Made by a program: the position numbers and the translations under genes
Source of the DNA: an uncultured bacterium
Lineage (GTDB): Bacteria > Omnitrophota > Omnitrophia > Omnitrophales > Abzuiibacteriaceae
Assembly: GCA_964387845.1 (NCBI GenBank)
Contig: CAYLXA010000010.1
Location: 1 to 64,000, forward strand
Length of the DNA stretch: 64,000 nt
Direction of reading: 5' to 3'
Notes under the pieces: model-generated
Told to the model about the DNA's origin: nothing
The model's database searches: none
What the model saw: the letters and a program-made list of their open reading frames with translations, nothing else
Shown here: positions 1 through 64,000 of the stretch, piece after piece
Layout of the letters: every line of letters starts with the position of its first letter
How positions within the stretch are numbered: the stretch's first letter is position 1

Positions 1-76
1 ACACCGAAAGAAATGTTTCAATCACTCAGTGGTGCGCTTCCTGGTTGAATGTAGCCAGTGCAACTTTAAAGTTAAA

Positions 77-120
77 AGTTAAAAATTAAACGAAAGTAAG
101 CTATTGGTCAGTTTTTAACT
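77..120. terminator. Inverted repeat (9-bp stem AGTTAAAAA/TTTTTAACT, plus a 12-bp perfect palindrome AACTTTAAAGTT at 63..74) followed by a T-rich run. Likely a bidirectional terminator between an off-window plus gene and the minus lipoprotein gene.
   Basis: Stem complementarity read directly. T-rich tail TTAAATTTTGAGTTTTAT follows. Confidence 0.35.
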
Positions 121-134
121 TTAAATTTTGAGTT

Positions 135-1538
135 TTATATGGCGGAAGGGCCGGCAGCGTGAAAAAGTCCGTCGATATCCAGCTTCTTGCGGCGGAAGAG
201 TTCAAGGTCGGTTGAATTGAGGCTGGTAGAAGAAGAGGGCAGAAGAATGTTCACCAGTTCCAGATAATCAAAATCCTGGAATTGATAGCTTCGCATGACG
301 GTCACAAATTCATTTACGACGATATTGAACACATACAGAAAATCTTCATCGTTCATCCAATCTTCAATCAGCGCGGCCGGCACACCCGGTGACGCAGGTT
401 TAGGACGCATGCTGAACTCGAGCGAAAAATAGCTGCGCGCACCTTCTTCTTTTGCTTTTTGATAATTTAACTCGATTTTGTGTGCACTGATCGTATTAAA
501 GACACGTTCATCAATCGACAAAGCCGAATTGATGCGCCGCGTAATCTGCGTCGCTAAAAAATCACCCGTCTGGATGTCATCGACTTCGAATTCGGGTTTC
601 CATTCGCTTAAATTTTCATCGAGATTAAGCTCTTCGGGAAACGGGATTTTCTGCAGGATGCCGCTTGAATCCACAAAATTAAACGGGATGATCCTTGAAA
701 TTGCGTACTGTTCTGGCGTCTTCCCTTCAATGACAAAAATATATTCGACCGTGGAGCCGGAGGGATATAAAAATTCTCGCGGATTGGCTCCGGGTTTTAC
801 ATCATAAGTTTCTTTCACCTTCACATAAACGAGCGCCTCGCCGTCGGATGAAACCTGAGAGCGGAGGTCGAGAAAATCGAAATGAATGTTCGTTTTATTG
901 TCTGCTTCTAGGAGTGTCCGGTGGAAAAAGGGAGACAACGATTCGTTATCGATCTTGCGTGAGAAATTCTCAGGCAGGATTTGCTCAATCGGGTCTGTAC
1001 CGATTGCGTTAAATAAACGCTTCACCGGCCGTGACCAGACGACCGTGCGGTTAAGCCGGAGATCGTGTAAGACGCGTTTTCTGTATTCATTCCGCGAAAT
1101 ATCCCAAAGCCGGACGCGCTTGATATCCGAAACATTGCCGACCAGCACCATTTCAAGGCCGGTGTTTTCCGTGTCGGTTGCCTGCAGAACGTAAAAATCG
1201 ATTTTCTTGTCGGTGCTCAAAACGACCCGGGATGTCGTGAATAAAACATCTTCCACCTGCTCCATGGCTTCCGGTGACGGCTCGAGAAGCGATTCGATGT
1301 TCTGGACGTTGGCCAGCAAAGCTTCTTTCAGGTTTGTCGCAAATAATTTTCTCAAGGGCAGGAAAACGCCGATGGTGTTGCCGTTAAACTTCACCTGGAT
1401 GTTTTCGATTCCGTATTCTTTGCGGCAAATCTCGCGCAGTTCATCGACAATCCGGTTTTCAGGGTATGTTTGATGGCAGCCCGCGAGCGCCAATGCCAGC
1501 ACGATAACGATGAGTGATTTTGAAGTCATGTTTTTCAT
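135..1538 (-). CDS. Hypothetical lipoprotein (467 aa)
   Basis: N-terminal signal peptide with lipobox (LALALAGC). No recognisable catalytic motif. Confidence 0.5.
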   Translation of the reverse strand: MKNMTSKSLIVIVLALALAGCHQTYPENRIVDELREICRKEYGIENIQVKFNGNTIGVFLPLRKLFATNLKEALLANVQNIESLLEPSPEAMEQVEDVLFTTSRVVLSTDKKIDFYVLQATDTENTGLEMVLVGNVSDIKRVRLWDISRNEYRKRVLHDLRLNRTVVWSRPVKRLFNAIGTDPIEQILPENFSRKIDNESLSPFFHRTLLEADNKTNIHFDFLDLRSQVSSDGEALVYVKVKETYDVKPGANPREFLYPSGSTVEYIFVIEGKTPEQYAISRIIPFNFVDSSGILQKIPFPEELNLDENLSEWKPEFEVDDIQTGDFLATQITRRINSALSIDERVFNTISAHKIELNYQKAKEEGARSYFSLEFSMRPKPASPGVPAALIEDWMNDEDFLYVFNIVVNEFVTVMRSYQFQDFDYLELVNILLPSSSTSLNSTDLELFRRKKLDIDGLFHAAGPSAI

Positions 1539-1603
1539 ATAAAAGCAAAAACGCCTTCAGCGCTTAAACCTGTGCCGAAGACGTTTTGACTATCCGAGCA
1601 AAA

Positions 1604-3289
1604 TTATTTTTTGCTTTCTTCGGTTGCTTCCGCTCCGACTTTGCCGTTGCCGTCCGTTTTCGCATAGGAAAAGAGGCGCGGGTTCGGCTTTCCGTATTCG
1701 TTAAATATCGCTTCGATTTCGTCGTATTCCAATTCTTCGCGTGTCAATAATTCATGCGCAAACCGTTCGTAAATCGCTTTTTCTTTTGTCAAAAGCTGTT
1801 CGGTTTCTTTCAAACATTGCTGCATGATATCGCCCGTTTCCTTATTGAGCTGGTCCTTCATTTTTTCGGACATCTGGCTCTCGGGCACAACCGTGAAATC
1901 GCCAACCAAACCGGAATTGCCCATGCCGATTTTCCAGACCATTGCATGCGCAAGCGCCATGGCTTTCTCAAAATCGGACGAAACACCGTTAGAAGTTGAC
2001 CCGAATTTCAATTTTTCGCCCACATAGCCTGCAAGACAGACTTTAATATCCGCCAAAAGGGTTTCCTTGTCTTTCGTGAACCATTCCTCGCGCGGTGTCG
2101 GATGAACAACGCCTAGTGCGCTTTTTCGAGGAATGATGGACGCTTTAAACACGTCGCTGCGAGGATGGATCAAATAAGTGACGACGAGGTGACCGGCTTC
2201 GTGATGTGCTGTGATTTCTCGTTCGCGCGGCGTCATCTTAATTTTGTGTTTCACGCCGAGCTCAATGCGCTCAACAGCATCCGAAATTTCACGAAACGAA
2301 ACAACTTCTTTTCCCTTGCGCGTTGCAATGAGCGCGGCTTCTTTTACAATGTTCTCGATTTCGGCCGGTGATTTTCCGACGGCTTTGCGCGCAAGGCGCC
2401 GGCAATCGATGGAGCTTTCATGCTTCACTTTCTTCAAATAGTACTGGAATAGACCTTCGCGTTCGTCTAAACCGGGGCGCCCGATGTAAACTTTTCGGTC
2501 AAAACGACCGGGCCGCAGCAAAGCAGGATCCAGGGATTCTTCGGGCGCGTTCGTGGCACCGATCACAATCACATTTTCCGCTTCCGCGCCGAGGCCGTCC
2601 ATTTCGACGAGGATTTGATTTTGTGTTGAATTGGTTTCTGAATTTCCGAATTGATTGAACGTGCGGTTTTTGCCCATCGCGTCAAGTTCGTCGATGAAAA
2701 TAATGCAGCCGCCGAATCCGTATGCAAGCGAACGGGCTTTCTTGAAAAGTTTGCGGACACGCGAAGCGCCGACGCCGACGAAAATTTCGACAAATTCACT
2801 CGCCGCCATGGAAATAAACGGAAGACCGGCTTCCGTCGCAATGGCTTTCGCAAGATAAGTCTTGCCGCATCCCGGAGGTCCGAGCATCAAAATACCGCGC
2901 AGGATTTTCCCGCCGATTTTTTTGAGTTTGGCGTGGTCTTTGATGAGTTGAACAACTTCCCAAGCTTCTTCTTTGGCTTCTTCAATGCCGATCACGTCAC
3001 TGAACTTAACGTTGACCTCATCGCCCTTAATGGATTTCTTATCGACTTTGGCGAATCCACCGCGCATAACGCCCATGTACATATAAACGAAAATGAGCGC
3101 GTTTAAAGCCACCATTACCATTTGGATCGGCATGGTCGCAAGCGTGATATTGCGGTAATAAGATTCAAGAGACATCATTCCCCAAACTGCTAAAATCACC
3201 AGAACGATTCCGGCAAGAATAATCAGGATCGTCGTGCGGTAATTGAGGAAATGCATTTTCATGCGGCGGTAAAACCTGGATTGAGACAT
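1604..3289 (-). CDS. ftsH: FtsH-family ATP-dependent zinc metalloprotease with a short periplasmic loop
   Basis: Two N-terminal TM segments, Walker A GPPGCGKT, DELD Walker B, and a C-terminal HEAGH zinc-binding motif. Confidence 0.85.
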   Translation of the reverse strand: MSQSRFYRRMKMHFLNYRTTILIILAGIVLVILAVWGMMSLESYYRNITLATMPIQMVMVALNALIFVYMYMGVMRGGFAKVDKKSIKGDEVNVKFSDVIGIEEAKEEAWEVVQLIKDHAKLKKIGGKILRGILMLGPPGCGKTYLAKAIATEAGLPFISMAASEFVEIFVGVGASRVRKLFKKARSLAYGFGGCIIFIDELDAMGKNRTFNQFGNSETNSTQNQILVEMDGLGAEAENVIVIGATNAPEESLDPALLRPGRFDRKVYIGRPGLDEREGLFQYYLKKVKHESSIDCRRLARKAVGKSPAEIENIVKEAALIATRKGKEVVSFREISDAVERIELGVKHKIKMTPREREITAHHEAGHLVVTYLIHPRSDVFKASIIPRKSALGVVHPTPREEWFTKDKETLLADIKVCLAGYVGEKLKFGSTSNGVSSDFEKAMALAHAMVWKIGMGNSGLVGDFTVVPESQMSEKMKDQLNKETGDIMQQCLKETEQLLTKEKAIYERFAHELLTREELEYDEIEAIFNEYGKPNPRLFSYAKTDGNGKVGAEATEESKK

Positions 3290-3440
3290 CTGACACTCCT
3301 TAAAAACTGCTAATTGCTGTTATTGAACGATCAAAACAATACAATTATAACCTAAAAAGACACGTGAGATTAAACTATACCTGAGAATGGCAACGCTTGT
3401 CAAGCTGACGGATCAGATAAAAATTTCCATAAGTCATTTA

Positions 3441-3752
3441 TTAGTAATAGCTTATGTCATATTCCTCTTGGGAGCCCTCTTTATCCTCCGATTCATCCTT
3501 AACCCACTCCCACTTTTTCAAGGACGCTTCCTCTAATTGCTCAACCGGAGCTTTCACAAAAAATACGCCGGTATCATGCACCAACTTAAAAGTCGGTGCC
3601 GGAGCCCCAGGTTTTGGCTCATCTTTTAAAGTTTCTTCAGTTACCGGAACCGCTTTTGACTGGGTTTCCAAAATAGGGTCTCGAGATCCGAAGGCCCAAG
3701 CTAAATTTGAAATCATGCATAAAACGGCAAGAATCGGAAATAGTTTTACCAT
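3441..3752 (-). CDS. Small secreted hypothetical protein (103 aa)
   Basis: Signal peptide MVKLFPILAVLCMISNLAWA followed by an acidic C-terminus. Confidence 0.4.
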   Translation of the reverse strand: MVKLFPILAVLCMISNLAWAFGSRDPILETQSKAVPVTEETLKDEPKPGAPAPTFKLVHDTGVFFVKAPVEQLEEASLKKWEWVKDESEDKEGSQEEYDISYY

Positions 3753-3866
3753 CTTTTTATGAACCCTTTAAACCACATACCTAAAAGTTTACCACATGTT
3801 CTGTAGTCGTAAGTGGTAAGCTCATACGATTCACTTACCACTTAGCACTTAACACTTACAACTGTT

Positions 3867-6620
3867 TTATGCGAGATACTTCTTCAGAAACTGGCCCGTA
3901 TGGGAGCCGCTTGTTTTCATCAATCCTTCAACCGCGCCGCTGTAAACAATTTCGCCGCCCTTTTCGCCGCCTTCCGGCCCGAGATCGATCACATAATCGG
4001 CACATTTAATAATTTCCATGTTGTGTTCGATGACACAGATTGAATGGCCTTTTTTAAGAATCTTGTCAAAAGCCGACAGCAAAAGTTCGACGTCATGATA
4101 ATGAAGGCCGGTAGTCGGCTCATCAAACAAATAAAGCAGGTTGGAAGTCCCGTTATGGCTCATCTCCGCCGCCAGCTTGAGCCGCTGCGCTTCTCCGCTT
4201 GAAAGCGTGGTTGCGCTCTGCCCCAGCCGTAAATATCCCAAACCCATATCCACCAGGATCGAAAGCTTCTGCACAATGCGCTCTTCGGTAGAAAAAAACC
4301 GGACCGCTTCATCAATCGTGAGCTGCAGCACTTCATGAATATTTTTTCCGTGATAACGGATATCCAAAACATGATTTTGATAGCGCGTTCCTTGGCAAGA
4401 TTCACACGTGACAAAAACATCGGCCAAAAAATGCATTTCAACTTTTAAAAACCCGGCACCTTCACAGCGTTCGCAGCGCCCGCCGGGAACGTTGAATGAA
4501 AAAAGGCCGGCTTGAAGTTTTTTAGCCTTTGCGTCTTTGGTTTTCGCGAATGCGGCGCGGACATCATCAAAAACTTTGAGGTACGTCGCCGGATTGGAGC
4601 GCGGCGTGCGGCCGATCGGCGACTGGTCAATCAAAACCATATCGGAAATTAAATGGAATCCGTCCGTTTGCCTCGTTAAACCGACTTCGGAAATGGGTCG
4701 CCCGCGAAACCGTTCGTAATTGGCGTACAAAATATCATAGAGCAGTGTACTTTTCCCGGAACCCGAAACGCCGGTCAGCACCACCAGCCGGTGAAGCGGA
4801 ATTTTGAGCGAAATGTCCTTCAAATTGTGGTGCCGCGCGCCGCGGATCTCGATCCAGCCGTCGTGCTTGCCGTTTGTTTTGAGGTGTTCGCGCTCGATTT
4901 CGAATTCATGTTTAAAATATTTGGCAGTCAACGATTGGTTTGATTTTTTTAGCTCAGCAAAAGGCCCCGCGTAAATAATTTCACCGCCTTTTTCGCCGCC
5001 AAACGGCCCCAGGTCGATGATTTTGTCCGCCGCTTCGATCATCGAACGGTCGTGTTCGACAATCACGACCGTATTGCCGCGGTCGCGGAGTTCTTTCAGA
5101 AGCCGGATTAGCATATGATTATCGCGCTCATGAAGGCCGATGCTGGGCTCATCCAGCACGTAAAGCGTATCGACGAGTGCGGAACCCAAGGACGTGGCCA
5201 AATTAATCCGCTGAGCCTCGCCGCCCGAAAGTGTGCGTGAAGCGCGGTCGAGCGTCAGGTAACCCAAACCGACTTCGTCCAAAAAGCGGAGCCGGTTATT
5301 AATTTCGAGGAGAATCGGTTCTGCAATTTGGCTTTGCTGCTCATCCAATTTGAGCGTATGAAAGAAAGCCCTGCTTTTTTCAATCGTCATTTTGCTGACT
5401 TGTGAAATATTGAGCTCGGCAATTTTTACCAGCGTTGCTTCGGGCTTGAGACGAGCCCCCCGGCATTCACCGCACGGAAGGTAAGCGCGGTACTTGCTTA
5501 GAAAAACACGGACGTGCATTTTATAAACTTTTTTCTCGAGATATTTGAAGAAATCCTGAACGCTGAAATAATCACTCGTGCCGTCACCGTTTAAAATCCA
5601 ATTTTTTTGTTCTTCCGTGAGGTCGCGGTAGGGTTTATCGAGCGGGATTTTTTTGTGGCGGCAAAAATTCTTTAATTGGTCGAATTCGGATTTTGCACTT
5701 GGTTTTGTCCACGGTTCAATGGCGCCCTGCGCAATTGATTTTGAATCATCGGGAATGACCAAATTCCAGTCAATCGTAATTACGCGCCCAAAGCCCTGGC
5801 AGGCCGGACATGCGCCGAGCGGGTTGTTGAAAGAAAATAAATTCGGCGTCGGGCTTTTGTGCTCAATGTCGCAGGTTCCGCAGGCAAACCGGTTCGAGAA
5901 ACGGAGCGTTTCCTTGCCGGCCAAGATTTCAACCCTGCCCTTCCCATATCGGAAACCTGTTTCAAGAGCTTCAATAACGCGCGAATGATTGTCTGAATGA
6001 ATCTCCATTTCATCCGCCATAACGGACAACGGGGCTGCGACTTGTTCTAAAACATCAATCGCGGCTGTTTTCCCTTTTGACCTCGCTTTTAAAAACCCCT
6101 GCTTTTCATATTCGGCCAAAGCCGATTTCAGGAATTTCGCCGAATTTTCCGAAGTTTTAACGGGAAAAAGAATTTGGACATTTTCTCCAGAATAAGTTTG
6201 CGTAAGAAATTTTGAAATTGATTCGGGCGTATCAACGCTGACTAATTTACCGCACTTCGCGCAAAAAGTCTGGCCAATGCGTGCAAACAAGAGCCGCAAA
6301 TAATCGTTGATTTCGGTTTGGGTGCCGACCGTCGAGCGGGCATTGGTGACAATATTCTTTGCTTCAATTGCAATCGACGGCAAAATGCCTTCGATGAATT
6401 CGATGTCCGGTTTCTCCATGCGCTCTAAAAATTGACGCGCATAGGAAGAAAGCGATTCCACATAACGCCGCTGCCCTTCGGCATACAGAGTATCGAAAGC
6501 GAGAGACGACTTTCCGGAACCGCTCACGCCGGTCACAACAGTCAGTGTCCGGTAGGGAAAATCAATACTCAAATTTTTAAGATTGTGCGTTCTAACACCG
6601 CGTAAGGAGATAGCTTTCAT
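3867..6620 (-). CDS. uvrA: Excinuclease ABC subunit A
   Basis: Tandem ABC ATPase modules (GVSGSGKSSLAFDTLYAEGQRRYVESLSSYARQFL and a second GVSGSGKSTL), zinc-finger cysteine pairs, 917 aa. Confidence 0.95.
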   Translation of the reverse strand: MKAISLRGVRTHNLKNLSIDFPYRTLTVVTGVSGSGKSSLAFDTLYAEGQRRYVESLSSYARQFLERMEKPDIEFIEGILPSIAIEAKNIVTNARSTVGTQTEINDYLRLLFARIGQTFCAKCGKLVSVDTPESISKFLTQTYSGENVQILFPVKTSENSAKFLKSALAEYEKQGFLKARSKGKTAAIDVLEQVAAPLSVMADEMEIHSDNHSRVIEALETGFRYGKGRVEILAGKETLRFSNRFACGTCDIEHKSPTPNLFSFNNPLGACPACQGFGRVITIDWNLVIPDDSKSIAQGAIEPWTKPSAKSEFDQLKNFCRHKKIPLDKPYRDLTEEQKNWILNGDGTSDYFSVQDFFKYLEKKVYKMHVRVFLSKYRAYLPCGECRGARLKPEATLVKIAELNISQVSKMTIEKSRAFFHTLKLDEQQSQIAEPILLEINNRLRFLDEVGLGYLTLDRASRTLSGGEAQRINLATSLGSALVDTLYVLDEPSIGLHERDNHMLIRLLKELRDRGNTVVIVEHDRSMIEAADKIIDLGPFGGEKGGEIIYAGPFAELKKSNQSLTAKYFKHEFEIEREHLKTNGKHDGWIEIRGARHHNLKDISLKIPLHRLVVLTGVSGSGKSTLLYDILYANYERFRGRPISEVGLTRQTDGFHLISDMVLIDQSPIGRTPRSNPATYLKVFDDVRAAFAKTKDAKAKKLQAGLFSFNVPGGRCERCEGAGFLKVEMHFLADVFVTCESCQGTRYQNHVLDIRYHGKNIHEVLQLTIDEAVRFFSTEERIVQKLSILVDMGLGYLRLGQSATTLSSGEAQRLKLAAEMSHNGTSNLLYLFDEPTTGLHYHDVELLLSAFDKILKKGHSICVIEHNMEIIKCADYVIDLGPEGGEKGGEIVYSGAVEGLMKTSGSHTGQFLKKYLA

Positions 6621-6674
6621 AGATTCTTCTTATTACATAGCCACAAACGCGGTAAAAACAAACCGTGCCGGTCT

Positions 6675-7151
6675 TTACTGAACTGCTTGAGGCTGGCTGA
6701 CTTCCGAAGCTTCTGCGTCTTGAGGAGGCGTTTGTTTTTCGGGGCGAGGCGGCAAAGCGCTCAACACTTCATTAACCGCTTCAAGCAATTGCGTGCATGC
6801 TTTGCCTTTGCAACTGGTGTGGGCTGGGTCAATTTCAACCGAAGTTTCCTTCTCGCTCACATATTTCACCAAGACTCGGACATACTGCCTGTCCACACCA
6901 AACCAATTTCCGTAATTCGTGTTGCGCATCTCAATAACACCCAACTCTTTACGGGTTGCGCTAAATACCCAATCATTGTTCGAATCAAGCGTCTCCATCG
7001 TTCTCAAAAATACCAAATCATAAGGCTGCTCGTAGGTATAAACTTTATAAGTAATCGGTTCATATTTAGAAAAGGTGCCGCAACTTGATACAAATGCCAG
7101 AAGGAAAAGCCAGAGAATTGAGCGCTTCGTCATAGGATTAGGCTCCGTCAT
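6675..7151 (-). CDS. Hypothetical lipoprotein (158 aa)
   Basis: Signal peptide with lipobox (FVSSCG). Confidence 0.45.
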   Translation of the reverse strand: MTEPNPMTKRSILWLFLLAFVSSCGTFSKYEPITYKVYTYEQPYDLVFLRTMETLDSNNDWVFSATRKELGVIEMRNTNYGNWFGVDRQYVRVLVKYVSEKETSVEIDPAHTSCKGKACTQLLEAVNEVLSALPPRPEKQTPPQDAEASEVSQPQAVQ

Positions 7152-7213
7152 TGAGTTGAAAAATATTAAAGACCAAGGGGCATTTTATCGGAATTAAAGG
7201 CCTTCATCAACCA

Positions 7214-10200
7214 TTAAAACTTGCCGGAAACCCGGGTAAAAAACCCGTGATTACGGTATGAATTTGAATTCCGAAGATCGTCATCAAAATCCGTAAAATT
7301 ATAGCCAATGCCAAAACGGATATACTCGATAATTTCACGGTCAATTTCCAAAAGAATACCGTCATGGACGGTAGATAAGAGATCGTAATCAAAGCGGATA
7401 CGATATTCGGCTGCAATATCCCATTTGCGCGTTACATGAAAATTAAACCGAGTGACGGTCAAGAAAATTCTTGAATTAATCCATTCGCCCGAAGCGCCCG
7501 ATCGGATATTGCCGAATTTGTAACCGAATTTTTGCGCTAAACTAAACCAGCGTGAGAAATCATAAATACCTTCCAAGCCTAAAATTTGAGAAGTCTCATC
7601 AATTTGCACGCCGTTAAAATCTAAATTCTGAAATTGCCCCGCAGGTCCAAAATCACGCATCCACGTGTAGCGCGAAATAATATTAAGCCGGTTATGGTGG
7701 ACAGGCCGATACGAAACGCCGGCGTTTAATTCCGTAAAACTGCCGTCTTGATTGCCCGCATCGCCTGTTTGCGTGCTTACGGATTGGTTTAACTTGGCTT
7801 TGAACCGATAGTCCTGGCTGATTTTCCAATCTAACTCATTGGCGGTCAGCCATTGATACCGCCGGATATTGCCGCGGTCAAGGCGGCCTTCAATCCGGTG
7901 GCTTAAACGCAAGCGTTCATGGCCATGATAGCCAAGCTGCAAAGCCATTGCGGTTCTTTCAACATTCAAAATGCCGTCTTGGACATCTACATTGTCTTTA
8001 ATCTCCGTTATTTCTTTAAAATCATGGACTCTGCTTCTTTCACCGCTAATATCTAAATTCCATTTTTCTGATAAATCAGTATTGTAGCCAACCACATTAC
8101 CCACTTTATCTCCCGTCCTATAGGTAGATATCTGACGTTCCGAGTAAATTCGGGAATTATCGTTAACCTGTTGCGAGCTTCCAATGGTTGTGTTTACAGA
8201 ACGGCCGATGCCACCGTTTTTTGGAGCAGATTCGATATGAGAATAAATACTGGCGCCATCTTTAGGTTGAGTCTGAAATCCGATCCGCGCCGAATCGCCC
8301 AGATTGCCCGCCAAAACTTCGGCATGCACCGTGCCTTTACCCTCAATGGCCGCCTCAATACCGCCGCCGTAACGGTTGTTGGGCTCGCTGCCCGCGCTTG
8401 TCACCTGCCCTTTTAAATAAGGCATCCATTGATTATCCAGCCGATAGCCAAGTTTAGCGCCAAAACCATTTTCAAACTGCTGCTCATCAAAAATCGGTTC
8501 AAAGCCCAAAGAACCGCCGCGCGCGCCGTTGAATTGTTCTTTGCGATATTCCAAAACTGCCAAATATTTTTCATAATCAAATGTGCCCTGGACGGATTGG
8601 GTGAAAAGTTCGGGCTCATTGGTCACAAAGCGATTTTCCAGATAATCAGCCCGGTATTTGGCTCGTAAATATTTCCCGAATTTCTGGGCCAATTCAAAAC
8701 CCGCGCCGCGGTCGCCTTTCTGACTAACTAAAGTTGCGTTCGAAAAACCCTTTTCGAATTTTTTTGCGTAAGCAGAAATATCGGTTGATTCAAATGGTTT
8801 TGATTCCGCTTTGACAAGCCAGGCGCCGTCAAGCAAACGGTTTTCTTTGGCAATTTCTTTGTCGCCGGTTGTGATATTCTTGAAAGTGATACCGCCGTTG
8901 TAAGAAACCGCATTCCGGACTTGAGGGTCTTTTGAGTGAGCGTATTCTGCCGTCACTCTCGTATTTTTGCCGACATGGATCGTCGTATCAACACCGCGTA
9001 AATCATACTCACGGTCCTGGCGCTGTTCGCGCAATGCTGTTCCGCCGACTTTTATGAAATTCCCCAAATAGGTGTAGCCGCGTACGCCGGCCGGCTGGTC
9101 GCCGAAAAGGTCTTGTGATTCAAATTCATAGTCAACGATCAAATAAACCTGGCTGCCATCCAGAACACTGTTTGACAAAATGGAGTCGCTGAAAGCGACG
9201 GATGAGAGCGGCTTCCTTAAAATAATCCTGCCGTTCGGATAATCAATTTCGTAGTCCGTTCCGACAATCAAATCTTTGCTGGATAATGCGGCGCCGTGGA
9301 TCTGGTCCCGGATTTCAATCCTGATTTTTTCGCTGCCTTCCACCACGTTTCTATTTCGAAGATAATAAAGTGATCCCCCAGTCCCTACAAACTCGTTGTG
9401 ATCGGCGAGCTGATTAGCTTTGGCGGCAAACACCGTAACGCCGCGCTTTGAATCCCCGTTCGGCGTTGTTGCCAACACCTCATGATGGACTTTGAGGCCG
9501 GAAAGCGTGCGGCTATAAGTTGATAATTCCGTATCGTTAAATTCCGTTTCAAAACTTCCCCACTTCAGAAACGAGCGGTTCATCTCAACCAGTAGGTAAA
9601 GTCTTTCCTGTGTATCCCGGGCTTCGTAATTAATCTCGGAATCATCGCCGTAAACCGGATAATAATGTTCGGGGTCTAAATTGGTAAAGAGCTGCTGTCT
9701 GGGGTCGCGGCTTGTGTTGTAATGAGAAGTGACCAGAAACTTCCCTTTTATTTTTCCTTTCAAATAGTAAGAAAATTTTCCGTCTTGATAAAAACTGTGA
9801 TGAAATTTCTGATCCCGGCCTACGGTTTCAAGGTTGCCTTTGAAAATATTGCCGCCGATTTCTTCTTCACCCAAAGCGACCATGAAAAATGCGGTATCTT
9901 TGACATCGACTTCTTCTTGATATGTTACCGCTTTCCCTTCCGAGTCGATCGATTTGACAAACACCGACTGTTTTCCTGGTTCCGTAAACAACTCTGTTTC
10001 AAAAATGCCGTCAGGCTTGACAGTTATCCGCTGGTCATTCACTTCCAAATAACGGCCCGGCAATGTTTGGCCGCGAATCATCAAAGTTGGCTTTGCAGTC
10101 AATGGGATACTGCGTTTGCCGTCCCGTAGAATATTCGAAAACCCTGTTGCGGGAATTTCAACCGATGCAAATTCACTTGAAGAGTCCAGCTTGCTGACTG

Positions 10201-11878
10201 CGCGGAAAAACTGAAGCGGCGTCCAATCTTCATGCCCGGTTTCATTTTTGACAACCAAGCGATAACAATAAACACCGGGCTCAATCATGACTCTTTTCAT
10301 ATTATGCCCCGACCATACCGCTTCATTCGGCGGCGGCCCGAGACCATATCCGGTCCATATTTTTTCACCAACAACGTTATAAATATCAATGTGCCACGCG
10401 TTAATCATGTTTGAATAGTTCGTATCAATCTTAAAAACCGGCTCCTGTTCCAACATGCCTTGCCCGATCTTTAAAATTGGGGGATCCATTCGAACTTGAA
10501 GAAGCGGATTGCGAAAATCGGTGCCTTGCGTGATGACAACAGCGAGTTCCTTTTGATACCGCTCGGCCACTTTTGATTCGGGCAGTTTTACCGCAAAATC
10601 TACTTTTTGCATCAGGCCTTCGGTTATTTTGACGAGATAAGCTTCTTCGGTGATAAATTTGGTGCCTTGCGGGAGTGTGTGACCATCGATTTTAATGACA
10701 TGCCTGCCCGGCGAAACGCCGGGAATATGATACTTGCCGTCTTTGTCGGTCAAAATCACAATACCGTCTTCGGTTGCCAAGCGAACTTTTGAAATCCCAA
10801 ATTCACCCGCATCCTGAACGCCGTTTTCATTCCGGTCGTCGAATACTTTTCCGATAATCGTTCCTTCGTCAAAAAATGGGTCAGCAATAATATCAATCGG
10901 AATACTGCGGGTTTGCGACAGCGCACCTCTTTCATCCGTGCCCACTGTGCGCGCATATAGCGTAATTGTATAACGATGCCCTACCGATGCACCCGGAGAA
11001 GCCGCCGCTAGAAAAGAAAGTTGCTTGCTTTGACCTACATCTAAATTACCAAGCGTATAAACGCGTGTAAAATCCAGATTTTCCGGAGATGGGATCGTGC
11101 TGTCCAGCCGGGCTGAGTTATCAATCAGGTTTAATCCATTTGGAACCGTCATGATAAGTTCGAGATTATTTTGAGTGATGGCAGATATATTCATTGAATC
11201 AACAGTTACAAATGCCGCGCCTCCCTTCGGAATTCGATTCTTGTTGATATATACGCCTAGATCAATCGGAAAACCATTAATGGTGAGATTGATCAAATCA
11301 AAATCAACCACGCTGGCGCCGCCGCCGCCTTGCTCAGCGCCTTGGATTCTTAAAGTGACTACCACATAAGAAGTTTCTGCGGGAGCTCGATAACTTGTTG
11401 TCAGGTTCGAAAAAGTACCGCTGACAGTTCCGGGATTGGTTGCTGTACAAGCAGAACTAAACGTACTAGCGGTGCCAGTTCCCGCGATGGAGCATCCGAG
11501 CCGAGTATCATTTGCTCTATAAAATTCGATCACGATTTGACCTTCATCATCAGCGTCGTCACGAACGGTTTGGCGAATCATGGCTGATAGCGCAATCAAA
11601 TCGCCGGGGCGGACCTCGGATAAACTTCTTTGAAACGTAAATGTGAATTCAGCTCCGCCCGTGGCTGCTTCGGATAATTGGAGGTAACGAGCACCGCCCG
11701 GAGCATCTGCTGCCGTAATAATTGAAATACCTCGGTTTGCCGTATTATCCCAATTTCCTGACCCGCCGATACCGCTTTCAAAACTGGGGTTTCCGATATC
11801 ATTGGCAAGAACGGCCGGAGCAATAAAAAACTGTGCCGCAATAAACAAAATTGAAAATTTGATCTTTATGCTGCTCAT
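7214..11878 (-). CDS. Very large outer-membrane protein (1554 aa). It has a signal peptide, Cna-B/SdrD-B-like and DUF11-like extracellular repeats, and a C-terminal Y/G/F-rich beta-barrel ending in Phe.
   Basis: N-terminal signal peptide. Motif GKVFDDRNENGVQDAGE...DGKYHIPGVSPGRH typical of Cna B-type domains. The C-terminal ~900 aa have an alternating aromatic/Gly pattern and a terminal ...RVSGKF. Confidence 0.55.
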   Translation of the reverse strand: MSSIKIKFSILFIAAQFFIAPAVLANDIGNPSFESGIGGSGNWDNTANRGISIITAADAPGGARYLQLSEAATGGAEFTFTFQRSLSEVRPGDLIALSAMIRQTVRDDADDEGQIVIEFYRANDTRLGCSIAGTGTASTFSSACTATNPGTVSGTFSNLTTSYRAPAETSYVVVTLRIQGAEQGGGGASVVDFDLINLTINGFPIDLGVYINKNRIPKGGAAFVTVDSMNISAITQNNLELIMTVPNGLNLIDNSARLDSTIPSPENLDFTRVYTLGNLDVGQSKQLSFLAAASPGASVGHRYTITLYARTVGTDERGALSQTRSIPIDIIADPFFDEGTIIGKVFDDRNENGVQDAGEFGISKVRLATEDGIVILTDKDGKYHIPGVSPGRHVIKIDGHTLPQGTKFITEEAYLVKITEGLMQKVDFAVKLPESKVAERYQKELAVVITQGTDFRNPLLQVRMDPPILKIGQGMLEQEPVFKIDTNYSNMINAWHIDIYNVVGEKIWTGYGLGPPPNEAVWSGHNMKRVMIEPGVYCYRLVVKNETGHEDWTPLQFFRAVSKLDSSSEFASVEIPATGFSNILRDGKRSIPLTAKPTLMIRGQTLPGRYLEVNDQRITVKPDGIFETELFTEPGKQSVFVKSIDSEGKAVTYQEEVDVKDTAFFMVALGEEEIGGNIFKGNLETVGRDQKFHHSFYQDGKFSYYLKGKIKGKFLVTSHYNTSRDPRQQLFTNLDPEHYYPVYGDDSEINYEARDTQERLYLLVEMNRSFLKWGSFETEFNDTELSTYSRTLSGLKVHHEVLATTPNGDSKRGVTVFAAKANQLADHNEFVGTGGSLYYLRNRNVVEGSEKIRIEIRDQIHGAALSSKDLIVGTDYEIDYPNGRIILRKPLSSVAFSDSILSNSVLDGSQVYLIVDYEFESQDLFGDQPAGVRGYTYLGNFIKVGGTALREQRQDREYDLRGVDTTIHVGKNTRVTAEYAHSKDPQVRNAVSYNGGITFKNITTGDKEIAKENRLLDGAWLVKAESKPFESTDISAYAKKFEKGFSNATLVSQKGDRGAGFELAQKFGKYLRAKYRADYLENRFVTNEPELFTQSVQGTFDYEKYLAVLEYRKEQFNGARGGSLGFEPIFDEQQFENGFGAKLGYRLDNQWMPYLKGQVTSAGSEPNNRYGGGIEAAIEGKGTVHAEVLAGNLGDSARIGFQTQPKDGASIYSHIESAPKNGGIGRSVNTTIGSSQQVNDNSRIYSERQISTYRTGDKVGNVVGYNTDLSEKWNLDISGERSRVHDFKEITEIKDNVDVQDGILNVERTAMALQLGYHGHERLRLSHRIEGRLDRGNIRRYQWLTANELDWKISQDYRFKAKLNQSVSTQTGDAGNQDGSFTELNAGVSYRPVHHNRLNIISRYTWMRDFGPAGQFQNLDFNGVQIDETSQILGLEGIYDFSRWFSLAQKFGYKFGNIRSGASGEWINSRIFLTVTRFNFHVTRKWDIAAEYRIRFDYDLLSTVHDGILLEIDREIIEYIRFGIGYNFTDFDDDLRNSNSYRNHGFFTRVSGKF

Positions 11879-11880
11879 GA

Positions 11881-13608
11881 CTAAAACCGCCTATAGGAAA
11901 ATGCCACACCGAAGCGCAAGTCCCGGCCGGGCGTGTTGGTCGGTGTATTGGCGCTGTAACGGATTGCACTGGGAACTCCGATATATTCAACAAACAGCTT
12001 GGTCTTAAATAACCATTCGTTCTCGGAAAATTGATAACTTCTGAAAGGCATGAGCCGCAAACCGGCGGCTGTCAAAAAATAATTTTGATAAAATAAAGGA
12101 TGGTTGGGATTATTGACATGCTCAAAACGCAAATACGGCATAAACGTGAGTTCATTATTGACCGGATTTTCCGGAAGCGGAATGGACGGCCATTTAACGC
12201 CTAGTGTGAACGAGCTATTTAAAATCCAGGATTGATAATGTGGAATCGAAGAAAAATCGGTTTTCTGCCAGCGGTAATTTCCAAAATATTCACCCCAAAC
12301 ATAATTGTACAAAAAATTGGCAAAAGTCTTGGTTTCCGGTTTTGTGCCCAACGGCGGAAGTGCATGGCCCCATTCGTAGAAAATATCAACTCCAGCCCAA
12401 AGATCAGTGTCTTTACTGCCCAAAATTTCATCTTTTAAGTTCTCACGATATAGATATTGAACATACAGACGATAACTGCGTATGAAATCAATAAGCGGAA
12501 TACCCACAGGGCGGAAATTCTGAAGCGCAGCGCTCCGAAGAAACGGATACCAGCCCACGCCTCCGACTAATTTCATATTGGATTTGAAATCAATGCCGTT
12601 TGACTCCATAGCAGGCGTCACTTCAACGTACGGATCAAACGAGGTGCCAAAAGGCCCCCTGAGGCCTTTGATGACAAACCGGTTGGACCAGAAACCGGTT
12701 TGGGCATTGTATTCGTCTGCCTCAAGGTTCGTGGTCTTAAAAGTGGTTTCGCCGAAAGACTGCCATAAAAGCTTTTCTCCGGCCGGCGAGGGTGCGCTCA
12801 GCACGCCGAACGGCCTTTCGCCGATATCGAGCCAATCCATGACTTTGATGGCGATTTCCTCTTCGCGCGCAAAATCGGCTTTCATTTCTTCATCAGAAAG
12901 TGCCTTCGGTTCCTCCGGTGCATATTCATAAATCAACTCAAGAGCGCGGTCAAAATTGCCGCCGGAAGCTTCAATTTCGGTTTTTGCCGCAATAATACTT
13001 GCCTGGGCAAGTTCCGATGTGGAAAAAGATTGATTTCCGACCCAATAAAACGTTTCTTTGCTGCCATCTTTTTTTGTTAATGAAAGTGCTTTGATAGGCA
13101 CTGACAAATACTGCGTTGATTTTGAATTTTTCTTAATATAGGGCTCGATATCTTTGGAAAACCGGATATTCTGAAGCGGGTATGATTCAACCGTGGTACT
13201 GTCAAATCCCGTAATGACTGCGAATTTAGAATCCCAATCAGCACGGTTATCATTAATCACTAAAAAACCGCCGGGTTCACGGGTATCGTAAGCAAGCTTC
13301 ATTTTTGGAGCCAAAAAGAAACGGTCTCTGAAAATATAATCAGGCCCGGTTTCTTGCGCTTGATCAACAGGTTGCAACTGAGATACTTGAAGCGCTGGTT
13401 CAGATTTAGCAGCGGGAGCAGGTTTTGGGGGCTTGGGTTCTTGAACTGGCTTTACAATCGTTTTTTGCGCGTATTCAGCATCTGAAATCGGTTTTACATC
13501 GGCGAAAAGCGGAAAAGAAATAAGGAAGGCGAGGAAGCAAAAGAAGATTGGCGCAGCCGCTTTTTGCCCCAGTTTCGGAATTCTAATTGAAAATATCCGA
13601 GTGATCAC
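11881..13608 (-). CDS. Putative outer-membrane protein (575 aa), start/stop-overlapped (ATGA) with the 1554-aa gene
   Basis: Signal peptide, Pro/Lys-rich linker, C-terminal ...VAFSYRRF beta-barrel signature. 4-nt overlap with the downstream gene. Confidence 0.5.
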   Translation of the reverse strand: MITRIFSIRIPKLGQKAAAPIFFCFLAFLISFPLFADVKPISDAEYAQKTIVKPVQEPKPPKPAPAAKSEPALQVSQLQPVDQAQETGPDYIFRDRFFLAPKMKLAYDTREPGGFLVINDNRADWDSKFAVITGFDSTTVESYPLQNIRFSKDIEPYIKKNSKSTQYLSVPIKALSLTKKDGSKETFYWVGNQSFSTSELAQASIIAAKTEIEASGGNFDRALELIYEYAPEEPKALSDEEMKADFAREEEIAIKVMDWLDIGERPFGVLSAPSPAGEKLLWQSFGETTFKTTNLEADEYNAQTGFWSNRFVIKGLRGPFGTSFDPYVEVTPAMESNGIDFKSNMKLVGGVGWYPFLRSAALQNFRPVGIPLIDFIRSYRLYVQYLYRENLKDEILGSKDTDLWAGVDIFYEWGHALPPLGTKPETKTFANFLYNYVWGEYFGNYRWQKTDFSSIPHYQSWILNSSFTLGVKWPSIPLPENPVNNELTFMPYLRFEHVNNPNHPLFYQNYFLTAAGLRLMPFRSYQFSENEWLFKTKLFVEYIGVPSAIRYSANTPTNTPGRDLRFGVAFSYRRF

Positions 13609-13689
13609 AAAGTTAAGTAATCGAGTTAGCTGCCGGCTTTGTTGATATTTTACAAATTCATCTCAATATAGACTGTTATAAAAATAAAA

Positions 13690-14493
13690 TTAATCAAGCC
13701 CCAAGACTTGCTGCATAGTATAAAAACCGTTTTTCTTTTTCATCAAAAACTTTGCTGCCAAGAGAGCGCCGCGGGCAAAGGCCTCGCGCGAAGAAGCCCG
13801 GTGCGTGAGCTCCACCCGTTCTCCGTCAGCTAAAAATGAAACGGTATGGTCGCCGACCACATCGCCGCCTCGAATGGCATGAATTCCGATCGAACCTTTT
13901 TTCCGTGCGCCGGTGATTCCCTTGCGGCCATAGACTGCATTTGAATCCAATTGAATTTTGCGCCCTGCCGCAACTTCACGTGCAAGTTCCAAAGCTGTTC
14001 CGCTAGGCGCGTCCTTTTTGTGCTTGTGGTGCGCTTCCGTGATTTCCACATCATATTCATCCGAAAGAGTCGAGCCGACCAAGCGCGCAAGGCGGAATAA
14101 AAGATTCACGCCCAAACTCATATTAGGCGCTTGCACAATCGCTATTTTTTTTGCTGCTTCACGGACTTTACGAATCATATCCGGCGCTAAACCGGTTGTG
14201 CCGATCACCATCCGCCGCCGGTGCTCCACGGCAATTTTCAAATGCTGCAAAGTCGCAGCCGGCTGCGTAAAATCAATCAGTACGTCACCTGATTCAATAC
14301 ATTCACGAAGATCCGGATGGACAGGCACATGAATTGCCCTGCCGCCGGCCAATTCACCGACGTCTTTGCCCAAAAACGGATTGTCGGGACGTTCGAATGC
14401 GCCCGCAATCTTGATCTGAGAATCCTGCTGCGCCAGACTTAAAATGGTTTTACCCATCCGCCCGAGCGCGCCGGCTACGATAATTTTTGTCAT
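13690..14493 (-). CDS. dapB: 4-hydroxy-tetrahydrodipicolinate reductase
   Basis: N-terminal Rossmann GALGRMG and a characteristic DapB C-terminal domain. Sits in a dap cluster. Confidence 0.9.
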   Translation of the reverse strand: MTKIIVAGALGRMGKTILSLAQQDSQIKIAGAFERPDNPFLGKDVGELAGGRAIHVPVHPDLRECIESGDVLIDFTQPAATLQHLKIAVEHRRRMVIGTTGLAPDMIRKVREAAKKIAIVQAPNMSLGVNLLFRLARLVGSTLSDEYDVEITEAHHKHKKDAPSGTALELAREVAAGRKIQLDSNAVYGRKGITGARKKGSIGIHAIRGGDVVGDHTVSFLADGERVELTHRASSREAFARGALLAAKFLMKKKNGFYTMQQVLGLD

Positions 14494-14505
14494 GCTTATA
14501 CCTGT

Positions 14506-15390
14506 TTACAGCAAACGAGTTTGTTTTAACGCCGCTTTTAAAATTTTTTCGTTCTCCGGTCTCATCGCGCAAAGCGGAAGGCGCATTTCGTTGGATATCA
14601 ACTTCATCAAATGCAATGCGGTTTTTACCGGAATCGGGTTCGTTTCCACAAAAAGCGCTTTCGAAAGCGGGAGCAGCTCATAGTGGACGTCTTGCGCTTT
14701 CTTGAAATTTCCTTTCAGCGCCGCATGTACCAAAGCGCTGGCCCTCTTGGGATCCACATTCGCCGTTACCGAAATAACGCCGCGTGCACCAACCGATATC
14801 ATCGGAAGCGTCAGCGAATCGTCTCCGGATACAACGGAAATGTTGCTGAGTGAAATAATCTGGCTGACTTGCTCCAGGCTGCCGCTTGCTTCTTTTACGC
14901 CGACAAATGCCGGGATTTTACTCAATCTGGCAATCGTCTCAGGGGCAATGGACACACCCGTCCGTCCCGGTACGTTATAGATAACAATAGGAATATCGAC
15001 TTTTCGGGCCAGAAATTCATAATGCCGGAACAGCCCTTCCTGTGTCGGTTTATTGTAATAAGGCGTCACGACTAAAACACCGTCGGCACCCGCACGTTTG
15101 GCGTGCGCCACCAGGTCAACCGCTTCTTCGGTTGCATTGGAACCGGCACCGCAAAGCACCGGAACGCGGCCGTTGACATATTCAATCGTGAAACTAATGA
15201 CGTCACGATGTTCGGCATGCGACATGGTCGCGGATTCGCCGGTCGTGCCACACGGCACAATCACGTCCGTTCCGTTCTTGATCTGACGGTCGATCAGCTT
15301 GCCGAGGGTTTTTTCATCCACCCTGCCGTTTCGAAACGGCGTGACAAGCGCAACCATCGAACCTTTAAAATTTTGACGAGTAAATGTCAT
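14506..15390 (-). CDS. dapA: 4-hydroxy-tetrahydrodipicolinate synthase
   Basis: DapA/NAL family, 294 aa. GTTGES and Schiff-base lysine region (FVGVKEASG). Confidence 0.9.
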   Translation of the reverse strand: MTFTRQNFKGSMVALVTPFRNGRVDEKTLGKLIDRQIKNGTDVIVPCGTTGESATMSHAEHRDVISFTIEYVNGRVPVLCGAGSNATEEAVDLVAHAKRAGADGVLVVTPYYNKPTQEGLFRHYEFLARKVDIPIVIYNVPGRTGVSIAPETIARLSKIPAFVGVKEASGSLEQVSQIISLSNISVVSGDDSLTLPMISVGARGVISVTANVDPKRASALVHAALKGNFKKAQDVHYELLPLSKALFVETNPIPVKTALHLMKLISNEMRLPLCAMRPENEKILKAALKQTRLL

Positions 15391-15399
15391 GTTGAAACC

Positions 15400-16203
15400 T
15401 TAAATCAGCAATTTCCCTTCATAAACAAATTTTGCATCACCTTCGAGATAAACATTTCTTACAAAGCCGTCCGTACGGTCAAAATAAATTTTCAACACAC
15501 CGCCTTTGGTTTCAACTTCGACCGGCGCTGAAACACGGTTGGTCAATACAGCCACAATCGCGGCTGCTACGGAACCGGTTCCGCACGCAAGCGTTTCTTC
15601 TTCAACACCGCGTTCGTAAGTCCGGATTTGAAGCCGGTTTTCACCCGTCACACTCACGAAATTCACGTTGGTTCCGGCCGGCTTGAAATGATCGTGATAC
15701 CGGATCGCGCGCCCCAGCTCAAAAACGGGAACAGCTTCAAGTCCTTCTGCAAAAATCACAACATGCGGGACGCCGGTATTGATAAATGCCGAATGAACTT
15801 CGCGGCCGCCGACGCTGAACCGGACATCGGGCCGAAAATCTTTCGGCTGTGCCATTAAAACTTTTGCCGCAACGCCGTTGACTTCGACATTGATATCGCC
15901 GGCCAATGTTTCGAAAGTGACTTTCTTCGGTGCTTTCAAAATTTGATTGGCGAAAAGCCCCGCCAAGCGATAACCGTTTCCGCAAGCTTCTGCTTCCGAG
16001 CCGTCAGAATTAATCACGCGCAGAAAATAATCCGCCTTTTTGGACGGCTCCAGCAACAAAACGCCGTCGGCGCCGACCGATGTGTGCGCCGGGCACACTT
16101 TTTTCGCGAACGATTTCGGATCGCGGATTAACTGGTTGCGGTTATCGATCAGGATAAAATCATTTCCGGATGCGACCATTTTATGAAAAGTAACGGAATT
16201 CAT
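15400..16203 (-). CDS. dapF: Diaminopimelate epimerase
   Basis: FHKM(V)ASGNDFILID N-terminus, two catalytic Cys (CGNG and ACGTGSVAAA). Confidence 0.9.
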   Translation of the reverse strand: MNSVTFHKMVASGNDFILIDNRNQLIRDPKSFAKKVCPAHTSVGADGVLLLEPSKKADYFLRVINSDGSEAEACGNGYRLAGLFANQILKAPKKVTFETLAGDINVEVNGVAAKVLMAQPKDFRPDVRFSVGGREVHSAFINTGVPHVVIFAEGLEAVPVFELGRAIRYHDHFKPAGTNVNFVSVTGENRLQIRTYERGVEEETLACGTGSVAAAIVAVLTNRVSAPVEVETKGGVLKIYFDRTDGFVRNVYLEGDAKFVYEGKLLI

Positions 16204-16215
16204 ATTTTTCTGCGC

Positions 16216-16551
16216 TTATTTGAGCGCCATTAAATTTTTCCAATCATTATCTGTTAAAATCTTTGCAAACTTCACATGCACGGCGTAAGTCTTATCGAAC
16301 CTTTTTTTGGCATTAAAATCTTCTTTGCAATCAACCACCGAACCTTCGATGACAATCGGTCCGCCAAGTATGTCGATTTCAATTTTAATTTCCTGGTTTT
16401 CCTGAAAAAAAACAGGGGCAATAATTTTCGCCCCGCCCAAACTCACATCGCTGATCAAGCACAGGGCATCCGTATTGGCTACAAAACCGACGGTTGAAAC
16501 TTTGGCTGTAATGTCGGTCTCAAATCGCTTGTGTTTTCTCCTGTCCAGCAT
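16216..16551 (-). CDS. PilZ-domain protein (c-di-GMP receptor family)
   Basis: RxxxR...(D/N)xSxGG pattern (RRKHKRF ... DVSLGGAKI). Confidence 0.55.
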   Translation of the reverse strand: MLDRRKHKRFETDITAKVSTVGFVANTDALCLISDVSLGGAKIIAPVFFQENQEIKIEIDILGGPIVIEGSVVDCKEDFNAKKRFDKTYAVHVKFAKILTDNDWKNLMALK

Positions 16552-16702
16552 CTGGTGCCTCCAAACCTTTTAAAATGCCCGGATAAAGTGTCTGCAGCTT
16601 TACTTTATGGTTATAAATTGGAGATTGATAATTTTACACGAAATGAGAGTAAAGCGGGTGAACTTTTTAAGCTGATCTATCAGATAAAATTAGGGGAAAA
16701 AT

Positions 16703-17962
16703 CTACCGCAGGAATAAAGGAACCCGGCTTCCGCGCGCCAAATCAGGAAAGGTTTCGCGCTTCCGGATTATCTCAAAACGGCTGCCTTTAACCATCACTT
16801 CCGCTACCCGGGGCCGGGCATTATATTGAGAAGACATTGTAAAGCCATAAGCGCCGGCGCCCAAAAATGCCAACACATCATCACTCGTCAGTTCCTGGAT
16901 TTTACGGTTGGTAGCTAAAAAATCGCCGCTCTCACACACGGGGCCGACCACATCATACGTGATTTTCCGGGCACTTGGCCTTTTCTGGAGCGGACAGACT
17001 TCGTGATAAGCTTCATAAAGCGCGGGGCGGATCAAATCATTCATGCCGCCGTCAATGATCGCAAAATTTTTGGTCTTCGCGCGCTTAATATAAAGAACTT
17101 TCGTCACAAAAACACCCGCATTTCCCACAATAAACCGGCCGGGTTCGAAAATTAGTTTGTATTTTTTCTTGGGAAAAAGCGGAAGAATTTTTTTTGCAAA
17201 TTCTGCCGCGGTTTGCGGTTTCTCATTTGAATAAATAATTCCGAGTCCACCGCCCAAGTTGAGGTATTCGATTTTACAGCCGGAATCTTCCAGATTGGCG
17301 ATGAAAATCAAAAGTTTTCGGAGCGCTTTGACAAACGGCTCGCCTTTTGTGATTTGAGAACCGATGTGAGAATGAATGCCGTCAATCGCAAGATTCGGAT
17401 ATCGCTCCGCCCGAACAAAAATCCGCCGCGCGGTCTCGAGATCGATTCCGAATTTTGAATCCGTCTTCCCGGTTGCAATGTAATCGTGCGTGTGCGGATC
17501 AACGCCGGGATTAACACGCAGCGAAACACTTACTTTCCGATTTAATTTTTTCGCAATTTTCTGAATCGTGGCAAGCTCCGGCTCCGATTCGACATTGAAC
17601 AGCAAAATACCGGCCCGGATCGCAGCTTCGATTTCGCGCTCCGTTTTTCCGACACCGGCGTACACGATGCGTTTCGGCGGACAACCGGCTTTGCGTGCCA
17701 AATAAAGTTCGCCTTCCGATACAATATCAACGCCCGCGCCTTTTTGGATGAGCGCCTTTAAAACCGCGAGGCTGGAATTTGCCTTCATGGCAAAACAAAT
17801 CAAGGGTTTTACGGTTTTGAACGCACGTTCGAGTTTGAGGTAATGCTCGGTCAGCGTTTTATAGCTGTAGAGATAAAACGGCGTCCCGACCTTTTCGGCG
17901 ATATCGCGAACCCGGACATTTTCGCAGTAAAATTCGTTGTTACGGTATGTGAAATCATGCAT
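16703..17962 (-). CDS. lysA: Diaminopimelate decarboxylase
   Basis: PLP fold-III decarboxylase. CFAMKAN lysine motif, GGGLGI, CESGD. Confidence 0.9.
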   Translation of the reverse strand: MHDFTYRNNEFYCENVRVRDIAEKVGTPFYLYSYKTLTEHYLKLERAFKTVKPLICFAMKANSSLAVLKALIQKGAGVDIVSEGELYLARKAGCPPKRIVYAGVGKTEREIEAAIRAGILLFNVESEPELATIQKIAKKLNRKVSVSLRVNPGVDPHTHDYIATGKTDSKFGIDLETARRIFVRAERYPNLAIDGIHSHIGSQITKGEPFVKALRKLLIFIANLEDSGCKIEYLNLGGGLGIIYSNEKPQTAAEFAKKILPLFPKKKYKLIFEPGRFIVGNAGVFVTKVLYIKRAKTKNFAIIDGGMNDLIRPALYEAYHEVCPLQKRPSARKITYDVVGPVCESGDFLATNRKIQELTSDDVLAFLGAGAYGFTMSSQYNARPRVAEVMVKGSRFEIIRKRETFPDLARGSRVPLFLR

Positions 17963-19376
17963 GGTGATGCTGGGCTTTTTTAATTCTGGCCAGCTCCGGT
18001 TTTAAATTTTTCTTCCAACGGTTTAATTCGCTCTTCACCAGCGTCGGGTTCGGGCTTCCGTAGGTTTTTTTGTTAGCCACGGAAGTCTTCGCGTCAAAAA
18101 GATCAAAAACATCTTTTTTGAATTTCGGTGAAAATTTTTGATAAATTTTGAAATGAAGCCCGCTTAAACTCGTGTTTGAATCAATCGCATATTGCACAAG
18201 CTGGCCGACAATATCATGCGCATCACGGAATGCAACTTTCTGCCGGACCAAATATTCCAAAACATCGGTCGCATACAAAAAACTATCCTTCACGGCCTTC
18301 GCGCAAACATCCTGATTAATTTTGAGTGTTGATAAAACACCCGCCAACACTCCCAAAGATCCTTCCGCAATCCGGATGGAATCAAAAAGCGGCTTTTTAT
18401 CTTCCTGCATGTCGCGGTTATACGTCATCGGAAGCCCTTTCATCATCATTGAAACGGTGACAAAGTTTCCGCACGCAGCGGCGGCTTTGCCCCGAATCAG
18501 CTCCAGCATGTCCGGATTTTTCTTATGCGGCATGAGGCTGGAGCCCGTTGAAAACTCGTCCGAAAGCGTGACAAACCCGAATTCCGTTGTGGCCCATAAA
18601 ATCAAATCCTCAGAAAGCCGCGACAGGTGCGTCATCAAAACTGAAATCGCAGACAGCATTTCCAAAATATAATCCCGGTCGCTCACCGCATCCATGCTGT
18701 TGGAAGCCGGCTTTTTAAATCCGAGCAAACGAGCTGCAAACACTCGATCCAGCGGAAGGCTGCTTCCTGCGATCGCGCCTGAACCCAACGGGCTTTCATT
18801 CAACCGGTTTCGCAAATCTTCGAATCTGGATTTATCCCGCGCGAGCATATGAACGTAAGCAAGTAAATGATGCGGAATCGAAACTACCTGCGCTCGTTGC
18901 AAGTGCGTGTAGCCCGGAATCAAGGTCTTATCGTTTTTCTCGGCAAGCACAACCAGCGCCTGCTGCAGCTCAACGATTTTTTCGATCACATCGAGCGCTT
19001 TTTCTTTCGTATAAATTCTCGACGAAGTCGCCACCAAGTCATTCCGGGATCTTCCCGTGTGCAATTTTTTAGCCAGCGGGCCGATTTTTTTTGCAAGCGA
19101 GTCCTGAATGAGCGTATGCACATCTTCGACTTCGGCGCACATTTCGGGTGTCAGCGATTTGCGTTTAAATTCTGCCAAGACTTTCCAAAGCCCGCCTACG
19201 ATTTTTTTCGCATCCTGCTTCGAAATCAGGCCGATCTCGCCTAGCATCAGCGCGTGCGCCATGCTGACTTTGATGTCAGCGCCCAAAAGCTCGTGATCGA
19301 CTTCAAGCGAGTATGAAAACTGCTTTGCGGTTTCGTGAAGTTCTTTTTTGAACCGTCCGCCCCACAATTTTTTCAT
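17955..19376 (-). CDS. argH: Argininosuccinate lyase. The start is probably the internal MKKLWGGRF. The ORF-track N-extension overlaps argG.
   Basis: Fumarase/aspartase family signature GSSLMPHKKNPD. ATGA-type overlap with the argG stop. Confidence 0.9.
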   Translation of the reverse strand: MKKLWGGRFKKELHETAKQFSYSLEVDHELLGADIKVSMAHALMLGEIGLISKQDAKKIVGGLWKVLAEFKRKSLTPEMCAEVEDVHTLIQDSLAKKIGPLAKKLHTGRSRNDLVATSSRIYTKEKALDVIEKIVELQQALVVLAEKNDKTLIPGYTHLQRAQVVSIPHHLLAYVHMLARDKSRFEDLRNRLNESPLGSGAIAGSSLPLDRVFAARLLGFKKPASNSMDAVSDRDYILEMLSAISVLMTHLSRLSEDLILWATTEFGFVTLSDEFSTGSSLMPHKKNPDMLELIRGKAAAACGNFVTVSMMMKGLPMTYNRDMQEDKKPLFDSIRIAEGSLGVLAGVLSTLKINQDVCAKAVKDSFLYATDVLEYLVRQKVAFRDAHDIVGQLVQYAIDSNTSLSGLHFKIYQKFSPKFKKDVFDLFDAKTSVANKKTYGSPNPTLVKSELNRWKKNLKPELARIKKAQHHHA

Positions 19377-20563
19377 GCTTTTCTCCTGTACATGCCCTCG
19401 TAAGGCAAGCCCCAAATTTTCATAAACCCTTCCGCCGCACTTCTGTCAAAAGTGCTTTCTTTTGAATAGGTCGCCAGCTTTTCGGAATAAATCGAATAAG
19501 GCGACTTTCTTCCGGAGATCAAAACCTGTCCGGGAATTAATTTGAGTTTAATCGATCCGGTCACCCGTTTCTGTGGGCTTGCGAAGAACGCATCCAGAGC
19601 TTCCCGAAGCGGCGTAAACCATTGCCCGAAATAAATCATTTCGGAATATTTCTCTGACAAAACGCGCTTATAATGCGAAAATTCCCGATCAAGCACGAAA
19701 GATTCAAGCTCCTGATGAGCGGTCAAAAGCATCGTGGCGCCGGGCGCTTCGTAAATTTCCCGTGATTTAATGCCGACCAAACGATTCTCAATCTGGTCAA
19801 TCCGGCCGATTCCATATTTTCCGCCGACGGCATTCAGTTTCTCGATTAAATCCACCAAATTCATTTTCTTTCCGTTGATAGAAACCGGAATGCCGGATTG
19901 AAATCCTATTTCGACATAGGCCGGTTTTCTGGGCGCTTTCAAAGGCGACTGGGTCAAAATATAGGCATCTTCCGGCGGTTCTACGCACGGGTCTTCCAGT
20001 ATGCCGGCCTCAATCGCAGAACCCCAAATGTTCTTGTCTATGGAATACGGGCTCTTTTTTGTCACCGAAATTTTAATGTTATTTTCCTTCGCATAAGCGA
20101 TTTCTTCTTCGCGCGAATCAAATTCCCATTCCCGAAGCGGCGCAATAATTTTGAGTTTTGGATCGAGCGTTCTGACGCCGACTTCAATCCGGACTTGATC
20201 GTTGCCTTTTCCGGTACAGCCGTGAGCCACGTGCGTCGCTTTTTCCAAATGCGCAACCCGCACCAAATGTTTCGCAATCAGCGGCCGACCGAGGGATGTG
20301 GCCATCGGATATTGGCCTTCGTATCTGGCATGTGCCCAAAGCGCCGGAATTATAAAATCACGCGCAAATTCCTGCTTTAAATCCTGCACATAGACTTTGC
20401 TTGCGCCGGCAGATTTTGCTCTTTTTTGCAGCATGGATTTGTCCTTCACTTCGCCGATAAATGCCGAGAAGCACACAACTTCTGCGCCATACCGATCCTT
20501 AATCCACTTAACGGCGCAGGAAGTATCCAATCCGCCTGAATATGCCAGAATAACTTTATCCAT
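19373..20563 (-). CDS. argG: Argininosuccinate synthase
   Basis: AYSGGLDTS PP-loop, 396 aa. Confidence 0.9.
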   Translation of the reverse strand: MDKVILAYSGGLDTSCAVKWIKDRYGAEVVCFSAFIGEVKDKSMLQKRAKSAGASKVYVQDLKQEFARDFIIPALWAHARYEGQYPMATSLGRPLIAKHLVRVAHLEKATHVAHGCTGKGNDQVRIEVGVRTLDPKLKIIAPLREWEFDSREEEIAYAKENNIKISVTKKSPYSIDKNIWGSAIEAGILEDPCVEPPEDAYILTQSPLKAPRKPAYVEIGFQSGIPVSINGKKMNLVDLIEKLNAVGGKYGIGRIDQIENRLVGIKSREIYEAPGATMLLTAHQELESFVLDREFSHYKRVLSEKYSEMIYFGQWFTPLREALDAFFASPQKRVTGSIKLKLIPGQVLISGRKSPYSIYSEKLATYSKESTFDRSAAEGFMKIWGLPYEGMYRRKA

Positions 20564-20566
20564 AAA

Positions 20567-21502
20567 TCACCCTTTTCTCACTTTCCCCATTAAATAAATC
20601 AAAATAGCTTTTTGCACGTGAAGCCTGTTTTCGGCTTGGTCAAATACAACGGAAGCTTTGCTTTCAAATGCCTTGTCCGAAATTTCCTGGCCCCGGTGCG
20701 CCGGAAGACAGTGCATAATGATCGCTGTCTTCTTGGCGTATTTCATTAACTGCGGATTCACTTGAAATCCGACAAATTCTTTCCGTTTTTCAATTTCCAG
20801 GTTTTCCTCGCCCATACTCACCCAGACATCCGTATAAACCACATCCGCACCCGCCACGGCTTTTTTGGGATCTGTAAAAGCTTCGATCTTACTTTTTGAT
20901 TTTCTGCTTGCCTGCTTCGCCAGCTGACAAATTTTCCGAGACGGCGGATAGGCTGCAGGTGTTGCATAAGCAAAATCAACGCCTAACTGTGCCGCCAGAA
21001 GCAAAAGCGAATGGCAAACATTATTGCCGTCGCCCACATACGCAATTTTTTTGTCCTTCAAAGAGCCGAATTTCTCCTGAATGGTGAAGAAATCCGTCAC
21101 AGCTTGGCAAGGATGCGCCGTATTGCTCAAACCATTAATAACAGGCTTGCTGAAATATTCTCCAAATTCCAAAATGGTATCGTGCGAAAATGTCCTGAGC
21201 ACTACCGCATCCAAATATCGGTTCAAAACACGGGCAATGTCCCGCACTTCTTCCCGCACACCAAGCTGAATATCATCGGGGCCGAGATACATCACATTGC
21301 CGCCAAGTTTGGTAAACCCGACTTCAAATGAAATTCTGGTCCGTGTCGAAGGTTTCTCAAAAATAAGTCCCAGGATTTTTCCCTTGAGAAAATCCTGATA
21401 GGCATCCGGATTTTTTTTGACCTTTTTTGTCAGCTCAAAAATCGTTTTGATTTCGGCCGTGTCAAAATCATACACATTGATAAAGTGCGGCTGTTTCTTC
21501 AT
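20567..21502 (-). CDS. argF: Ornithine carbamoyltransferase
   Basis: STRTR carbamoyl-phosphate motif, HCLP, 311 aa. Confidence 0.85.
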   Translation of the reverse strand: MKKQPHFINVYDFDTAEIKTIFELTKKVKKNPDAYQDFLKGKILGLIFEKPSTRTRISFEVGFTKLGGNVMYLGPDDIQLGVREEVRDIARVLNRYLDAVVLRTFSHDTILEFGEYFSKPVINGLSNTAHPCQAVTDFFTIQEKFGSLKDKKIAYVGDGNNVCHSLLLLAAQLGVDFAYATPAAYPPSRKICQLAKQASRKSKSKIEAFTDPKKAVAGADVVYTDVWVSMGEENLEIEKRKEFVGFQVNPQLMKYAKKTAIIMHCLPAHRGQEISDKAFESKASVVFDQAENRLHVQKAILIYLMGKVRKG

Positions 21503-22686
21503 TTCACTTCTCCGAGCGCCCGGTCTAAAACCCGGATTGCTTGATCAATCAATTTTTTCGATACCGTCATCGCGGGAACAATCCGCAGAACTTTATCCTG
21601 TGTGCAATTGATAATGAGTCCTTCTTCCAGACATCTGTCAAAGATCTTAGCGCCTGGTACGGACAACTCAACGCCCAACATCACGCCCATGCCTCTCACT
21701 TCTTTGATGAATGAATATTTGGATTTTAACTCTTCCAACTTCTCGCGCAAATATTTGCCCATCGCGACTGTATTTTGAAGCAATTTTTCGCTCTCAATCG
21801 CTTTAAAAACACCGAGTGCCGCGCTGGCCGCGATCGGATTTCCGCCGAATGTAGAAGCGTGCGTGCCGGGCGTAAAAACTTCCTTTTTAATTCGTTTATT
21901 CACAACCAAAGCACCGATCGGAACACCGCCGCCCAAGGATTTTGCGAGCACCATGAGATCCGGCTCAATTCCGTAATGCTGAAACGCAAACCATTTTCCG
22001 GTCCGGCCCATTCCGGTTTGCACTTCGTCAAAAACAAGGAGCATATCTTTCTCATCGCAAAGTTTTCTAAGTTTTTCGATATAGGATTTGTCACAGACAC
22101 GAATCCCGCCCTCGCCTTGGATCGGTTCCACAATAATTGCGACCGTCTTGTCATTGACGAGCTTCTTCAAACCTTCAAAATCATTGAGTTCTGCATATTG
22201 AAAACCGATCGGAAGCGGTGAAAATCCTTCCTGATACTTCCCTTGTCCGGTTGCCGTCATAGCGCCGAGCGTTCTTCCGTGAAACGATTGCTTCATCGTG
22301 ATGATTTCGTATCGCCCGCTTTCGGAGCCATATTTTCTCGCAAATTTAATGGCGGCCTCAACGCCTTCGGCACCGCTGTTGCAGAAAAAAACTTTTCCGG
22401 GAAAAGACCTCTTGATAATTTCTTTTGCAAGTTTCGCTTGTTGTAAATTATAAAAATTATTCGGAACGTGAAGAATTTTTCGCGTTTGTTCCTTCAGTGC
22501 GTGAATCACAACCGGATGACAATGTCCCAACCCGGAGACCGCCCAGCCGGGGAAAAAATCCAAATATTTTTTCCCTTCGATGTCCCAAACAAACGAACCC
22601 TTGCCTTTCACCATACAGACAGGCGTCTGGCGGTAAGTGGGAAGAACATTTTCCCCGTATAAGTTTTCGATGTCACGATTTTTCAT
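21499..22686 (-). CDS. argD: Acetylornithine aminotransferase (class III PLP)
   Basis: FDEVQTG... with the PLP lysine region (LAKSLGGG). 4-nt overlap with argF. Confidence 0.85.
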   Translation of the reverse strand: MKNRDIENLYGENVLPTYRQTPVCMVKGKGSFVWDIEGKKYLDFFPGWAVSGLGHCHPVVIHALKEQTRKILHVPNNFYNLQQAKLAKEIIKRSFPGKVFFCNSGAEGVEAAIKFARKYGSESGRYEIITMKQSFHGRTLGAMTATGQGKYQEGFSPLPIGFQYAELNDFEGLKKLVNDKTVAIIVEPIQGEGGIRVCDKSYIEKLRKLCDEKDMLLVFDEVQTGMGRTGKWFAFQHYGIEPDLMVLAKSLGGGVPIGALVVNKRIKKEVFTPGTHASTFGGNPIAASAALGVFKAIESEKLLQNTVAMGKYLREKLEELKSKYSFIKEVRGMGVMLGVELSVPGAKIFDRCLEEGLIINCTQDKVLRIVPAMTVSKKLIDQAIRVLDRALGEVK

Positions 22687-22707
22687 ATGATTTAACCCGT
22701 GGAAAAA

Positions 22708-23595
22708 CTACGAGCGTACTTCGACTTCGGTTCCGATACCTTGATCGGTAAAAATTTCCAAGAGAAGCGAATGTTTGATGCGGCCGTCGATGATGTGCGC
22801 CTTTTTGACGCCGCCTTTGACGGCCTGAATGATGCAGCGAACCTTGGGAATCATGCCGTCTTTGACAATTTTGGTATCAATCAAATTCTGAAGTTCATGT
22901 ATGTCCAGCGACGAAATGAGCGTTTCGGGATTTGCAGGGTCCCGCATAATACCTTGAATGTTCGTTAAAATCATGAGTTTCTGGACCTGAAGCGCAGCTG
23001 CGATTTTACTGGCCGCATCGTCGGCGTTCACATTGTACATTTGGCCTCGCTCATCAATCCCAAGCGGATAAATGACGGGAATGATGTTGTAATCTGTCAG
23101 CTCCCGGATCGGCAAAATATTGACGTTCGTCACATCGCCCACAAATCCGACATCGCCTTCGGATGTGTGTTTCACCACATTCAAAATTTCAGCCGCGTGG
23201 CCCGATAGTCCGATCGCTCGTGCTCCGAATGTATTTAAATCATGCGCAATACTTTTATTAATTTCCGCCAGCGTCGAAGAAACCACCTCGATGGTTTTAC
23301 TATCCGTCACTCGCAGGCCGTTCCGGAATTCCGATTTGATGCCGGCTTTTTTCATGTTTTCCGTAATCGCCGGGCCGCCGCCGTGAATCAAAATCGGCTT
23401 AATACCTACATAGTGCATGAACACCAAATCATGGAGCACATTTCTCCGGATTTCAGGATCGAGCATGGCCGAGCCGCCATATTTAATCAAAACTTCTTTG
23501 CCGCGAAATTTTTTGATATACGGAAGCGCTTCGATCAAAATTCCCGACTTCTCGACAAGCTTTTCCAAACCATCAAAGAGACTGGGATTGGGCAT
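22708..23595 (-). CDS. argB: Acetylglutamate kinase
   Basis: Amino-acid kinase family, VIKYGGSAM N-terminus. Confidence 0.9.
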   Translation of the reverse strand: MPNPSLFDGLEKLVEKSGILIEALPYIKKFRGKEVLIKYGGSAMLDPEIRRNVLHDLVFMHYVGIKPILIHGGGPAITENMKKAGIKSEFRNGLRVTDSKTIEVVSSTLAEINKSIAHDLNTFGARAIGLSGHAAEILNVVKHTSEGDVGFVGDVTNVNILPIRELTDYNIIPVIYPLGIDERGQMYNVNADDAASKIAAALQVQKLMILTNIQGIMRDPANPETLISSLDIHELQNLIDTKIVKDGMIPKVRCIIQAVKGGVKKAHIIDGRIKHSLLLEIFTDQGIGTEVEVRS

Positions 23596-23597
23596 AA

Positions 23598-24830
23598 TTA
23601 ACTCGAATACGACGCATTAATCCAAACGTAGAACTTGGTTAAGTCCGTGGTCAGAAACGTGTCGTGTGCCTTTCCGGATTTTAAATTGATGTCGCAATAA
23701 AAAAATTTCTTCTTCAAAACTTTCCTCACCTTTGACCGATTTTTATCAATCGGCCTGCCGTTTTTCAAAATCGAAACGCCTTCAAATGAAATATCAAGCT
23801 TTTTTGAAAATTGAATGCCGGTCGAACCAATTGCCGCCACCAATCTTCCCCAATTCGGGTCTTCACCGGCGAACATGGTTTTTACAAGCATCGAAGTGGT
23901 AATTTGCTTTCCGGCTGCCAAAACTTCCTTCGGATTTCGGCCGCCTTTAATCCTAAACTCGCACACGTGCTGAACGCCTTCGCCGTCTGCTAAAAGGCCT
24001 TTCGCCAAGTCCCTGCACATGGATGTCAGCGCATTTTGGAACAAATGAAAATCGGCGTTTTTGGTTTTGATGATTTTGTTCTTCGCCAGCCCGTTTGCAA
24101 AGACCACGACCATGTCGTTTGTACTCATGTCATTATCAATCGAAATCCGGTTAAAGGATTTTTCAGTCGCATGCATGAGCGCTTCTTTCAAAAGCGGTTT
24201 TGTAATCGCCAAATCGGTTGTGAAATAACAAAGCATCGTCGCGTGCCTCGGCAATGTCATCACCGGATAAATCATGCCGGAACCTTTTGCCATCGCCGCT
24301 AGCGAGACAGTTTTGCCGCCGGCCTTGAACTTGACCGCGACTTCTTTCGTGCGCGTATCGGTCGTTAGAATACCGAGCGCCGCATCGTGGCCGCCCTGTT
24401 TGGATAAATTCTTCACGAGTACCGGAATCGCGGCTTTGAGTTTGGCAATCGGAAACGGCCTTCCGATGATTCCTGTTGAAGCGAGAATAATTTCATCCTG
24501 CCTGATTTTGAGCGCCTTCGACAACAATTTGAGCGAAACTTTCACCGTATTAAGGCCGCTTTGGCCGTTGAAACAATTCGCATTGCCGCTGTTGGCCAAA
24601 ATCGCCCGATGCGCTTTTTTCGAAATCACTTTTTCATCATGCAGAAGCGGCCACGCTTTTGCTTTGTTGACCGTAAAAACACCCGCGCTCACGGCAGGCA
24701 CATCCGAAACAATCAATGAACAATCATATTTCCGTTTGTTGGCTTTAATGCCGGCATGCATGCCGCTGGCTTGAAAACCTTCAGGCAACGCAACAGAACC
24801 GTTCGGGATAATTTGCCAGGACTTTTTCAT
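23598..24830 (-). CDS. argJ: Bifunctional glutamate N-acetyltransferase/ornithine acetyltransferase. The true start is at MKKSWQIIPNG. The ORF-track 49-aa Arg-rich extension is spurious read-back into argC.
   Basis: ArgJ autoprocessing threonine region (ATML ... T), 410 aa. ATGA overlap with the argC stop. Confidence 0.9.
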   Translation of the reverse strand: MKKSWQIIPNGSVALPEGFQASGMHAGIKANKRKYDCSLIVSDVPAVSAGVFTVNKAKAWPLLHDEKVISKKAHRAILANSGNANCFNGQSGLNTVKVSLKLLSKALKIRQDEIILASTGIIGRPFPIAKLKAAIPVLVKNLSKQGGHDAALGILTTDTRTKEVAVKFKAGGKTVSLAAMAKGSGMIYPVMTLPRHATMLCYFTTDLAITKPLLKEALMHATEKSFNRISIDNDMSTNDMVVVFANGLAKNKIIKTKNADFHLFQNALTSMCRDLAKGLLADGEGVQHVCEFRIKGGRNPKEVLAAGKQITTSMLVKTMFAGEDPNWGRLVAAIGSTGIQFSKKLDISFEGVSILKNGRPIDKNRSKVRKVLKKKFFYCDINLKSGKAHDTFLTTDLTKFYVWINASYSS

Positions 24831-25861
24831 GAAAGAAGCCCCGCCTCTTCCGCAAAATTCATCCGGATGTTCATGTTCTGCACCGCTTGGCCGCTGGCGC
24901 CTTTCACGAGATTGTCGATAGTTGTCATCACGATGACTTGATTGGTTTTGGGATTCATCTGAATTCCGATATCGCAAAAATTGGTATATGCAACGCTCCG
25001 AATATTGGGCGAAACACCTTCTCCCAAAAATCTCACGAACGGCTCTATTTTATAATAAGTCTCGAAAGCTTCGGCGATTTTGCTGGGTTTTACGCCGGCC
25101 AACTTTTTGACATAAATGGTCGAAAAAATTCCCCGCGTAACCGGCAACAGATGCGGCACAAACGTGATTTTGACTTCGCCGCCCGCGACCTGCGAAAGCG
25201 TTTGTTCAATCTCCGGAATGTGCTGATGTTGATTGACTTTGTAAGCATTGAAATTTTCGTTCACTTCCGAAAAGTGAGTTGTCATCGCTAATTTTTTGCC
25301 CGCGCCGCTTACGCCCGACTTGGAATCAATGATGATAGAGCTCGGCTCGATCAATCTTTCCTTCAAAAGCGGCAGAAGGCCGAGTGCGGCGCCCGTCGGA
25401 TAGCAGCCGGGATTGGCAATTAAATTGGCTTTTTTAATTTCGGACCGGTTCAACTCCGGCAATCCGTAAACAGCTTTCGATAAAAGTTTTTTCTGTGTGT
25501 GCTCTGCTTTATACCATTCTTCAAACACCCGGATGTTTTTCAGCCTGAAATCGGCCGAGAGATCAACGACGACTTTACCGTCTTTCAAAAATTCGGAAGC
25601 GGTTTCCATTGCCATCGTATGCGGCAGCGCCAGAAAAACAACGTCCGAATCCCGAAGTACTTCTTTGTGCGCCGTTTTCTTGATAACGAGGTTCTGTGAT
25701 TTGTCGAGGCTTGGAACAATGCTCCGTGCCGGAAGCGCTTCCTCGCCCCGCGTCGTCAGATGCGCGATTTTGACATTCGGATGGACGGCAAGAATCCGGA
25801 TTAATTCCGCTCCCGTATAACCTGTCGCACCGATAACCGAACATCGTGTTGTGGTAGTCAT
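24827..25861 (-). CDS. argC: N-acetyl-gamma-glutamyl-phosphate reductase
   Basis: GATGYTG NAD(P)-binding loop, catalytic Cys in GCYPT. Confidence 0.9.
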   Translation of the reverse strand: MTTTTRCSVIGATGYTGAELIRILAVHPNVKIAHLTTRGEEALPARSIVPSLDKSQNLVIKKTAHKEVLRDSDVVFLALPHTMAMETASEFLKDGKVVVDLSADFRLKNIRVFEEWYKAEHTQKKLLSKAVYGLPELNRSEIKKANLIANPGCYPTGAALGLLPLLKERLIEPSSIIIDSKSGVSGAGKKLAMTTHFSEVNENFNAYKVNQHQHIPEIEQTLSQVAGGEVKITFVPHLLPVTRGIFSTIYVKKLAGVKPSKIAEAFETYYKIEPFVRFLGEGVSPNIRSVAYTNFCDIGIQMNPKTNQVIVMTTIDNLVKGASGQAVQNMNIRMNFAEEAGLLS

Positions 25862-25884
25862 TTTTATCTTCCCTAAAAATAAAA

Positions 25885-25929
25885 AATTCTAAACATTGCC
25901 CCGAAAATTGTCGGAACCTGTTTAGAATT
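25885..25929. promoter_or_regulatory. Perfect 11-bp inverted repeat AATTCTAAACA-N23-TGTTTAGAATT in the divergent argC/rnc intergenic region. Candidate operator or RNA hairpin for the arg operon.
   Basis: Seen directly. The arms are exactly complementary and the spacer contains a nested near-palindrome CCGAAAATTGTCGG. Confidence 0.3.
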
Positions 25930-26070
25930 AACGTATTATAAAAAATTCGGGGGCCTTTGTCAAAGCAGGAAATCGGCTAAATTACCCCTTATTTTTAACC
26001 AACATGCGCCAAAGTAAAACTGGTCAAAACAAACACCTTATGTTAATCTGTTCGCTGTCTTTTTAAAAAT

Positions 26071-26832
26071 ATGCACGCCAAAAGCAAAAAGCTAGCCCGC
26101 TGGGCCTCCGATTTAGAAAAATTCCAGAAGAAAATTAAAATCCGGTTCCGGGAAAAACGCTACCTGAAATCGGCTTTTACCCACCCTTCTTATGATCATG
26201 AAAACTTTCTGGAAATCAAATCCGACTTTGAGCGGCTTGAATTCTTCGGGGATTCCATTTTAAATTTTGCGGTCTGTGAAAAATTGTTCGCGATTTTCCC
26301 GAAAGCAACCGAAGGCAATCTGAGCCGGCTGAGGTCAACTTTGGTATCAAAAAAAATCCTGTCGCGTATTTCAAAAAAGCTCGGGCTCTGGAATTTGACT
26401 TTATTCGGGCGCAACGAACAGATGCTCAAAGATCCTTATCGGATGAAGCTTCTGGCAGATATTTTGGAGGCGTTTATCGGCGCGGTTTATTTGGAGCATG
26501 GAATCAAAACATCGCGTGCGTTTGTGTGGAAATATTGGAACCCGTATTTTAATGTGCGGAAATTATTGGCGCTGGATCCCAATCCGAAAAGCACGCTGCA
26601 GGAATTCACGCAGCGTTTTTACCGTTCACTTCCGCACTATCAAATCAAACCAGCCAAGAATGGTTTTATCTGCAAAATCAAACTGCCGAACCGTACGGTT
26701 GGAATCGGAAAAGGAATGAGCAAGCAAGAATCAGAAGAACAGGCCGCGCAGGCTCTGCTGGGAAAATTGAAGAAAAAGAAAAACTATTCGGGTTTTTTCA
26801 ACAAAGACTCAAGAAGCGCCATTCCGGTCTGA
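26071..26832 (+). CDS. rnc: Ribonuclease III
   Basis: RNase III signature ERLEFFGDSILNF, C-terminal dsRBD with a Lys-rich tail. Its 3' end overlaps the asmA-like gene convergently by 49 nt. Confidence 0.85.
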   Translation: MHAKSKKLARWASDLEKFQKKIKIRFREKRYLKSAFTHPSYDHENFLEIKSDFERLEFFGDSILNFAVCEKLFAIFPKATEGNLSRLRSTLVSKKILSRISKKLGLWNLTLFGRNEQMLKDPYRMKLLADILEAFIGAVYLEHGIKTSRAFVWKYWNPYFNVRKLLALDPNPKSTLQEFTQRFYRSLPHYQIKPAKNGFICKIKLPNRTVGIGKGMSKQESEEQAAQALLGKLKKKKNYSGFFNKDSRSAIPV

Positions 26833-29444
26833 ACCGCCCGCTCGGAATTTGATTTTTTCTCGCCGTCTTGTCTCATGAGTTCCGCAAGCGGATTGGCCGG
26901 CCCATTTTCCTCTGTTTTTGAATCTGCCAAATCACCCGCTTTCTCTGCGGACTCTTGAGGTTGGAAAAACTTCTGGAATTTTTCTTTCGCCAAATTGATC
27001 ACGAAATTCTGAATGAGCGCCGGATCCGGTTTTAGTGAAGGTTTCTGAAGTGTGCCCGTCAAAATCAGCGGAATCGGGCCGATTCTTTCATTCTCCTCAA
27101 TTGAGGGCTTGATTTTACGGCTCACGGCATGCGAAAGCGAAGTTTGGAGCCTGAAATTAAGGTTTCCTTGAAAATCAATGTCGCCGGCCGCATCAACCGA
27201 AAGATCGGCCGAATGAAGCAAAAGCTGGTCCGTCGTAATTTTACCGCCGCCGATCCTGAACTCGCTTTTAATATCTTCAAACCGGGTGTGGCCCGATGAA
27301 AATTCATTGAGCCCTGCAAGTTGAGCAACAATCGCCATCGAACCCAAAAGATCCACGGTTTTGAGATCACCGTTTGTGAGCGAAACCGTTCCGGACCCGG
27401 TTAAACTATTCTTGATATCATCTTCCGAAAAGCCGCGGCCCTGCGTTTGCGCAACCAAAAATAAATTTCCTTCGATCGGGCTCTGCAAGTCGGTTTCAAG
27501 CATTCGTGCAAGACTGATTTTTTCGATTTCAAGGTCAAGGCCGTAAGGCGGTACGGGCGGATTTAAATCAAGCCAGCCGTTTGCACGCACGCTTCCTTCA
27601 TACACTTGAAAAGACAAACTTTTTAATGCAATCCGGTTGTTTTCGTAACCGAATTCGGAAACAAGATTTTCGAGCTTCACATTCGGTTTGATGACCGAGC
27701 CGACGGCTTGCTCAACCGGAAGCAACTGTTCGGGCGTCAGGTTGACGCCGAAAATGCGCGCAATGGGCCCGGCTTTTTGGATGACAGCCCGAAGGTCCAG
27801 TGCGGGCGAATCCAAATTCACAATGATGCGCGGCACCTCTTGGAAAAACATGGCAGCTTGGCCGGAAAATTGCGAACCGCCGATTTGGAAACTGAATTTC
27901 TTGGCTTCTAAATCCATGGGCCCGGCGTCGATGCTTCCGCTCAAATTTTCGATCAGCGCGGCTCCGGATTTCTCCCGAATGCCGACATTATCAAACGCAA
28001 CGTTGTACATCAGCCTAGGTTCCGCAGGTGCTGCTTGTTCATCTGCTTTTGTTTTATTTTTAACATTCACAAAAAGTTTCAAAGCGCCCGACAGTTCGTA
28101 GCCGGACATCGTAGGCACCATCGCTTCCCATCCCGGAAGGTCGAACTGGTTGGTCATGAGCGTGATTTCACCCAGCCCGCTTGTCGTGTCAAATTTGACA
28201 AAGGAGCCCTTCAGCTTTGTTTGGTTCAGCGTAATGTCGACTTCGCCGTCTAGAATACGGCCTTCCTTAAAAGAAAGATGGTCAGAGGTAAATTGAAACG
28301 GAACCGATTTTGGCTTCTCAAAATAGCGTGAATATGCAAAAAGCGAATCGGTCAGATCGCCGTTGGCATGAATCGCAAGATTATCTTGCGTGCCGGAAAT
28401 GACGATATCAAGCCGGCTGGATCCCGAAAACCCGAGATTAACGGGCATGACCTCAGCCAGGGGCAAAATATAATTCGGCAGCCGGTCCCATGTAATCGGG
28501 TCCAACGCCAAATGAATCTCTTCTGCTTTTCCCTCTTTGAGATTGGCAGCGCCGCTTATTTTCAGGCTCAAAAATGATGCCGACACCGTCGTGGGCTTGA
28601 AAGTCAAAAGCTGTGTATTAATGTCATAAACGGCATTGAGATCAAGTTTGTAATTTGTTTTTTCGCTCGCGGTTGTCTTTTGGGTACTCATTCGGTAAAT
28701 AAAGTCATCCAAACCGAGCACACCTTGAACTGTGACTTCCGGAGAGGCCGCGGTTTTTTCGAGTTTTCCGTCCCAGGCAAAAGAGCCGCTGTCGATAAGT
28801 TCAAAAACCGGAATTCCAAATTGCTGAAGCGATTTGCGAAGCGGCGTCGTTTTGACGGTGATTTGCCCGTTCCACGACATGCCGGCCGGATCGGGATGGT
28901 CAAAATCAATTTTGGCTTTGCCTTCCAAGAATAAATTCGGTGTATCGCTGAGCCAATTTCCGGAGAGCTCGACATTCATCCAATGATTGGACCTGACATT
29001 GGAAAGGATTGCCGTCACATGGTTGAATTCCATGATCCGCGGCGCTTCTTGTTCGTTCATAGAAACGGGCAATTTCAGGTTGGCGTTCCTGAAAATCACT
29101 TTTGACAAATCAATCTGCCGGGCAAAAAGCGGCAGAATCCTCAACTGGCAGCGGAATTCCTCAAGTGTTAAAAACGGCGCGGCTTCCGGGTGATTGGGAT
29201 CGCGGATCTCAATGTTGTGAAACCTGAACGTCGGCAGCGGCAAAAGCGAAAGACTGGGGCGTTCTAACTCAATATCAAAACTCGTTTTTTCGCGAAACTG
29301 GCGGCTTAATAGATCCTGCAAGGCGGCCGGCTTGACAAAAAAAGGCAGAACAAAAAACAAAATCAGAAAAAGGGCGGCAATTGAAGTGATCCAAATCAGG
29401 ATGGGCTTAATGCGGTTTGGTCTCGCCACTGACACTTTATTCAT
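26784..29444 (-). CDS. AsmA-family outer-membrane biogenesis protein (886 aa)
   Basis: N-terminal TM anchor (ILIWITSIAALFLILFFVL) followed by a long beta-rich periplasmic region with AsmA-like architecture. Confidence 0.65.
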   Translation of the reverse strand: MNKVSVARPNRIKPILIWITSIAALFLILFFVLPFFVKPAALQDLLSRQFREKTSFDIELERPSLSLLPLPTFRFHNIEIRDPNHPEAAPFLTLEEFRCQLRILPLFARQIDLSKVIFRNANLKLPVSMNEQEAPRIMEFNHVTAILSNVRSNHWMNVELSGNWLSDTPNLFLEGKAKIDFDHPDPAGMSWNGQITVKTTPLRKSLQQFGIPVFELIDSGSFAWDGKLEKTAASPEVTVQGVLGLDDFIYRMSTQKTTASEKTNYKLDLNAVYDINTQLLTFKPTTVSASFLSLKISGAANLKEGKAEEIHLALDPITWDRLPNYILPLAEVMPVNLGFSGSSRLDIVISGTQDNLAIHANGDLTDSLFAYSRYFEKPKSVPFQFTSDHLSFKEGRILDGEVDITLNQTKLKGSFVKFDTTSGLGEITLMTNQFDLPGWEAMVPTMSGYELSGALKLFVNVKNKTKADEQAAPAEPRLMYNVAFDNVGIREKSGAALIENLSGSIDAGPMDLEAKKFSFQIGGSQFSGQAAMFFQEVPRIIVNLDSPALDLRAVIQKAGPIARIFGVNLTPEQLLPVEQAVGSVIKPNVKLENLVSEFGYENNRIALKSLSFQVYEGSVRANGWLDLNPPVPPYGLDLEIEKISLARMLETDLQSPIEGNLFLVAQTQGRGFSEDDIKNSLTGSGTVSLTNGDLKTVDLLGSMAIVAQLAGLNEFSSGHTRFEDIKSEFRIGGGKITTDQLLLHSADLSVDAAGDIDFQGNLNFRLQTSLSHAVSRKIKPSIEENERIGPIPLILTGTLQKPSLKPDPALIQNFVINLAKEKFQKFFQPQESAEKAGDLADSKTEENGPANPLAELMRQDGEKKSNSERAVQTGMALLESLLKKPE

Positions 29445-29456
29445 ACAACCGAAAGG

Positions 29457-29594
29457 TTAGTAGTTAGAGCTGGATGTGTATAAGGGGCCGGCCGGATTGT
29501 ATTGATAATCCTCAAGAAATTCGGCGCAGCCGCTGACGGCAAAACAAATCAACGCAAGGAAAAGTGCCAAGTACCAATGCCGGACACTTTTCAT
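29457..29594 (-). CDS. Unannotated 45-aa small lipoprotein candidate (MKSVRHWYLALFLALICFAVSGCAEFLEDYQYNPAGPLYTSSSNY)
   Basis: Hand-translated from the minus strand. Signal peptide plus lipobox VSGC. Below the ORF-track size cutoff. Confidence 0.3.
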   Translation of the reverse strand: MKSVRHWYLALFLALICFAVSGCAEFLEDYQYNPAGPLYTSSSNY

Positions 29595-29599
29595 CAAAA

Positions 29600-30007
29600 T
29601 TACCGCTTCGTAAATTGGAAACTTCGGCGGGCGCCTTTGCGGCCGTACTTTTTGCGCTCTTTCCCGCGCGGATCGCGGGTCAAGAATCCGCCGCGGCGCA
29701 GAGTGGAACGCAAAGTTTCATTAAATTGAAGAAGCGCGCGCGCAACACCTAAGCGAATAGCACCGGCTTGTCCGGTAGGGCCTCCGCCGTTTACACTTGC
29801 GGAGACGGCAAACTTACCGACTGTTTCGGTAAGCTCAAGCGGTTGATTGACGATCATGATTAAAGTCTCACGTCCAAAAAATTGGTCGATCGGTTTATCG
29901 TTAACGGTAATGCCGTTTCCGCCTTCTGTGATCCAAACACGAGCGATGGATTCTTTGCGGCGGCCTGTTGCGTAAAATGTGTTCGCTTTTTCTTTAATGG
30001 CGGTCAT
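29600..30007 (-). CDS. rpsI: 30S ribosomal protein S9
   Basis: [11 protein letters not shown]... and C-terminal ...[10 protein letters not shown]. Confidence 0.9.
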
Positions 30008-30009
30008 GA

Positions 30010-30438
30010 TTAATTAAGAACCTCGGGTTTTTGAGCCTGCTGCTCATGATTGGCGTCTTCGTAAACGTGTAAATGTTTCAGGAGTTTGTCGCCCATGCGG
30101 TTTTTCGGAAGCATTTTGCGGACCGCTTCGGTGATTACATAAGTCGGTTTTTTCTCAAGCAGTGTTTCAAGATTGTACTCGCGGCGCCCGCCCGGATAAC
30201 CCGTGTAGTGCGCGTAAATTTTATCCCTGCGCTTGTTGTTGCCCTTGATGCCGACTTTCTTGGCGTTAATAACAACAATATAATCGCCGCATTCAATATG
30301 AGGCGTGTAAATGGTTTTGCGTTTGCCCATCAGCAAAGTGGCGATTCGAGCGGCCAGGCGTCCCAACACCTTATCAGTCGCATCAATCAGGTACCACTTG
30401 CGTTCAACTTGTTTTGGTATAAATGTCTTTGCCAACAT
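30010..30438 (-). CDS. rplM: 50S ribosomal protein L13
   Basis: [27 protein letters not shown]-terminus. Confidence 0.9.
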
Positions 30439-30471
30439 GTTAACTTCCCTTTCTAGGAAAAATGAGCGGTA

Positions 30472-30502
30472 AGTATAGCAGAACGCTCAAAAGAATGTCA
30501 AA
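30472..30502 (-). promoter_or_regulatory. Candidate sigma70 promoter for rplM-rpsI (TTGACA-N18-TATACT on the minus strand)
   Basis: Reverse complement of 30497..30502 is TTGACA and of 30472..30477 is TATACT. GGAAG SD precedes the rplM ATG. Confidence 0.45.
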
Positions 30503-30531
30503 AGGTCTTTTTAGGTGTAATTTCGGCCTTT

Positions 30532-31677
30532 TTAGGGGTTTTGGGGGTATTTCCTGAATGCTTTGATCAGTTTTTCTGCCGAATGCTTCCAGGTGAAACT
30601 CTCAGCCCTTGCCTTTGCTTTTTGAATCAGCGAAGCTTTCTCCTGCTGATTAATAGAAAGCACATGCCTGATTTTGGCCGCCAAATCTGAAGCATTCCCG
30701 GCCTCAAAGTAAGCGGCTGTATCACCGCACACTTCCGGAATAGACGCGCACTTCGTCGTGATCACGGGAACTTGCGCCATCATGGCCTCTGCGAGCGGCA
30801 GCCCAAATCCTTCATAAAGCGACGGTAAAACAAAAAGCTCGGCGCCTTGGAAAAGCGGAACAAGCTGGGGCTTGTAAAAATGCTGCAAGCGGACCACGCG
30901 GCCTTTTGTGATTTGCGCTGTTATTTTTTCAAGCTCGCTTTCTCCGCGCCTGGGCTGTCCGACAATCACAAGCCTGTGCGGAATTTCGTTGGCAATTTGT
31001 GCAAATGCTTTTGCAAGCACGTGAACATTTTTATGCGGATAAGTATTTGCGACGCAAAGAATGTAAGGGATTTTGGTATCCGGCAAAATGTCTTTTAGAA
31101 TCCTGTTTCGCTCATCCACCGAATAGGGCTTCGCAAAATCCCGGCTGACACCGCAAAAAGTCACGTGGATTTTCTCAGGCGGCACTTGATAATGTTTTAC
31201 GATTTCGTTTTTCGAAAATTCAGAAAGGGTCAACACCAAATTCGAACGACGACTGGCGCCTTTCACCAAAAAATCCGTCGCAAATCGTGAAATGAAATTT
31301 AGATCTTCAGGATGCGTTTTGTATTGAACATCCAAAATCGAAACTGCCTGCGGTTTTCGGCAATAAAAAGGCGCCGTATAGCCCGGCGACCAAAGAAAAT
31401 CAATGTCGGTATTCCCCGCAATTTTCGGAAGTTCATTTTGTTCCGCGATAATACGAGCGTATCGGTTGCGCGCCTTCAAGTTAAGCTTTGTATATTGAAT
31501 ACGTTCGGAACTCGGAAAAAGGGATTTTAAAAACTCATCGTTTTCGAGATTGGTAAAAAGATGAAGCCCAATTTCCGGAAAATCCCGGACAATCGCGCCG
31601 AGCATTTCAGAGAGAATGGTTTCCGAGCCGCCGACTTCCCTGGGGATTAGAAAAAGGGTGTTAACACCGATTCTCAT
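30532..31677 (-). CDS. Glycosyltransferase family 4 (GT-B)
   Basis: [20 protein letters not shown] motif, 381 aa. 4-nt overlap with leuD. Confidence 0.8.
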
Positions 31678-32318
31678 TGGGCCGGATAAAGTTGTGGATT
31701 ATGTTTTGCTTCGAATGCGCTGATGTCGGCTTCGGATTTTAATGTTTTTCCGATATCGTCCAAACCGTGAATCAAATGTTCTTTCACGGACTTGTCGATA
31801 TCGAAATGAAATGAAATTTCCTCGTCTGTGTGAAGTGTCACGCGCTGTTCATCCAAATTGATGGTGGCCTGAAGTCCCGGAAAGCGTTCGGTCATTTGGA
31901 AAATCTCTTCTACTTCGGCTTCTGATAATTCAATCGTAAGAAGCGCATTCTTGCCGCAATTATTCCGGAAAATGTCCGCAAAACCGGGGATCACGGCGCT
32001 TCCTTGTTGAACACGCGGCGCAATCACAGCGCGAAAACCGTATTGCGCAATCGCCCATACGGCATGCTCGCGGCTGGATCCGCAGCCGAAATTATTGCGC
32101 GCGACTAAAATCTCCGCGCCTTTGAATCGCGGCTGATTGAGCACAAATTCGGGGTTCGGTTTTCCGTCCGGCAAATAGCGCCAATCAAAAAACAAACTCT
32201 CGCCGAATCCGGTCCGCTTGATGGATTTTAAAAATTGTTTCGGAATGATCGCATCCGTATCGATGTTGGCGCGGTCAAGCGTCGCGATTAATCCTTTAAA
32301 TGTTTTGAATGCTTCCAT
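31674..32318 (-). CDS. leuD: 3-isopropylmalate dehydratase small subunit. The ATG start is at Met3 of the ORF-track TTG-initiated call.
   Basis: LeuD/aconitase swivel domain, about 214 aa. Confidence 0.88.
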
Positions 32319-32441
32319 TGTCAAATTTCAATATCAAATATCAAAATTCAAAATAATTTCAAATTTCTAAAATTCAAATAATTTTTATTGGAAAATTTGA
32401 ATTTAGAATTTGTTTTGAGTTTTGAAATTTGAGATTTGAAT
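32319..32441. repeat. 123-bp AT-rich imperfect palindrome filling the leuC-leuD intercistronic gap. Left arm CAAAT/CAAAAT-type repeats, right arm ATTTG/TTTTG-type repeats.
   Basis: Seen directly. ...ATTTCAAATTTCTAAAATTCAAATAATTTTTATTGGAAAATTTGAATTTAGAATTTG... The arms are approximate reverse complements. Confidence 0.5.
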
Positions 32442-33839
32442 TTACCTCCAAGTTCTAATATCCACAAAATGTCCTTCAACCGCTGCGGCGGCGGCCATTT
32501 CGGGGCTCACCAAATGGGTCCTGCCGCCTTTTCCTTGCCGGCCTTCGAAATTCCGGTTCGAAGTCGACGCTGCGCGCTCTCCGGGCTTTAATTGATCCGG
32601 ATTCATCGCGAGACACATGCTGCAGCCCGATTGGCGCCATTCGCATCCCGCGGCTTTAAAAATTTCATGAAGTCTCTCGGATTCCGCCTGCTTCAACACC
32701 TGTTGAGATCCCGGAACCACCAAAACGCGCACGCCTTTGGCGACTTTGCGGCCCTTTAAATATCGGGCGGCGTTTCTCAGGTCTTCAATGCGCGCATTTG
32801 TGCAGCTTCCTATAAAGACCGTGTCCACCTTAATATCGGTAATCGGCGTTCCCGGTTTCAAACCCATATATTGAAGCGCAAATTCGACATCTTTTTTGTT
32901 AATTCCAGGCACTTTATCCGGCTCCGGCACGCGACCCGAGACATCTGTCACCATTCCGGGGCTTGTGCCCCAGGTGACTTGCGGCGCAATCTGAGAAACA
33001 TCAATTACGAGCTCGCGGTCAAACTTAGCGCCCGAATCCGTCGGGAGTGTTTTCCAAAATTTGACTGACTTATCGAATTCCGCGCCTTTCGGCGCAAACG
33101 GCCTGTTGCCTGCGGCAATATATTGAAACGTTGTGTCATCCGGCGCAATCATACCGGCGCGTGCGCCGCCTTCGATGGACATATTGCAGATCGTCATACG
33201 CGCTTCCATGGATAACGAACGGATCGCAGCGCCCATATATTCCAAAACATAGCCCGTTCCACCGGCGGTTCCAATTTGGCCGATGAGTTTTAAAATCATA
33301 TCTTTAGAAGTCACGTTCGGCTTCAAACTGCCTTTAAACTCTACTTTGAAAGTTTTGGGCTTTTTTTGCGGCAAACATTGCGTTGCGAGTACGTGCTCCA
33401 CTTCCGACGTTCCGATGCCGAGCGCGAAAGTACCAAACGCGCCGTGCGTTGAGGTATGTGAATCGCCGCAAACAATCGTGAGGCCGGGCAGCGTGATCCC
33501 GAGCTCCGGGCCGATGATGTGCACAATTCCCTGCTCGTCGCTATTTAAATCGTAGAGTTTAATGCCAAACTCTTTGCAATTTTGCGTGAGGGCTTCGATT
33601 TGCGCCTTCGAGACGGCGTCTTTTATATTGAAGCGGTCCTCGGTGGGCACATTGTGGTCCATCGTCGCAAACGTCAGCTTTGGCTGGCGGACTTTGCGGT
33701 TTGACAGGCGGAGACCTTCAAATGCCTGAGGGCTTGTGACCTCATGGATCAGATGGCGGTCGATATAAAGGATGCTGGTACCGTCCGGCAAGGTTTTTAC
33801 CAGATGATGGTCCCATATCTTTTCGAATAAGGTTTTCAT
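32442..33839 (-). CDS. leuC: 3-isopropylmalate dehydratase large subunit
   Basis: Aconitase-family Fe-S cysteine ligands (CGDSHT ... GSCTN ... CSMC), 465 aa. Confidence 0.9.
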
Positions 33840-33891
33840 AGGGCGAGCATTATAGCGGGATTATCGCAAAATTGGAAGAGCCGCTCGCATT

Positions 33892-36800
33892 TTAGGCCGC
33901 TGTTAATTGGGCCCAAGCTGCGCGAAGTTCAGAACGTAAAGATTCGGCGATTTGGTCGACGCCAAAGCGTGTGGTCAATTGATCGGGTGATTCCAGGCGA
34001 GATTCAAACTGAACATTTCGGAGTTCAGAGCGCAATTGATCCGCAAAATGCTCGTCTTTACCTTCCACACCATAAAGCACGAATTTAATATTATTTCCGG
34101 TGATTCCTTTGAGAACGGTTGTCGCATTTGTTCGTGTCACAATGTTCACAGAGTGGTTTGCATTATCATCTCTGAAGAAATGATTTTTCAAGAACGATGC
34201 CTGCATTTGTGTGCCGCCGAAGATAACAACAGGCCCTGATTTTCTCATGACCGTTGCTCCGGCATACGCAATCGGCAGATTTTCCAACATGCCCGGTGCG
34301 ACACCATAAACAATGATTGTTTGATTATCATCGGTTTCAATTGCTTCGCTTTGTCCAGCTGTTAAAGAAACTGCTTCTTGAATTGAAGAATGAGGCAAAG
34401 TCGCATACGCTTCTTCAAATTGATTCGCCGAATTTGCCGCCCGGCCCTTAATTTCCGGCGCAATAACACTTTCCCAAGTTAAAGATTCAAATGAAACGTC
34501 AGATATATTATTTTCCTGATTTATAACGCGTAACTCGGACGAAGGCGGGATTACCAGCTTCGCCAAAGCAGCGCTTTTCGGGTCAGAAAAGCGCAATTTC
34601 GATCGACTTGAACGCCTCCTTTTTTCGCGACTAACACCTGTCTCTGTCTTTAAACGGCGCTGATGGCCACCTCTCGGAAAAACTTTTTTATTATAGGTGG
34701 GCGGCTCTTTTGTCCTAGAAAGTTTTCTATCTGGCCTTGGCTTGCCGCGATGGCTAAGCGCTCCGTAGTTTTGCCAATCATCAAGAACTCCGACTTTCGA
34801 ACCGCGGCGTCCTTGCACAAATTTGTAAATATTGCCCTTGCCATCAATATAAACAAATCTCAAGTCCCATCCATTTATAACTCTATAAACACGATCTGGA
34901 AGGCCATCTCCATCCAATTCAATCAATCTCCATTTGTGCCGGCTGTTTTCCTGAACATATACTTCAATTCTGCCAAATATTTGATGATTAAAATGATGGT
35001 AACCAATCGCTTTAAGCGGCTCCCATTGTCCATATTCATCAGGCTGATTATTCTTGACCCAAACTTCATCTGCAAAGAATTTTTCCCGCAAATTGACAAG
35101 CCTCAGATTTCCTGTGAAACCTGATTCAATAGTGCGATTGGTTTGATAGGCAGCCTGGGCAATCCATGCCATAATTACCTTTGCAATTTTTTGTTTGGAC
35201 CATTTATGATAGTAGTTAGCTGAGAAATTATCGAATGGCTTGAATTGACTTGTGATCAGTTTGTTTGAATCGAGATAAAAGCCTACAGAACCTGTACTTT
35301 CATATCCGTAACCCTCATCAAAACCGACTAGAATTTGATAATTTTGTCTACCTGCGCGAACAATCTGCAACAATACCGGATCTCGCGGAGAATAAGGATT
35401 ATTTAGTTTAACGGTATATGTTTTCCATTTTGGATTATCAAAATTTGGAATAAAATCTGCGTTCGACTTCGCGCGCAATTCGGACTTTGCGTCATCGGGA
35501 CGCGAATGATTGGCCATAGGTGCTTTTTCTACAATTTTATTATCACTATTTTCTATATTGACAGGGCCCCGTTTATTTGATATAAGAAAGTCCTCTTCGC
35601 GCACAAACTGAAAAGGAGAATTAAGAATGGTAGAACGTGAATTCACCGCAAGAGAAGTCGGTGCGCTTGTTGAATCTTTCCGGAATGACATTTCCGCCAT
35701 TGCAGAAGGCGTTAGCGGGTTGGCTGTCCGAATGGATCGGGTAGAAGCCAGACTCGCAGTGGTAGAGGTTAAATTAACGTCTGTTGAAGACGCTGTTCGC
35801 GTGGCGGTTCCCAACCACGAATCCCGCATCACCAAACTAGAATCCAAAGTTTTCGGCCGCTGATTATCTTTGCGCAGCTCGGACTTCAGAGAGGCGATTC
35901 CAAAAAACAATGCCTGGCCCTGTTCATTTTTAATTGTTTTCATCACTTGCAGACCACCATCAATAAACTTTTGAAAAATGGTTTCTGGCATTCGATGGTC
36001 TGCCCTGATTCGGCCCGTTGGACTATCCCAAGCTCCCTCAAGCTGATTATAAAAAGTTGTGGCAAAAATTCCTTTTGGTTTAAGAATACGCCTAATGCTT
36101 CGCGCGGCCCGGCTGGCCCGCTCAGTAGACCAGATTTCGATTCCAGGCTTCAATTGAAGAATGGGCATCCCCTCTTCCCTGACATAATCCCACACTGCTT
36201 CATCATCTAAATTACGGTAATGTTGCTTTGTTTCAGCGTGATTGGTAATCAATGCCCAATATAAAACCGAAGAAGCAATGATTAAATCAAATTGCTGGTC
36301 AGCAAATTGACTTAAATCCAAAATATCTGCCTGAACCGCACTCGCCCCGAACCGTTCTTTCGCAAATTGAACCGCATTCTCGTCGATATCAGCCACAATA
36401 ACATCAGCCCCTTTTTGCCGAAGCCATTCAAGGATACTTCCGTCTCTGGCAGTTCCAATTTCAAGCACCCGCTTGCCTTTCCAATAATCCTTTTTCAAAC
36501 TGTCGATTTCTCTCAATCCATGCAAAATGAGTGGTGCTGTACCGCTAGAAATCATTACATCTTCTTCGCCGCGCAGCTCGGCTCTGGCTTTCCGATTAAT
36601 ATCTGACCCGGGCACTTCATTGTGAGCCGGAGCGGACTTCGCGGCGCCTTGGTTCTCTTGCAAATCAATCGATGACATGAAAATATCCCGCCGCGATGTG
36701 ACATAGCCGGCAACATGCATGGTAGACCCTTCGACCGAAAGAGCGAGCGGCAAGTAGTCTTTGGGAAAGTGAAGCAGGCCATTTTCAAATTGCGTTTGAT

Positions 36801-39800
36801 CAATTTGATTTGAGCGGCGGTCAAGTGCAACAATCGCTGAGCCCACTTCAGGATCTTCCCTATTTAACCGATGTGGTGCAACATGCAGGTATGCGGTATT
36901 TCCAAAAATAGAGTTCGGCCAATCTTGCGTAAAAAGTTGATAGGGTTTTTGATTGATCGTCACTTCTCCTAATAAATTGCCCGCTTGATAAACAAGCTCT
37001 CCTGTCTTGATATCCACAACACCTATACCGCTCAAAGGCGCATGCGAATCAAGAATTAAATGATCCTGATTCGAGCGTAAATATCTCACATATTGAAATA
37101 ATTTCGCATTACGTTCATAAACACCTTCTTTTAGTTTGTCAGTACGCAAATGACCGCTGACAGGATCCAAGGCATAAACTTTAGAGGAGCCCAATCCTGT
37201 GAAAAATAAAACGCCTTGAGTGAAGGTGATAAGCGGCGTTGAAACTATTTCATCGGGAAATACTTGCTTCAAATCGAGAACGCCTTTTTCAAATTTGGCA
37301 TGATCTGGCTTTCCGTCACTCATCCGAAACGCGTGAATATAAGCCTGGCCTTTCCGGGCTCTGTCATCAACCGGATGGACATCTGTCTTTCGATAATAAG
37401 CAGCATACAAAGTTTGTCCATCTTCGCTCACGGCCAACGAGTTAATCCGTGCTTCCGGGTCAATCTTTTTAACCTCGTCCGACAAATTTAAACGTCCGTT
37501 CGACCACTTTTCAGACATTAATGCTTTGCGATCTAAATCAACTGCTAAAATGTCACCCGTGAACGAAGTCAAAATGTAAGCCGCATTTCCTCTGGCCACC
37601 ATTTCACGAGGCATGTCCTGAGACGAGATATGAAAGAATCTCTCATTATTTTGCCGCAACTCGGAGCGGGTTTCGGGCTTCGCTTCCATTAGTTTTTTAA
37701 TTTGAGCGCGTGCTTCTGCAATCATTTGATCCGTAATTTCACCCTGCTCTTTGCCGAGCGCCCCCAAGATTTTCGAATCTAAATTGCTTTTTTGGCTGAG
37801 TTCTAAACTGTCATAACCGATGTCTTTTTTCAATTGAACGATCTTTTTATAATTAGAAAAGGTGCGAAGAAAATTAACAACCGGATCCAGCGAGACATGC
37901 TGCCCATCGTCAGTTGCATAAGATCCCAGCAAATCCAGAGTGGTTGTTGCAATCATCAATTCAATTGCCTGGTTAAATTGATCTTCGCCGCGGATGCCTG
38001 CCTGCTCAAATTCCTGCCTTAATTTCTCCAATTGTTGAGCACGATGAATCGAAAACGCAAAAATGTGATGTTTAATGATTAATTTCAAAAGCGCATTGCT
38101 TGAAACGTCCATTTCACCGAAGTGAATATGATTGTCACTTAACACGCGAAATGATTCGAGTTCATGGCCCGGAAATGAATGGTCTCCATTCTCTTTGAAC
38201 TGCATTTTGGTTTTCTTGCCGATATCATGAAGCACGATAAATGCTTCCAATATCGCGCGGTCTTTTGCATTCCAATCCTTAATCAGATTGATCGCATCTT
38301 TGGGCGCTGTAGTGTTTCGGTCAATTTGATTGAGTGCCGAGAGAATGGCTTGTAAATGGTCCTGAAGTTTAGCATTCTGGCCGCCTTCCCTATGAAACAG
38401 GCTGTGATAATGAGGCGTTTCCAAAAAATCCGCATATTGATCCGGAATGCCAGATAACTGTTTCACCAATTCATCCAATGCTGAAGCCGGCCCATACTGG
38501 CGCAGCTCGGAGCGCTGTTCTTTTATCCATTGCACCAAACGCCGATAGTCAGTAACGCGAAGCGACATGCGGGAATTTCCGGGATTCGGCGCTATGATAA
38601 ACTGGTCGGCGGTTCCTCGAACCTTTTGGTACACAAAGACGAGAAACATACCGTAAAACCCCTGTGATTCCGGAAGGCCCCGGGCAACCCAATCCGCTTC
38701 AAGAATTGACCTGAGGACATTTGCCTTGATGGTCAACTCGTCCGGTTCCTTGTTTGCATCTAATTGTGCGATGACGGATTGAAAATATTGCAGAACTACC
38801 GCGTTTCTCCGTTGACTTTGAAGATCATTCCCCAATCCTTCAAAAAGTTTTTGCGTAAAGCGCTGCGCATTACCCATTTGATTTAAATCACGGACCAATG
38901 CCCGATATTCGCGCCGGTAAGCAAGCCATTCGTCTTCCAAATGCATATCAACGGAGCGCACAACCTTCTTAAATGCTTCCGGACTTGTTATCAATGGCTC
39001 CATGTCTGATTTGCCATGCAATTGCTTAACAAAATCAATCAGATATTTCATGCCCTCATCTGCTTCTCTGGCCAATGCGGCATTGATCAAGTGCGTACCT
39101 TCATGGATCATGACATATTTAATAATCAGAGGTGGAAAATGAAGCGCGAAGTCACGATTGATAGTCACATGAGTCACGCTTCCGTCTAATGAAGTTTTTA
39201 TACGTGCATACGAATGCCTCTGCAAAGAGCTTAATAAAGTGTCATCGAGAACGGGATTTTTTTTAAATGCCTCGATAAATTTTAATGCTGTTTTTTGATC
39301 GTCTAGGTTTGAAATTTCGGAAGCAATTTTTTCAAGGCGGTCCACAACCGCTTGAATTTCAGGGAGAAATTCGGGAGTTCTGATCCACCGCAAGATAGGC
39401 CATGCAGCAAATAAAGCGGTTGTTCCTGCACCGATTATTATTTGCCTGCGGCTTGGCAGCCAAAATTTCTTAGCAGGCTCTTCGCTTTTTACTCCCTGAC
39501 GCCGCTCCTTATTTTTTCGTCCGTTCTCACTTGCGCGCAGCTCGGCGCGGGAATTTCCGCTTGGAAGCTTGATGTTAAATTCTGCGGCTGCGTGGGCCAG
39601 CGCACGGTCGCGGTGCTCTCCATACATCAAAGCTTCCCGATGATTGTTTAGGCCTTTTTTCTTCCGAATTCGCTTTGCTTTATGCACAGAAGCCCTGGTT
39701 GAGTACTTCAAAGAAAGCGGCGCTGCCGGAAGCTGAATGCCGAACCGTTTCGCAGCATTGTAAAGCGCCCTGTCCCGATGCTTGCCTCGGGTTAACTCGC

Positions 39801-46268: not shown

Positions 46269-46297
46269 AGTGTACCTTAAAATACCGGATATTTCAA
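46269..46297 (-). promoter_or_regulatory. Candidate promoter of the giant ORF (minus strand TTGAAA-N17-TACACT). The 5'UTR has an imperfect palindrome CTACTTTCTTAAGAAGTAG overlapping the SD region.
   Basis: Reverse complement of 46292..46297 is TTGAAA and of 46269..46274 is TACACT. A weak hairpin CAGATAAA/TTTATCTG at 46324..46340 ends the upstream small gene. Confidence 0.3.
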
Positions 46298-46333
46298 ATT
46301 TACGACCTAATAATTAAAAGTAACAGATAAAGT

Positions 46334-46600
46334 TTATCTGAAATCTTTATACTTATCATTCAGCGTTTTTTGGATATCTTTTACCTGCGCTTTTGCCTGC
46401 TCGCCCAACCCAATTTGGGTCTGAGTATAACCGCCGGTTAATTGATCAAACAGGCCTTGTGAGGCGGCCTGCTTTCCCTGCTTCGGATGTTTTTGTTCCT
46501 TCTTCCCGATCCACTGGTCTAAGTAGCCCATTTTCCCCGCGATTAAGAACATAATGATAATCAGCGCAATTAAAAGATTGATTAAATTGAACCCTTTTTC
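46334..46600 (-). CDS. Small single-pass membrane protein (88 aa) with a prepilin-like N-terminus lacking Glu5 (MKNEKGFNLINLLIALIIIMFLI). The ORF-track N-extension to 46798 is spurious.
   Basis: The start is set at MKNEKG. The longer call overlaps the upstream membrane-protein gene in another frame. Confidence 0.45.
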   Translation of the reverse strand, partial: EKGFNLINLLIALIIIMFLIAGKMGYLDQWIGKKEQKHPKQGKQAASQGLFDQLTGGYTQTQIGLGEQAKAQVKDIQKTLNDKYKDFR

Positions 46601-46620
46601 GTTTTTCATGATGTCTCCTT

Positions 46621-47781
46621 TTAAGAAATCATTCTCAAAATTTGGGCACATAAAAGCCCGGCGTAAGTTCCGGCGATATTTCCCAAAATGCCGAGCAAGA
46701 GGCCAACAGGTGCAAGCTGCGGATGATAAACCGCCGCCACAATCGGCGCCGACACCGGCCCGCCGATATTCGCCTGGCTTGCGGCAGCGGCAAGGCACAT
46801 CGGCGATCTTGTGATCCGGGATGCGGCAACTAAAAATGCCGCATGAATCAAAACAATGAGAAATCCCGCCGCAATCAATATCGGCACTCCGCCGATTTCA
46901 TTCAAATTTGCTTTTGCGCCGATCGATGCCAAGACAAGATAAAGCAGCCCATAGCCGATTTTTGAGGCGCCGTAAGATTCTAATTTCCTCACACGCGTAA
47001 ACGAACCCAAAATGCCAATCGCGGTCGCGATTAAGATGGCCCAGGTCGTCACAGAAAATCCGGCGGTTACCGGAACCAACCGGGCCAAATAAATTGAGAT
47101 GATGAGGCCGATAAATGCGGTGCACAAAATTAATCCTGTTTTTTGCGCAGACAAGCGTACCCCCGCCCCTTTCGGAACCGTCCCTTTAGCTCCGAGCGAA
47201 ACAACCATTCTCTGATTTGATTGATTCCATTGGTCGTAGCGGTGCTGAAATGTTTGGAGCGCAATCAAAATAGCCATCCACGAATAAGCAACGACGATAT
47301 CGACAATCACCATCGGCAGAAAAATAGGATCCGGAACCTGAATTGCTTCTTTGACGGCAATCATGTTGGCGCTTCCGCCGGTCCAGGACCCGGAAAGCGC
47401 CGCAAAACCCATCCACGCATCAGTGCCGAGCCATGGCTTAAAAATCGTCACGACAATGAGCGTTCCGGCAAAAATTCCGGCACTTCCTGCGAACATCATG
47501 AAAAGCGCATACGGGCCTAATTTTAAAATGGCGGGAATATCAACACCAAGCAGAAGCAAAATCAAACTTGCCGGCAAAAGATAAGTTGAAATAGCCGAAT
47601 AAACAACGCTTTCCGACGGAATAATTCCCGCAGCGCTGAAAATCATCGGCAAAAAATAAATCCAGAAAACGGCGGGGAGAAAGCGGAAATATTTTGAAAA
47701 TTTTGGCTGAGACGACATTCGAAGAACTGATAACTCGATCGTGATTAAGGCAATCACAACGAGAATAGGATTTTGCATCAC
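46621..47781 (-). CDS. Polytopic integral membrane protein (386 aa), DUF819-like/putative transporter
   Basis: About 10 predicted hydrophobic helices. No soluble domain. Confidence 0.5.
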   Translation of the reverse strand: MMQNPILVVIALITIELSVLRMSSQPKFSKYFRFLPAVFWIYFLPMIFSAAGIIPSESVVYSAISTYLLPASLILLLLGVDIPAILKLGPYALFMMFAGSAGIFAGTLIVVTIFKPWLGTDAWMGFAALSGSWTGGSANMIAVKEAIQVPDPIFLPMVIVDIVVAYSWMAILIALQTFQHRYDQWNQSNQRMVVSLGAKGTVPKGAGVRLSAQKTGLILCTAFIGLIISIYLARLVPVTAGFSVTTWAILIATAIGILGSFTRVRKLESYGASKIGYGLLYLVLASIGAKANLNEIGGVPILIAAGFLIVLIHAAFLVAASRITRSPMCLAAAASQANIGGPVSAPIVAAVYHPQLAPVGLLLGILGNIAGTYAGLLCAQILRMIS

Positions 47782-48917
47782 GATGAGATTGTGTGCCTAA
47801 CGGGTTCGGTCCCGATTCCTGATTTAATTTTTTCTAAATCATACGTTCCGTCTTTACCCGCAAAATTTTTTGTCATGATTTTGTCTTTGATGAAAAACGG
47901 CGCATCCAGGTCCACAAAATCAAACCCGCCGAATCCGGCGGCAAAATGTGCCGCCGCGGTGGTCGCAAGCTCCGATTCCATCATTTGGCCGATCATGAGT
48001 TTTAAATTCGATTGCTTGGCCAGCCGAGCGGCCTCCAAGGCCTCCAGAAGGCCGAATTTCATGAATTTAATGTTAATCGCATTTGCCGCACGTTTTTTAA
48101 TCAGTTTTTTGACATCCGCAAGCGTGGAAACGGTCTCATCCGCAACAACCGTTAACTTGCCTTCGCGCGTTACCTTGGCAAGGCCTTCCCAATCATTCTT
48201 CGCAACCGGCTGTTCGATTAAAACAGGTTCGATTTTAAATTTCCGGAGCGTTTTTAAGAAACGGATCGTTTCTTCGGCTGTCAATTTTGCGTTTGCATCC
48301 AAATAAATCACCGAATTTTTGATCACTTTCTTAATCCGTAAGGTTCTTTCAAGATCAAGCTCTTCCCCGGCCCCGATTTTGATTTTAAAAGTGCGAATCC
48401 CGCGTTTTAAAATATTTTTAGCCGATTTTTCGGCATCTTCCGCACTGCCGAGCACAATCGTCATCGCGGTCTTCAACTCTTTTGGTTTTGATCCGAAAAA
48501 TTTCCAGAACGGGATTTTCTGGCTGCGCGTCAATGCATCCAAAAGCGCCATTTCAAGCGCCGCCAGTGCAGCTTTGTTTTTGGCTAATTTTTCACGGGAT
48601 GAATTTGAAATATCCACACAGGTAGAAAAATCTCTCCCCGCAAGTTCTTGCGCAATTTGATTCAAATGGCCCAATGTTTCTTCGACGGTTTCGCCGGTAA
48701 TGTGCACTGCAACACCCGCTTCGCCATAGCCCGAAATTCCGTTGTCTAATTCAACGGAAAATAAAACATTGTCGAGGATATCGTGCTGGCCGAACGCAGT
48801 CCGGAAGGGCTGTGTGAGTTTAGCTTGAAGCGAAATTGCGGCAGCACTGACGATCGTGGCCCTCATTTTTATTGATCGATCTGAATAATTACTCATGGGA
48901 ATGAGGGCGGAGCTCAT
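47778..48917 (-). CDS. Enolase-superfamily enzyme (dipeptide epimerase / o-succinylbenzoate synthase family). The likely start is MRATIVS.
   Basis: KIKIG (KxK), DANA, EQP, ADE metal-ligand and base motifs with the spacing typical of the MR/MLE subgroup. Confidence 0.7.
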   Translation of the reverse strand: MSSALIPMSNYSDRSIKMRATIVSAAAISLQAKLTQPFRTAFGQHDILDNVLFSVELDNGISGYGEAGVAVHITGETVEETLGHLNQIAQELAGRDFSTCVDISNSSREKLAKNKAALAALEMALLDALTRSQKIPFWKFFGSKPKELKTAMTIVLGSAEDAEKSAKNILKRGIRTFKIKIGAGEELDLERTLRIKKVIKNSVIYLDANAKLTAEETIRFLKTLRKFKIEPVLIEQPVAKNDWEGLAKVTREGKLTVVADETVSTLADVKKLIKKRAANAINIKFMKFGLLEALEAARLAKQSNLKLMIGQMMESELATTAAAHFAAGFGGFDFVDLDAPFFIKDKIMTKNFAGKDGTYDLEKIKSGIGTEPVRHTISS

Positions 48918-48962
48918 TCTTTATAAAACAATTTGCTCCTCCAATGAAAATGAGACTCCGCA

Positions 48963-49532
48963 TCAAATATCCTTCGACGCGGTATAAATAATGCAGGTGA
49001 TGACAACCAGCGCCGAAAGAACAAGGCGAGCGACAACATGCTGATTAAACGCATACCCATGATGATCAAATTCCAATTGAACGGACTTTCCGTCAAACTG
49101 GATGGTCTCCGGTTTTTCCGATTCCATTTCAACTTCAATGCCGCCGGCCAAAACACCGTAATAAGTTTTGCCGATTCCGGTTCCTACAATTACCGCGATT
49201 AAAATAGCACCAAAGACCCAGGCATTAAGCACTTGCTTGCGCCGAACCTGGCGGGCTTGTTCTTCCAAAATCGCTTTGTCGGCCAGCGCGCGCGATGCAG
49301 CGGCGGTTTTGATGGCTTTTTCGCGGAACCAATTGACGTCTTCCAGCGTTTTGGCTTCGTCAACAAACTTAATAAATTCTTCAAGCCGCTCCCTCTTCAC
49401 TTCGTCCGTTTCAGTTTCGACAAACCGGTGGAATGCGGCTTTGGCTTCGGGAAGCGCGATTTCCTCTTGGGATTGGAACTCTTTTTTCCGGTCTCGGGCA
49501 AGCTTCTCTATATCAGAATCTTCGGGGTCCAT
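48963..49532 (-). CDS. Hypothetical membrane-anchored protein (189 aa)
   Basis: Acidic coiled N-terminal region, then a TM helix (VFGAILIAVIVGTGIG). Confidence 0.35.
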   Translation of the reverse strand: MDPEDSDIEKLARDRKKEFQSQEEIALPEAKAAFHRFVETETDEVKRERLEEFIKFVDEAKTLEDVNWFREKAIKTAAASRALADKAILEEQARQVRRKQVLNAWVFGAILIAVIVGTGIGKTYYGVLAGGIEVEMESEKPETIQFDGKSVQLEFDHHGYAFNQHVVARLVLSALVVITCIIYTASKDI

Positions 49533-49546
49533 ACACTACTTATCGG

Positions 49547-50242
49547 CTAGTGCGCTACTTTTTTCCAATCATCCAAAATTCGGCATTGGTGGCCGAATTT
49601 AATGATACGCGTCGCGATTTTCTCGATAAAGACAGGCTCGTGCGTCACAATCAGCATCGTGAGGCCGTCTTTGGCAAGGTCCGACATCACTTTGACGATT
49701 TCTTCCTTCATTTCGGGATCAAGACTGGAGGTCGGCTCATCAAACAGGACCGCTTTCGGATGCATGGCAAGCGCTCTTGCGATTCCGACGCGCTGCTGCT
49801 GGCCGCCTGAAAGTGATTGTGGATGTGCGGCTGCTTTTTGCTCCAAGCCGACGTGTTTAAGTAATTTCAGTGCATTTTCGCGGGCTTGCTCCGGATGTTC
49901 TTTCAATACTTGGATTGGACCGATCGTGAGATTTTCAAGCACTGTGAGATGCGGAAACAAATTAAAAAACTGAAACACAAATCCCAACCGCTCGCGGACC
50001 GATTTTATTTTTAGTTTTTCTTTGCGGACATCCATATCGGCATAAAGCTCGACATCGCCTACGCTCACCGTGCCCTGCTGAAATGGTTCTAAATATGTGA
50101 GGCAGCGCAGAAAAGTGCTTTTCCCGACACCGGACGGGCCTTTGAAAACGATGACGTCACCTTCATCCACCGTCAAATTTAAATCTTTGACGACCTCGTG
50201 ATTCCCGTAAAATTTGGAGAGATTCTTAACTTCGATGCGCAT
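49547..50242 (-). CDS. Polar amino-acid ABC transporter ATP-binding protein
   Basis: Walker A GPSGVGKST, signature LSGGQQQRVGIARALA, Walker B LFDEPTSSLD. Confidence 0.9.
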   Translation of the reverse strand: MRIEVKNLSKFYGNHEVVKDLNLTVDEGDVIVFKGPSGVGKSTFLRCLTYLEPFQQGTVSVGDVELYADMDVRKEKLKIKSVRERLGFVFQFFNLFPHLTVLENLTIGPIQVLKEHPEQARENALKLLKHVGLEQKAAAHPQSLSGGQQQRVGIARALAMHPKAVLFDEPTSSLDPEMKEEIVKVMSDLAKDGLTMLIVTHEPVFIEKIATRIIKFGHQCRILDDWKKVAH

Positions 50243-51692
50243 TCTGCCTCCTCTCCAACGAACGAGACCAAAGTGACAGCGGAAAACTCATCAGAAAATA
50301 TAAAAGCGCGGTCAGCAATCCAAGTTCCAGAAAGCGGTAAGTGGTTGTCGCGGCCTGTGAATATGCGCGCGTGAGTTCCGTTACAGTGATGATCGAAACA
50401 AGCGATGTGTCTTTGAAAAGCGCGATAAAATCATTGGTGCTGGGCGGCAGCGAAATCCGGAATGCCTGCGGGACAATAATAAAGCGCAAACTTTGCCGGG
50501 TATTCATACCGAGCGATCTTGCGGCCTCATCCTGGCCCTTAGGAACGGATAAAAGCCCCGCACGATAGATTTCAGCCTCGTAAGCCGCATAATTAAGCCC
50601 CAGGCCCAGCAGGGCTGCCACAAAGGCATTCAGCTGAATCCCCAAATTCGGGAGCCCATAATAGAGCAAATAAAGCTGAATCAAAAGTGGCGTTCCGCGA
50701 ATTACCTCTATATAGGCATTACAAAAATAACGGACTGGTTTTACGCCGTACACTTTTCCGATACAAAGCAAAAATCCCACAAAAACCGCGAGCGCCATCG
50801 AAAACACCGACAAAACAACGGTCACCGCAGCGCCTTTTAAAATGAGCGGGATGAATCGCGAAATGGAATGAGTTTCGCTCAGACGTTTTGAATCGGGCAC
50901 AGTGCTTTGTTTTAATTTCTCCTGATTCGCCGTCCACATGTTCCATTTCTTGTAAATGGCTTCGAGCTCTCCGGATTCGATTAAGCTATGCAAAGCTTCA
51001 TTCATTTTTTCTCTCAAAATCGGAGAATCTTTTCGGATACCGCCCGCGTAAATTCCTTCGCTTATCGGTTCGCCGACATTTTGGAGAGCAGGATTTGGCG
51101 TTACATAAAACGCTGCAATCGGCACATCCATCAAAACCGCATCAATGCGGCCGATTTCGAGATCTTTGTACGCTTCCACAGGCGACGGATACGGAACGAC
51201 CGTGATTTTTCTTTCTTCTTCCAAAATATTTTGCGCGAGTGATGCAGAAAGTGTTCCGGCTTTTTTCCCGTGAAGCGCCTCAAGCGTATTTAAATCGGAA
51301 TTTTCTTTGCGGGTTGAGATTTGTTCGGAGAAATAATAATAAGGAATGGTGAAATCGACGGATTCTTGGCGGTCTTTCGTGATTTCTAAGCCGTTAAAGG
51401 CAATGTCGAAATCGTTCCTGAGGAGCGCAGGCACCAATTGATCCCACGGAAGCTTGACCAGTTTGGACTGAACACTCAACTTCTGCGCAACCGCCTCCAT
51501 GATCTCAACTTCGAAGCCGATGATTTTTTCCGGATTTTTGACGTCCGGAAAAACAAATGGCGCGCCGCCTGCATCATCCGCGCCCCAGCGAAGTTCGCCG
51601 GTTCGTTCGACGCGGTCCCAGGCCTCATCTGCCCGGAGAGACGGGATCTGCAAAAAAAAGAGGAGAAAAACCGGCCAAATCCATTTTTTCAT
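50226..51692 (-). CDS. Fused periplasmic substrate-binding domain plus ABC permease (amino-acid transporter, GlnH-GlnP-like fusion)
   Basis: Signal peptide and an SBP-3-like N-terminal half. The C-terminal half has the EAA-type permease loop (EAARSLGMNTRQSLRFIIVPQA). Confidence 0.75.
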   Translation of the reverse strand: MKKWIWPVFLLFFLQIPSLRADEAWDRVERTGELRWGADDAGGAPFVFPDVKNPEKIIGFEVEIMEAVAQKLSVQSKLVKLPWDQLVPALLRNDFDIAFNGLEITKDRQESVDFTIPYYYFSEQISTRKENSDLNTLEALHGKKAGTLSASLAQNILEEERKITVVPYPSPVEAYKDLEIGRIDAVLMDVPIAAFYVTPNPALQNVGEPISEGIYAGGIRKDSPILREKMNEALHSLIESGELEAIYKKWNMWTANQEKLKQSTVPDSKRLSETHSISRFIPLILKGAAVTVVLSVFSMALAVFVGFLLCIGKVYGVKPVRYFCNAYIEVIRGTPLLIQLYLLYYGLPNLGIQLNAFVAALLGLGLNYAAYEAEIYRAGLLSVPKGQDEAARSLGMNTRQSLRFIIVPQAFRISLPPSTNDFIALFKDTSLVSIITVTELTRAYSQAATTTYRFLELGLLTALLYFLMSFPLSLWSRSLERRQNAHRS

Positions 51693-51701
51693 GGGGGAAT
51701 G

Positions 51702-52436
51702 TTAATATTTTACGGTCAGTAAAGTCAAGCCATGCGCAGGCGCTGTCGGGCCGATGTGGCGGCGGTCTTTAGCTTTCAAAATTTCTTCAAACTGTTTCAC
51801 GCTCAATTTTCCGGTTCCGACCATGATGAGTGTACCGACAAAATTCCGGACCATATTGTATAGAAAGCCGTTTCCTTCCACGAGAAAACGGATCTCATAA
51901 TCATGTTGAATGATGCTGAATTGCTTAATCGTGCGGACAGAATCGCGGCCGTCAGCTTTTGCCTGAAACGACCTGAAATCGTGTTTTCCGACAATTAATT
52001 TTGCGGCTTTTTTCATGGCCGTCACATCCAAAGGATGCGGAAAATGATAGTGTGTCAGGCGTTTTAAAGCAGAGCGGCTGGAGCGGTTCCAAATCAAATA
52101 CTGATAAACTTTCGTTTTGGCTGAGAAGCGCGCCGAAAAACCGGCCGGCATTTCCTGGACAAACTCAGCCGATAAATCCGGCGGCAAATACGTGTTGAGT
52201 GCGCGGTGAATATTGTAGACAGGAATTTCTGAATTGGTTTTAAAATTAACGACTTGGCCTTTGGCGTGAACGCCGGCATCCGTGCGTCCGCTGGCAGCCG
52301 AAATTTTCAGGGATTTCTTGAAAATTTGCTTCAAAGCTTTTTCGAGTTCGGATTGAACCGTGCGCCGCCCGGGCTGTTTCTGAAAACCCGAAAATTTGGC
52401 GCCATCATACTCGAGGATAAGCTTGATGTTTCGCAT
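51702..52436 (-). CDS. truA: tRNA pseudouridine(38-40) synthase
   Basis: Catalytic-Asp motif GRTDAGVHA, 244 aa. Confidence 0.9.
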   Translation of the reverse strand: MRNIKLILEYDGAKFSGFQKQPGRRTVQSELEKALKQIFKKSLKISAASGRTDAGVHAKGQVVNFKTNSEIPVYNIHRALNTYLPPDLSAEFVQEMPAGFSARFSAKTKVYQYLIWNRSSRSALKRLTHYHFPHPLDVTAMKKAAKLIVGKHDFRSFQAKADGRDSVRTIKQFSIIQHDYEIRFLVEGNGFLYNMVRNFVGTLIMVGTGKLSVKQFEEILKAKDRRHIGPTAPAHGLTLLTVKY

Positions 52437-52488
52437 TTTTTGTGACTCGTGGTTCGCGAATCGTGAATCGATGCACGAATCACTAAGT

Positions 52489-53580
52489 TTATCGAATTAG
52501 GTATTCGGCGATTTGAACGGCATTGAGCGCGGCGCCTTTGCGGAGCTGATCACCCGCCACAAACATCGCGAGGCCGTTTGGATTGGACATGTCCTCGCGA
52601 ATCCGGCCGACCAAAACATCATCGCCGCCTGAAGCGTCAAAAGGCATCGGGAAGAGATTTTTTTCACGGTCGTCAACCAGCTTCACGCCTTTTGCTCTTT
52701 TTAGAATTTCACGCGCTTCATCCGGCGACATTTTCTTGGAGAATTCGAGAACGATGGATTCCGCATGCGCACGAAAAACCGGTACACGGATACAAGTCGG
52801 GCAAATTTGAATATCCGGAGCGTTCAAAATCTTCCGGGATTCTTCAACCACTTTATTTTCTTCTTCGTTGTAGCCGTTCGCAGCAACCTGTGTGTTGTGC
52901 GAAAAAAGATTAAACGCGATTTGATGCATGAATGCTTCACGCTTGAGCGCCTTTCCCTGCCGGACTTCTTTTGCGGCTGATTCGATATTTTCTAAAATAT
53001 CCGAATTTTTCTGAGACTTTACGCGCTGCAAGAACTCCTCGGTCTGCGTAAAAAGTTCGCGCATCGCATTTCCGCCCGCGCCGCTCGTGGATTGATAAGT
53101 CGACACCAAAATGCGCTTCACGGGATTTGCTTTGTGAAGCGGCGCTACGGCCATCAACATAATGATCGCTGAGCAATTGGGATTTGCGATGATTTGGCTT
53201 TTATATTTCTCAATATCGGAGCCGTTAATTTCGGGAACCACGAGCGGGATCTTGGGATCCATGCGGAAAGCACTCGTATTGTCCACAATCATACAGCCGG
53301 CTTTAATCGCATGAGGCGAAAATTGTTTGCTGACAGTTTTTCCGGGACTTGAAAGGATGATATCAATGCCTTCGTAACCTTTTGAATCCATCGGCAGTTC
53401 TTCGGCGGCGACTTTTTTGCCGTTAAAGTCGAGAGACACGCCTTTCGATTTGGAAGAACCGAAAATCCGCAAGTTATCGACCGGAAATTTGCGCTCTTCA
53501 AGAATGTGGCGAAGTTCCGAACCCACCGCGCCACGCGCACCGACAATGGCGACATTGTATTTTGATTTTTTCTTTAACAT
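52489..53580 (-). CDS. asd: Aspartate-semialdehyde dehydrogenase. The start is at MLKKKSKYNVAIVGARGAVG and the ORF-track 10-aa extension is dropped.
   Basis: N-terminal Rossmann GARGAVG, active-site Cys in NCSAI, 363 aa. Confidence 0.88.
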   Translation of the reverse strand: MLKKKSKYNVAIVGARGAVGSELRHILEERKFPVDNLRIFGSSKSKGVSLDFNGKKVAAEELPMDSKGYEGIDIILSSPGKTVSKQFSPHAIKAGCMIVDNTSAFRMDPKIPLVVPEINGSDIEKYKSQIIANPNCSAIIMLMAVAPLHKANPVKRILVSTYQSTSGAGGNAMRELFTQTEEFLQRVKSQKNSDILENIESAAKEVRQGKALKREAFMHQIAFNLFSHNTQVAANGYNEEENKVVEESRKILNAPDIQICPTCIRVPVFRAHAESIVLEFSKKMSPDEAREILKRAKGVKLVDDREKNLFPMPFDASGGDDVLVGRIREDMSNPNGLAMFVAGDQLRKGAALNAVQIAEYLIR

Positions 53581-53667
53581 GATTTTAGAGCTCCAAGCTA
53601 CAAGCTGCATGCTACAAGCTGTACAATCTTCAAAAACTTGAAGCCTGAAGCTTGTAGCCTGTGGCGA

Positions 53668-54741
53668 TTATTTTGTTATTCGTTCACAAACCAATTTTCC
53701 CATTTCCTGACAACCAACCAGTTTCATTCCTTCACTAAAAATATCTGCGGTGCGGTAACCGTCGTCTAAAACTTTCTTCACAGCCGCTTCAACGTGAAGT
53801 GCCAAATCATTCAAGTCAAATGAATATCGGAGCATCATCGCGCACGACAAAATCGTCGCGAGCGGATTGGCTTTGTCTTTACCGGCAATATCCGGCGCAG
53901 AGCCATGAACCGGCTCATAAAGCGCGTGATGATCACCGATGCTGGCTGACGCGAGCATGCCGATTGAGCCGGTGAGCATGGATGCTTCGTCGCTCAAAAT
54001 ATCGCCGAAGAGATTCGTGGTCACGATCACGTCGAATTGTTTGGGATCGCGGACAAGCTGCATCGCGCAATTGTCCACATACATGTGTGACAACTGGACA
54101 TCCGGAAACCGTTTTCCGAGCTGCATGACGACTTTGCGCCAAAGTGCGCTTGATTCTAAAACGTTTGCTTTGTCGACGGAACAAACTTTGCGTTTGCGTT
54201 TGCGCGCAAGCTGAAATGCTCTTTGCGCAATCCGTTCAATCTCCGAAGTGGAATATACTTCGGTATTGAATCCTTTTTCCGAACCGTCTGAATTTTTCTC
54301 GATTCCTTTCGGCTTTCCAAAATAAATGCCGCCTGTGAGTTCGCGCACAACCATGATATCGGTTCCGCGCACCACATCCGGCTTCAAAGTAGAAGCAGAA
54401 ATCAGGCTGTCGTAAATCATCGCCGGGCGGAGATTGGCGTAAAGCCCGAGTCCGCTGCGGATACCGAGAAGGCCCGCTTCGGGCTTTTTATCGTGTTCCA
54501 AATTTTCCCATTTAGGGCCGCCGACCGCACCGAGCAAAACGGCGTCTAAATCTTTCGCCACTTTTAAAGTTTCATCCGGCAAAGGAATTCCAAACTGATC
54601 GATCGCAACACCGCCGATCAAAGCTTCCTTGAATTCGAAGTTCAGGTGAAACGTTGAAGCCACATGCTTCAAAATTTTCACGCCAACTTGTACGACTTCT
54701 GGCCCGATTCCATCGCCCGGGAGAGCAAGCACTTTATACAT
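53668..54741 (-). CDS. leuB: 3-isopropylmalate dehydrogenase
   Basis: Isocitrate/isopropylmalate dehydrogenase signature [25 protein letters not shown]. Confidence 0.9.
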
Positions 54742-54772
54742 AGGGGTAAGGATTAAGGGGTAAGGGATAAGC
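54742..54772. repeat. Terminal inverted repeat (right) of the four-helix-bundle insertion: AGGGGTAAGGATTAAGG..., abutting the leuB start codon
   Basis: A 16-17-nt core is the exact reverse complement of 55173..55189. Confidence 0.5.
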
Positions 54773-55121
54773 TTTTGCGAAGTCCGGAAAGCATTCTTCC
54801 GATTTCGTTACAGTAGTTAATAAGCATTTCATAATGTTCATGATCAACATAATTTAAATCCCTGCTTAAAAGTAATAAATATTTGGTTTCTTCAAGTGAA
54901 GAATTCGACAAATTCAGAAAATGCAAATAATCTTTTGTACTTTTTCGTTTTTGTCCTTCTACAATGTTTGTGGCAATCGAAACTGTGCTTCTTCGTATTT
55001 GAGAAATAATTCCAAATTTTTCATCATTTGGAAAACGTTTCGTTAACTTATAAATTTCTAAAATTAAAGTGTGAGATTTTTGCCAAACTTTTAAATCTTG
55101 AAATGTTTCTATCCTATACAT
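54753..55121 (-). CDS. Four-helix-bundle protein (TIGR02436-like family, the type often found in 23S rRNA intervening sequences)
   Basis: Characteristic ...DLKVWQKSH...L...[26 protein letters not shown] pattern. The last residues are encoded by the flanking repeat. Confidence 0.75.
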
Positions 55122-55169
55122 ACACCCTCCATGAATTTTATTTGTTATTCGTGGAGGGAAATTGTTTTA

Positions 55170-55967
55170 CTACTTAATCCTTACCCCTGAATCCTTAATC
55201 CTTAATCCTTCTTGTGGGCTCGAGGCAACCGCGTAATCCTTAATAGGAATGCGGCCCGCCCAATAAGCCTTGCGGCCCGCAGAAACAGCTTCCTTCATGG
55301 CTTCTGCCATCAAAACCGGATTATCCGCGCAAGCGATTGCGGTATTCATCAAAACGCCGTCGGCGCCGAGCTCCATACAAACAGCCGCATCCGATGCGGT
55401 ACCAACACCGGCATCCACGATGACCGGAACCGACACAGCTTCTTTAATAAATTGAATGTTCAGGCGATTTTGGATTCCGCGGCCCGAACCAATCGGTGCC
55501 GCAAGAGGCATGACACACGCAGCGCCGGCTTCTTCCAATTTTTTCGCCACAACCAAATCATCCGTTGTGTAAGGCATCACCGTAAAACCCTCCTGAACTA
55601 AAATTTTTGTCGCTTCCAGAAGTGAAACCACGTCCGGCAAAAGTGTTTTTTTATCGCCAATCACTTCGAGTTTAACCAAATCACCAAACCCTGCAGCGCG
55701 CGCAAGCCGTGCGATCCTCAGAGCATCTTCTGTGTTATAAGCACCCGCCGTGTTCGGCAGGATTAAATATTTGCCCCGATCAATATAGTCTAAAAACGAT
55801 TTTTCGGCTTTGTTGCCAAGCGGAACGCGACCGATCGCGACCGTCACCATATCGCAGCCGGATGCTTCAAGCGATTGCGTCATATCATCAAACGTGCGGT
55901 ACTTGCCGCTGCCCGTGATGAGCCGTGATTTCAAAGTATATTTTCCGATTTTCAATTCATCGTTCAT
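55170..55967 (-). CDS. thiG: Thiazole synthase
   Basis: ThiG TIM-barrel. The Schiff-base lysine region and C-terminus are altered by the inserted repeat. Confidence 0.85.
55173..55210. repeat. Terminal inverted repeat (left) of the four-helix-bundle insertion (CTTAATCCTTACCCCTGAATCCTTAATCCTTAATCC). Provides the last ~12 codons of thiG.
   Basis: Reverse complement CAGGGGTAAGGATTAAG matches 54742..54758. The thiG C-terminus ...[13 protein letters not shown] is read from this repeat. Confidence 0.5.

Positions 55968-64000: not shown

Follow-up and report, generated by a model that had tools for sequence, protein, structure and literature searches.

A giant open reading frame of an uncultured bacterium encodes a candidate modular polyprotein punctuated by an R-(S/A)-E-L-R motif

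Omnitrophota and related uncultivated bacteria are characterized by giant genes. Among the proteins to which a giant gene product can be compared are the MARTX toxins, very large exported toxins with an array of unrelated effector domains that varies between strains through recombination. Their domains are freed by cuts at Leu-X in the inter-domain linkers, some have their own localisation signal, and the chains contain few cysteines. In CdiA and Rhs proteins short peptides (VENN and PxxxxDPxGL, respectively) mark the boundary where variable modules recombine, the Rhs one also being cleaved; here one motif is followed by one variable C-terminal toxin and then by an immunity gene. Viral 3C/3CL proteases, which have a chymotrypsin fold, recognize the site small-x-L-Q/small at each product boundary of a polyprotein, and T9SS cargo combines a signal peptide and a variable cargo with a conserved beta-sandwich C-terminal domain. 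Archaeovorins, which exceed 30,000 amino acids (ORF >90 kb), contain SecA-DEAD and preprotein-binding domains as well as N-terminal C39 or S8 peptidase domains (West-Roberts et al., bioRxiv 10.1101/2023.11.21.568195). Their repertoire includes methyltransferase, Nudix, peptidase, glycosyltransferase and PPDK domains and many transmembrane (TM) helices, genes with class III signal peptides lie nearby, and cleavage into products is suspected, with cut points stated to be unknown (bioRxiv 10.1101/2023.11.21.568195). Finally, polyvalent proteins, which are encoded by mobile elements and delivered with DNA, carry up to 15 unrelated enzymatic domains per chain; their processing and a role in inter-genomic conflict have been proposed (Iyer et al., 2017, PMC5512222).

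We analyzed a stretch of 64,000 nucleotides (the window) whose minus strand contains one ORF of 4114 codons. The closest analogies to the encoded giant protein and its relatives are the MARTX toxins, the demarcation motifs of CdiA and Rhs, and the Omnitrophota 'Archaeovorins'. Like a MARTX toxin, the giant protein is a large, cysteine-poor chain of swapped, unrelated modules. However, Pfam and NCBIfam detect glycine-rich RTX-type repeats neither in it nor in its relatives P0006 and P0007, no C80 cysteine protease or T1SS-type architecture was detected, and its only cysteine lies in the signal peptide; moreover, the family has an N-terminal signal peptide, a strict five-residue candidate site and no protease in cis. 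As in CdiA and Rhs, a short peptide marks the exact boundary of module exchange, but the giant family has up to 17 motifs, a variable interior, a constant C-terminus and leuC as the next gene, and TPS, FHA and YD repeats were not detected in it. With Archaeovorins, which we compared by description only, it appears to share related uncultivated bacteria as hosts, divergent domains, several TM helices, methyltransferase, Nudix, PPDK_N and HExxH modules and a pilin-like neighbour. In contrast to them its members have 1364-4159 aa, and SecA, C39 and S8 were not detected; neither glycosyltransferases nor HEAT repeats turned up in the giant chain. A punctuation motif, a constant C-terminal domain and cysteine depletion are mentioned neither in bioRxiv 10.1101/2023.11.21.568195 nor in bioRxiv 10.64898/2026.06.07.730766.

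Like polyvalent proteins, the giant family strings unrelated enzymatic domains together in one chain. The giant gene, however, lies in a conserved housekeeping locus; its protein has no relatives in viral, plasmid and phage collections, and PHROG signatures in the family are restricted to generic methyltransferase and Nudix matches. The motif resembles a 3C/3CL site, with a small P4, Leu at P2, a fixed P1 and a small or polar P1' at every boundary, but the gene is cellular and chromosomal, P1 is Arg, the chain contains no protease, and there is no sequence relationship. The layout of T9SS cargo (N-terminal signal peptide, variable part, shared C-terminal domain) is the same, whereas the C-terminal domain is Rossmann-like alpha/beta and no T9SS C-terminal model matches the giant protein.

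33892..46236, minus strand: giant ORF, 4114 codons plus stop, TTG start, no in-frame stop

The first-pass annotation of the window had reported this single stop-free frame, and it holds: the other two minus-strand frames across the ORF contain 203 and 286 stops. An NCBI MAG contig and a Logan assembly carry the identical 4114-aa product. That the ORF is an assembly artefact, or a decaying pseudogene chain open by chance, has a negligible probability. The source is metagenome sequence, but besides the stop counts and the two assemblies, independent samples yielded intact relatives of 1364-3491 aa, the motif is under purifying selection, and cysteine codons have been removed. We consider this reading effectively refuted already. 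The single cysteine is residue 15, inside the signal peptide, while about 34 would be expected at this length from the mean of 0.82% in 38 other ORFs examined in the window. Rfam and tRNA scans of the window gave no match.

46334..46609, minus strand: pilin-like gene, 91 aa, with class III signal peptide (KG/FNLINLL), directly upstream of the giant gene
46269..46297, minus strand: promoter-like TTGAAA-17-TACACT, consensus match only
46069..46236, minus strand: leader, aa 1-56, predicted by inspection to begin with a Sec-type signal peptide

The promoter-like element is followed by the SD-like GAAAGTAGG, just 5' of the TTG start. The promoter/SD-like sequence is kept upstream of P0006 and P0007, and GAAAGTAGG is also found upstream of P0012. 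The leader consists of MKQYLK, ITAILIIFCFSI and QNTIG/L with the sole cysteine, followed by a Ser/Pro-rich spacer that ends in LSELR. It is kept in P0007 and in the extended P0006, and P0010, P0011, P0012 and L086b have analogous leaders; Sec-type signal-peptide-like leaders occur in all full-length family members, the assignment in the window being by inspection. Downstream of the giant gene lies leuC. The order pilin-like gene, giant gene, leuC is the same in two related genomes, the pilin-like gene is a conserved neighbour in three syntenic loci, and in three genomes the surroundings comprise leuCD, rplM/rpsI, arg, dap and truA. P0012 adjoins a recombinase and a relaxase-like gene. A kiritimatiellial type of leuC neighbourhood was rejected, because L006, the closest relative in GTDB whose sequence extends 10 kb upstream of leuC, lacks a gene of this kind.

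The most conspicuous feature of the giant protein is a recurrent pentapeptide, (R/K)-(S/A)-E-L-R, which had been read at about 17 places. We find exactly 17 copies of (S/A)ELR (13 SELR and 4 AELR), 15 of them preceded by R or K, where composition predicts 0.28 (Poisson P ~8e-25). All 17 ELR tripeptides of the protein sit within the motif, and the commonest non-motif tetrapeptide occurs 3 times. The S/A codons begin at 46080, 45918, 44790, 44280, 44148, 43503, 42495, 39903 and 39546 (motifs 1-9) and at 38511, 37665, 36582, 35883, 35484, 34539, 34029 and 33933 (motifs 10-17), each of the 17 positions given in the first-pass annotation lying within about 20 nt of its site. The degenerate copies it had listed (KSELLQ, RSKLRF, ARELTRG) are likewise present. 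Six-frame translation of the other 52 kb of the window contains just 3 copies.

46069..46083, minus strand: motif 1, LSELR, aa 52-56
45907..45921, minus strand: motif 2, KSELR, aa 106-110
44779..45906, minus strand: module aa 111-486, basic stretch, SRR, hydrophobic helix aa 134-155, domain of ~330 aa
44779..44793, minus strand: motif 3, RSELR, aa 482-486, where homology to P0006 stops exactly
44269..44778, minus strand: module aa 487-656, last ~90 aa a copy of the recurrent segment
44269..44283, minus strand: motif 4, RAELR, aa 652-656
44137..44151, minus strand: motif 5, RAELR, aa 696-700, ends a 44-aa Ser/Pro-rich spacer
43492..43506, minus strand: motif 6, RSELR, aa 911-915, ends module aa 701-915 (no family match)
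42484..43491, minus strand: module aa 916-1251, TM helix aa 975-997, basic loop, HELTH aa 1077-1081
42484..42498, minus strand: motif 7, RSELR, aa 1247-1251
39892..42483, minus strand: module aa 1252-2115, 864 aa, no family match
39892-39906, minus strand: motif 8, RSELR, ends module aa 1252-2115
39535..39549, minus strand: motif 9, RAELR, aa 2230-2234, ends 119-aa basic module aa 2116-2234
38500..39534, minus strand: module aa 2235-2579, basic stretch, SRRQIIIG, hydrophobic helix aa 2266-2285, HEGTH aa 2378-2382
38500-38514, minus strand: motif 10, RSELR, ends module aa 2235-2579
37654..38499, minus strand: module aa 2580-2861, HD domain of Cas3-HD type, aa 2618-2762
37654-37668, minus strand: motif 11, RSELR, ends module aa 2580-2861
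36571..37653, minus strand: module aa 2862-3222, beta-rich
36571-36585, minus strand: motif 12, RAELR, ends module aa 2862-3222
35872..36570, minus strand: module aa 3223-3455, class I SAM methyltransferase, Pfam envelope aa 3253-3397
35872-35886, minus strand: motif 13, KSELR, ends module aa 3223-3455
35473..35871, minus strand: recurrent Ser/Thr-rich segment aa 3456-3588
35473-35487, minus strand: motif 14, KSELR, ends segment aa 3456-3588
34528..35472, minus strand: module aa 3589-3903, no family match
34528-34542, minus strand: motif 15, SSELR, ends module aa 3589-3903
33895..34527, minus strand: family-defining C-terminal region, aa 3904-4114, five-stranded alpha/beta domain, tail AAWAQLTAA
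34018-34032, minus strand: motif 16, RSELR, aa 4069-4073, predicted helix end before the last strand
33922-33936, minus strand: motif 17, RSELR, in the terminal helix, 9 residues before the stop

The ~330-aa domain of module aa 111-486 matches no family, and the module is 79% identical to P0006 524-938. Module aa 916-1251 contains, besides its TM helix, a twin-arginine-like helix (TRRDFLF, aa 1009-1035) that Pfam TAT_signal hits at a sub-threshold E=0.002. The SAM methyltransferase proposed earlier is clear, both Methyltransf_11 (E=4e-12, 47.1 bits, cut-off 21.2) and Methyltransf_31 (36.6 bits, cut-off 27) scoring above cut-off; the HD assignment is weak, like the Tat one, with support from PADLOC Cas3-HD (E=4e-6) but a sub-threshold Pfam HD score (E=0.002). 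For aa 2862-3222, the putative beta-propeller-like module of the first-pass annotation, a single-sequence model (pLDDT 43) consists mostly of beta strands. Segment aa 3456-3588 is 85% identical to P0007 994-1145, the homology beginning inside motif 13; aa ~568-672 and the second giant on L003 are further relatives. No other pair of segments in the giant protein is related, and internal repeats were therefore rejected as the origin of the motif. A word-index homology search with aa 2235-3460 gave no match, but negatives of this tool are weak, since the C-terminal domain as query found nothing although P0006 and P0007 share it. Across the family, modules include SAM methyltransferases, Cas3-like HD, Nudix, P-loop kinases, PPDK-N, receiver and HPr domains, RidA, sigma region 4 and the RpoA C-terminal domain, besides HExxH modules and others with a membrane helix at their start.

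The family was defined via the C-terminal domain, independently of the motif. Among 1.84 billion proteins, searched exhaustively with a profile, there were only 9 family representatives, and all nine have one C-terminal alpha/beta domain and the tail LRSELRxxWxxxxAA. The family member P0011 is annotated as Candidatus Omnitrophica. Homologues without the motif had been named as evidence against the original proposal; the homologues keep it. All members carry the motif and are almost free of cysteine (7 in the 22,462 aa of 11 proteins, vs 0.82% in neighbouring genes). In every member the last copy lies within an extended conserved helix, AExLRSELRxxW, at the C-terminal end; remote members do not keep the penultimate copy. 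The C-terminal domain is predicted to adopt a generic Rossmann-like alpha/beta fold and has no invariant Ser, His or Cys, so that it was rejected as a protease. Further searches with the whole giant protein (genome collections) and with the C-terminal domain (metagenomes) retrieved nothing and the P0006 contig only, respectively. Literature searches on the motif and on bacterial polyproteins returned nothing relevant. Other giant genes of these genomes need not share the motif and the lack of cysteine: one of adhesin type, on the contig of P0013, has no motif and 8 cysteines in the 1857 codons seen. For the constant parts of the giant protein, Pfam, NCBIfam, PHROGs, PADLOC and PDB gave no match, in keeping with the earlier remark that the architecture is unlike any described family. 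The best explanation is that the ORF belongs to a tiny, undescribed family of putative modular polyproteins from uncultivated bacteria in the neighbourhood of PVC and Omnitrophota.

Family-wide there are 96 copies of the motif in 11 proteins (22,462 aa), 87 of them with R or K at -1. That the motif lies between modules, as had been claimed, is supported by the absence of all 73 motif sites examined from Pfam/PADLOC domain envelopes (6.7 expected). Successive copies are separated either by short spacers (~30, of 14-63 aa) or by longer segments (~66, of 93-1179 aa), and hydropathy falls around the motif. Pro is never found at -1, +1 or +2 (about 4.4 expected per position) and +1 is occupied by small or polar residues, so that the surroundings are compatible with a scissile bond after the final Arg. 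Tat substrates carry S/T-R-R-x-F-L-K, a moderately hydrophobic helix and an AxA-type site at the N-terminus. In P0012, RAELR/QVTRREFLKRTAVGITAAMSGRILPAQVAS places a Tat signal, canonical by inspection, directly after the motif, its TRREFLK beginning 4 residues past it; this sequence and TRRDFLF of the giant protein would be N-terminal only if the chain were cut. Hydrophobic helices also begin 7-32 residues past the motif in the giant protein (aa 136, 2266), P0006, L086b and P0010. Tat or TM signals right after the motif, the lack of flanking Pro and the spacers between two copies lend indirect support to the earlier reading as a processing site. An internal start codon after each motif was considered and rejected, as by inspection there is no regular Met downstream.

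Our best reading, to which we give an even chance, is an exported modular polyprotein that is cut in trans after the second Arg of the motif. The pentapeptide would be the P5-P1 recognition site of a dedicated endopeptidase encoded elsewhere, which would cut in linkers and yield domain-sized products and spacers of 14-63 residues. Several of the released products would then present their own N-terminal Tat or membrane-anchor signal, and the constant C-terminal domain, devoid of conserved catalytic residues, would be a handle for export or for the protease. The near-total lack of cysteine together with the signal peptide suggests that the chain leaves the cytoplasm unfolded. Among the neighbours of the giant gene in the window there is no obvious protease candidate, the sole peptidase seen being an FtsH-like gene 30 kb away. 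Some observations do not fit well. A Sec-exported chain should stop at strongly hydrophobic internal helices such as aa 975-997, Tat signals act from the cytoplasm, and SAM- or ATP-dependent modules have no substrate outside a cytoplasm. Moreover, not every copy looks like an exposed linker, because the two C-terminal ones lie in predicted helices and the penultimate one is unconserved in remote members.

The protease had initially been sought in the chain itself, with the embedded HExxH zincin-like modules as cis-proteases acting on RSELR. The giant protein does have two such modules, each after a Tat/TM-like helix, P0012 and P0013 have one each, and P0006 shows, by inspection, a JAB-like HxH...SxxD signature. 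But P0006, P0007, P0010 and P0011 lack HExxH and nevertheless have 7-14 motif copies each, and this argues against the proposal. In addition, the HExxH modules are mutually non-homologous by BLAST, those with HELTH and HEGTH match no Pfam peptidase family at E up to 1, and the preceding helix is oriented towards the periplasm, whereas the chain would be in the cytoplasm. The only universal part is the C-terminal domain, which has no catalytic residues. Self-cleavage by the HExxH modules is very improbable.

Many Omnitrophota giant proteins have been proposed to work as one membrane-associated giant. By analogy, the motif might be a repeated docking or sorting signal, read by a chaperone, an export machine or a modifying enzyme, on a giant that stays uncut. 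AExLRSELRxxW closes the chain of all members, a position typical of recognition signals, the copy at aa 4069-4073 is predicted to lie within a folded domain, and the signal peptide with several TM helices recalls the 'SP+TM' giants (bioRxiv 10.64898/2026.06.07.730766). A docking signal, however, needs neither a position at domain boundaries, nor avoidance of Pro on both sides, nor bracketed spacers of 20-60 aa. An uncut chain could hardly make use of a canonical Tat signal or signal-anchor just past the motif, and by the positive-inside rule the five helices of an uncut giant would have contradictory topologies. On balance we regard docking as unlikely.

The codons of the motif bear on two further readings. 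They differ between sites, as had been noted, and at orthologous sites the E-L-R codons show at least 10 synonymous and no non-synonymous changes; non-synonymous near-variants of the motif number 17 vs 96 intact copies in the 11 family proteins. DNA conservation does not extend beyond the 15 nt of the motif. Since E-L-R is invariant through these synonymous changes while no DNA outside the 15 nt is conserved, selection is, on this evidence, on the motif as a peptide. The initial view that the conservation concerns the peptide and not a DNA repeat is upheld to this extent, but there is a secondary codon bias. At 46 sites in four genes TCC, GAG, CTG and CGC are over-used 2 to 4x relative to the genes' own usage: TCC makes up 24 of 34 Ser codons (background 17%), GAG 31 of 46 (31%), CTG 20 of 46 (16%) and CGC 20 of 46 (23%). 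Preferred-codon usage was rejected as its source, the bias being absent from housekeeping genes. A pure protease-site model does not account for this bias.

The bias could mean that the motif is mainly a DNA-level junction, a GC-rich block of 12-15 nt (CGC KCC GAG CTG CGC) whose microhomology serves in-frame cassette exchange among paralogous giant genes, the peptide being a tolerated linker by-product. This fits an S/A alternation that amounts to one T/G change, homology breakpoints within or at the edge of the motif, and at least 2-3 paralogous giant genes per genome. But third positions vary widely, and from per-position frequencies only an estimated ~1/20 of sites match the full consensus, so that usable exact microhomology would be rare. 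The E-L-R invariance and the scarcity of near-variants also speak against it, as does the lack of flanking DNA conservation and of an attC-type inverted repeat, which likewise led us to reject an attC-like or hairpin DNA site. Taken together, this joint reading of block and by-product is decidedly unlikely. A DNA junction and the cleavage model can coexist. The codon preference, and the need for many products from one ORF, might also point to an action in translation, in which nascent-peptide- or codon-dependent 'stop-go' or pausing would separate the chains without a protease. We know of no bacterial precedent, the motif codons vary, there is no conserved RNA context or Rfam match, and a motif 9 residues before the stop would have no purpose; we find this barely credible.

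LeuC is 92-96% identical among the three syntenic loci, and their giant genes have in common only the leader, the C-terminal domain and two segments, nearly all interior modules differing between syntenic orthologues. Homology between giant proteins starts and stops at the motif or inside it. Judged by these comparisons, which show the breakpoints at the motif, modules have been swapped between paralogous and orthologous genes. By analogy with multi-effector toxins, we infer that the locus behaves as a fast-evolving cargo array. A bolder proposal, which we put forward only tentatively and hold to be rather doubtful as a whole, is a cellular, chromosomal polyprotein system in which unrelated modules share one reading frame and one fixed 15-nt block between them would be both the site of a dedicated protease and the junction for module swaps among paralogous giant genes, a protein-level counterpart of operons and integrons.

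The motif family provides explicit, statistically unambiguous candidate cut sites for giant genes of the Omnitrophota type. The family also stands out by its near lack of cysteine over 22 kaa and by its orphan C-terminal domain. If the bolder proposal holds, R-(S/A)-E-L-R would be the first explicit cleavage map for giant genes of Omnitrophota/PVC, and the constant C-terminal domain would be the hallmark of a novel route of export or processing. Cleavage at the motif would mean that a cellular organism relies, as viruses do, on polyproteins with a strict recognition sequence, and would point to a new protease of high specificity (R-S/A-E-L-R) and a potential reagent. The cargo array would be fast-evolving, and its methyltransferases, Cas3-like HD domains, Nudix domains, kinases and sigma/RpoA/HPr mimics suggest that it may serve to manipulate another cell.

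The giant gene occupies positions 33892..46236 on the minus strand, where 4114 sense codons stay open from a TTG start, as against 203 and 286 stops in the other two frames of that strand. Thus, the ORF called by the first-pass annotation is real. The identical 4114-aa product is also recorded in an NCBI MAG contig (101 kb) and in a Logan assembly, and that we are dealing with an artefact is so improbable as to be negligible. The motif R-(S/A)-E-L-R, counted as [SA]ELR, occurs 17 times in this protein (13 SELR and 4 AELR), compared to 0.28 copies expected from composition (Poisson P about 8e-25), and 15 of the 17 follow an R or K. No ELR tripeptide lies outside a motif copy, the commonest non-motif tetrapeptide occurs three times, and a six-frame reading of the rest of the window (52 kb) contains the motif three times. 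The 17 positions originally read by eye are all right to about 20 nt, and the degenerate copies named with them are present.

With the N-terminal half of the protein as query, a word-index search brought up P0006 (3275 aa) and P0007 (2294 aa) as relatives. Their locus is that of the window, with truA, an ABC transporter, MR_MLE, DUF819, a pilin-like gene, the giant gene and leuC. Across the three syntenic genomes LeuC is 92–96% and the other flanking proteins are 65–87% identical, and TTG is the start codon of all three orthologues. A profile built on the C-terminal ~210 residues that they share, run against 1.84 billion cluster representatives, yielded nine proteins in total: the window protein, P0006, P0007 and P0008 to P0013. 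All nine representatives contain the motif, in 3–17 copies (expected less than 0.35). All of them also have the tail ...LRSELRxxWxxxxAA and are nearly Cys-free. The word-index search gave nothing for the C-terminal domain despite 65–78% identity in P0006 and P0007; since it missed known relatives, the family may be somewhat larger, though the exhaustive search also gave just nine representatives. No relatives were found in phage, plasmid and viral collections, and one remote member is annotated as Candidatus Omnitrophica. Sources of the family include the NCBI MAG of the window, contig Ga0268299_1000036, ERZ27253378 and GCA_002781965.1; sister genomes such as L006 lack it. The motif enrichment is a real feature, statistically beyond doubt, and the protein family it defines is very rare and undescribed.

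Extra motif-punctuated, Cys-poor giants are found on the contigs of P0006 (locus L003) and P0012 (locus L086). The further motif giants are:
L003:2-3088 (+)
L087:10001-20476 (+)
L086:21896-27928 (+)
The 4159-aa giant adjoining P0006 combines PPDK_N with a receiver domain and has a different C-terminus, P0010 lies on P0006's 525-kb contig, and a second family gene adjoins P0012. There are at least three motif-punctuated giant genes in the genome of P0006, and the additional members on the same contigs indicate at least two or three paralogues per genome.

The three syntenic orthologues have four elements only in common:
leader, aa 1-93
one module, window aa 72-486 versus P0006 524-938, 79%
Ser/Thr-rich segment, window aa 3448-3598 versus P0007 994-1145, 85%
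C-terminal domain, common to the three
Family-wide, the C-terminal domain alone is common to all members. Homology between the window protein and P0006 ends exactly after ...LPLSRSELR, and homology to P0007 begins inside the motif (GAG CTG CGC AAA GAT...). Thus, it is at the motif that modules are exchanged. The only interior element that is widely shared is the Ser/Thr-rich segment. This stretch of ~130 aa (KTLDSSLVMRDSWLG...FQFVREEDFLISNKRGPVNIENSDNKIV) is seen in four gene contexts at 38–85% identity, with motif copies on both sides:
window 35473-35871 (-)
window 44269-~44535 (-)
P0007 aa 994-1145
L003:~1830-2200

Site statistics were drawn from 96 motif sites in 11 family proteins. Of these sites, 76 have R and 11 have K at position -1; position -2 is mainly S, A or L, and a small or polar residue follows at +1. 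Pro is never found at -1, +1 or +2 (about 4.4 expected per position), and hydropathy drops around the motif. Pfam and PADLOC domain envelopes contain none of 73 sites (6.7 expected), which bears out the initial impression that the motif sits between modules. Inter-motif lengths form two classes, about 30 spacers of 14–63 residues and about 66 segments of 93–1179 residues; many short spacers are rich in Ser/Pro/Thr/Ala and have a motif copy at each end.

In the E-L-R codons of orthologous sites, at least 10 changes are synonymous and none is non-synonymous, alternation being limited to K/R and S/A, and no nucleotide conservation was detected outside the 15-nt motif (77 sites, seven genes). The synonymous-only change and the lack of conservation past 15 nt place the constraint on the peptide. 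The claim that the peptide rather than a DNA repeat is conserved is therefore upheld by the E-L-R codons, but has to be qualified by a secondary codon bias: in 46 sites from four genes the motif is skewed to CGC KCC GAG CTG CGC. TCC encodes the motif Ser in 24/34 cases (71%, background 17%), GAG the Glu in 31/46 (67%, background 31%), CTG the Leu in 20/46 (43%, background 16%) and CGC the Arg in 20/46 (background 23%). Housekeeping-gene codon usage fails to account for this bias, which may reflect a common ancestry of linkers, gene conversion among them, or help to recombination. That the motif is mainly a DNA-level recombination junction, a reading compatible with cleavage, draws on the exchange points and the codon bias; given the constraint on the peptide, we regard it as improbable. 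A translational stop-go signal appears highly improbable.

All full-length members have, by inspection, a Sec-type signal peptide with a basic n-region, a 12–14-residue h-region and a small-x-small c-region. At the other end, a model of the C-terminal domain based on nine aligned sequences (pLDDT 71.6, pTM 0.70) predicts an alpha/beta fold of five strands and, after it, a terminal helix that holds the last motif. The penultimate motif is placed at a helix end within the domain, and remote members do not conserve it. Ser, His and Cys are all absent from the invariant residues, so whatever role the domain may have, it is not an obvious protease.

The single Cys of the window protein is residue 15, inside the leader, whereas the mean rate in the other window ORFs (0.82%, n=38 examined) would give about 34. 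Together, 11 family proteins totalling 22,462 aa have 7 Cys. In several members the signal-peptide helix carries the lone Cys (IFCFS / LFCFT). Next to P0013, an adhesin-type giant gene lacks the motif and has 8 Cys in the 1857 codons seen, which indicates that motif and Cys depletion are specific to the family. Two window ORFs without the motif are probably surface proteins:
7214-11878 (-), 1554 aa, SdrD_B / CHU_C-like Ig-fold matches, Cys 0.19%
11881-13608 (-), 575 aa, no Pfam match at E up to 0.001, Cys 0.17%
The combination of a signal peptide with loss of Cys from cytoplasmic-type domains resembles what may be expected of proteins crossing the periplasm unfolded. Autotransporter passengers, RTX and CdiA toxins are such proteins.

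As to the modules themselves, the SAM-MTase noted in the first-pass annotation matches a class I SAM methyltransferase above threshold (window aa 3253-3397). The HD module is recognised by PADLOC as Cas3 type (4e-6), but its Pfam match is weak, and the supposed beta-propeller gives a low-confidence predicted model, mostly beta. Relatives add Nudix, P-loop kinase, PPDK_N, receiver, HPr, RidA, Pol-beta nucleotidyltransferase, sigma-70 region 4 and RpoA C-terminal domains, all highly divergent cytoplasm-type enzymes and regulators. In P0006, aa 969-1753 (L003) appear by inspection to form about seven tandem ~110-aa repeats (...IESIRYV...IIERY...LNPLGFQLDW...) without a family match. The window protein has two HExxH motifs, and their modules match no peptidase family. 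Self-cleavage by these modules, as first suggested, is contradicted by four family members that have no HExxH, and is very unlikely.

Several modules begin straight after the motif with an N-terminal-type topogenic signal (P0012 reads RAELR/QVTRREFLKRTAVGITAAMSGRILPAQVAS), and hydrophobic helices start 7–32 residues past the motif in the window protein (aa 136, 2266), P0006, P0010 and L086b, the second motif gene beside P0012. The twin-arginine-like segment of the window protein scores below threshold. Simple Sec export of the entire chain is hard to square with the internal TM helices and Tat signals. As a rival to cleavage, the motif might serve for docking or sorting on an uncut membrane giant, which we consider rather unlikely.

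The window has the gene content of an ordinary bacterial chromosome (arg, dap/lys and leu biosynthesis, rplM-rpsI, uvrA, ftsH-like, AsmA, glgA, thiG, truA); tRNA and Rfam scans gave no match, and the closest LeuC among GTDB species representatives is from Kiritimatiellia MAGs (73–75%). This single marker, with the Omnitrophica annotation of the remote member, places the organism no more narrowly than the PVC / Omnitrophota neighbourhood. The giant gene lies between the 91-aa pilin-like gene and leuC, with no terminator found before leuC. Upstream of its TTG are a promoter-like site and an SD-like GAAAGTAGG, the latter 10–15 nt ahead of the start codon in a 5' leader that is conserved in four family genes from different loci:
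window 46237-46300 (-)
L003:9780-9820
L004:7070-7110
L086:9960-10000
The pilin-like gene directly upstream is kept in both syntenic relatives; ahead of P0010 a PilT/T2SSE-type ATPase takes its place. Other features of the window are:
46334-46609 (-), pilin-like gene, 91 aa, class III signal peptide KG/FNLINLL, usual Glu5 missing
1604-3289 (-), FtsH-like AAA + peptidase M41 protein, just 561 aa, the sole peptidase recognised in the window
54753-55121 (-), 23S_rRNA_IVP / bAvd-like four-helix-bundle gene, 122 aa, between leuB and thiG
57930-60943 (-), four-gene cluster: N_methyl pilin-like protein, 186-aa and 370-aa ORFs without Pfam match, 298-aa signal-peptide protein
Since no reverse transcriptase is among its annotated neighbours, the bAvd-like gene is probably not part of a diversity-generating retroelement. 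The 298-aa protein holds AAIHFLSELRRLES, nearly matching the C-terminus ARHAFLSELRVLESA of the 4159-aa giant on L003; by tblastn the similarity is not wider than this stretch.

We propose a modular polyprotein in which R-(S/A)-E-L-R would be the P5-P1 site of a dedicated endopeptidase that, acting in trans, would cut the chain after the second Arg of each motif, a reading we hold to be about evenly balanced. Its pattern of small P4, Leu P2, fixed P1 and small P1' is the same as that of the chymotrypsin-fold proteases of narrow specificity (3C/3CL). In the best-fitting scenario a cargo array would be exported and cut, and the released modules would use their own signals; MARTX effectors do so once released in host cells. 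SAM- or ATP-dependent modules need a cytoplasm, which stands at odds with an exported chain.

To our knowledge, no cellular polyprotein has a strict, many-times-repeated recognition sequence, and a full-text literature search on the motif and bacterial polyproteins returned nothing relevant. None of the features that define MARTX or CdiA/Rhs toxins, mobile-element polyvalent proteins or T9SS cargo is seen in the family. Biologically it stands closest to the giant proteins of Omnitrophota, which combine divergent domains (methyltransferase, Nudix, peptidase, PPDK) with many TM helices and have class III signal-peptide genes nearby, and for which cleavage is suspected and the cleavage points are stated as unknown (West-Roberts et al., 10.1101/2023.11.21.568195). 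Those giants, however, are ten times longer and have SecA, C39 or S8 domains not found in the window family. Neither 'polyprotein' nor 'cysteine' matches in that preprint or in the 2026 Omnitrophota preprint (10.64898/2026.06.07.730766), the latter having no match to 'motif' or 'cleavage' either, and a term search of Seymour et al. 2023 (PMC10066038) was negative too. The window family may belong with processed multi-module giant proteins, and its motif opens the cleavage of giant bacterial proteins, and the position of any cuts, to direct testing.

Follow-up and report, generated by a model that had tools for sequence, protein, structure and literature searches.

How can export signals be of use in the middle of a protein? 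The question arises in an uncultured Omnitrophota bacterium, in which a single uninterrupted ORF of 4114 codons carries three segments with the S/T-R-R motif of twin-arginine (Tat) signals, at aa 125-152, 1009-1036, and 2260-2285. The ORF lies on the minus strand of the 64-kb stretch of DNA that we analyzed (the window), at 33892..46236, and all coordinates below refer to the minus strand of this window.

Modular build of the ORF and its junction motif

The ORF starts at TTG with AGGA 9 nt upstream and contains no stops over 12.3 kb. An identical product, called as one gene, was present on an independent Logan contig. We rejected a group of several genes or an assembly artefact on the basis of the open frame, the identical product on the independent contig, and the presence of a syntenic orthologue. 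A phage origin of the region was also rejected, as the sole PHROG match was a generic methyltransferase and the neighbouring genes on the chromosomal flanks were housekeeping genes (leuCD, DUF819, and an ABC transporter). No phage genes were seen near the ORF, and no recognisable viral-type protease was found.

The product of 4114 aa is a putative polyprotein of about 16 modules, mostly 120-860 residues in length, with nine modules of 170-376 residues. It begins with an N-terminal Sec-type signal peptide or anchor (MKQYLKITAILIIFCFSIQNTIG, 46162..46236) with a K-rich n-region and no RR. Domain searches showed two cytoplasmic-type enzymes, a SAM-dependent methyltransferase domain in module 12 (aa 3253-3397, 36046..36480) and a weak HD-domain match in module 10 (aa 2657-2726, 38059..38268). 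The chain mixes these with membrane peptidases, and by our reasoning no one-chain topology places all of them sensibly. Separate homologues or domains were found for the methyltransferase, the weak HD match, two unrelated HExxH domains, and the domain of module 2, as in a polyprotein encoded by a single ORF. The C-terminal modules (aa 3904-4114, 33892..34527, ending in RSELRAAWAQLTAA) showed 66% identity to the orthologue P0002.

A short motif of the form [RK]-[SA]-E-L-R recurs along the chain. Fifteen of its 17 ELR sites read [RKS][SA]ELR, and the motif was about 20 times more frequent than expected by chance (18 observed vs 0.86 expected). It was absent from every other gene of the window. 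We compared the ORF with a set of about 14 giants, as pattern scans of genome and metagenome contigs gave only one locus each. These related giants, of 2000-7000 residues and from metagenome assemblies, carried R-[SA]-E-[VLAM]-R where one domain ends and the next begins, and their modules were shuffled. Eleven giants were each enriched in the motif 5- to 20-fold (at least 8-fold in ten), and the logo of 172 instances read R(136)-[S96/A59]-E-[V71 L52 A28 M12]-R(154), with the lineage-specific variants ELR, EVR, EAR, and EMR. Relatives without the motif repeated other short peptides instead.

The motif was conserved at the level of peptide and not of DNA, with variable synonymous codons and GGAG almost absent (1/15, 0/20, and 0/10 instances). 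On these grounds an RNA-level or Shine-Dalgarno-like role, in internal initiation or pausing, was rejected. In 14 of the 20 detected copies of the conserved module-2 domain, the motif followed 3-28 residues beyond the end of the domain. The sequence-only reading of this locus had suggested RSELR as a possible site for the release of modules, and the comparison with relatives, in which the motif stands at domain ends, supports it as a boundary. The giant ORF is modular, with RSELR-type motifs marking its module boundaries. A recurrent short site at module junctions is also what a polyprotein carries, and the motif is most simply read as a putative protease recognition site. In the literature searched, we found no description of the motif and nothing relevant on polyproteins or Tat in Omnitrophota.

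Three interior S/T-R-R segments

All three segments combine a basic n-region with 19-20 uncharged residues, as had been noticed earlier. The whole protein contains only five [ST]RR triplets and six uncharged hydrophobic 20-mers, and three of these coincide. This is more than chance: when the residues were shuffled 2000 times, at least one coincidence of this kind arose in only 6 of the shuffled sequences. The RR lies at aa 128-129 in segment 1 (DLSRRTVIKYGLGL...) and at aa 2263-2264 in segment 3 (LPSRRQIIIGAG...). Segment 2 (KLTRRDFLFGF...) had been placed at aa ~1085, about 75 residues too far along; its RR is at aa 1012-1013. The arginine pairs also do not lie 50-60 residues before the HExxH motifs, as proposed, but 65 residues before HELTH at 1077 (segment 2) and 115 residues before HEGTH at 2378 (segment 3).

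The segments read SRRTVIK, TRRDFLF, and SRRQIII against the Tat consensus S/T-R-R-x-F-L-K, each with two hydrophobic residues after x, and with K in segment 1 only. With arginines at aa 128, 1012, and 2263, none is N-terminal in the primary product. The premise that Tat signals occur only at N-termini was too strong, since internal ones are documented in Sec/Tat dual-targeted proteins (PMC5449189). We applied the Tat signal HMMs PF10518 (cut-off 22.7) and TIGR01409 (cut-off 16.7). Segment 2 scored below both curated thresholds (18.4 and 14.8 bits, respectively), and segments 1 and 3 did not match either model. PF10399 also matched segment 2, and no curated Tat model reached its threshold.

Segment 1 (DLSRRTVIKYGLGLTVSGSLIAGTIYAV then RKSFKQNK, 45781..45864) is the Tat-like leader of module 2 (aa 111-486, 44779..45906), which consists of this leader and a conserved all-alpha domain and ends at RSELR. 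The domain shows the pattern IDWLIxxGYPxPxVL ... REAWG ... ExxE ... W and was modelled with a pLDDT of 89.7, and a Foldseek search against the PDB gave no match for it. Segment 1 was conserved in the orthologue P0002, with only hydrophobicity-preserving changes between the two copies, and was present with RR also in P0009, P0014, and P0016. Roughly every second copy of the module-2 domain lacks a leader altogether, and RR is missing from three of the eight leaders, so that the signal is facultative.

Segment 3 (LPSRRQIIIGAGTTALFAAWPILRWI, 39382..39459) is the Tat-like leader of module 9 (aa 2235-2579, 38500..39534, ending at RSELR), in which it is followed by an orphan HExxH domain with the motif HEGTH at aa 2378-2382 (39091..39105). 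Neither module 9 nor the module-2 profile gave matches in word-indexed searches; these are weak nulls, as an exhaustive HMMER search found 22 relatives. A paralogous relationship between modules 6 and 9 was rejected (hhalign probability 0.5%).

The sequence-only reading had each segment opening a module. This held for segment 1, 18 residues behind KSELR (aa 106-110, 45907..45921), and for segment 3, 29 residues behind RAELR (aa 2230-2234, 39535..39549), the proposed cut sites that would expose them, but not for segment 2. On the Hessa scale, segment 1 gave +3.8 and segment 3 gave +4.6, values that are crude sums and not the output of a trained predictor. Both have basic C-flanks (RKSFKQNK and RWIR) and a Gly/Ala/Ser/Thr fraction of 0.50-0.56, in keeping with the weak core and basic c-region of Tat signals. 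Low hydrophobicity with a basic C-flank is the signature reported for Tat-dependent helices (PMC5449189). Comparison supports a reading in which segments 1 and 3 would be N-proximal after a cut at the preceding motif, with a Tat- rather than Sec-like composition.

Segment 2 (KLTRRDFLFGFAAIGLAAVGVTIWIKNK, 43129..43212) lies 97 residues into module 6 (aa 916-1251, 42484..43491), behind a helical N-domain and a transmembrane (TM) helix at aa 974-997 (43246..43317). The module starts after RSELR at aa 911-915 (43492..43506) and ends at another RSELR. The helix at aa 974-997 is strongly hydrophobic and is a helix in the structure model, and segment 2 forms the second helix of the hairpin after a +7 loop of about 14 residues, followed by KNK and by PTAVA with M next. 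Crude insertion sums were -0.5 for the first helix and -1.0 for segment 2, which thus lacks the weakly hydrophobic core of Tat signals. Segment 2 is a TM helix of a hairpin in a putative membrane HExxH peptidase and not a module opener. Of the Tat-signal layout claimed for all three segments, the composition is borne out in segments 1 and 3 and not in segment 2. The opposite possibility considered earlier, that all are ordinary TM helices, fits segment 2; the insertion sums of segments 1 and 3 are poor for TM helices.

The peptidase carries the zinc-binding motif HELTH at aa 1077-1081 (42994..43008), and no third zinc ligand was identified in module 6. Of known proteins, the module probably comes nearest to minigluzincins and to membrane metallopeptidases of the M48/M56 type (selecase 4qhf, proabylysin 4jiu, and BlaR1). 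It was modelled with moderate confidence (pLDDT 73.9), and its sequence matched neither M48 nor M56 in Pfam. Free-standing homologues of 339-477 residues (P0013, P0015, P0017, P0019, and P0021) keep the hairpin arrangement.

The arginine pairs, on whose conservation the sequence-only reading had staked its proposal, were kept in most of the homologues that have the hydrophobic segment: five of eight module-2 leaders and five of six module-6 hairpins including that of the giant ORF, mostly as S/T-R-R. The RR of segment 2 may be only a positive-inside determinant, or may belong to a tethered Tat signal of the kind found in the Streptomyces coelicolor Rieske protein Sco2149. This protein and Sco3746 are Sec/Tat dual-targeted with an internal Tat signal (PMC5449189, PMC3471235); the minimum loop reported before the RR is about 8 residues, and the Tat-dependent helices combine low hydrophobicity (positive values) with C-terminal positive charges (PMC5449189). 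As in Sco2149, the twin arginines of segment 2 lie in a cytoplasmic loop between a Sec-type TM helix and a last TM helix, which is followed by a folded domain that binds metal. At about 14 residues the loop is longer than the minimum, and KNK follows the helix. Segment 2 differs in its strong hydrophobicity (a crude sum of about -1.0), and its passenger is a zinc peptidase and not a redox-cofactor domain, with no sequence relationship. The low hydrophobicity and C-terminal charge of the Sco2149-type helices are shared by segments 1 and 3.

Proposed sorting of the modules

In the related giants, the module-2 domain was found at very different positions in 13 other proteins. The syntenic orthologue P0002, from a locus with 92% identical LeuC, had only aa 72-486 and 3909-4114 in common with the giant ORF, and its middle was entirely different. 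Post-motif leaders were also found in P0002, P0008, P0009, P0012, P0016, and P0023, and hydrophobic leaders after motifs were modestly enriched (6.1% vs 2.6% of windows). P0008 has a lipoprotein-type signal (KQGETVLLLGLLAGMIGGIG with C next) that starts 5 residues behind RSEAR. Signals of this type need an N-terminal position to work, which counts for cutting at the motif.

We compared the N-terminal signals of 10 giants with 9 internal post-motif leaders. The maximum 12-residue hydropathy was 2.2-2.9 for the N-terminal signals vs 1.6-2.6 for the internal leaders (p = 0.002), the Gly/Ala/Ser/Thr fraction was 0.25-0.44 vs 0.31-0.69 (p = 0.003), and RR was present in 0 of 10 vs 4 of 9 (p = 0.03). 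The N-terminal signals of the giants are Sec-like, and the internal post-motif leaders are Tat-like. The N-terminal domain of other giants is perhaps a TraB/Tiki-type protease, with one weak ChaN/Tiki match (E = 0.058) and no PDB profile match.

We see about an even chance that the ORF encodes a polyprotein of some 16 unrelated modules that is cut at the motif, with the modules sorted singly and modules 2 and 9 using Tat-type signals. A protease would cut the chain at [RK]-[SA]-E-L-R, leaving each module to be sorted separately. The new N-termini of modules 2 and 9 would carry a Tat-type signal or signal-anchor (basic n-region, S-R-R, weak core, and basic tail), and these two modules, once folded, would be brought to the cytoplasmic membrane or moved across it. 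In module 6, the helix at aa 974-997 would pair with segment 2 in a stable hairpin, with the RR in the cytoplasmic loop, and so hold a minigluzincin/M48-M56-like zinc peptidase at the membrane. A Sec signal would work only where the chain truly begins, and the giants do carry one there; an interior module would gain a free N-terminus only once it is made and probably folded, which would be the reason for twin-arginine signals inside the chain. We infer the cleavage, its enzyme and compartment, and the dependence on Tat. No Tat genes were found in the 64-kb window or in the loci L001 and L003, and a genuine TatC gene (PF00902, 208 bits) adjoins a related giant in L002.

Another course, unlikely but far from negligible, is that the whole giant is Sec-exported and its modules are released outside by a surface or periplasmic protease, or serve as a prey/host effector cocktail resembling MARTX. 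The hairpin at aa 974-1036 would be the sole membrane anchor with all other modules outside. Segments 1 and 3, whose low hydrophobicity would not halt translocation, would not serve as Tat signals in the producer but could act in a recipient cell. The resulting order of signal peptide, periplasmic part, TM, +7 loop inside, TM, and periplasmic part is in exact agreement with the positive-inside rule. The free-standing homologues of module 6 have an N-terminal signal of their own that is missing from the polyprotein copy, so that threading of the whole giant by its N-terminal Sec signal fits at least equally well here. Nearly all giants begin with a signal peptide and then a conserved domain, and conserved ends with a rapidly replaced middle recall mosaic effector toxins. 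Omnitrophota have also been proposed to be predatory or parasitic, with giant proteins predicted to be mostly extracellular (10.1101/2023.11.21.568195; PMC10066038). However, Sec export leaves the conserved S/T-R-R and the split between Sec-like and Tat-like signals unexplained in the producer, and the post-motif lipoprotein signal of P0008 needs an N-terminus on the cytoplasmic side. The methyltransferase and the weakly matched HD domain would end outside the producer and need an unobserved delivery step, and the same problem would arise for relatives that apparently have HTH and sigma-factor-like modules (read by eye, with no profile match).

The leaders could also be relics, brought in when modules were captured from free-standing genes with signal peptides, so that the RR leaders would now be functionless. 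Module turnover is fast, free-standing homologues exist, and half of the module-2 copies have lost a leader or never had one. We consider this improbable, as motif, leader, and domain stay together between relatives of only 21-30% identity (P0001, P0009, P0014, and P0016), the changes between segment 1 and its orthologue all preserve hydrophobicity, and the leaders in giants always sit just behind a motif. Least probable is an uncleaved multi-pass membrane protein with RR as positive-inside residues and the ELR motif as a structural linker or interaction motif: many TM helices are reported in Omnitrophota giants, the hairpin of segment 2 and the helix at aa 974-997 consists of true TM helices joined by a strongly basic loop, and no protease was identified, but using all five segments forces the +7 loop and the methyltransferase and HD modules outside, segments 1 and 3 (+3.8 and +4.6 on the crude insertion scale) are poor TM helices, P0008 has its post-motif lipoprotein signal, and a roughly 20-fold enriched, lineage-variant motif exactly at domain ends is unlike passive linkers.

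Relation to known systems and implications

The three segments share the basic n-region of Tat signals, and segments 1 and 3 also share the weak core rich in Gly/Ala/Ser/Thr followed by basic residues. They differ from Tat signals in being interior to the translation product, and segment 2 matches a Sec-inserted helix in hydrophobicity. MARTX toxins run to several thousand residues; their ends are conserved, and between the ends lies a mosaic of rapidly exchanged, unrelated enzyme modules that are released by cuts at short sites between modules. The giant ORF resembles them in size, in conserved ends, and in swapped unrelated middle modules, but has a five-residue R-[SA]-E-x-R site where MARTX has a single Leu, and an N-terminal Sec-type signal where MARTX has a type 1 secretion signal. 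Neither RTX repeats nor a C80 cysteine protease domain turned up in searches of Pfam and NCBIfam. Viral polyproteins yield many proteins per ORF and are cut by 3C-like or similar proteases at a short recognition motif at the junctions. The giant ORF is likewise a many-protein ORF with a short lineage-specific motif at every junction, but it is a chromosomal bacterial gene among housekeeping genes.

The published giant ORFs of Omnitrophota ('Archaeovorin' and dockerin types) have 10,000-85,000+ residues and SecA-like, C39, or S8 domains; their authors suspected cleavage and stated that the cleavage points were unknown (10.1101/2023.11.21.568195). They come from the same phylum as the ORF in the window and share very long ORFs, signal peptides, and TM helices with it. 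In contrast, the motif-bearing family has 2000-7000 residues, a clear recurrent junction motif, and, by our domain search, no SecA-like, C39, or S8 domains. The junction motif offers concrete, testable sites where the published work on giant genes knows no cleavage points (10.1101/2023.11.21.568195), and a rule for the in-silico cutting of giant ORFs ahead of structure and function prediction.

Signals that are silent in the chain and become N-terminal only later would, if cutting is confirmed, be a new use of the Tat pathway, and would explain why the interior leaders are Tat-like and the true N-terminus is Sec-like. It is possible, and we put it forward tentatively, that in this bacterium and in those with related giants chromosomal polyproteins are a regular mode of expression, with lineage-specific R-[SA]-E-x-R sites, a dedicated protease, Tat signals used after cutting by interior modules bound for the envelope, and fast exchange of cassettes between close relatives. 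Bacteria would then have an equivalent of the polyprotein expression of viruses, linked to Tat targeting after cleavage. The fast replacement of middle modules at 92% LeuC identity points to a cassette system under diversifying pressure, and this turnover is relevant to the predatory or parasitic lifestyle proposed for ultra-small Omnitrophota.

Twin-arginine segments of the giant ORF

The giant ORF (33892-46236, minus strand) has 4114 codons and a TTG start with AGGA ahead of it. Stop codons are absent over its 12.3 kb, and an independent Logan contig encodes the identical protein, called there as a single gene. The sequence-only reading had described three S/T-R-R peptides with hydrophobic cores inside this ORF, and all three were present, with RR pairs at aa 128-129, 1012-1013 and 2263-2264 (segments 1, 2 and 3). 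Only five [ST]RR triplets occur in the ORF, along with six uncharged hydrophobic 20-mers, and the two features coincide three times. Even one such coincidence occurred in only 6 of 2000 residue shuffles, so that the three segments are beyond chance. RR, RK, KR and KK were counted 26, 21, 15 and 20 times; since RR is not commoner than RK/KR/KK overall, its presence beside all three cores is not an effect of composition. The placement of the segments at about aa 125 and 2265 was correct, but the second lies about 75 residues from the expected aa 1085. The spacing of 50-60 residues between two segments and HExxH motifs was mistaken: HELTH (aa 1077) is 65 residues past the RR of segment 2 and HEGTH (aa 2378) 115 residues past that of segment 3. 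The two HExxH modules are mutually unrelated.

The three segments are of two different kinds. Segments 1 (aa 125-152) and 3 (aa 2260-2285) start 18 residues past KSELR (aa 106-110) and 29 residues past RAELR (aa 2230-2234), respectively. Their cores (YGLGLTVSGSLIAGTIYAV and IIIGAGTTALFAAWPILRW) are rich in Gly/Ala/Ser/Thr and are trailed by basic residues (RKSFKQNK and RWIR), and their insertion, summed crudely on the Hessa scale at +3.8 and +4.6, is too weak to yield a stable helix inserted by Sec. Segment 2 (aa 1009-1036) is the second helix of a strongly hydrophobic hairpin in module 6. Sec/Tat dual-targeted proteins such as Sco2149 are an established case of internal Tat signals; in them the helix that depends on Tat is weakly hydrophobic and has positive charges at its C-terminal end, and the RR must stand at least about 8 residues beyond the preceding helix (PMC5449189). 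Segments 1 and 3 share the low hydrophobicity and C-terminal charges, whereas segment 2 is alike in its loop, RR and trailing lysines but misses the low hydrophobicity. Segment 2 scored below the curated Tat cut-offs (PF10518, 18.4 bits against 22.7; TIGR01409, 14.8 against 16.7), and segments 1 and 3 gave zero matches to these two models.

Searched exhaustively with HMMER, aa 111-1251 matched 22 proteins, and the arginine pair is kept in most of the homologues that have the hydrophobic segment. A hydrophobic leader precedes the module-2 domain in eight lineages, with RR in five (SRR in the giant ORF, P0002, P0009 and P0014; RRQFLF in P0016) and single or spaced arginines in the other three; in about half of the domain copies the leader is missing entirely. 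RR stands ahead of the second helix in five of six module-6 hairpins, the giant ORF's included (TRR, TRR, SRR, GRR, NRR).

The junction motif and the leaders behind it

The main feature of the finding is the ELR-type motif named in the sequence-only reading. Of 17 ELR occurrences in the giant ORF, 15 have the form [RKS][SA]ELR, with single chance matches at most in other reading frames and genes of the window. The motif cuts the chain into units mostly of 120-860 residues, nine of them at 170-376, with a few short spacers besides. A logo from 172 instances in 11 giants reads R-[S/A]-E-[V/L/A/M]-R, at frequencies 5-20 times those of shuffled sequence (at least 8-fold in 10 of the 11). The motif marks domain ends, since it lies 3-28 residues beyond the module-2 domain in 14 of 20 copies detected. 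Among instances in the ORF, R, S/A, L and R are encoded by freely varying synonymous codons, and GGAG is almost absent from the encoding DNA, which rules out a Shine-Dalgarno-like element; the motif thus acts as a signal at the peptide level. Three relatives without it repeat other short peptides (KPGSSDME, [SA]GFG and S[ST]SG), which may serve as junctions there. Some giants (L002 5642-17968; P0008) have double junctions, in which RSEVH, about 18 Pro/Ser/Thr-rich residues and RAEVR (e.g. RRSEVHPNRLDSGTPPSSPERARAEVR) recur almost verbatim many times, as though the spacer were excised. In the literature searched, no mention of the motif in a junction sense turned up.

Hydrophobic leaders begin within about 35 residues past the motif in the giant ORF (twice), P0002, P0008 (twice), P0009 (twice), P0012, P0016 and P0023. 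One P0008 leader, 5 residues past RSEAR, is a lipoprotein-type signal (KQGETVLLLGLLAGMIGGIG|C), and such a signal is meaningful solely at an N-terminus. At their true N-termini, ten giants have signals that are K-rich, strongly hydrophobic and free of RR. Compared with these, nine internal post-motif leaders showed lower hydrophobicity (p = 0.002), more Gly/Ala/Ser/Thr (p = 0.003) and RR in 4/9 against 0/10 (p = 0.03). This split is the classical Sec-versus-Tat contrast, as expected if a Sec signal works solely at the real N-terminus and interior modules are exported once they have been released and folded.

A genuine TatC gene (PF00902, 208 bits; L002 18726-19460, minus strand) lies 750 nt downstream of a related 4108-aa giant, with no TatA-like ORF seen near it. 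The window, L001 and L003 yielded no Tat genes, a result with little bearing on the whole genome.

Module exchange and chromosomal setting

The module-2 domain (IDWLIxxGYPxPxVL ... REAWG ... ExxE ... W) also occurs in 13 other proteins, which are 2000-7000 residues long and carry it anywhere between positions 130 and 4060; most of them have a comparable junction motif. Module 6 (aa 916-1251) matches free-standing proteins of 339-477 residues. P0002 (3275 aa) sits at the equivalent chromosomal site of a genome with a 92% identical LeuC, and shares with the giant ORF only aa 72-486 (79%) and 3909-4114 (66%); the stretch between is entirely different. Conserved ends, a replaced middle and recurring modules make the giant family a mosaic of exchangeable modules.

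Aa 567-656 (44269-44538) and 3505-3588 (35473-35724) are an internal duplication (41% identity over 93 residues), both copies containing NI[KE]NSDNKIV[KE]KAP and terminating at [AK][AS]ELR. Module 8 (aa 2116-2234; 39535-39891) contains a short unit (...GKHRDRALYNAAKRFGIQLP...) twice, and this unit recurs several times in P0008 (aa 2093-2422), an unrelated giant. Complete giants (33892-33930 in the window; P0002-P0018; L002) almost all end in -A, mostly -AA (LTAA, EAAA, RTAA, GMAA, ASAA, LIAA, AIAA, SRSA, SYSA, SHNA), resembling an SsrA-type or tail-specific-protease recognition end. A domain of about 450 residues (..IQDAH..EGA..GGFHTxGL..), conserved after the signal peptide in P0006, P0008-P0012, P0016, P0023 and the L002 giant and absent from the window's giant ORF, could be a candidate protease; one of six members weakly matched the ChaN/Tiki superfamily (PF04187, E 0.058).

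Ordinary chromosomal genes surround the ORF: leuC, leuD, a GT4 glycosyltransferase, AsmA, DUF819, an enolase-superfamily enzyme, ABC transporter parts, arg genes, uvrA and ftsH. The window's LeuC has 79-83% identity to proteins assigned to Candidatus Omnitrophica or Omnitrophota, which places the stretch on the chromosome of an uncultured Omnitrophota bacterium. G+C is 0.41-0.45 across 34000-46000 against 0.46-0.49 in flanking genes. Directly upstream of the giant ORF, a small gene (46334-46609, minus strand) has a pilin-like N-terminus (MKNEKGFNLINLLIALIIIMF...); its position is kept in the syntenic locus L003 (9472-9723; 83 aa, weak N_methyl match). L003 also carries, about 7 kb upstream of the orthologous giant, a second giant gene (1-3091; 4159 aa) that runs off the locus end and has no counterpart at that position in the window. 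A small gene with 23S_rRNA_IVP/bAvd family matches (about 54750-55120; L001 1116-1484) lies between ThiG and isopropylmalate dehydrogenase.

Proposed export of the modules

All our statements on cleavage and export are drawn from comparing the sequences of about 14 giants. The main rival to cutting before export, which we consider unlikely, is that Sec exports the entire chain, which is then processed outside. With the hairpin alone spanning, it would give a perfectly regular Sec topology with all else outside, and it is favoured by the loss from module 6 of the N-terminal signal present in its free-standing homologues. However, it leaves the conserved S/T-R-R without explanation and puts cytoplasmic-type enzymes outside the producer, so that delivery into another cell would be needed, as with MARTX toxins; the predatory lifestyle proposed for Omnitrophota (10.1101/2023.11.21.568195; PMC10066038) makes such delivery conceivable. 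That the leaders are relic signals is less probable again. An uncleaved multi-pass membrane protein is the least probable, since five spanning segments would force a +7 loop outside, and with it the SAM-dependent methyltransferase (aa 3253-3397) and weak HD domain (aa 2657-2726).

Cleavage of Omnitrophota giants was already suspected, with the cleavage points stated to be unknown; those giants are far larger and have SecA-like, C39 or S8 domains (10.1101/2023.11.21.568195), none of which was found in the window's giant ORF. The earlier proposal of liberated, Tat-exported modules seems right in outline for segments 1 and 3 and is wrong for segment 2. We give about an even chance to a polyprotein whose chain would be cut at R-[SA]-E-x-R motifs, freeing the modules. 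The Sec signal would act at the real N-terminus, while cutting would unmask Tat-type leaders on interior modules bound for the envelope, which would be exported after release and folding.

Follow-up and report, generated by a model that had tools for sequence, protein, structure and literature searches.

What is a small gene bracketed by inverted repeats doing between two genes of a biosynthetic operon, and how did it come to be there? The question is raised by the thiG-leuB junction in a 64,000-nt stretch of DNA from an uncultured bacterium of the Omnitrophota (here called the window). An earlier note, made from the letters alone, had described a 122-aa TIGR02436-like gene enclosed by inverted repeats with an exact common core, and had interpreted it as a small mobile or selfish module. 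The analysis confirmed the observation overall and supported its interpretation, with the corrections given below. Intervening sequences (IVSs) in rRNA have been known since 1990, and the STRR heptamers of cyanobacteria were first described about 1990. In the literature we found no account of S23p genes outside rRNA with flanking inverted heptamer arrays, nor of a link between such genes and STRR.

The cassette gene and its heptamer arms

Judged by its sequence, the cassette gene clearly encodes an IVS-type (S23p) protein, the family to which it had first been assigned. The protein matches PF05635 over profile positions 1-106 of 106 (E 7.7e-40, 135.8 bits, cut-off 33.8) and TIGR02436 with an E value of 9e-38 (128.8 bits, cut-off 24). 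All 24 invariant columns of a 39-sequence family alignment are kept, and the single domain and the length agree with the about 115-130 aa of the family. Among members of solved structure, it is similar in sequence to 2GSC (E 1.2e-16) and 2RLD (E 9.5e-11). Codon comparison with the cassette of a second strain, L009, gave 25 synonymous and 14 non-synonymous differences, indicating an intact ORF under purifying selection. A collection of 5.8 billion proteins contained only two that were more than 70% identical, one being the window's own sequence and the other that of L009; both are located between thiG and leuB, and no relative above 70% was found at another site. A defence-system reading was rejected, there being no PADLOC match.

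Table 1. Features of the thiG-leuB locus in the window
Feature	Position	Strand	Basis or remark
leuB, 3-isopropylmalate dehydrogenase, 357 aa	53668..54741	-	TIGR00169, E 2.4e-157
3' (downstream) arm, about 4.5 heptamers	54742..54775	-	TRF period 7, inverted repeat, core
Insert as defined against empty alleles, about 462 nt, with ends placed to within 2 nt	54745..55206	-	allele alignment
Cassette gene, S23p / 23S_rRNA_IVP four-helix bundle, 122 aa	54753..55121	-	PF05635, TIGR02436
Cassette-gene leader, 48 nt	55122..55169	-	bears a hairpin
thiG, thiazole synthase, 265 aa	55170..55967	-	PF05690, E 6.5e-106
New thiG stop, TAG	55170..55172	-	directly follows the 5' arm
5' (upstream) arm, 5.4 degenerate heptamers	55173..55210	-	TRF, inverted repeat, exact core

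The two arms share an exact 16-nt core, AGGGGTAAGGATTAAG, found at 54742-54757 on the plus strand and at 55173-55188 on the minus strand. Extended to 30 nt (54742-54771 and 55173-55202), the arms are 83% complementary. Recurrence of the core elsewhere, which the earlier note had envisaged, was not borne out in the window: with up to two mismatches there are four matches, all of them at the cassette locus (0.02 expected from shuffles).

Both arms are tandem heptamer arrays, in agreement with the sub-repeats noticed before; TRF reports period 7 in each, counting 4.3 copies for the array at 54742-54771 and 5.4 for that at 55173-55210. On the minus strand the 5' arm consists of AAGGATT three times, CAGGGGT, AAGGATT and a final AAG. 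The 3' arm consists of GCTTATC, CCTTACC, CCTTAAT, CCTTACC and CCT, and its sequence is identical in L009. The units AGGGGTA and AGGATTA are specific to the thiG-leuB cassette locus. The 3' arm overlaps the end of the cassette gene, from its seventh-last codon through the stop (TAA, 54753-54755), which precedes the leuB start by 11 nt. The final base of the arm directly precedes the leuB ATG (54739-54741), and no Shine-Dalgarno sequence is evident upstream of leuB. The contact with the ATG had been recognized correctly; the repeat involved, called the right one in gene orientation, is the left one on the plus strand, and the repeat within thiG is accordingly the right one.

In an RNA fold of positions 54725-55225 (minus strand; MFE -112.2 kcal/mol, z -3.6) the closing stem is formed by the two arms, and it is also present in the centroid structure. 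Folded singly, the arms do not self-fold. Mismatches between arms on the sense strand were G.U-compatible in 63 cases and A.C in 66, and this lack of a G.U excess gives no support for selection specifically on a sense-RNA stem. Duplex energies had a weak preference for the sense strand (55/85, p=0.007).

A separate hairpin, detected by inverted-repeat scan and RNA folds, occupies the cassette-gene leader (arms 55125-55136 and 55147-55158), where CCCUCCA pairs with the Shine-Dalgarno sequence UGGAGGG. It is kept in L009 and has an analogue in another locus, L017; as a general family feature it was rejected, since it was seen only in these two and the window. A promoter and terminator scan found neither consensus on the minus strand within the cassette.

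Acquisition of the cassette between thiG and leuB

The earlier note had proposed that the element was inserted between leuB and thiG and might be absent from sister strains, and this proved correct. Three sister contigs (L008, L006 and L004), whose ThiG proteins are 98, 96 and 95% identical to that of the window, have the order thiG-TAA-4 nt-ATG-leuB, and the four-helix-bundle gene is absent in all three. Alignment of these empty alleles with the filled alleles of the window and L009 placed the boundaries of the insert and revealed that it had displaced 20 nt (TCTTTCCTTAAAGAAATAAY) of the ancestral junction. No target-site duplication was found at the junctions in this alignment. The filled allele was assembled, with identical junctions, independently from at least two samples. 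The comparison of filled with empty alleles shows that the cassette was acquired at thiG-leuB in an Omnitrophota lineage, and that it overwrote the junction's final 20 nt.

The insert changed the end of ThiG, whose PF05690 domain ends at residue 251. The ancestral protein ended in ...GLSLKK. In a tail alignment 16 related ThiG proteins end in ...SSPQEGL-x-x-K(K), mostly at 258-260 aa, so the tail in the window is derived, as had been suspected. Its last 12 codons do lie in the 5' arm, which doubles as coding sequence; the insert itself contributes the third base of a Gly codon, 11 codons and the stop, and five native codons (LSLKK) were lost. In L009, a TAA within the arm, mutated to TCA in the window, stops ThiG six codons earlier (...GLRIKD). 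This earlier stop shows that the tail simply results from the presence of the arm. An ending in GLRIK is unremarkable by itself, for ThiG P0049 ends in GLRIKS without an insert. No heptamer element accompanies P0049 or the other long-tailed ThiG proteins, P0053 and P0022.

The distribution of the cassette does not follow the phylogeny of its flanks. L008 is the closest relative by flanking genes (92.5% flank identity to the window, nine shared-derived sites), yet it is empty, whereas the more distant strain L009 (84.0%, one shared-derived site) carries the cassette at the identical site. On these sequences, at least one horizontal or independent acquisition is required. At synonymous positions the two filled strains differ about as much in the cassette (25 of 122 codons) as in leuB (17 of 70), so that long residence with allele exchange fits equally well as transfer. 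We found no second copy with the same arms, and this, with the lack of a close relative at any other site, leaves recent transposition without support. The proposal of a mobile or selfish module therefore has indirect support, from the flank incongruence and from recurrence at unrelated junctions, and is weakened by the missing target-site duplication and the missing close copy elsewhere. What had been termed intact TIRs are indeed inverted arms; they are heptamer arrays, and a transposase-type nature lacks support. The thiG-leuB junction was rejected as a general hot spot, just one further lineage (P0029) having a PF05635 gene right after thiG.

Layout across the family and heptamer arrays without an ORF

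Among 84 homologues from many phyla, the inverted repeats flanking the gene exceed the 99th percentile of controls in 62. The period is 7 in 57 of the 72 significant 5' arrays and in 43 of the 67 significant 3' arrays. Neighbouring genes are co-oriented with the ORF upstream in 64 of 76 cases and downstream in 54 of 77, at median distances of 56 and 48 nt, and the arms take up the intergenic space. The sense strand of the 5' arm is enriched in stop triplets (3.46 vs 2.25, p=0.005), and the host gene terminates within the array at 11 of 12 testable loci. Across phyla, members of the PF05635 family normally have this layout, in which arms bracket the ORF and host genes of the same orientation lie on either side. 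The ORF and its arms act as a single inherited unit, their co-inheritance being evident in a Mantel test (observed value reached in 17 of 2000 permutations).

This unit was found again at unrelated operon junctions in many phyla. The layout rule holds in Omnitrophota, Cyanobacteriota, Bacteroidota, Planctomycetota, Acidobacteriota and Proteobacteria, and the same layout is present in cultured Nostoc, Trichormus, Aulosira and Riemerella. Insertion of the cassette type was also seen between cas6 and cas4. At one locus (L014) three cassettes are adjacent, each with its own heptamer unit, and the units differ in every copy. Pseudanabaena is an exception, its two arrays being direct rather than inverted. 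Neither the window nor any of 20 related loci has an Rfam match that reaches the gathering score, which places these copies outside rRNA.

Heptamer hairpins without an ORF also occur between cistrons of housekeeping operons, in the window at leuC-leuD and leuB-asd. In the window, no period other than 7 is over-represented: it has four arrays against none expected, and periods 4-6 and 8-12 gave none. Cassette-bearing genomes contain 17 solo period-7 arrays in 302 kb, and every other period 0-2. The units of the solo hairpins in the window are unlike those of the cassette arms, and the period-7 architecture alone is common to both. An inverted heptamer pair (46018-46046 and 52442-52470) encloses a block of genes of 6.4 kb. 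A reading of this block as a larger cassette gained relative to the sisters was set aside: in comparison with them, synteny in this region ends after asd, and the giant ORFs have no detectable homology.

Interpretation and relation to known systems

We consider it probable that an IVS-type cassette here resides in a protein-coding operon, not in an rRNA gene, as a nearly harmless selfish passenger. The cassette would be an S23p gene without a promoter of its own, enclosed by inverted arrays of degenerate heptamers on both sides, and read-through transcription of the glgA-thiG-leuB-asd operon would include it. Once transcribed, the arms would form a paired stem, some 30 bp long, around the ORF, like that of 23S rRNA IVSs, and by analogy with those elements, in which such cutting is known, the stem might be cut by RNase III. 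The stop-rich 5' arm would end any upstream frame that enters it, in this case ThiG, while the cassette ORF would run into the stop-free 3' arm and terminate just short of the leuB ATG. In this way leuB could remain translationally coupled, as it would be to thiG in the empty allele. Frame closing, coupling and the stem together could make the insert nearly harmless, and so allow its persistence.

A broader reading, which we offer tentatively and which may well be wrong, would make PF05635 genes with inverted heptamer arrays a single, very widespread and unrecognised class of element. The 23S rRNA IVSs would be its first-noticed members, and STRR and solo hairpins its ORF-less relatives or products. 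A pentameric protein would bind or propagate the arms, in a partnership loosely like that of RAYT with REP or of Avd with its RNA; that the protein binds its own heptamer arms is a guess. Since insertion would be rendered nearly harmless by the stem and by repeats that close reading frames, such elements could colonise both operon stop-start junctions and the tips of helices in structural RNAs.

The arms could instead act at the DNA level, offering recognition or hairpin sites either to the four-helix-bundle protein or to a recombinase or transposase provided in trans, with the ORF-less hairpins as non-autonomous derivatives, by analogy with REP/RAYT, IS200/IS605 and attC hairpins. Arm mismatches that are strand-symmetric, without G.U bias, are consistent with such an element, as are the joint travel of ORF and arms, the presence/absence polymorphism of both the cassette and the solo hairpin at leuB-asd among relatives, and the abundance of solo period-7 arrays in cassette-bearing genomes, several of them in the window. 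We nevertheless regard this as unlikely. The junctions lack a target-site duplication, the 6 kb on either side contain neither a recombinase nor a transposase, and we found no family of multiple copies that share identical arms; a purely DNA-level element would not be expected to be so strongly co-oriented with host genes. Each copy, even in the three adjacent cassettes of L014, has its own heptamer unit, so a single enzyme that recognises all of them by sequence is improbable.

It seems quite improbable that the cassette is a domesticated module that benefits its host, the hairpin serving as operon punctuation (mRNA processing, stabilisation or coupling) and the protein as an RNA-binding partner that tunes thiG and leuB. 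Purifying selection on the protein and the very large size of the family (21,712 clusters at 50% identity) would suit this role, as would hairpins placed exactly between cistrons at leuC-leuD, leuB-asd and thiG-leuB, and transcript stabilisation or translational coupling has been suggested as a possible role of STRR hairpins (PMC2670836). However, the closest relatives lack the insert, with 4 nt and 1 nt separating the genes at the corresponding junctions. The cassette is also distributed patchily, in disagreement with the phylogeny, and it damaged the end of the host gene instead of respecting it. Insertions in rRNA helices (PMC4990558) and between cas6 and cas4 also look opportunistic.

A remnant of a diversity-generating retroelement, with the gene as its Avd accessory protein, is very improbable and was rejected. 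Avd belongs to the same superfamily (PMC10053308) and bAvd homology is detectable (PF22296, E 3.2e-12; NF033474, E 3.9e-16), but the NF033474 score of 59.3 bits is below the cut-off of 80, the best match is to the IVS-protein family, no reverse-transcriptase family occurs among the genes within 6 kb on either side, and a repeat scan of 54600-55400 contained no template/variable repeat pair. Hardly credible is the absence of any insertion, through loss of an ancestral gene in the sisters or an assembly chimera: the cassette's synonymous divergence is similar to that of its flanks, but the empty alleles share 20 nt, including the ThiG ending LSLKK, that the filled allele lacks and that a simple deletion cannot regenerate, more distant ThiG proteins also have the native ending, and at least two samples gave the filled allele in separate assemblies.

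The preferred reading, of an IVS-type cassette in a protein-coding operon, has several consequences. The filled and empty alleles show that such a cassette can enter a protein-coding operon and rewrite the end of a host protein. The layout gives a sequence rule, by which PF05635 genes lie in operon orientation between inverted period-7 arrays, the stop-rich side turned outward, and this rule connects two puzzles, rRNA IVSs and cyanobacterial STRR. Gene annotation is affected too, since reading through the arms produces low-complexity tails at C-termini, extensions at N-termini and "fusion" ORFs beside cassettes. Cultured and tractable carriers exist in Nostoc punctiforme (NPUN_RS33770), Trichormus variabilis (GSQ19_RS28970) and Riemerella (K6T44_RS09915), and a further cultured carrier is F. 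columnare, with the gene order gmk-4HB-nadD.

Among known systems, MITEs and other TIR transposons are likewise short, with inverted ends and presence/absence polymorphism. The cassette differs from them in lacking a target-site duplication, a transposase and a multi-copy family with the same ends, and its own ends are internally repetitive heptamer arrays. REP/RAYT (REPIN) systems also combine a small gene that has flanking inverted repeats with many ORF-less intergenic hairpins, but the cassette protein is not a Y1 (HUH) transposase, and its dispersed hairpins share the period of 7 and not the arm sequence. Avd has a homologous four-helix-bundle fold, and solved relatives are pentamers (2GSC has five chains); the cassette differs in scoring below the Avd model's cut-off and in having neither a reverse transcriptase within 6 kb on either side nor template and variable repeats.

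STRR are arrays of 7-bp repeats that are intergenic within operons and can form hairpins (PMC2670836), and the cassette arms resemble them as intergenic tandem heptanucleotide arrays. STRR were described without an associated gene and in heterocystous cyanobacteria, whereas the cassette arrays bracket a gene in a host that the names of the closest ThiG and four-helix-bundle matches place in the Omnitrophota, and each locus has its own unit rather than the described STRR consensus. Four-helix-bundle genes on Nostocales plasmids are flanked by heptamer arrays, for example (TCAGGAG)n and (CTCCTGA)n on pNPUN01 of N. punctiforme.

The 23S rRNA IVSs of Coxiella burnetii, Leptospira, Xanthomonas and Brucella differ from the cassette in location, as they lie in 23S helix 9, 25 or 45, whereas the cassette does not replace a helix tip in a 23S or 16S rRNA gene and lies between protein genes of an mRNA operon. 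Unlike them, it rewrites the C-terminus of a host protein and abuts the next start codon. In the Coxiella IVS a 28-bp terminal stem is cut by RNase III, the S23p ORF lies in the loop, and tandem heptamers (GACAGAT) are present (PMC4990558); a mobile origin of the 23S rRNA IVSs has been suspected (PMC4990558). The cassette and these IVSs share the same protein family, an ORF within inverted terminal repeats whose pairing gives a stem of about 28-30 bp (in the cassette predicted from the complementary arms), tandem heptamers beside the ORF, variable in number among strains, and a total length of about 430-470 nt with no encoded recombinase (PMC4990558).

Insertion between thiG and leuB

The genes glgA, thiG, the cassette ORF, leuB and asd all lie on the minus strand in that order. 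The 122-aa product of the gene between thiG and leuB matches PF05635 (E 7.7e-40) and TIGR02436 (E 9e-38) over its full length, and on this sequence evidence belongs to the "23S rRNA intervening sequence protein" family of four-helix bundles, as the earlier note had recognized. The nearest solved structures are 2GSC (X. campestris XCC0516) and 2RLD. The copy in L009, a contig of a second strain from a separate sample, shows 25 synonymous and 14 non-synonymous codon differences, which argues that the protein is under purifying selection.

Genes and heptamer arrays of the window
Feature	Position	Strand	Remarks
glgA	55964-57424	minus	
thiG	55170-55967	minus	identity unambiguous
cassette ORF	54753-55121	minus	122 aa
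leuB	53668-54741	minus	identity unambiguous
asd	52489-53610	minus	
leuB|asd hairpin	53581-53667	minus	(GGCTACA/AGCTTCA)n - loop - (AGCTTGT/AGCATGC)n; leuB stop to asd start
asd|truA heptamer array	52442-52470		
4114-aa ORF	33892-46236		
leuC	32442-33839		
leuC|leuD hairpin	32325-32441		117 nt, (TCAAATA)n / (AATTTGA)n; fold z -3.9
leuD	31674-32324		
uvrA	3867-6620		
solo hairpin	3815-3863		downstream of uvrA
solo hairpin	60-135		

The exact 16-nt core AGGGGTAAGGATTAAG occurs inverted on either side of the cassette ORF, at 54742-54757 (+) and 55173-55188 (-), and the inverted repeat reaches 30 nt with 83% complementarity. Both arms are degenerate tandem arrays of heptamers (TRF: period 7; 4.3 and 5.4 copies), in keeping with the sub-repeats noticed in the sequence at the outset. 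The last base of the 54742 (3') arm immediately precedes the leuB ATG, and the 55173-55210 (5') arm encodes the 12 final ThiG codons, both much as the note had read them. The description of the locus in the note was right on every point. With up to 2 mismatches, the core has 4 matches in the window (0.02 expected), every one at the cassette locus.

The doubt that the ThiG tail is ancestral was borne out when the C-termini of relatives were aligned. The nearest public ThiG proteins (98, 96 and 95% identity) have 258-259 aa and end in ...SSPQEGLSLKK, and more distant ones end similarly with minor variation. The element is also absent, a check that the note had suggested, from sister contigs (L008, L006 and L004), in which the thiG stop is separated from the leuB ATG by 4 nt with no gene in between. 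Alignment of filled and empty alleles places about 462 nt (54745-55206) where the ancestral junction had 20 nt (TCTTTCCTTAAAGAAATAAY), with no target-site duplication at the cassette junctions, and on these sequences insertion of the cassette between thiG and leuB is well established. Because the ThiG Pfam domain extends only to residue 251, the variable tail alone is affected. L009 carries this cassette too, with identical junctions; its ThiG is terminated by a TAA within the arm (...GLRIKD*), whereas in the window this triplet is TCA and translation continues to ...DSGVRIK*. The ThiG tail is thus a by-product of the arm.

Downstream of a more distantly related Omnitrophota thiG (P0029, 74% protein identity; JGI 3300071325, a 2.1-kb contig), a 141-aa PF05635 gene begins after 2 nt, and this ThiG has the repeat-like tail KVKSEELRVKS (GLKVKSEELRVKS). 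This is a second lineage bearing a cassette at the thiG 3' end, seen there in the encoded proteins. The Omnitrophica CG11 MAG contig PCVY01000058.1 (L105; 1410-1500 and 2290-2310) has a non-heptamer repeat on either side of thiG, with the inverted pair AACAGGTACCGGTTCTAAAAGTGCC / GGCACTTTTAGAACCGGTACC 5' of the gene and a partial copy 3' of it.

The flanks of the cassette (570 shared columns) place the window closest to the empty L008, with 92.5% identity and 9 shared-derived sites; with the filled L009 the figures are 84.0% and 1. The distribution of the cassette is thus incongruent with the relationships of the flanks. Identity between the filled strains is 87% in the cassette ORF, 94% in the 5' arm with the leader, and 100% in the 3' arm. 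Deletion could not regenerate the native 20 nt, so the pattern calls for one or more horizontal events or else for a separate insertion at this same site. In a horizontal event, the filled or empty allele could have been swapped by homologous recombination through the highly conserved flanking sequences.

Heptamer arrays across the PF05635 family

We surveyed 80 loci with relatives of the cassette protein in species-representative genomes of many phyla, together with plasmid copies from cultured bacteria, comparing 130 nt upstream with 130 nt downstream against the 99th percentile of shuffled and positional controls. A flanking inverted repeat exceeded this threshold in 62 of the 84 genes with both flanks available. 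The arms are short tandem-repeat arrays, with period 7 in 57/72 significant upstream and 43/67 significant downstream arrays; period 8 is second commonest, and multiples of 3 are nearly missing. The inverted heptamer-array architecture is a trait of the family, a very large one with 21,712 clusters at 50% identity.

The heptamer units vary by locus (GTCGTAA, CAGTCGA, GGTATCA, GGGTTGA, TCAGGAG and others), and despite this the arms are inherited together with the ORF. The Jaccard index of their shared 5-mers rises from 0.024 to 0.16 at protein identities of at least 60%, 17 of 2000 permutations attain the observed value in a Mantel test of arms against ORF, and xxxTAAG / CTTAxxx arms are common to every relative at 50% identity or above. 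Neighbouring genes are co-oriented upstream in 64/76 cases and downstream in 54/77. The median gaps are 56 nt and 48 nt, respectively, so the arms occupy the whole intergenic space. None of the 20 loci tested is in an rRNA gene.

An Omnitrophota MAG contig (L014, JACRHP010000019.1, 1571-3760) has three cassettes in three consecutive intergenic spaces, with the separate units GGTCACA, GTCGTAA and CGTATCT, alternating with small host genes. On plasmids of Anabaena sp. 90 (L097, pANA02) and Pseudanabaena galeata (L099, pPg_01), a four-helix-bundle gene lies between cas6 and cas4 of a CRISPR-Cas operon. The annotated cas4 start in Anabaena includes a translated (TGTCACC)n arm; the Pseudanabaena arrays have a direct and not an inverted arrangement, with (AAAGCTA)x14 upstream and (AAAGCCA)x10 downstream.

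The 5' arm is rich in G, which exceeds C in 74/85 flanks, and the arm's unit has a conserved AG in 35/57 arrays and CT in 4/57. Stop triplets are more numerous in this arm than in its complement (3.46 vs 2.25, p=0.005), and all three frames are closed in 26 of the 5' arrays vs 17 for the complement. At 12 loci a long co-oriented ORF runs into the array, and in 11 of them its stop codon falls within the array, exactly the outcome seen for the thiG stop inside the 5' arm. A period coprime to 3 with one stop codon would close all three frames within three units, which may be the rationale for heptamers. The 3' arm is open in the sense direction because it is the complement of the 5' arm. The cassette ORF regularly ends in it across the family, and gene callers at times carry the reading frame past it into the downstream gene, which yields fusions with pilin-like (N_methyl) and PorP/SprF proteins. 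Such "fusion" proteins are probably read-through or annotation artefacts of the stop-free 3' arm. In P0254, P0259, P0280, P0265 and P0370, a four-helix-bundle domain is joined to such a partner by a low-complexity linker, the translated 3' arm; the P0265 N-terminus is a translated 5' arm (VKGKGVVNGNGKVKG...).

Putative action in the transcript

An RNA-level mechanism is plausible but unproven. A scan of the cassette found no promoter- or terminator-like site on its minus strand, and therefore transcription by read-through from the operon is the simplest assumption. In the predicted fold of 54725-55225 (-), the two arms form a closing stem (MFE -112.2 kcal/mol, z -3.6); isolated arms are not predicted to fold on themselves. 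By analogy with the Coxiella IVS, RNase III would be expected to process this stem. The arm mismatches have no RNA-specific signature (63 G.U-compatible vs 66 A.C), and duplex energy gives a weak sense-strand preference.

From the cassette stop codon to the leuB ATG there are 11 nt, compared with 4 nt from the thiG stop in the empty allele, and neither allele has an evident Shine-Dalgarno sequence for leuB. This arrangement suggests that the cassette would relay translational coupling to leuB. In a leader hairpin (55125-55158), CCCUCCA pairs with the cassette gene's own Shine-Dalgarno sequence; this hairpin is retained in L009 and has a counterpart in L017, and is not general in the family beyond these. 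In L017, a Planctomycetales MAG (~2425-2497), the leader belongs to a 55%-identical cassette gene, whose Shine-Dalgarno GGAGGAG pairs with UUUCCUCC, located about 40 nt upstream.

ORF-less hairpins and known systems

The window holds further intergenic inverted heptamer arrays without an ORF, each with a separate unit. The leuB|asd hairpin has a predicted RNA fold of -35.3 kcal/mol (z -4.4). L008 and L006 have no hairpin there, only a 1-nt gap (leuB-TAA-C-ATG-asd), and L004 has another heptamer hairpin, (CGTATCT)n/(AGATACG)n. The gap between leuC and leuD, the isopropylmalate isomerase subunit genes, is entirely occupied by a hairpin. One of the two solo hairpins, GTCGTAAGTGGTAAG / CACTTACCACTTAGCACTTAACACTTAC, shares its TAAG/CTTA type with the cassette arms, and the other is (AAAGTTA)n / (TAACTTT)n. 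Period 7 is the sole over-represented period in the window (4 arrays; other periods 0, expected 0), as it is in 302 kb of the related loci away from cassette genes (17 arrays vs 0-2); 50 kb of E. coli contained no period-7 arrays.

The array between asd and truA forms a 29-nt inverted pair, 90% complementary, with 46018-46046, 6.4 kb away in the 5' part of the 4114-aa ORF ((CGATTCA)n / (TGAATCG)n). Between the two arms lie seven genes, among them truA, an ABC transporter, MR_MLE and DUF819; the sister contigs, in which synteny stops right after asd, do not have them at this position.

We rejected a DGR, since the cassette protein scores under the cut-off of the Avd model; a classical TIR transposon or MITE, for lack of a target-site duplication, a transposase and a copy family; and a REP/RAYT system. 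The ORF-less hairpins resemble cyanobacterial STRRs, 7-bp repeats that form hairpins between genes and whose function is unknown (PMC2670836), and on Nostocales plasmids STRR-like arrays flank four-helix-bundle genes. A full-text literature search, with most subscription journals outside its coverage, found no description of non-rRNA S23p genes within inverted heptamer arrays or of a link to STRRs, and an earlier description is possible. In the Coxiella IVS, a 28-bp terminal stem closes a loop that contains the S23p ORF, and GACAGAT heptamers number two to four depending on the strain (PMC4990558). The cassette has this anatomy in common with rRNA IVSs but differs in their defining location, lying between thiG and leuB, and is so an IVS-type cassette in an mRNA operon.
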